A stretch of 64,000 bases of DNA from the NCBI RefSeq assembly GCF_009914755.1, contig NC_060941.1; one strand, written 5' to 3'. Positions 1-64,000 of the stretch are shown piece after piece. Under the pieces are notes generated by a model, which did not search any database, was not told the origin of the DNA, and was given only the letters and a program-made list of their open reading frames with translations. Position 1 is the stretch's first letter, and each line of letters begins with the position of its first letter. The stretch is from the human T2T-CHM13v2.0 reference genome, Homo sapiens. Both the position numbers and the translations under genes were made by a program.

Positions 1-356
1 CCTGAGCTAAATCTAACTATATCTCACATTATACTTGGAAACACCAATATGCATTATCTTAAGCAGAGGAGTAGAAAAGGAGAACTCAGAAGAAAAGGAG
101 AAATCAGAAGCAAAGAGAGATATAAGAAAGGCATGGCAAGCTACCACTAATTGTTTTGATTGTCAAAAAAGAAAAAGTAGGTAGATTTATTATCTTAAGG
201 GCTCTCCTGTTGGTCTAATTCTTATTTCAGGTATAAACACAAACACGAAAAGATTTAAGTAAAATTATAAGAGTTGTTCTTCTGAAATTGCTGGTTTTTA
301 AAATATTTTATCAGGCCTCTCTATCAGTTTCTATACTGTGCTTTAATATCTTACAG

Positions 357-410
357 CTGCTGGAAAGTTGTATAAATGTAAGTTGCTGAATGGAACAAGG
401 TCTCTCAAAG
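357..410 (+). CDS. EF-hand-repeat exon 1 (54 nt, short type a)
   Basis: atcttacag|CT...AAAG|gtaagt; encodes AGKLYKCKLLNGTRSLK. Confidence 0.85.
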
Positions 411-873
411 GTAAGTGAGAAATCAGGTAAAAGTGATTGCGTTTACTTTTTTAAAACCACATATATTTGGGGTGATGACAAGTTTGGCAATTAACCTGTT
501 TACTAAGTGTTTTTGTCTCATAATTTACTACTTTGAACATAGTGCCTTTGGGGAAATGATTTTTTATTCTATCACTACATTTAAAATCTATTTTACAAAT
601 AGAATTATAAAGGCAGTTTCTTTCCACATTTCATCAGACTTGCCTAGTTCTTCAGTTTTTTCCTTATAAATGTCCCATGAAAGCTATAGTCAGATCCTCT
701 AGACAAAAATGGGAGAGCACGTTCTGCTCCCGATTCACATAGCAATTCTTTTCATATAAACAACTTTATTGTTTCTTTGATTGTTTACCCTCTGTTAACT
801 CATGGACATGCCCAGTATTTTTCACTTTATCCTTATTGTTTGCATTTCTCATTCCTGTCCTCTTTTTTCTAAG

Positions 874-978
874 GAGTGAAGCTTAGTGTTGATAAGCTAG
901 AACCCTTCATAGAACATACGGGCTTTGAGCTTGAGGAAGAGGAATACCAAGATCTGAAAAACAACCTGCCCATTTATG
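874..978 (+). CDS. EF-hand-repeat exon 2 (105 nt)
   Basis: ttttctaag|GA...TATG|gtgagc; GVKLSVDKLEPFIEHTGFELEEEEYQDLKNNLPIY. Confidence 0.88.
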
Positions 979-1998
979 GTGAGCTGCTCTTTAAGCAAAA
1001 CTTTCGATTCATATATGAGAACTTCTGATAGTATATTTAGAGTTGTGCAGAAGCATTAAAAAATGAAAAGAACTACACTCCAGCCTGAGCAACAGAGTGA
1101 GACCCTGTCTCCAAAATAAATAAATAAATGCATAAATAAATAATATATAAAAAGGTAAGAGTCCAGTCCTCAAGAATTAATCAATTCATGCAGTAGACTT
1201 TATTGAGCATCTAATATATATAAACTATTAGGAATACAAAAATGAAGATGACAGGATCTCTGACCTCTAGGAGTTCATAGTCTAGTAATACAGCTTATAT
1301 GCAGACAAGTCATCATAATGCTATGTGGTTGTGAATATATAAAAATATATTCAGTGAGATCCTAAAGGAGGAAAGAGCTAAGTTTGCCAGGAAGGCAATC
1401 AGAGAAAGGCTTGTCAGAAGATGTGTGGAAATTCTCCCAGATGAAGGCATTCCAGATAGGAAAATAATGCATACAAAAGCATAAATGCATGCAAAGTCAC
1501 AGAATTGTTAGGAGAGCAGCAAGAATTTCCTTGTGGGTAGAATGTACTCTTCATGTTACAACATGGCAAGAAAAAAAAAAAAAGGCTGGAAAGGCAGATT
1601 GCCAAGACTGGAAAGCTGTGTAGTTTAGCTGTCATCATTCTTTTGAGCCTTTCAGTAATGTGTGCCTTTCTGGAAATTTGTCCATTTCATCTAAGTTGTC
1701 TTATTTGTTGGCATGAAGTTGTTCATGGTATTTCTTTATATTCCTTTTTAATTTCTATGAAGTCAGTAATGATTTTCTTTCTCATGATTTTGATCTGTAT
1801 CTTTTTTATTTAGTCAGACTAGCTAAAGATTTGCCAATTTTGTTGATCTTTTCAAAAAGCCAACATCAATTTTTCCTATCAATTTTCTGTTTTCCATTTT
1901 ATTGATTTCAGCTCTAATCCTCATTATTTTCTTCTCTCAGCTTACCTTAGGTTTAGTTTGTTCTTCTTATGGTGAAAACTTAAATTCTTAACTTAAAA

Positions 1999-2135
1999 TC
2001 CTTCCTCCTGCTCCTCCTCCTCCTTCCCCTCCTCCTCCTCTCCTCCTCTCCTCCTCCTCCTCCTCCTTCTTCTTCTTCTTCTTTCTCTTTCTTCTTCTTC
2101 TTCTTCTTCCTCCTCCTTCTTCTTCTTTTTTTCTT
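1999..2135. repeat. (CCT)n/(CTT)n compound microsatellite at an Alu tail
   Basis: About 135-nt near-pure pyrimidine run adjoining a minus-strand Alu. Confidence 0.9.
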
Positions 2136-2427
<292 letters not shown>

Positions 2428-4354
2428 TAATACAGGTGTTTGCAGGTATAAATTTTCCTCTAAGCACTGCTTTAGCTGCATTTTGAAATTTTCCATATTT
2501 GTGTTTTCATTTGCATTCAGTTTAAAATACTTTCTAATTTCCCAGGTAATTTCTTCTTGATCCATGGGTTATTTAGAAATGTGTTGTTTGATTTCTAAAT
2601 GTTTATGGATTTCCCAAATTTCCTTCTGCTGTTGATTTAGAATTAATTCCTTTGTGGACAGAAAATATACTTTCATGATTTCAGTTCTTTTAAACTGGAT
2701 GAGACTTGTTTTATGGCCTAGCATATGGTCTAGCCTGGTGAATGTTCCATGGTTGATAATATTCTTCAAGTCTTCTTTATCCTACTTATTTTCCTGTTTG
2801 GTTGTTCTATCCATTATTTAGAGTGGGGTACTGAAGTTTCCAACTATTATACTTCAATTGTCTATTTCTCCCTTCAATTTTAGCCTTCATACTGTAGGTA
2901 GTGGTATATCTAGAGTATTCTCTCTTGCAAAATCAGTGCTGATGGCAATGTAGACAGCATTATTGGAAGTAAAGACTGGAACTTGAGAGATACTTCCATG
3001 ATCCAACAAGAGACGGTGAGAGCCTAGGGAAGGGAAGTGAACTTAGTGATGGATAACAGAGTGATTTGGGAAAGATTTTAAAATTTATATTTATTTATTA
3101 AAACTAATAAAAATTTAAAGTGAATAGGGCATGGTGACTGATTACATGAGAGGTATGAAAAAGTCGAAGAATTTTAGGAAGGGATATCTTAATGAGTAAG
3201 TCATCAGTCATAAGCCAATTCAGGAAGAGGTTCAGGTTAAAATGTCAGGAGAGTAGTTTCAGTTTTGGACAGGTAGAGTTTGAGATACTTGTAAGACATT
3301 GACTTAGAAATATGAATTAAGAGATGGTTGGAAATGAATACTCTAATAATTCATCTTATTTATCTTTAACTAGGAAGTTAGCAGTCCACAAATTTAGCAA
3401 AACTTTAGCAATGTGTCAGAGCACTGATGAGATTATTAGTAGACCAAAAGGAAAAGACAACAAATAAATAAATGGAGAAAATGTCTGATAGGGAAAGTTT
3501 GAAAGTAAACAAATAAAATAAGGAGGAAAATAGTAGTAAGAGAAAGACAGAAAAGAAGAATTTATCTACAGTGAATTCTGACCTACAAAAAATGACAAGT
3601 TTAAGATGGGGAATAGTAATAATTCCCCTTAACATCAATCACATCTACCATACATTAGCATGGCCTCATCATAGTGAGACCTACAAGTATCCAAAAGGAA
3701 AATTTTCCAAAATAATAACCCTCTAGGGAAAAAATAGCAAAAACCTGGGATTCATCCCACTGGTTCCACTGATTATATGGCATTGTGGAATGAAGTTGGA
3801 ATTGGAAGTAGCCAGACAGGGATTTAAATCTCAGCTCTGACAACTCTTGGCTGTGCAAGATTGGTCAAATTAACCACTCTGAATCTTAGTTCCCTTCTGT
3901 CAAAAAGAAAATAATATCTAATTTCATAATTGTTATAAATTCTTAATATAGGCCTTAGCATATAGTAAACATTTAAAATTAGCTTTATTAGTAGCAATAA
4001 TAAAAATCAGTATACATTCATCTCAACACAATGCCACCTATTTATGCTCTGCTCTGGTCAGAAGAAAGTGAATTTTCCATTGGATTTTTTTTATTATTGG
4101 AAATATATCATTTCCCAGTATTTTTTATCTACTTATAAAATGATGTAGATACTTTTTCTTATTCATTATCCAGGTATCTTGAAACTTTGCTGGAATGCCA
4201 TGATGATTTTGGTTGTAGAAGTGTCAACTATCTCCTTGAGTACTACTTTTCAAGTCAATGAGCTCTTAGGAAATAGCATTAGAAATATTCATATAAATAG
4301 CATTCAGGCTATTCATAAGTCTTCTGTGGGAATAATTAAAATATACTAGGATGG

Positions 4355-7243
<2,889 letters not shown>

Positions 7244-7287
7244 CAAGAAAAAAAGTCTAAATACACCTATAATAAGAAATTCAGTTA

Positions 7288-7562
7288 CAGACATACCTCA
7301 TGTTATTATGCCCTGCTTTATTGCATTTTACAGATACTGTGATTTTTACAAATTGAAGGTTTGCAAAACCCTGCATTGAGCAAGCCTATCAATGTCATTT
7401 TTCCAATTGCATGTCCTCATTTCATGTCTCATGTGTCATGTCTTGCAAATTTTTTTGTTATATCTATTATGGTAATCTGTGATCAATGATATTTGATGTT
7501 ACTACTGTAATTGTTATGGGGTACCATGAACAGCAACCATGTAAGACAATTGACTCAACTGG
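7288..7562 (+). mobile_element. Tigger1 DNA transposon terminal fragment
   Basis: ta|cagacatacctcatgttatt...ttttacaaattgaaggtttg matches the Tigger1 end as recalled. Confidence 0.75.
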
Positions 7563-7711
7563 TAAAAAAAAAAAAAATGCATAAACGGCACCAAGATGAT
7601 AAATGAAACAGTATGGAACTTTAAGGAACTAGAAATAATTTGGCATAAGCTGGATCATAAAATGCTATCAGGAGTTTGGCAAGAAATAAACGTAAAGAGC
7701 AAGGAAGGAGA

Positions 7712-8180
7712 TGTGGTAGGCTCCCAAAAATACCCAGGTCCTAATCCTCAGAACCTGTGAATGTTAACTTATATGGGAAAAGTGACTTTGGAGATATGAT
7801 TAGGAACCCTGAGATGGGGAGATTATCCTTATCTAAGTATACCTTAAATGTAATTACAACTGTCCTTAAGAGGGAGACTTGATGACAGAAAAAGTAGAAG
7901 GCAGTGTGACAATGGACACAAGATGCTACAATGAGAGCTTTGAGGATGGAAGAAGGGACATGAGCCAAAGAATATAAGTGGCCTCTAGAAGTGGAAGGCA
8001 AGGGAACAGATTCTCTGCCAGAGCCTCCTGAAGAAACCAGCCCTGCTGACACCTTGACTTTAGCCCAATAAAACTGATTTCAGACTTTCACTCTCCAGAA
8101 CCATTAAGAGAAAAAAGCTGTATGGTTTTAAACCACCAAGTTTTTGGTAAATTGTTACAGCAACAACAGGAACTAACACA
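7712..8180 (+). mobile_element. MLT1 (MaLR) solo LTR
   Basis: tgtggtagg...cctaatcctcagaacctgtgaatgtta...ttgttacagcaacaacaggaactaacaca; TG...CA ends. Confidence 0.8.
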
Positions 8181-8306
8181 GGGGACAAATCATAGAGGGC
8201 CTTGACTACCAAATAAAGGAGTGTGAATTTTATTCTGTGGAGTATGGAGTCATTCCAGGATTTTAAGCTACAGACTATGTTATTAGATGTGCAAATTAGA
8301 AAGATT

Positions 8307-9452
<1,146 letters not shown>

Positions 9453-9579
9453 TCAAAGGAGTTTACCTAAAAGCTTCAATTTTCTTTGTAAAGTAGAAGA
9501 CAGGATCATCTACTAACAGGAAGGACACAGTGGTGGGGTAGGGAATTTCAAGAAGAGTATTGGTGATTTTACATAACTT

Positions 9580-10190
9580 TGTTTCTTGTTTTTGTTTTTA
9601 GTTTTATATATGTAGGGGATACAAGTGCAGATTTCTTACATGTATATATTGCATCGTTGTGAAGTCTGGGCTTTTAGTATACCCATCACTCAAACAGTGA
9701 ATACTGTACCCAATAGGTAATTTTTCAACCCTTGCTCCCACACGCTCCCACCTTTTGTAGTCTTTAATGTCCATTATTCCACTCTGTATGTCCATGTGTA
9801 CTCATCGTTTAGCTCCCAGTTGTAAGTGAGAGCGTGCAGTACTTAACCCTCTGTTTCTGAGTTATTTTGCTGAGGATAATGGCCTCCAGTTCCATCCATG
9901 TTGCTGCAAAAGACATCATATCATTGTTTTGGTGTCTGAGTAGTATTCCTTGGTATATACATACTCCATCCTTTCTATCCAGTCCTCCATTGGTGGACAC
10001 TTAGATTGATTCCACATCTCTGCTATAGTGCTGCAATAAGCAAAAGAGTGCAGATATATTTTTAATATAATGATTTTTTTCCCATTGGGTATATACCCAG
10101 TAGTGGAACTGCTGGATCAAATGGCAGCTCCATGTTTTAGTTCCCTGAGAAATCTCCATGCCGTTTTCCATAAAAGCTATACTAATTTAA
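9580..10190 (-). mobile_element. L1MA-type 3' fragment
   Basis: Minus-strand ORF2 C-terminal relic (MSFAATWMELEAIILSKITQKQ) plus 3' UTR. Confidence 0.85.
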
Positions 10191-10665
10191 TTTTGTATAA
10201 CTTTGATAGAAAATATGAACTAAAGTTAATAAGGAATACATGAAGGCATTGCTGAGAAGTGCCAAGAGGTAACCATAGTTAAATACCATTAAAACATAAT
10301 GGCAACCTTTCGTATGATTATATGATATTCTTCAGTTGGACCAAATTAGGAGATTCTAAGGCTCATGTACCAAAACAATGAAAGCATAGAGACTTAACCG
10401 TGTAGTCCAAGAAAATGAGTAAGTGTTCTAGTGTGGACGCAGAAAGAAGTGAGGTTGTGAACTTAGAGAAAAGTGAGAGAAGAGGAATGAAGTTCTCTAT
10501 AAAGATATAACACATGTGGTATAAGTAAGGAAGTAAAATAAATGGAAGAATTACAAGGTATTGGCCAAAAGTCAGCATGTTAGAATTTAAGGTTTTAGAG
10601 GTAAAGCATTTCTAGGTGATGACAAAGTCCAGAATGTGTGCTTGAGAGTTAACTAGTGTAGAATT

Positions 10666-11024
10666 TAAGAGATAGTCATTGAGGATAAGAAGGTCAAGAA
10701 ATTTGGAGGCCAGTCATTGAATGAGTTATCTGAATAAAGGCTGGAATTCCTTATAATGATGCCAGGAGTTTTGGAGGAAGAAGACTATGGGTCATGGGAC
10801 AAGCTCCTAAAGTGACCAAGAAGCCAGTGGGTGGCAATAAAAATAAGAGATAGTCATTGAGGATAAGGAGGTCAAGAGATTTGGAGGCGAAGTCATTGAA
10901 TGAGTTATCCATATAAAGGCTGGAATTCCTTATAATAATGCCAGGAGTTTTGGATGCAGGAGAAGACTATGGGTCATAGGACAAGCTCCTGAAGTGACAA
11001 AGAAGCCAGTGGGTGGCAATAAAA
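10666..11024. repeat. Tandem duplication, two copies of ~178-181 bp
   Basis: taagagatagtcattgaggataag...gtgggtggcaataaaaa starts at 10666 and again at 10844. Confidence 0.95.
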
Positions 11025-11831
11025 AGAAAGCCAAATTCCATAAATCTCAAAAGAGAAGAGGTTTGGATTTAGTTGGAAATCAGCAGTTGCAATCTAGGAG
11101 AATGCCAAGCCCTGAGACAATTAGGACATAGAAAAATGAGTAGTCTTGGCAACAGAGCAAGACTCCATCTCAGAAAAAAAAAAAAAAAAAGAAAGAAAAA
11201 GAAAAAGAAAAATGAGCAGTCTTATCTCAAAAATAAAAGCAAGTAATAGAAAATTATATTAGGAAGAGGAAAAGTTCAATTAAGAAGGAAGGTTAAAAGT
11301 CTGTAAAGAGACTAAAAATACAGAGAAATTCATATTCTATTTCAACTCTAAGAGAAGGGTTGAAAAGAAGCTAGCAATAGAAAGAAAAATATCAAGTAAT
11401 AAAACAGAATAGACTAGAGAGGGCAGAAAATTGGGAGGGGTTTTCATTCTGAAAAATGAGAGCAATATGGATAAAAGGTATGGTTAGACCAATGCCCTTG
11501 AGGCAGACGCTCCCATGTCTTGTCAAAAGCCTGATCAAGTTAGCAGACTGGGAGCTTGCTCTTTTGTGTCTGAAGAGTCGTTCCTTTGGCTGGTGACGGG
11601 GATATTAGAAGCCCCAGTGGTGAAGAGAGTTCCGAAGCATCTTGGGGAAAACAACCCTTGTGCACATTTCCTCCTAGACACTTGTGCAGATGACTGGCTA
11701 ACTCTCAAGACATTCTCCTCTCAATGGAAACACTGCATTGTTGTTCCAGAGGACTAAAAGCAAGAATTTTCTTTTGCTGGAATTGGAAAGGATTAGGACA
11801 TCTGATTTGTCTACCTTAACTGCATCTTTAG

Positions 11832-12233
11832 CTTTTGTTCCCTACCAAGAGAGCTACTGTAAACATGATGAACATTCATAAAAGCCACTGGACTTTCTGT
11901 AGGAAGTATGGCAAGCACCAATCCCACAAAGTGACACAGTGCAAGAAGGGCAAGGATTCTCTGTATGCCCAGGGAAAGCAGTGTTATGACAGGAAGCAGA
12001 GTGGCTATGATGGGCAGACTAAGCTGATTTTCCAGAAAAGGCTAAACCACAAAGAAGATTGTGCTGAGACAAGAGTGTATTGAGTCCAACTGCAGATCTC
12101 AGCGAATGCTGGCTATTAAAGAGAACTGGAAGGAGCTAAAACAAGAAAGGGCCAAGTGATTCAGTTCTGAGCTTCATCTTTTGTTTTATTAAGAAAACAA
12201 TACAATCTTGAGGTTATGCTCAAACAAGAAAGA
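11832..12233 (+). pseudogene. Processed pseudogene of 60S ribosomal protein L36a (RPL36A-derived)
   Basis: ATG 11865; [56 protein letters not shown] resembles RPL36A ([34 protein letters not shown]). Frameshifts follow, it ends GQVIQF-TGA at 12170, has no introns and a decayed A tail. Imperfect TSD aactgcatctt 11818-11828 / aattgcatctt 12234-12244. Confidence 0.93.
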
Positions 12234-13028
12234 AATTGCATCTTCAAGCAGAGAAAAGAGCCATGGTGAAGGAAAATTGTACACAGTCATCCTAAGAGCA
12301 GACTGGGAGATGGTTGCAGGGGGCAGGGATAACTGGTGATTTCCACTCTCATAACCAGGAACTAAAACTAAGTTTGTTACCAAAGAAACTTGTTAGCTTT
12401 GTGTCTTATTCATGCTTGTGATAGTTTGGTTATCACCTGTCTGTTTCCCTCTAGCACTTTACATTAAAGTTCTAAGAATAAAAAATCTCTACATGCTAGT
12501 GTTCCTGAGGCACACAAAAAGAGGTGAACTTGAGAGTTTGCATCTGACTTCCTAGCCACCCTTAAGGAAGGAAGCACAAGAAATGCACTGTGTGTTGTAG
12601 CTACCAAGAAGAGGAAAGCAGACTCACCAAATCCCTGAGGCATGATAGAGAGCCAGACCAGGTTAAGGTAGAAGCCCCTAGAGATAGGCCCTGTATGGTG
12701 GCAAAACATGCAATTAAGAAAATTTTGCAAAATCGAGATTCCAATGTTTGCACAAAATTCTATTTTAAATGCAATGTTTCCCTTTTTGATACATTCTCTC
12801 ACTCTACCTATTTACTGGTGAACGTTTGCATCTAATGGCTTACAGCCTAATTTTCACCACCATTGTTTTAGAAAACAGCTCGAAGATTATGTCTGAGCAA
12901 TAGCTGGCATTCTTGCCGATTTATTTCATTAATGTTTAATCAGCAAATGATGCTACATGAACATTTTTCTTAATATAGAATCATCATTCTTCAAACTTTA
13001 AACCACTTTCACTTTTTACTTTTTAAAG

Positions 13029-13133
13029 GTGAAAAGGTTGATACTAGGAACCTGGAAAATTTTCTGGAAAATATGGGGATAAAGCTCACAGAAGATAAAG
13101 AAATGCAACTGCTGAATAATCTTCCAGTTGATG
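13029..13133 (+). CDS. EF-hand-repeat exon 4 (105 nt)
   Basis: tttttaaag|GT...GATG|gtaagc; GEKVDTRNLENFLENMGIKLTEDKEMQLLNNLPVD. Confidence 0.9.
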
Positions 13134-13157
13134 GTAAGCATTAAAAATATCACACAA

Positions 13158-13725
<568 letters not shown>

Positions 13726-13897
13726 TCATCATATTGAGAACTGTTTCCATTCCTGAGTTTTATTCTTGAAAATGAAAAAGTATAAATTTCTGGAATAAAA
13801 TATTTTAAAATGTATATTCTGAAATTATGTATGTTTTGTACTATTTTTTAAATATCTACATTGCTGCCTGAGACTTGGATTTTTCTCTGTCTTACAG

Positions 13898-13951
13898 CCA
13901 AAGGAAAGGTATTTGTGAACAGATTGATGAAAGAATTGAGAGGTCTTGAAG
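13898..13951 (+). CDS. EF-hand-repeat exon 5 (54 nt, type a)
   Basis: gtcttacag|CC...GAAG|gtgagt; AKGKVFVNRLMKELRGLE. Confidence 0.88.
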
Positions 13952-14300
13952 GTGAGTGAGAAGTAAGATAAAAAGGCAGGTAAAACTGAGTTCCTCAAGC
14001 TTTACTGTTGTTTTCAAAAACCCTTCCTATTTTACAATTTTCAGATTATTAATCCTGCTGTCCCAACTGTTTATTAATTCATTGTTTATACTTATATGCT
14101 TTAGGCACACTGCAATCACTAAAATGGTTTAACTACAGTAGACTCAAAAACAGTGGTTCCCAAATAAAGTTGTGCATCAGAATCACCAGGAAAAAAAAAA
14201 AAAACACTGTCTTAGCATTCAGATCACTAGGCCCTTTTTCTGTCATATTGATCTTGGATTTCTAGAGCTAGTACCTAGAAGCATGTTATTAAAAAGTTTG

Positions 14301-19400
<5,100 letters not shown>

Positions 19401-19414
19401 TGAAAAAAAAAGAA

Positions 19415-19695
19415 GATATTGGTCAACAGATATAAAGTCATAGTTAGGAGGAATAGGTTCTGGTGTTCTATTGTAGAACAAGATGGCTATAATAAATAAT
19501 AGTGTATTGTGTGTTTCAAGCTAGAAGAAAGGATTTTGAATGTTGTCACCACAAAGAAATGATTAATATTTGAGGTGATAGATATGCTAATTACACTGAT
19601 TTGATTATTCCACAATGCTTACATGTATCAAAACATCACATCATACCCTTTAAAATACCCAATTATTATTTGTCAGTTAAAAATATAAAAATTTT
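19415..19695 (+). mobile_element. L1MA-type 3' UTR fragment
   Basis: ttgaggtgatagatatgctaattacactgatttgattatt...aaaacatcaca resembles old L1M 3' ends. Confidence 0.7.
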
Positions 19696-20027
19696 AAAAA
19701 TATTTCCAGGGGATTATGATGGAGTAAACCCACAGACTTTATTTATTTATTTATTTGTCTCTGTTATTTTAGCAAGTTTCAGATCCTATTGTGCAGACAC
19801 ATTTATAAAGGTTGATTTTGGTCTTAGTTCTCCTAAAAGCAATAACAGAATCCCACAGCTCAGGGTTTAGAAATTCCTTACTTACATACCAAAAACCATG
19901 TTTACTTGACTAGTTTAATTGTTCTTTGCCCTTTCTGCTTATAGAATTGATGCCTAGGTGTGAGCTAGAATTACCCACTCTTTATATCATTACAAATTTT
20001 CTTGTATCCATCCCCTTATTTCTTAAG

Positions 20028-20132
20028 GAACAAAAGTGTCTTCAGATAAGAAGGAAACTTTCTTGAAAAGCATAGGAATTGATCTCAAGGAGAAAGAAAT
20101 CCGGACACTGAATGACCACCTACCACTTGATG
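20028..20132 (+). CDS. EF-hand-repeat exon 6 (105 nt)
   Basis: ttcttaag|GA...GATG|gtgaga; GTKVSSDKKETFLKSIGIDLKEKEIRTLNDHLPLD. Confidence 0.88.
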
Positions 20133-21393
20133 GTGAGAGTTTTTAATATCGGTATACCCCTTAGTAAACCTTTGAACATGAGGCTAGTAGTGGGGCTGGA
20201 ATGATTGAAGGGGCTAGAATGATTGAAGATAGGGTACATATGAAAAGAAATGAGAGAGTAAGACCTTCACCATAGCTACCAAACTGAACCCAATGGCTAC
20301 CGCTTGGGAAGAATCACCAAGAATACTGCCAACATAAATGGCAAGTGTCAACTCACTATGTAACACCACAGGAAATGCCAAGAATTAACAAGAATACATA
20401 GGACGTAAATCTTCTAATCCCTGCTGGTAATCCATCGTTAATAGCAATGACCAACACTGTGTGGTCCTGACACATGCAAGGCACTATTCTAAGTACTTTC
20501 ACATATCAACTTATTTAATCTTGTAAACAACCCTAAAAGCTAGGTTCTGCTTTTATCCCCATTCTACATTTAAGGAAACAAGGGCACAGAAAAGTCAAGT
20601 CACTTGCCCAAAGGCAGAGAGCTAGTAAATGATGGAACCGGGAAAAGAACCTAGGCAATCTGGCTCCAGAAACTGTCTCTTAACCACGATGCTGTATTTC
20701 CGTGAGCTAATAGAATTAACGAATTTTAAAAGGTATATAGTAATGTTACAGATGAAATTAATTAAACTTGGCGTATTTTAGATGGTCTCATGCTAGTGAA
20801 ACTGAGAAAAATTCATCAGGAAATTTTGGGAGACTACTGTTCCCTAGAGGAAATTGTAAAAATATATAATTAATCCAAGTCAGTGAATACTGTATGTGCT
20901 TTTCTAAATCAGTGGTACCTTTCATTCTTCCAGTCCAACAACTTTAAAAACTATGATGCATCAGGCACTGTTCTAGGCCCTTGGTACCTTTGCTTTAATA
21001 AGTAAGCAATTTTCAAAACATGACTTTTTCTTTTGTTTTTAAATCCCTTCTATAGCTCTTTCAATCTACCAGTGCAATAAACGTAGATACTTGCGGTTGC
21101 CCTGTTGTCCTAGTATCTTGGAACATCACCAGCACAGTGATTTAAAGTGTGAGGCCCTTAACATAATTCTTGTAGAATACCTTGTACCTCTGTTTAATCA
21201 TCTGAGATAGGATAGAATATTGTTTCAGAACCTAATGGGCCTCAGTGGAGCTAATTGGGGACATAGAAAGGGAAGAGTGTGGTGGCATGTTATTTACAGG
21301 CAGACTTTTATCCAAAAAAAGGATCTTCCTTGTCCTATTTAAAAGTTATAATGGTAACCATATTACTACTAATAATAAGGTATTATAAAACTA

Positions 21394-25182
<3,789 letters not shown>

Positions 25183-26956
25183 TCAGAAGAATTTTCTGGA
25201 GGATTAGATACAAAGTACTAGATAAAAGGAGAAGTCAAGAATGATTCTAAAATTTTTGTCTTGAACAACTAACTAAAAGGGTAGTCTTGCCATTAACTGA
25301 GATGAGAAAAGTTACCAGTAGTACAAGTTTGGGTGGAAGAAAATTAGGAATCCAATTTGGGACATTTTGAGATAACTAATAGACCTCCAAATGCAGGTGT
25401 CAAGTACAAACTTACTAAACAGACTCAAATTCAAGAAATATATCTTGGGTAAAAATATAAAATTGAAAGTCATAGGCATATAGATGGTATTTAAAGCCAG
25501 GAGATTGAGTGAATTCACTCAAGGAGTGCGTATAAGTGAAGAAGAGAAGAGGACTAAAGAAGGAAACCTGGAGTACTTCAATATTAAGAAGTCTTAAAGC
25601 AAAGAAGATGAGGAGTAGCCAGTGATGTAGGTGGAAAACCAAGATAATAAGGTGCCCTGAAAACCAGATAAGGAATATTAAATTAAGTTGGGTGCCCCCA
25701 GAAAACAAACCCTGAAACGAGGATTACATATACAGGTAGTTTGCTTGGGAAGTGAGCTCAGGGGAGCAGAGAAGTGAGACATAGATAATAGCAGCCAATA
25801 AAGTGTTTATCAAACAAGTTACCATTGCAGGTAACTGGAGCTTAATCGCACTGGAGAATATCTGGTAAATGACATGGCCTCAAGAGAGGGGTAATAGAGC
25901 TAGGTTATTTCCACACCAACTCATATCAGTCATTGGTTAAAAACTGCTTAAGGGAGGGGAAAGCAGTATTACTCTGCTGGCATTTCTAGCCATCTGAGCA
26001 TAGGCAGAGTGAACTCTGGCAGCTGAAGAAATCCCTCAGAAAAAGAGATACTAGTAACTGAAAGTGGAAAAGCATGCATTGATATGAGGGGATATGAGCA
26101 GGACATCTATAGCATCTGCTACAGTTACCAGACAAGAGGGCAAATCAATAGTCAAATGCTGCTGATAGGCCAACTAACATGAGAACCGAGAATTGACAAT
26201 TGCATATAGCCACATGGAGGTCACTGGTGATATCCAAAGAGCAACTTCAGGTAGTGAGGATGAGAAGAAGCCTAAGTGGAATGAGTCCGAAATAATGGGA
26301 AATAGGATTTAGAAACTGTGTGAATATCCAAGGTGTTTCACTGCAAAAGAGAGCAAAGTGGAATAAGGGCATAGGTAAAGTGGTGAAAATGGTGGTAAGA
26401 GGCGGCTTCTTTTTTTAATTAAAGAGAGGAAAGAAGTAGTGATCAAGTGAAAGAAGAGGAAACAGTGGTTTGAAAAGAGGAACGAAGGTGTGAAGTAGTC
26501 ATAAAGAAGAGTAGGAAAATTAAGGAACCAGGAAAGTATAGTATGATTGCCCCAGAGCAGTAAAGACCCACTTGAGGTTCATCATCATCAATGTAAAGTG
26601 AGGGTAGTCAGCGTAGTTCGCTTTAGTTCTAGTTAGCTACATGGCTGTAGGCACAGAGTAGTAGAGACTTGCATTTAACCAGCAGTGGGATTTTGTCAAG
26701 TGAGTATATTAAAAGCAAGAACAGAGTAACTTAAAGCCAATCTTCTGCAAGATGTAAATACAGTTAAAGCTTTCCTTACTCACTGATGCTTTTAACTTCC
26801 TAGTCCTTTGTGGGTTCATCCTTCTTAGTGATATCAACAAAAGCCAGTCTTTGTCTAAAAGTATGTTTATTTTACAATCATCTTTGAATCATAGTTTGGC
26901 TGAATCTAAACTTGTAGATTGTCATTTTATCTTAGAACTCTGGAAACAAATGATTC

Positions 26957-27256
26957 TTTTTTTTTTTTTTTTTTGAGACGGAGTCTCACTCTGTCACCTA
27001 GGCTGGAGTGCAGTGGCGCCATCTCAGCTCACTGCAAGCTCTGACTCCCAGGTTCACTCCATTCTCCTGCCTCAACCTCCAAAGTAGCTGGGACTACAGG
27101 CGCCCGCCACCACGCCTGGCTAATTTTTTTGTATTTTTAGTAGAGACGGAGTTTCACCGTGTTAGCCAGGATGGTCTTGATCTCCTGACCTCATGATCCA
27201 CCTACCTCGGCCTCCCAAAGTGCTGGGATTACAGGTGTGAGCCACCACGCCTGGCC
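26957..27256 (-). mobile_element. AluY with 7-bp TSD (atgattc)
   Basis: AluY-type caccgtgttagccaggatggtct; atgattc at 26950-26956 and 27257-27263. Confidence 0.93.
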
Positions 27257-28064
27257 ATGATTCATCTTTGAATCATAGTTTGGCTGAATCTAGACTTATA
27301 GATTGTCATTCTATCTTAGAACTCTAGAAACTAATGCTGGTGTCTGTCCCTGAGGAGAGTATAATAAAGCTGGTTCCACAAGGTTGAAAAACTGAAAACT
27401 GGATTCAGCCACTACTGCAGGAAGGAACTGCATCTTCCAGCCTTTCAGACTCCCTCTAGCACTCTCCGTTGGCAGAATTTAACATGGAGCCAGAAACATA
27501 GTTTACAGAGTCTCAGGCTCAGCATCATAAAGCTAAGTATAGAACGGTAGGATTGGAGCTGAGAGACAATAACTAAATAGCTGAAAGAGTACCCTTTTGG
27601 CTACTCAGCTACAATCCTTCTGCATGTATTTGAACTTCTATTTATCAAAAAAAAACCTCTGTTTCCACCTAATAAGATGCAACTATTCTTCTTATAAATG
27701 AAGATATTCTTTTTCACCCTCTCCACAGAATGAGGAGAAACAAAGTTCCAACAGTCCATCTCGGGTAGACAGTCATACTATCTCTGAGCTGTGTTAATTA
27801 CTTATCAAATTTAGTTACAGTGCTATCTGAATATTCTGTTACCTAAAGCCTAAATTGTAAAGTTAACATATAACAAAACTAATATTTAAATTAAAAATGG
27901 AAAGAGGGAAAAGAAAATATATACCATGTGCATGTGCGCACACACACTCACACACATATACACATAGACATACATATATACACACACTACATATATATGT
28001 ATTTATGTATTGATTGTTTCCTGGACTCTTTTTGCTGTTAAAAAAATAAGCTGTCTTAATTGGG

Positions 28065-31395
<3,331 letters not shown>

Positions 31396-31446
31396 TAGCT
31401 AAACAAGCTTTTACTATGCTTTGCTCTTCCCCCAGCAGCTCAGGAT

Positions 31447-31448
<2 letters not shown>

Positions 31449-31496
<48 letters not shown>
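31449..31496. repeat. (CA)n microsatellite
   Basis: About 23 uninterrupted CA units. Confidence 0.95.
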
Positions 31497-31498
<2 letters not shown>

Positions 31499-31627
31499 AT
31501 TATATATATACAAACACAGGTACATATATATGATATATAATGTTATATGTAGTTATAATGTTATATGTTAATCATAATTACATATATTATATGTTAATTA
31601 TAATTACATATAATGTTGTATATAATT

Positions 31628-31979
31628 TGATATAGTTTGGCTGTGTCCCCACCCAAATCTCAACCTGAATTGTGTCTCTCAGAATTCCCACATGTTGTGG
31701 GAGGGAACTACAGGGTGGTAATTGAATCATGGGGGCCAGTCTTTCCCATGCTATTCTCATGACAGTGAGTAAGTCTCATGAGATCTGATGGGTTTATCAG
31801 GGGTTTCTGCTTTTGCTTCTTCCTTATTTTCTCTTGCCACCGCCACGTAAAAAGTGCCTTTCACCTCCCGCCATGATTCTGAGGCCTCCCCAGCCATGTG
31901 GAACTGTAAGTTCAATTAAACCTCTTTTTCTTCCCAGTCTCAGGTATGTCTATCAGCAGCATGAAAATGGACTAATACA
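31628..31979 (+). mobile_element. THE1 (THE1A-like) solo LTR
   Basis: tgatatagtttggctgtgtccccacccaaatctc...ggactaataca; 5-bp TSD taatt (31623-31627 / 31980-31984). Confidence 0.92.
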
Positions 31980-32054
31980 TAATTATAATGTCATAATATA
32001 AAATATGACATAATTCTTATATTCTTACCTATGACTATTTCCCTTCCTCTAAAG

Positions 32055-32159
32055 GAGAGCAGATTCATGCTGGGGATGTGAAAAATGTTCTGGAAAACAT
32101 GGGAATAGAGATCACAAATAAGGAGCACAAAAAGCTTCTGAAAACTCTGCCAGTTTCTG
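32055..32159 (+). CDS. EF-hand-repeat exon 8 (105 nt)
   Basis: cctctaaag|GA...TCTG|gtaagc; GEQIHAGDVKNVLENMGIEITNKEHKKLLKTLPVS. Confidence 0.9.
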
Positions 32160-32820
32160 GTAAGCATTTACATGTGTTCTCCTTCACTGATGTCCAAAAA
32201 TATATTCATTCAGCACTTACTGAAGATCATTTTCTGTGTGGCACTATCTAAAACCTGAGAGAACAGGGACCATGTCTGATTCCCCAAGTCCTTACACTCT
32301 TGAAAATTTCAAAGAGGTTGGTTTTAAGGTTTTGTATTAGAAATTCTAATATTTGAAACAGTTGTTCAATTAAAAATATTTTTTAAAAGGCCCAGTCCTA
32401 GCATTTCTAAAAATCCTGTTATTATTATATTGGTTTAGGAAACATGAACCTCTTCAGTCAGAAGTCCTATCATAAGGCAATTTCTTTTGTCCCCCCTAGG
32501 AAAAAGATAAGACTTAAGGTATAAACTGAAAAAAAGTAAGAGCAGAAGGGGTAGAAAAGGTGAAGAAAGAAAAGATGAAGGTAAATTAGAGAGGAGAAAA
32601 CAAGAAAAGAAAGGCTATGTGTAGTTCAGCACGGTAGGGCACCACTAACAATAGTTTGTATTCTATCCAGTGGATAGGTTCACTACACTGAGTTTTCCAA
32701 ATACCTTTCATTTCATTGAGATTAAATTGTAATAAATTTCTAAATTTTCCCTTCCTGTAAGTATATATTTTAATTTTTATGAATCTCTGAAAGCATTATT
32801 AATCATGTTTTATCCTACAG

Positions 32821-32874
32821 CTGATAAAAAGGTGTTTAAGAAAGAATTATTGGATGGTGTGAAATCCTTCAGAG
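32821..32874 (+). CDS. EF-hand-repeat exon 9 (54 nt, type a)
   Basis: atcctacag|CT...AGAG|gtaagt; ADKKVFKKELLDGVKSFR. Confidence 0.88.
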
Positions 32875-33730
32875 GTAAGTGAGGAAAAGGATAAGGACAA
32901 TAATATTTGATATTGTTCTAATTGGTTTTTTCTGATTACATAAATAAGCAGAAAATTATGCATTTTATTCAACAAATATTCAAGTGTCTACTAGATGCTG
33001 GGTATTTGAGAATAATCTGGAATATATATAGTAGCATACAGAAAAAATGTAATTACCCACAATTTCAAGTAATATTACCTTTTCTATTACAGATATCTTT
33101 GATCTTTTTCCTGTGCATATATGTGTATTATTAATTAAACTCTTACTAGAAATGTTACGTATCCTGCATTTAATCCTAAAATTTTAGTGTAATAATTTCA
33201 CCATGTTATTTAAAATTTCTTTGTAAACATCATTTTAATTACTATATCATCTGGTTGTATTATAATTTACTTAATCATTGTTCTCTTGTTGAACATTTAT
33301 TTAGTGTTTTTCTCTTATGTGTCTCTGATCTTCATACATAAATCTTGATCCAACTTTAAAGTCATTTTCTTTGGATATATTCTTCCAGCAGGAATTTGCA
33401 CCTCCATACATAGTATTACCGTCATGCCCTAAACACAGTATATTATTTTTATATTTTTTATTCTTGTTCATTTGATGGATGAAAAAATTGAATTAATTTG
33501 ATGAAAATATTGAATCTAATTATTGTTCTGATTTTTTTGTTATCGATAAAGTTGAAAATATTTTTATATTGGTGATATGTAGCTGTGGTCCCAGCTACTC
33601 AGGAGGCTGAGGCAGGGGGATCACTTGAGCCCAGGAGTTTGAGGCTGCAGTGAGACTGGATGGCAGAGCCAGACCCTGTCTCAAAAAATATATTAAAATA
33701 AAAACAATTTTTAAATCGGCTTTATATTGT

Positions 33731-34085
33731 TGTGTTAGTCCATTTTCATGCTGCTGATAAAGACATATCTGAGACTGGGCAATTTAGAAAAGAAAGAGGT
33801 TTAATGGATTTACAGTTCCATATGGCTGGGGAGGCCTCACAATCATGGCGGAAGGCAAGGAGGAGCAAGTCACACCTTACATGGATGGTGGCAGGCAAAG
33901 AGAGAGAGCTTGTGCAAGGAAACTCCCCGTTATAAAACCATCAGGTCTTGTGAGTCTTATTCACTATCACAAGAACAGCATGAGAAAGACCTGCCCGCAT
34001 GATTCATTACCTCCCACCGGGTCCTTCCCACAACACATGGGAATTCAAGATGAGATTTGAGTGGGGATACAGCCAAACCATATCA
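33731..34085 (-). mobile_element. THE1 (B/C-like) solo LTR
   Basis: tgtgttagtcc...cagccaaaccatatca; 5-bp TSD attgt (33726-33730 / 34086-34090). Confidence 0.92.
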
Positions 34086-34255
34086 ATTGTTTTATATTTA
34101 AATCACAGAATTCTCACAAGGATAGTGGTTGTTTTCTCTTTAATGGAAAAAGAAAGCTTATTTTGAGGATTTTTTCATTCATCAAACATTAGACTGGCAT
34201 AGTGTGGGGAGTGTGGTGGGGGAGGGGCTACAAAAAGCAGAAGATAGTTCTTTAA

Positions 34256-34990
<735 letters not shown>

Positions 34991-36013
34991 TTAAAAATTT
35001 TAAAAACATAAATGAAAAAGGAAAAAATTTTTCAAAAAGAAAATGTTTTTATATCATTACATCTTTTAATCTATTGAAGTCCAAACATTGTTTCTATTAA
35101 TATGAATGACCTCTTTATAGATTAAATATTAGCACATTGTCATACCTATTGTAAATATTTTCTGAATTCGTTATCGGCTTTTTATTTTATTGTATTTTTA
35201 CAACAGCTTTATTGAGATATAGTTCATATACCATACAATTAACCTACTTAAAGTGTATAATTCAATGGGTTTTAGTATACTAACAGAGTTGTGCAGTATC
35301 ACCACAATCAGCTTTAGAATATTTCAGCACTGCAAAAAGAAACTCAATACCCATTAGCAGTCACTACTTATACCCCCCAACTCTCGCAGACCTAGGCAAC
35401 TACAAATCTACTTTTTATCCATTATGTTGTATTTTGATATATGGCCATTTTTCATGTTTATGTATTTAATTTTATCAGTCATTTCTTCTGTGATTGACTT
35501 TTAAGTCCTTTATAAGCTAGCCAGTGTGTGAAGAATCACATATATTTAGTTTTCTTTGTTTTTCTATTATTTCACTTTTTACATTTAATTATTTATCTGA
35601 AATATATATTGACTCTTTATTGACTCTTTTTAAATCCCCATGTTTCAGAATGATTTGATCAAAACTACACCAATAGTTTTCAGTAATTTTCCCCATTAAC
35701 TGGAGTCCTCCTTTATGTACAATTACACTTGGGAGATAATTTATTATTACTGTAGCAAATTTCAAATCTTACTTTTTGACAGAATAACATGATTTGGTTG
35801 TTATCTCTAATTCATCAGAAATGCCAAACTCTTTACTTCTCCTCCCAGTATAAACTTCTTCCAGAAGTTTAATTTTGGAAGCATATTCTGTTCCTGACGC
35901 CCACATGACTTGCTGTAAATAGCTTCTTTCTGCTTTCATTTCTGAGTAGGGGTTGAGAGTATGCATTTTTCATTTTATGACATCCTTATCTACTTTTTCT
36001 TGTTTCTATGAAG

Positions 36014-36118
36014 GAGGGCAGGTTAATGTCAATGACCTAACAAGTGTTCTACAAAACACTGGGTTCAGACTCGAAGCAAAAGAAATCAACGACCTGAAGA
36101 CTCACATGCCAGTGACTG
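36014..36118 (+). CDS. EF-hand-repeat exon 10 (105 nt)
   Basis: ctatgaag|GA...ACTG|gtgagc; GGQVNVNDLTSVLQNTGFRLEAKEINDLKTHMPVT. Confidence 0.87.
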
Positions 36119-36784
36119 GTGAGCATTTAAGACACCTTTATCCTGTAGATAATGACTAGTCTACTGTGAAAGCAAAGAGTAAAGACATGTTGGAGAGAGA
36201 AAAACTGGGGACAGAGATACAATTTAAGATACTGTTAATAAGGTACAGGTGATAAGGGCCTTACCTGGGAACCACACATACATGGGGAAGACTGATTTGA
36301 TGTGGTGGGTGAAAGGGAGGGAGATACTAAAGTGTGCACCAGAAGTTTATCACTTATGTGACTGCCAAAAAACCATTTTTAAGAACAGGGAGAAGGATAG
36401 CAGAGGAAGCAGAATGAAGAAAAATCTTTGAAATATAGTTGAATTGAGGTACTTATAGGACACTCAGTATCAGACAATTGAAAATGCATTCCCTAATTAT
36501 TAGTTATTCATCTTTAAACAAGGTACATCAAACCGTGAGAATCATCACCAGGGTTAAAACAGTGTCTCAGAGTGTCTCTATGAGGACAAGAATACCAAAA
36601 GAATGGAAAGATAGAATAAAGAAATATTTGAGAGATAAAAAATGGAATAAAAGAGTAGGATAAGGAAGAAAGAGATTACAGAAAGAGATGAGGGGAGGGT
36701 AAGAGAAAATAAAAAGTATAAGAAGAGATGAAAAGATATATCCATCAGGATACAGACCAATCTCCTATTTTTGAATTTTTATAT

Positions 36785-39700
36785 ATTTTTTTATTATTTC
36801 AATAGTTTTGGGGGAACAGGTGGTATTTGGTTACATGGATAAGTTATTTAGTGGTAATTTCTGAGATTTTAGTGCACCCATTACCCGAGCAATGTACACT
36901 GCACCCAATGTGTAGCCTTATCCCTCACCCCACTTCTAACCTTCCCCTTGAGTCCCCAGAGTCCATTATATCGTTTGTATGCCTTTGCATCCTTATAGCT
37001 TAGCTCCCACTTATAAATGAGAACATACAATGTTCATTTTTCCATTCCTGAGTTACTTCACTTAGAATAATGGTCTCCAACTCCATCCAAGTTGCTGTGA
37101 ATGCCATTATTTCATCCTTTTTATGGCAGAGTAGTATTCCATGGTATATATATGTACCACATTGTCTTTATCCACTCATTGGTCGATGGGCATTTAAGCT
37201 GGTTCCATATTTTTGCAATTGCAAATTGTGCTGCTATAAACATGCATGTTCATGTGTCTTTTTCATATAATGACTTCTTTTCCTCTGGGTAGATACCCAG
37301 TAGTGGGATTGCTAGATCAAATGGTAGATCTACTTTTAGTTCTTTAAGGAGTTTCCATACTGTTTTCCATAGTGGTTATACTAGTTTACATTCCCACCAG
37401 CAGTGTAAAAGTGTTCCCTTTTTACCACATCCACACCAACATCTATTATTTTTTGATTTTTTAATTATGGCCATTCTTGCAGGAGTAAGGTGGTACCACA
37501 TTGGGGTTTTGATTTGCATTTCCCTGATCATTAGTGATGTTGAGCATTTTTCATACATTTGTTGGCTGTTTGTATGTCTTCTTTTGAAAATTGTCTATTC
37601 ATGTCCTTTGCCCACTTGTTGATGGGATTTGTTTTTTCTTGCTGATTTGTTTGAGTTCCCTGTAGATTGTGGATATTTGTCCTTTGTTGGATGTATAGTT
37701 TGCAAAGATTTTCTCCCACTCTGTGAGTTGTCTGTTTACTCTGCTGATTATTTCTCTTGCTGTGCAGAAGCTTTTTAATTAAGTCACATCTATTTATCTT
37801 TCTTTTCATTGCATTTGTTTTTGAGTTCTTGGCCATAACATCTTTCCCTAAGCCAATGTCTAGAAGAGTTTTTCTGATGTCATCTTCCAGAATTTTTATG
37901 GATTTGGGTCTTAGATTTAAGTCTTTGATTCATCTTGAGTTGATTTTTGAATAAGGTGAGAGATAAGGGCCCAGTTTCATTCTCCCACGTGTAGCTTGCC
38001 AATTTTTACAGCACCATTTGTTGAATAGGGTGTCCTTTCCCCACTTCATGTTTTTTGTTTTTTTGTTTTATTTTGGTTTTTTTGTAGATATGGGGTTTCA
38101 CCATGTTGGCCAGGCTCCTGGCCTCAAGTGATCTGCCCACCTTGGCCTCCCAAAGTGCTGGGATTATAGGCGTGAGCCACCATGCCTGACCTGTTTACGT
38201 TTTTGTTTGTTTTATTGAAGATCTGTTGGCTGTAAGTATTTGGCTTTTTTCTGGGTTCTCTATTCTGTTCCGTGCCTATTTTTATACCAGTACTATGCTG
38301 TTTTGGTGACTATGGCCTTATAGTATAGTTTGAAATCAGGTAATGTGATGCCTCCAGATTTGTTATTTTTGCTTAGTCTTGCTTTGGCTATGTGGACTCA
38401 TTTTTTGTTCCATATGAATTTTAGAATTGTTTTTTCTAGTTCTGTGAAGAATGATGGTGGTATTTTGATGGGAATTCCATTGAATTTGTAGATTGCTTTT
38501 GGCAATGTGGTCATTTTCACAATATTGAATGTACCCATCCATGAGCATGGGATGTGTTTCCATTTGTTTGTGTTGTCTATAATTTCTTTCAGCAGTGTTT
38601 TGTAGTTTTCCTTGTAGAGTTCTTTCACCTCCTTGGTTAGGTATATTCCTAAGTATTTTTTTTTTTTTGCAGCTATTGTAAAAGAGGTTGAGTTCTTAAT
38701 TTGATTCTCAGCTTGGTTACTGTTGGTATACAGGAGAGCTACTGATTTATGTACATTAATTTTGCATCTGGAAACTGCTGAATTATTTTATCAGTTCTAG
38801 CAGCTTTCTGGGGGAGTCTTCAGGGTTTTCTAGGTAGACAATCATGTCATCAGCAAACAGCAACAGTTTAACTTCCTTCTTATCAATTTGGATGCCCTTT
38901 ATTTCTTTCTCTTGTCTGATTGCTCTGGCTAGGACTTGCATTACTATGTTGAACAGAAGTGGTGTGAATGGGCATCCTTATCTTGTTTCAGTTATCAGAG
39001 GGAATGCTTTCAACTTTTCCCCATTTAGTATTATGTTGGCTGCAGGTTTGTCATAGATGGCTTTTATTACATTGAGGTATGTCCCTTGTATGCCAATTTT
39101 GCTGAGAGTTTTAACCATAAAGGGATGCTGGATTTTGTCAAATGCTTTTTCTGCATCTATTAAGATGAGGATGTGATTTTTGTTTTTAATTCTGTTTATG
39201 TGGTGTACCACATTTACTGACTTGCATATGTTAAACCATCACTGCATCCCTGGTATGAAATTCACCTGATCATAGTGGATTATCTTTTTGATATGTTGTT
39301 GGATTCGGTTAGCTAGTATAGTATTTTGTTAAAGATTTTTGCATCTATGTTCATCAGGGATACTGGTCTGTAGTTTTCTTATTTGGTTATGTCTTTTCCT
39401 GGTTTTTGTATTAGGGTGATACCGGCTTCATAGAATGATTTAGGGAGGAATCCCTCTTTATCTTGTGGAATGGTGTCAATAGGATTGGTACCAATTCTTC
39501 TTTGAATTTCTGATAGAATTCAGCTGTGAATCCATCTGGTCCTGGACTTTATTTTCTTGGCAATTTTTTATTATCATTTCAATCTTGCTGCTTGTTACTG
39601 GTCTGTTTAGAGTTTCTGTTTCTTTCTGGCTTAATCTAAGAGGGTTGTGTATTTCCAGAAATTTATCCATCTCCTTTAGGTTTTCTAGTTTATTCATGTA

Positions 39701-41515
39701 AAGGTGTTCATAGTAGCCTTGAATGATCTTTTGTATTTCTGTAGTATCAGTTGTAATATCTCCTATTTTGTTTCTAATTGAGCTTATTTGGATCTTCCCT
39801 CTTCTTTTCTTGGTTAATCTTACTAATGGTCTATCGATTTTATTTATCTTTTCAAAGAACCAGCTTTTTGTTTCGTAATTCTTTTGTATTTTTTTGTTTC
39901 AATTTCATTTAGTTCTGCTCTGATCTTGGTTATTTCTTTTCTTCTGCTGGGTTAGGGTTTGGTTTGTTCTTGTTTCTCTAGTTCCTTGAAGTGTGTCCTT
40001 AGATTGTCTATTTGTGCTCCTTCAGACTTTTTGATGTAGGCATTCAAGGCTATGAACCTTCCTGTTAGCACTGCCTTTTCTGTATCCCAGAGCTTTTGAT
40101 AGGTTGTATCACTATTATCATTCAGCTCAAAGAATTTTTTAATTTCCATCTTGATTACATTGTTAGCCCAACAATCATTCAGGAACAAGTTATTTAATTT
40201 CCATGTATGTGTATCAAACCCCTTTTAGAGTTTATTTCCAATTTTATTCCACTGTGGTGTGAGAGAGTACTTGGCTACTATTTCAGTTTCCTTAAATTTG
40301 TTGAGACTTGTTTTATGCCCTATCATATGTTCAACTTGGAGAATGTTCCATATGCTGATGAATAGAATGTATATTCTGCAGTTGTTGGATAGAATGTTCT
40401 GTAAATATCTGTTAAGTCCATTTGTTCTAGGATACAGTTTAAACCCGTTGTTTCTTTGTTGACTTTCTGTCTTGATGACCTGTCTACTGCTATCAGTGGA
40501 GTATTGAAGTCCCCCATTATTACTGTGTTGCTGTCTGTCTCATTTCTTAGGTCTATTAGTAATTGTTTTATAAATTTGGGAACTTCAGTGTTAGGTGCAT
40601 ATATATTTAGGATTGTGATATTTTCCTGGACAAGTCCTTTTATCATTATATAATGCCCCTCTTTGCCTTTTTTAACTGCTGTTGCTTTAAAGTTTGTTTA
40701 GTGTGATACAAGCATAGCTACTCCTGCTCTGTTTTGGCGTCCATTTGCATGGAATATCTTTTTCCACCCCTTATCTTAAGTTTATGTGAGTCCTTATGTG
40801 TTAAGTGAGTCTCCTGAAGGCAGCAGATACTTGTTTGATGAATTCTTAGCCATTCTGTATCTTTTAAGTGGAGCATTTAGGTCATTCACATTCAACATTA
40901 GTGTTGAGATGTGTGGTACTATTCTGTTCATCGTGCTGCTTTTGCCTGAATATCGTGTGTGGTTTTGTTTGTTTGTTTGTCTGTTTGTTTTTATTGTGTC
41001 ATTGTTTTATAGGTCCTGTGAGATTTATGCTTTAAGGAGGTTCTATTTTGGTGTATATTTTGGTGTATTTTGAGGATTTGTTTCAAGATTTAGAGCTCCT
41101 TTTAGCAGTTCTTGTAGTGCTGGCTTGGTAGTGATGAATTCTCAAAGCATTTGTTTGTCTGAAAAAGACTGTATCTTTCCTTTATTTATGGAGCTTAATT
41201 TCACTGGATACAAAATTATTGGCTGATAGTATACTTTAAGGAGGCTAAAGATAGGGCCCCAATTCCTTCTAGCTCATAGGTTTCTGCTGAGAAATCTGCT
41301 GTTAATCTGATAGGCTTTCCTTTATAGGTCACCTGGTGGTTTTTGCCTCACAGCTCTTAAGATTCTTTCCTTCATCCTAACTTTGGATAACCTGATGACT
41401 GTGTGCCTAGGTGATGACCTTTTTGCAATAAATTTCCCAGGTGTTCTTTGAGCTTCTTGTATTTGAATGTCTGGATCTCTAGCAAGTTCAGGGAAGTTTT
41501 CCTCAATTATTCCCT

Positions 41516-41517
<2 letters not shown>
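36785..41517 (-). mobile_element. L1PB-type element (~4.7 kb; 3' UTR, decayed ORF2, part of ORF1) with an internal Alu monomer (~38075-38195); 5' end missing
   Basis: Many minus-strand ORF2 peptide fragments in the ORF track ([30 protein letters not shown]). Confidence 0.93.
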
Positions 41518-42600
<1,083 letters not shown>

Positions 42601-42662
42601 GCTGGCATCTTCCACTTCTTCAAATTACTTGTTTTTCTTATTCCATCCTCTTAATTCCTAAG

Positions 42663-42767
42663 GAAAAAAAGTCAATGTCAGTAATCTGGAAACTCTTCTA
42701 AATAATATAGAAATCGAAGTTGGGAAAGAGGAATATGAGGACCTACTGAACCATCTGCCAGTTGATG
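42663..42767 (+). CDS. EF-hand-repeat exon 11 (105 nt)
   Basis: ttcctaag|GA...GATG|gtaagt; GKKVNVSNLETLLNNIEIEVGKEEYEDLLNHLPVD. Confidence 0.88.
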
Positions 42768-43405
42768 GTAAGTGTTTCAGATACCACTGTACCTAGGAGA
42801 AACGCAGGGCTTCTGTAGGAAGGCTTCTGAAAGTAAACCTATTTTTTAACCTCTTTGAAAAGCTTATGAAATATTTCAAACATACCTAAAAACAGAGAAT
42901 AACATAACAAACATTGTGTGCCCACTGGCCAGAGTTAACAAATGCTACTATTTTGCCATACTTGCTTCATACATTCTCCTACCTCCCTCCCTGTTTCCTT
43001 CCCTCCCTCCCTTAATTCCTTCCCAAGTAAACCTTTTTATAATAAGACAAAGTTTTATTAATAACTCAGTAAGACCGTTTTAACTAGACAAAACTGTCGG
43101 AGGCAAAGCTAGAATAATTCATTAGGAAGAAATTGCTAAGGAATGAGCCCCTGGCTAAGATTTCCTTATTAGATGGCTCTTCCCCTTCAAAAACAAGCTT
43201 CCATCAGACAGCCAGACAGCACATCTTTCAGTAGAGCCAGCACATGCCAACCCAAAATAAATAATTTTTCTCCCCTAATTCAGGGTTTCTGTTCTCAACT
43301 AGCAATGGGCAGGTGTAACTAAAGTAGGCCACTGCTATCAGCAGACATCTTCCATGCTACCTTCACCTGTAGCTGGCCCTAATATAGAAAACAGTTTTGG
43401 CCTAA

Positions 43406-43624
<219 letters not shown>

Positions 43625-43627
43625 TGA

Positions 43628-44028
<401 letters not shown>

Positions 44029-44921
44029 TGATCTGCATGCCTTGCCCTCCCAAAGTGCTGGGATTACAGGCATGAGCCACCCTGCCCAGCCGTAATTTGT
44101 AGTTTAAAACCTCACGCTCCCTAGGCTTAACAACATTGATAATTATCCATAATTTTGTCTGGCCCTTCCTCCTATCCTGAAAAAAGTCACCATAAATTAC
44201 TTTTTAATTGTAATGTTGTCCCTACATGTTTAGCTAGGGGGTCCTCAAAAATGCTTCCTGCTGGAAAATATTGTTACTGATGAGGTATTTTTTAGAATTC
44301 TTTATTTTTTTTAATGACAATTTTTTTTCTCATCCAATAGTGTGACTATTTCCATACCACTGAATTTTTTCATTTGTTTAGCTAGCACATACTATATGCA
44401 AAATAATGAACTAGAGAGTGGAAAATTTAAACCCAGTAGTATAATAAAATTAAGGCATAATTTCTGCACTCAAGTAGATTACAGTCTTGATGGGTAGAGG
44501 TGGGAACATAAGCAAAATTTGGAGATTAAGAAGATAGCATTCCTTCAAGGTTTAAAGGTTCACTGTTTATGTACATAAGTGACTTCTAGGTTTCAAATTC
44601 AATCATGTCTATTAAAATATGCTCCCCTTATGGGTCCGAAGGAAGAGAAAAGCCTATAGAAGGGATTACTGTTAAACTTGCTTCATCTCAATGTTGAGTC
44701 ATTTGATGCTTTATAGAAAGTGGTATTAATGAAGTAGGTGTTCACTTTAAACTTATGGCTTGATCTTTTTCTACCCTCTGTTTCTTCTTCACTTTGAGTT
44801 AAAAGAGTTACTAGAGAAAATTAGGAGAAATAGCTGAATTCCAACCTTTATATTACAACTTAAATTTTCATGTCAGTTGTCTAAGATTTGGTCTCTATGT
44901 CTGACTTGTCTCGTCTCACAG

Positions 44922-44975
44922 AAAATGAAATGGTTGATGTGAATGTGGTGATGGATGAAGCAAAAGCTTTTACAG
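44922..44975 (+). CDS. EF-hand-repeat exon 12 (54 nt, type b)
   Basis: gtctcacag|AA...ACAG|gtgagt; ENEMVDVNVVMDEAKAFT. Confidence 0.9.
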
Positions 44976-45474
44976 GTGAGTCAGAAGTCATGGTGAGAAG
45001 GGCATTCATTTTTAACTAAGACCTTAATGCTCTATAGAGAAAAAAATGTAAATGTTTTTAAACAGTAGATTTTGGCTGGGCATGTGGGCTCACGGCTGTA
45101 AACCCAGAACTTTGAGAGGCTGAGGCAGGAGGATCACTTGAGACCAGGAGTTCAAGACCAGCCTGAGGCAACAAAGCAATACCATGTCTCTACAAAAAAA
45201 AAAAATTAGGCGGACATGGTGGCATGTGCCTGTAGTCCCAACTACTTGGGAGGCTGAGGCAGCTGAGCCCAGGAGTTTTAGGCTGCAGTGAGCTATGATT
45301 ACCACTGCACTCCTGCCTGGGAGACAGAGCAAAAACCTGTCTCATAAAAAATATATTTAAATAGCAGTTTTCTCTTCAGACTATTACTAACATGCTAAAT
45401 TGACACCCCTACAAATGTAACGGTTAAATGTTTGTTTCATAATCTTACTCTTTGATTTGGGATTTTTCCTGTAG

Positions 45475-45793
<319 letters not shown>

Positions 45794-45890
45794 TGAGCCA
45801 CTGCACCTGGCCGGTAATTTTTTTCATAATTTGAAATCATTATTCTCGTCCTAAAATTCTTATATGTTAACAATTCCCATCTTTCCAAAG

Positions 45891-45995
45891 GAGAAAAAGT
45901 TAATGTCAGTAATCTGGGGAATGAGCTGAGGAAAATGGGGCTCGTACTCACTGATGAGGAGCACGAGAAGCTGCTGAAAACTCTGCCAATTCGCA
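45891..45995 (+). CDS. EF-hand-repeat exon 13 (105 nt)
   Basis: ttccaaag|GA...CGCA|gtgagt; [35 protein letters not shown]. Confidence 0.9.
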
Positions 45996-46112
45996 GTGAG
46001 TATTTACCACATCCTTTGAGACTTGGATTTAGGGGCTTGTGTGTGAAAACTTCTTAAATTATACATGTATATGCCCAGTAAACCTCCTCTAGAAAACACA
46101 GTTATCACACTA

Positions 46113-46432
<320 letters not shown>

Positions 46433-46808
46433 TTATATTTTAATACCGAAAGCTAGCAACATCTTTCACCGGGGGTGTCCCACCATCCGGGCTATATTAT
46501 CCTGTCCCCCTGGGAGCACTGCCTAATCTTATCATGACCGATGAGAAGGAAACCAGGGAAGAAAGAAAAGGAAGGAAAAAGACAGAAATAGGGAAATACT
46601 GTATTTTATTCAACCAGTGGATAGATTTATAACAGGGAAAGTGTTCTTTATCTTTGGTTTCATTCTTAAATGTAACAGAGAAGAAACTTCCAAGCAAATT
46701 GAAAGGGGTTTTTTTCCCTGAAATTATGGATGTTGTGTTGTCTTTGTGCTGATTTTTTTAGTCTTCCCATCATTTAACCCATATTCTGAATTGTGTCTTA
46801 TCTTACAG

Positions 46809-46862
46809 CTAGTGGAAAGGTATATAAGAATAGATTGCTCAAAGGTGTGAAGGCCCTCAACG
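46809..46862 (+). CDS. EF-hand-repeat exon 14 (54 nt, type a)
   Basis: atcttacag|CT...AACG|gtgagt; TSGKVYKNRLLKGVKALN. Confidence 0.88.
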
Positions 46863-47853
46863 GTGAGTAGGAAGCATGGTGGAAGAGCAAGTAAAAAAAT
46901 TCCTATGTTTGGTATTTTCTTTTAAATGTTCCAACTTCGCTTCCTGCCAATTTACTGATTCATTGTTAGGACATAACTTACCATTCTTCTTTGGATGCAT
47001 TGGCCTTTTGGGATATAAGTTAAAAAATCATATCACTATAGGAAGTAAATTAGTTGTTGTTTCAACCATAAGTCATTAGACTTGCCTGCTCCTTTCTATT
47101 GACCTCTCAGGGAAAACCAAAGCAGAACCCCCTAGATCAATATTAAGAGAAATACCCTATCTTTCCATACTAACACTGTGTAAGTAATTATTATTTCAAT
47201 TGTTAATTAGAAAAAGATGTTTTAGAACACTAAAATAATACAAGAAAACTATGCAACTCTAACCACTTTAAAAAAAAAAACTGATACAGTCTGGCACAGT
47301 GGCTCATGCCTGTAATCTCAGCACTTTGGGAGACCAAGGCAGGCAGATCGCTTGAGGCCAGGATTTTAAGACCAGACTGGACAACATAGTGGGACCTCAT
47401 CTCTACAAAAAATTTTAAAATTAGCTGGGCATGGTGACACATACCTATAGTACTACCTACTTAGGAGGCTGAGGCAGAAGGATTGCTTGAGCCCAGGAGT
47501 TCAAGGCTGCAGTTCCATCCTGGGCTACAGAGCAAAACTCTGTTTTTAAAAGAAAAAAAGAAATGTAAGTTCTCCTATCTTCCACAAATCCCCTCCCCAT
47601 AAAGGTAAATACTGTTAACAATTCAGCAGTTATCTTTCTCAATTCTTTCCAACTTTTAACTGACATATCTAAATCTAAGGAAATACGCACACAGTCTGAG
47701 GAGATACACACACACACACACACATGTTAATAATTTCTTTGTATTCTTGTACTTTACCCTCCAACTGGGGTTTCTGATGCATGACCACGATTAACATTTT
47801 TCACTCTTAAACAATAACACTCATATTCTTATTCCATGCCCTTCTTTCTTAAG

Positions 47854-47958
47854 GGCCAAGGGTCAAAACAAAAAAGGTGGAGATTTTTTTGGAAAACATG
47901 GGAACTAAAATCAAGGATGAGGAACTTGAGGAACTCATTACCCAACTACCAACTGAGG
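47854..47958 (+). CDS. EF-hand-repeat exon 15 (105 nt)
   Basis: ttcttaag|GG...GAGG|gtgagt; GPRVKTKKVEIFLENMGTKIKDEELEELITQLPTE. Confidence 0.88.
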
Positions 47959-48936
47959 GTGAGTATTACAAATATCTCTATCCTCTTCAGAAAAACCTTA
48001 AGCCCTTCCATTAGAACTGCTGAAATTAGCCTTTTTAGCATATAATGAAGTAAATGTAAAAACTTAATTCTGACTCTTGATGAAATACCATCTTCAAAAA
48101 TGCTTTTGAAAAGATATGTCAGGTATGCCACTTGAAGCCTCAGTCATGCCTGGGAATGCCACACACTTAAGGAGCTGAAAGAAAAATGAATTGAAGAGAA
48201 CATTTAAGAGAAAAATTAAGAAACCTGAAAGTCAAATGATAAATTAGAAATGAATAGTTGCAAGCCAAAGAGCTAATATCCCTAAGGTAGCAAAAGCCCT
48301 TGTACATTGATAAGAAACATACTGATAATAGAAAAATAGGCAGAAACACAAATAGGTAATTCATACAAGAGGAAATACAATGTACATCCCCAAATAACAT
48401 ATGGAAAGATGTTTAACCTCACCAATGATCATGAAAATGCAAAATAAAACACAGCACTATCTTCATTCATTGGACTGGCAAAACTTAACAAGATTGATAA
48501 TATTTAGTTCTTATGAAAATATGAGGAAAGGGACTAACTGATAAATTTGGGGTGAGAGTTGCCACTGCTATATATACTTTTTGAAAAGTCACCTGACAGT
48601 GTCTAAGGGGGGAAAGTCTTCTCTTTTCCCTGGTGAATCCAGCCTACGTTCCTCATGCAGTATACATTATTTCTTTGTGCTGGGTCCTGGTCCCTGTTTT
48701 GCCACAGACTTGCTGACAAATAATTTAACCTACTTAATCTTAGTTTCCTCATATGTAAAATATCTTCAAGTTGAACTAAATGATGCTCTATGATTACTTC
48801 TTGCTCTGAAATTAATATATGTAATGCATGTAATGCAGTCTAGAATAGTCAGTAAATGTTAGTGATGACGGATGATGGTGTGGTGGTGATGATGATGGGG
48901 AAGATAGAAAAGTTGTTAAAGAGCAGAACAAAATGA

Positions 48937-55104
<6,168 letters not shown>

Positions 55105-55496
55105 AGAACAGAATGAAAAAGAAAGGAAATTCTATAATCTATTAATCAATTTTTCCTGTTATGAAAATATTTCCTAACAATACATATTTATTATTACTTT
55201 TATATAAATAATAAGACAATATGTAATTTAAAACCTCTTATAAGAAATAGCATTGGGATCACTGTCTTCCTTCTCTCCTACTCCTGTCCTTGTTCTTCAA
55301 AATCTTTCATATAGATCAAGGGCTTTTGACTTTGTGCCATGACCCCTCTGTAAATCCGCTGAATGGACCACTTCCGAGTGTAATGTTTTAAAATGTATAA
55401 AATAAAATAATAGGATTACAAAGAGGCTAATTGTATTAAAATATAATTTATCAAAACATTAAAATATAAATTATTAGTATTTATTAAAACATTTAA

Positions 55497-57591
<2,095 letters not shown>

Positions 57592-57999
57592 TTAAAGAGC
57601 TGGCTTGCCATTCTGAAATAGTGTAGATGGAAGTAGAGCTCTGAGCCAGTGAAGCTGGTTCCCCCTTCTGCATCACGGGCACTAATTTTTTAATTTTATT
57701 AAAATATGGAACAGAAAGGCTCCAGCCGTAGCTCCAACCTAAGATTTTTTTTCTTGCTTGCTGAAGAAAAGAATTCCCTTCTTATTTAGGAAAAATTACG
57801 TATGAACAAACACACTGTTCACATTACTGTGACATTATTCCATTTACCAATTGAATATGATGAAACAGTGCTACTGAATCATATGTTGTACCAGAACAGA
57901 GTATAGAACTCCAACTCCAGCTATTCCAGCCATGTGGAGACCTTCATGCCTTTGACCCTACTATTCTTTTATTATTCAACAACCCCACCACCACCTCTC

Positions 58000-60480
<2,481 letters not shown>

Positions 60481-60679
60481 TACATAGGGTCAGAGTCGTT
60501 TATCCTCTCTCTATGCTTAACTGTAACCAATCACTTCTTAATTTAGACCACTCTGGTGGTCTCTAACACAAAGAAAAACAAAAAATTTGATAGATTTGTC
60601 ACAATTAAAGCTTTCTTTGTTTCTAAGATAACACTCTTATCTCTGAGGATAAGTCCATACAATTCTAAGGAAAAATTTA

Positions 60680-61003
<324 letters not shown>

Positions 61004-61115
61004 TTACTGAATTCTTATGATCTTCATAACTTCAGAACTTCACACAGCATTAATGTTGAGGGTCTCAGTAACATCAGTTCATCTGACTCTGGGGTATACT
61101 TTTCTTGCCTTACAG

Positions 61116-61169
61116 GTGAGACAGCAGTTGACCTGAATGACTTAATGGATGCTGTCAGTTACATCAAGG
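61116..61169 (+). CDS. EF-hand-repeat exon 16 (54 nt, type b)
   Basis: gccttacag|GT...AAGG|gtgagt; GETAVDLNDLMDAVSYIK. Confidence 0.85.
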
Positions 61170-61318
61170 GTGAGTTGCAAGCTATAATGGAAAGATGTTG
61201 TAAGTAATATCTTAATATTTGCTATTAATGTTGGAGAAGAATATTTTCTATTCATAAGTGTTCAGATTTTTCATATAACGTATGTTCCATTTTTGTGGAT
61301 GCTGCTGAAGTTGAGTAA

Positions 61319-61423
61319 GCACCAGCATGGCACATGTATACATATGTAACTAACCTGCACAATGTGCACATGTACCCTAAAACTTAAAGTATAATAATAA
61401 AAGAAAAAAAACTTAAAAAAAAA
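61319..61423 (+). mobile_element. Very short young L1 3' end (L1PA2/pre-Ta-like)
   Basis: gcaccagcatggcacatgtatacatatgtaactaacctgcacaatgtgcacatgtaccctaaaacttaaagtataata plus A tail. Confidence 0.88.
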
Positions 61424-62163
61424 ACAATAACTAATCTGTATTTATATATCAGTGCCCATACTAGTCTCCAAAATTTTCAGCAAAACAGTTCTTCAAAATA
61501 GTAATAGATATCAAGAGCCACAGAACTATTCATACCCTTTTCCCCACTAACCCCAGTCTTAGAAATTTATCCTTTAAAAATAGTTTCATTCTCATAATTG
61601 TGAGAAAATTGAAACAGATTAGAAATATCTAACCATACAGGAATTACTACATAAACCATGGTATGTCAGTTTAATGGGATACCATGTTAAAATGCTAGCT
61701 GTAAAGATTATATGGCAACTTGGAAACATGTTTATGAAGGAATGATTTTAGGTTGGAAAAGCAAAATACAGAAGTGTACATGTATTAGATTTCCACATTG
61801 TAAAAGTAAAGCCTTATTGCCAAGACCAAAATGGAATATCAAAAACTAAAAATGGTTCCTGTGTTAGAGTGATGGAATTCTATCTTTCCCCTGTTACATT
61901 AATCTGTAATGTTGTTACATAAAACTAAGTCCCTATATGTACTTTAATGTGCTGTGGATTTTGCAACAACCCACCAGTCAATTCCTAACCCCTGGTTACT
62001 TTCTTCTTTGTAGCCACTTTCTGATTCTTTCAATCAGAATTAAAGATTTTTGTTTCTGATTCTCCTATTCTGGATGATAATGTATATAAGCACAGATAGT
62101 GTTCTTTGTCCTTTGCAAATAATTCTGTAATATTTTTGCAATTCATTTCTCACCCTTTCTAAG

Positions 62164-62267
62164 GAGAGGTGATTGATGTCCAGAACTTAGACAATTTCTA
62201 GCAAGCGAAGGGATTGAGCTCACAGAAGAAGAAATGAAGGAGTTGATGCCTCATTTGACATTTAACG
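62164..62267 (+). pseudogene. EF-hand-repeat exon 17 (104 nt) with 1-nt deletion and premature TAG
   Basis: tttctaag|GA...AACG|gtgagg. In frame it reads GEVIDVQNLDNF then TAG at 62199-62201; restoring one base gives the consensus-like ...NFLASEGIELTEEEMKELMPHLTFN. Confidence 0.85.
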
Positions 62268-62295
62268 GTGAGGTGTATGTTTTATAATTATGTTA

Positions 62296-62630
<335 letters not shown>

Positions 62631-62837
62631 TCATCCTGTACATAACATCCTCAGAAATGATCCTTATCTTTGTAACACCTAGAACATAGCTTCCCAAACT
62701 TAAACGTGCATATGAATCACTTGGTCGTCTTGTTAAAATGCAGATTTGGGGGCCAGACGTGGTGGCTCACACCTATAATTCCAGTGCTTTGGAGGGCTGA
62801 GGCAAGAGGATCTCTTGAGGCCAAAAGCTCAAGATCA

Positions 62838-63170
<333 letters not shown>

Positions 63171-63173
63171 CTA

Positions 63174-63392
<219 letters not shown>

Positions 63393-63395
63393 TCA

Positions 63396-63545
<150 letters not shown>

Positions 63546-64000
63546 TTAAATCACAAATACAACCAATATGCTAAGTTGTGCCTGATGGTATGATTCCAGC
63601 CTGAAAAATAAGGAAAAATATTACAGCGAGTGAAACTAGAAAATAAAATGAGTATTAGGAAGAGATACACAGGGGAAGGAGGGGGAATTTAGGGTTGTTT
63701 GTTTATTGAAATTTTATTATTGTTTATTGAGTCTATTTACATGGCTTACTCACTGGCCCTTGTGCTATATAAATACTTTTTTATTTCTACCACTTTCTTT
63801 TTTGTTCTGATATCCCAGAAAAAGATGTTCTAAGTGCATCGGAGGATAACGTTTCTTACTATAATGCTTCAGTGATGTTGTCAGAGAGTTTCCATTCAGC
63901 CTGGCCTTGAATTTAAAAGAGTATATTGATTTATTCAAGCAACAAATATTTATTGGTCACTGAATATGTCAGGCCCTATACTAGGTACTAGGAATACAAG

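What the first reader, a model, noticed from the sequence alone, without database searches (positions are those of the whole stretch)
62164..62267. Single inactivating lesion: 1-nt deletion with immediate TAG in exon 17
Seen: this exon is 104 nt against 105 for its eight siblings. AAT TTC TAG (stop 62199-62201) becomes N-F-L-A-S-E-G-I-E-L-T-E-E-E when one base is restored. The 16 upstream exons have no stop or frameshift, and all 34 splice dinucleotides are intact. Inference: very recent pseudogenisation, a polymorphic null, or a truncated product. Because every exon is phase 1-1, skipping this exon would keep the frame.
Basis: partly seen in the sequence, partly recalled or inferred. Interest (0 to 1): 0.72.

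Follow-up and report, generated by a model that had tools for sequence, protein, structure and literature searches.

The report
Human-only frameshift upstream of EFCAB3
A one-base deletion, seen in this human assembly but absent from the chimpanzee and every other mammalian protein examined, closes the reading frame of leftover repeat exons just before the EFCAB3 start codon; it most likely reflects ordinary decay of a gene already known to have been split in the ancestor of African apes.

Summary
Exon 62164-62267 is 104 nt, against 105 nt for eight sibling exons. Its frame hits TAG at 62199-62201. The 16 upstream exons (eight of 105 nt, eight of 54 nt, all phase 1-1) are open, and all 34 splice dinucleotides are intact.

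The chain is not an unknown gene. It is the tail of the EF-hand-like repeat array of the ancestral giant gene Efcab3-like, which Lilue et al. 2018 report was split into EFCAB13 and EFCAB3 in the Homininae ancestor.

New here:
- Chimpanzee EFCAB3 isoform X1 (961 aa) and macaque isoform X2 (1880 aa) read straight through the site (…DNFLASEG…).
- 27 of 33 mammalian EFCAB3 proteins examined also read through it, and none stops there. The deletion therefore arose on the human lineage.
- The human window also lacks three in-frame array exons that chimpanzee, macaque and seal keep.
- The TAG lies 35 nt before ATG 62234, at which gibbon and bat protein models begin. The lesion therefore uncouples the relic array from EFCAB3 without killing the gene.

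Amino-acid change in the array fits neutrality in both human and chimpanzee, so neutral decay is the best reading. Whether the deletion is fixed in humans, and whether the array is transcribed, could not be tested.

The parts
62164..62267 (+). Exon 17 of the chain (104 nt). It is the last 105-nt-type repeat exon in the window. RefSeq lists 62163-62267 as the first exon of alternative EFCAB3 transcripts.
   Evidence: hub annotation
62193..62198 (+). Site of the 1-nt deletion (AATTTC). MAFFT puts the gap between AAT and TTC. Which base was lost cannot be decided without ape DNA.
   Evidence: chimpanzee and macaque read N-F-L here
62199..62201 (+). TAG that closes the frame entering from the upstream exons. 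It lies 66 nt before the exon's 3' splice junction.
62234..62236 (+). ATG in the ancestral (post-deletion) frame, reading MKELMPHLTFN, with G at -3. Gibbon and bat EFCAB3 models begin at the equivalent Met. It is the probable start of the long human isoform.
62176..62190 (+). Four-codon mini-ORF (ATG...TAG) in a third frame, inside the RefSeq first exon.
357..410 (+). 54-nt repeat exon (B' type), open, AG/GT intact
874..978 (+). 105-nt repeat exon, open, AG/GT intact
6773..6826 (+). 54-nt repeat exon (B'' type)
13029..13133 (+). 105-nt repeat exon
13898..13951 (+). 54-nt repeat exon (B' type)
20028..20132 (+). 105-nt repeat exon; the first array exon included in the chimpanzee 961-aa model
23334..23387 (+). 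54-nt repeat exon (B'' type)
32055..32159 (+). 105-nt repeat exon
32821..32874 (+). 54-nt repeat exon (B' type)
36014..36118 (+). 105-nt repeat exon
36119..42662 (+). Intron in which three ancestral exons (54+105+54 nt, in frame) are missing from the human sequence. They are present in the chimpanzee, macaque and seal proteins.
42663..42767 (+). 105-nt repeat exon
44922..44975 (+). 54-nt repeat exon (B'' type)
45891..45995 (+). 105-nt repeat exon
46809..46862 (+). 54-nt repeat exon (B' type)
47854..47958 (+). 105-nt repeat exon
61116..61169 (+). 54-nt repeat exon (B'' type)

Best explanation
The 17 exons are the 3' end of the EF-hand-like repeat array of the ancestral giant gene Efcab3-like. 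They lie directly upstream of, and on the same strand as, today's EFCAB3.

Reported by others: a rearrangement in the Homininae ancestor separated this part from the gene's 5' part (now EFCAB13) and its promoter.

Shown here: on the human lineage, after the split from chimpanzee, one base was lost in exon 17. Any frame entering from the array now stops at TAG 62199-62201. That is 66 nt before the exon's 3' junction and 35 nt before ATG 62234. Three further array exons were also lost, in frame.

Inferred: the array was already evolving without constraint, so the deletion is a neutral decay event. Its consequence is that human EFCAB3 protein can only begin at ATG 62234 (long isoform) or at the downstream canonical start. 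Human transcripts that carry array exons would be non-productive and likely NMD targets. In chimpanzee, by contrast, the array is still predicted to be fused in frame to EFCAB3.
For: Identity of the chain:
- A tblastn of macaque EFCAB3 X2 (P0001) places all 17 human exons colinearly at its residues 873-1404.
- Chimpanzee X1 (P0002) covers exons 20028 to 62267 at 91-100% identity and continues into the EFCAB3 body.
- The hub annotation puts EFCAB3 at 62163 onward.
- Lilue 2018 (passages) describes Efcab3-like as a 188-exon gene of repeated EF-hand domains. It was split into EFCAB13 and EFCAB3 at the Homininae ancestor by a ~15 Mb rearrangement. EFCAB3 shows only low expression in testis, and the promoter lies on the EFCAB13 side.

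Derived state in human:
- Chimpanzee reads ...DNFLASEGIELTEEEMKELMPHLTFN and macaque reads ...DNFLVSEG....
- Of 33 mammalian proteins held, 27 read through the site, 4 start at the internal Met, 2 lack the exon and 0 stop there.
- The chimpanzee name carries no 'low quality' flag.

Neutrality:
- Over 337 sites shared by human, chimpanzee and macaque there are 7 human-specific changes. There are 4 chimpanzee-specific changes, plus 2 artefacts at the junction with the chimpanzee N-terminus.
- The neutral expectation is 3.5-5.0 changes per lineage. With omega 0.25, P(>=7) <= 3.4e-4 and P(>=4) = 0.012-0.039.
- One disabling lesion in 17 exons is expected under neutral decay since the break: 1.1-3.8 lesions expected, P(<=1) = 0.11-0.69.

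Start codon: ATG 62234 is in the post-deletion frame. Nomascus, Symphalangus and Pteropus models begin MKELMPHLTFNGNGK. In chimpanzee, 52 residues separate this Met from MAVSEIKPK.
Against: - Only one human haplotype was seen, with no population or read data. A private or polymorphic allele is not excluded.
- The chimpanzee and macaque sequences are computational protein models. No ape DNA could be read, so the exact lost base and its timing within the human lineage are unknown.
- The per-lineage divergences used for the neutral expectations (0.5-0.7% since the chimpanzee split; 0.6-1.6% since the break) are recalled values, not from a call.
- The RefSeq first exon begins at 62163, the last base of the splice acceptor, and 15 of 16 upstream exons end in G. 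This suggests that human cDNAs are spliced from array exons, so the array may not be transcriptionally dead.
- The chimpanzee array ORF is still open, which leaves room for a function that human lost.
- 7 human versus 4 chimpanzee changes is not a significant difference.
- The CDS of the RefSeq alternative transcript is not in the hub table. That it starts at 62234 is inferred. The fit to isoform lengths 438 and 490 aa rests on recalled numbers.
Confidence: 0.72

Rival explanations
1. Polymorphic or private allele, or an assembly error. Other human haplotypes would carry the 105-nt exon and could encode a chimpanzee-like array-EFCAB3 fusion, so the T2T haplotype would be a null for the long form only.
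For: The deletion lies in or next to a short T run, a context prone to slippage. Only one haplotype was examined. The rest of the chain is intact.
Against: The hub's RefSeq table lists no human transcript with any upstream exon, whereas the same kind of pipeline predicts a 961-aa form in chimpanzee. The three-exon loss shows that the human array has a second derived change. The high accuracy of a T2T assembly makes a 1-nt error unlikely, but that accuracy is recalled, not tested.
Confidence: 0.1
2. Functional change rather than decay. The chimpanzee-type long protein would be real and functional in apes, and the human frameshift (with the three-exon loss) would remove an N-terminal repeat array of about 400 residues, either by selection or with phenotypic effect.
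For: The chimpanzee model keeps an open frame through 14 array exons into EFCAB3. Many mammals have array-body fusions of 600-1500 aa. Loss of mouse Efcab3-like enlarges brain regions (Lilue 2018, passage).
Against: Replacement counts fit neutrality in chimpanzee as well as in human. The chimpanzee N-terminus is built from repeat-derived sequence. Lilue 2018 reports only low testis expression for EFCAB3. An open relic ORF of this size is not improbable after this time: P(0 lesions) = 0.02-0.33.
Confidence: 0.1
3. The frame is rescued by exon skipping. Human transcripts from upstream would skip exon 17 (phase 1-1) and still give an array-EFCAB3 fusion lacking 35 residues.
For: All 16 other exons are multiples of 3 in phase 1-1. 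Other mammals have isoforms that omit neighbouring exons, for example the dolphin and gundi models that join ...TFN directly to D(R/P)VTG.
Against: Exon 17 has a good polypyrimidine tract, an AG acceptor and a GTGAGG donor. It is the exon that RefSeq transcripts actually contain (hub). No human model with upstream exons is annotated.
Confidence: 0.05

Closest known systems
Efcab3-like (mouse Gm11639) and its split into EFCAB13 + EFCAB3 in Homininae (Lilue et al. 2018; bioRxiv 10.1101/235838, passages read)
   Same: Same locus and same repeat exons. The paper already states that EFCAB3 is a part of the ancestral gene, that internal repeats were deleted, and that the promoter stayed with EFCAB13.
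   Different: In the passages I read, the paper does not mention the open relic exons upstream of human EFCAB3, the 1-nt deletion, the three-exon loss or the human-chimpanzee difference. Its supplementary figures 12-14 could not be seen (bioRxiv supplements are closed) and may bear on this.
Homininae paracentric inversion of 17q with a distal breakpoint in the 17q23 duplication block DUPB (Cardone et al. 2008, PMC2374708, passages read)
   Same: The TBC1D3 and USP32 pseudogenes that the hub lists just upstream of the window are the kind of duplicons the paper places at the 17q23 breakpoint. The timing (after orangutan, before gorilla) is the same.
   Different: The paper's proximal breakpoint is in 17q12, not at EFCAB13. 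That the window abuts DUPB is my inference from gene names, not a coordinate match.
Human-lineage unitary gene losses by small frameshifts (MYH16 is a recalled example)
   Same: A small deletion absent from chimpanzee ends an ancestral reading frame.
   Different: Here the frame lost is a relic array already cut off by a rearrangement. The downstream gene remains coding from an internal ATG.

Membership tests
EFCAB3 / Efcab3-like repeat array (orthology) | Colinear exon-by-exon match to the N-terminal array of EFCAB3 long proteins of other mammals | tested here: met
   17 of 17 human exons map in order to macaque P0001 residues 873-1404. 12 of 15 chimpanzee array exons are present, at 91-100% identity; the other three are absent from the human window.
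EFCAB3 / Efcab3-like repeat array (orthology) | Same strand as, and directly upstream of, the EFCAB3 body | tested here: met
   Hub annotation: EFCAB3 spans 62163..108406 on the + strand. Exon 17 is its first listed exon. The chimpanzee and macaque proteins continue from this exon into MAVSEIKPK....
EFCAB3 / Efcab3-like repeat array (orthology) | Array joined in frame to the EFCAB3 body | tested here: not met
   The human frame stops at TAG 62199-62201. It is met in chimpanzee, macaque and 25 further proteins.
EF-hand (Pfam PF13499 and relatives) | Match above the curated cut-off to an EF-hand model within the array | tested here: inconclusive
   Single human exons: 0 of 9 match an EF-hand family at E<=10. 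Chimpanzee P0002: EF-hand hits only at residues 584-637, in the body, not the array. Seal P0003, which is array only: EF-hand_7 at 60.3 bits against a cut-off of 30, and EFHB_C at 35.5 against 27, but no single stretch passes on its own. PDB profile: 7 of 17 sub-threshold hits are EF-hand proteins, at E 0.72-7.3.
EF-hand (calcium binding) | Canonical 12-residue Ca-binding loop | not tested
   The loop spans the exon junction. By eye it looks shortened, but I ran no pattern or structure test.
Nonsense-mediated-decay substrate | Stop codon more than about 50-55 nt upstream of a downstream exon junction (recalled rule) | tested here: met
   The TAG ends at 62201 and the exon ends at 62267, so the distance is 66 nt. 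This applies only to transcripts translated from upstream exons, whose existence was not tested.
Unitary pseudogene | Whole gene without a functional product | tested here: not met
   EFCAB3 is annotated as protein_coding (hub). An in-frame ATG follows the stop. Only the relic array is disabled.

The most novel reading that the evidence does not exclude
Chimpanzee, and perhaps gorilla, would still make a roughly 960-aa EFCAB3 carrying about 400 residues of EF-hand-like repeats. Humans would have lost that N-terminal array through a lineage-specific 1-nt deletion plus a three-exon deletion. That would be a human-specific domain loss in the remnant of a gene whose knockout enlarges mouse brain regions.
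Probability: 0.1. Interest if true: 0.65.

Novelty: new member of a known kind. Interest (0 to 1): 0.4.

Why it matters
The work turns an apparent 'unannotated 17-exon gene with one lesion' into a dated step in a known story, the break-up of Efcab3-like in African apes.

It adds two human-lineage changes, the frameshift and the three-exon loss, that I did not find in print. Only Lilue 2018 and two papers citing it discuss the locus, and none of the passages I read mentions these lesions.

It explains why the long human EFCAB3 isoform would start at MKELMPHL. It flags a human-chimpanzee difference in predicted protein length (about 490 against 961 aa; the human figure is recalled). That difference is cheap to test with existing ape T2T assemblies and testis long-read RNA.

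If decay is neutral, as the counts suggest, the biological weight is small.

Tried and rejected
I then used the 53-residue open frame around exon 47854-47958.
- Pfam on single exons gave only noise. A PDB profile search gave nothing below E=0.05.
- I looked for decayed extra repeat exons in the window with DNA and protein profiles. None was found: the next-best hits had E=5 for the 105-nt type and E=0.029, on the minus strand, for the 54-nt type.
- I looked for the chimpanzee model's first 40 residues in the human window. There was no counterpart; the best match was 50% over 18 residues, E=0.12.
- The chimpanzee-macaque difference between array (25 of 394 residues) and body (19 of 488) is not significant (Fisher p=0.12).
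- Rejected: that the TAG is the conserved C-terminus (0 of 33 proteins).
- Rejected: that the exon chain is a chance pattern.
- No tool here holds primate DNA, human variation or RNA reads, so dating within the human lineage, fixation and transcription were not tested.

Full report
**1. The observation**

AG is at 62162-62163, the exon runs 62164-62267 (104 nt), and GT is at 62268-62269. Read in phase 1 it gives EVIDVQNLDNF and then TAG at 62199-62201. One base further on, the frame gives ASEGIELTEEEMKELMPHLTFN and leaves one base for the next codon, as a phase 1-1 exon of 105 nt would.

I recovered the rest of the chain independently. There are eight 105-nt exons, at 874, 13029, 20028, 32055, 36014, 42663, 45891 and 47854. 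There are eight 54-nt exons, at 357, 6773, 13898, 23334, 32821, 44922, 46809 and 61116.

All 17 exons have AG and GT. The joined frame is open for 435 codons, and its first stop is the TAG of exon 17.

MAFFT of the nine 105-nt-type exons needs one gap only, in exon 17 at column 33, inside AAT-TTC.

The pattern is not chance. A DNA profile made from the eight siblings alone finds exon 17 at E=7.9e-12, and the next hit in the window has E=5. No further decayed copies of either exon type were found.

**2. What the chain is**

The hub annotation shows that 62163-62267 is the first exon of alternative EFCAB3 transcripts.

Lilue et al. 2018 (bioRxiv 10.1101/235838; passages read) describe Efcab3-like as a 188-exon, 5,874-aa mouse gene of repeated EF-hand domains lying between Itgb3 and Mettl2. 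They report it as full-length in orangutan, macaque, bushbaby and squirrel monkey. It was broken at the common ancestor of human, chimpanzee and gorilla by a ~15 Mb intrachromosomal rearrangement that also deleted internal repeats. That left EFCAB13, which kept the promoter, and EFCAB3, which shows only low expression in testis.

Cardone et al. 2008 (PMC2374708; passages) place a Homininae-ancestor inversion breakpoint in a TBC1D3-containing duplication block in 17q23. The hub lists TBC1D3P2 and USP32P4 just upstream of the window. That the two are the same place is my inference.

A protein search seeded with the open frame around exon 47854-47958 returned two proteins: Macaca nemestrina EFCAB3 isoform X2 (1880 aa) and Pan troglodytes EFCAB3 isoform X1 (961 aa). 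A tblastn of these against the window places all 17 human exons colinearly on macaque residues 873-1404. It places exons 20028 to 62267 on chimpanzee residues 78-483 at 91-100% identity. Both proteins continue from exon 17 into the canonical EFCAB3 body.

The chain is therefore the 3' end of the Efcab3-like repeat array, stranded upstream of EFCAB3.

**3. The lesion is derived on the human lineage**

Macaque reads ...DNFLVSEG....

Two further searches brought the set to 33 mammalian proteins. Of these:
- 27 read through the site.
- 4 begin at the internal Met: two gibbons and a bat with MKELMPHL, and a sloth with MPQL.
- 2 are isoforms that lack this exon.
- None stops there.

The stop is therefore not an ancestral C-terminus. 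Unless the chimpanzee model was silently corrected (its name carries no low-quality flag), the base was lost after the human-chimpanzee split. Which base was lost cannot be told from protein alone.

**4. A second human-lineage change**

The 54-nt exons alternate between two subtypes, and the alternation breaks between 36118 and 42663. Chimpanzee (residues 219-288), macaque and seal carry three exons there, of 54+105+54 nt, in frame. In the human window these find only paralogous exons, at no more than 62% identity for the 105-nt type and 73% for a 54-nt exon at 44915. Nothing lies inside 36119-42662.

'Single lesion' is therefore true for frame-breaking lesions only.

**5. How it most likely works**

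The TAG lies 66 nt upstream of the exon's 3' junction and 35 nt upstream of ATG 62234, which is in the post-deletion frame with G at -3. Gibbon and bat models start at this Met. In chimpanzee it lies 52 residues before MAVSEIKPK, which fits the recalled human isoform lengths of 438 and 490 aa.

In human, then, the array cannot be translated into EFCAB3. Productive mRNAs must initiate at 62234 or at the canonical downstream start. Transcripts translated from array exons would meet the recalled 50-55-nt NMD rule. These consequences are inferred, not shown.

**6. Decay or function?**

Over 337 sites shared by human, chimpanzee and macaque there are 7 human-specific replacements and 4 chimpanzee-specific ones. 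Two further chimpanzee differences are artefacts at the junction with the chimpanzee repeat-derived N-terminus. One site differs in all three species.

With recalled per-lineage divergences of 0.5-0.7%, neutrality predicts 3.5-5.0 replacements per lineage. A typical constraint (omega 0.25) is rejected, with P(>=7) <= 3.4e-4 for human and P(>=4) = 0.012-0.039 for chimpanzee.

Since the break, 1.1-3.8 disabling lesions are expected in the 17 exons. That gives P(<=1) = 0.11-0.69.

Both results say that the array was already drifting in the human-chimpanzee ancestor. The frameshift is a consequence of the gene's break-up, not its cause.

Several points argue against this reading:
- The chimpanzee ORF is still open.
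- The RefSeq first exon starts at the last base of the acceptor while 15 of 16 upstream exons end in G. This hints that human cDNAs are spliced from the array.
- The divergence figures are recalled.
- No DNA-level dN/dS was possible.

**7. Family membership**

Orthology to the EFCAB3 array is met.

EF-hand membership of the array is inconclusive:
- 0 of 9 single exons match an EF-hand family.
- The chimpanzee Pfam EF-hand hits lie at residues 584-637, in the body.
- The array-only seal protein passes the EF-hand_7 whole-sequence cut-off (60.3 against 30 bits) without any stretch that is significant on its own.
- A PDB profile search gave only sub-threshold hits, 7 of 17 to EF-hand proteins.

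**8. Novelty and verdict**

The split of Efcab3-like is known. I did not find the human-only frameshift, the three-exon loss or the 961-aa chimpanzee form in print. Searches found only Lilue 2018 and two citing papers that discuss the locus (passages read). The bioRxiv supplementary figures could not be seen.

It is a new member of a known kind: a lineage-specific frameshift in the relic of a rearrangement-split gene. Interest is moderate to low unless the chimpanzee long form proves functional.

Noticed in passing
window 36119-42662: Three in-frame array exons (54+105+54 nt) that are present in the chimpanzee, macaque and seal proteins are absent from the human sequence. The break in the alternation of the two 54-nt exon subtypes predicted this gap.
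   Followed up: yes
window 62163: The RefSeq alternative first exon starts on the last base of the splice acceptor AG, and 15 of 16 upstream exons end in G. A cDNA spliced from any of them would align one base into the AG. The annotated 5' end may therefore be a truncated cDNA, and array exons may be spliced onto exon 17 in human.
   Followed up: partly
P0002 residues 1-77 (chimpanzee model); window Alu copies, for example 43436-43558: The chimpanzee 961-aa model begins with repeat-derived sequence (Alu-like at residues 38-78) spliced to the exon orthologous to 20028. Its first 40 residues have no counterpart in the human window.
   Followed up: partly
window 357-62267, all 54-nt exons: The 54-nt exons fall into two alternating subtypes (GKxYKxxLL...G and xVDxNVxMDExKxxTG). 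The true repeat unit is therefore 318 nt, or 106 aa, made of two 105-nt and two 54-nt exons.
   Followed up: partly
P0001, P0002, P0003 (array regions): Pfam B5 (tRNA synthetase B5 domain, PF03484) scores above its whole-sequence cut-off on the repeat array (35-67 bits), with no stretch significant on its own. This is probably a summed-repeat artefact. It also appears in the precomputed domain lists of most EFCAB3 proteins.
   Followed up: no
window 11861-12235: The processed pseudogene RPL36AP47 (hub annotation) lies inside the intron between exons 6773-6826 and 13029-13133.
   Followed up: no
window 62176-62190: A four-codon ATG...TAG mini-ORF lies in a third frame inside exon 17, upstream of ATG 62234.
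   Followed up: no
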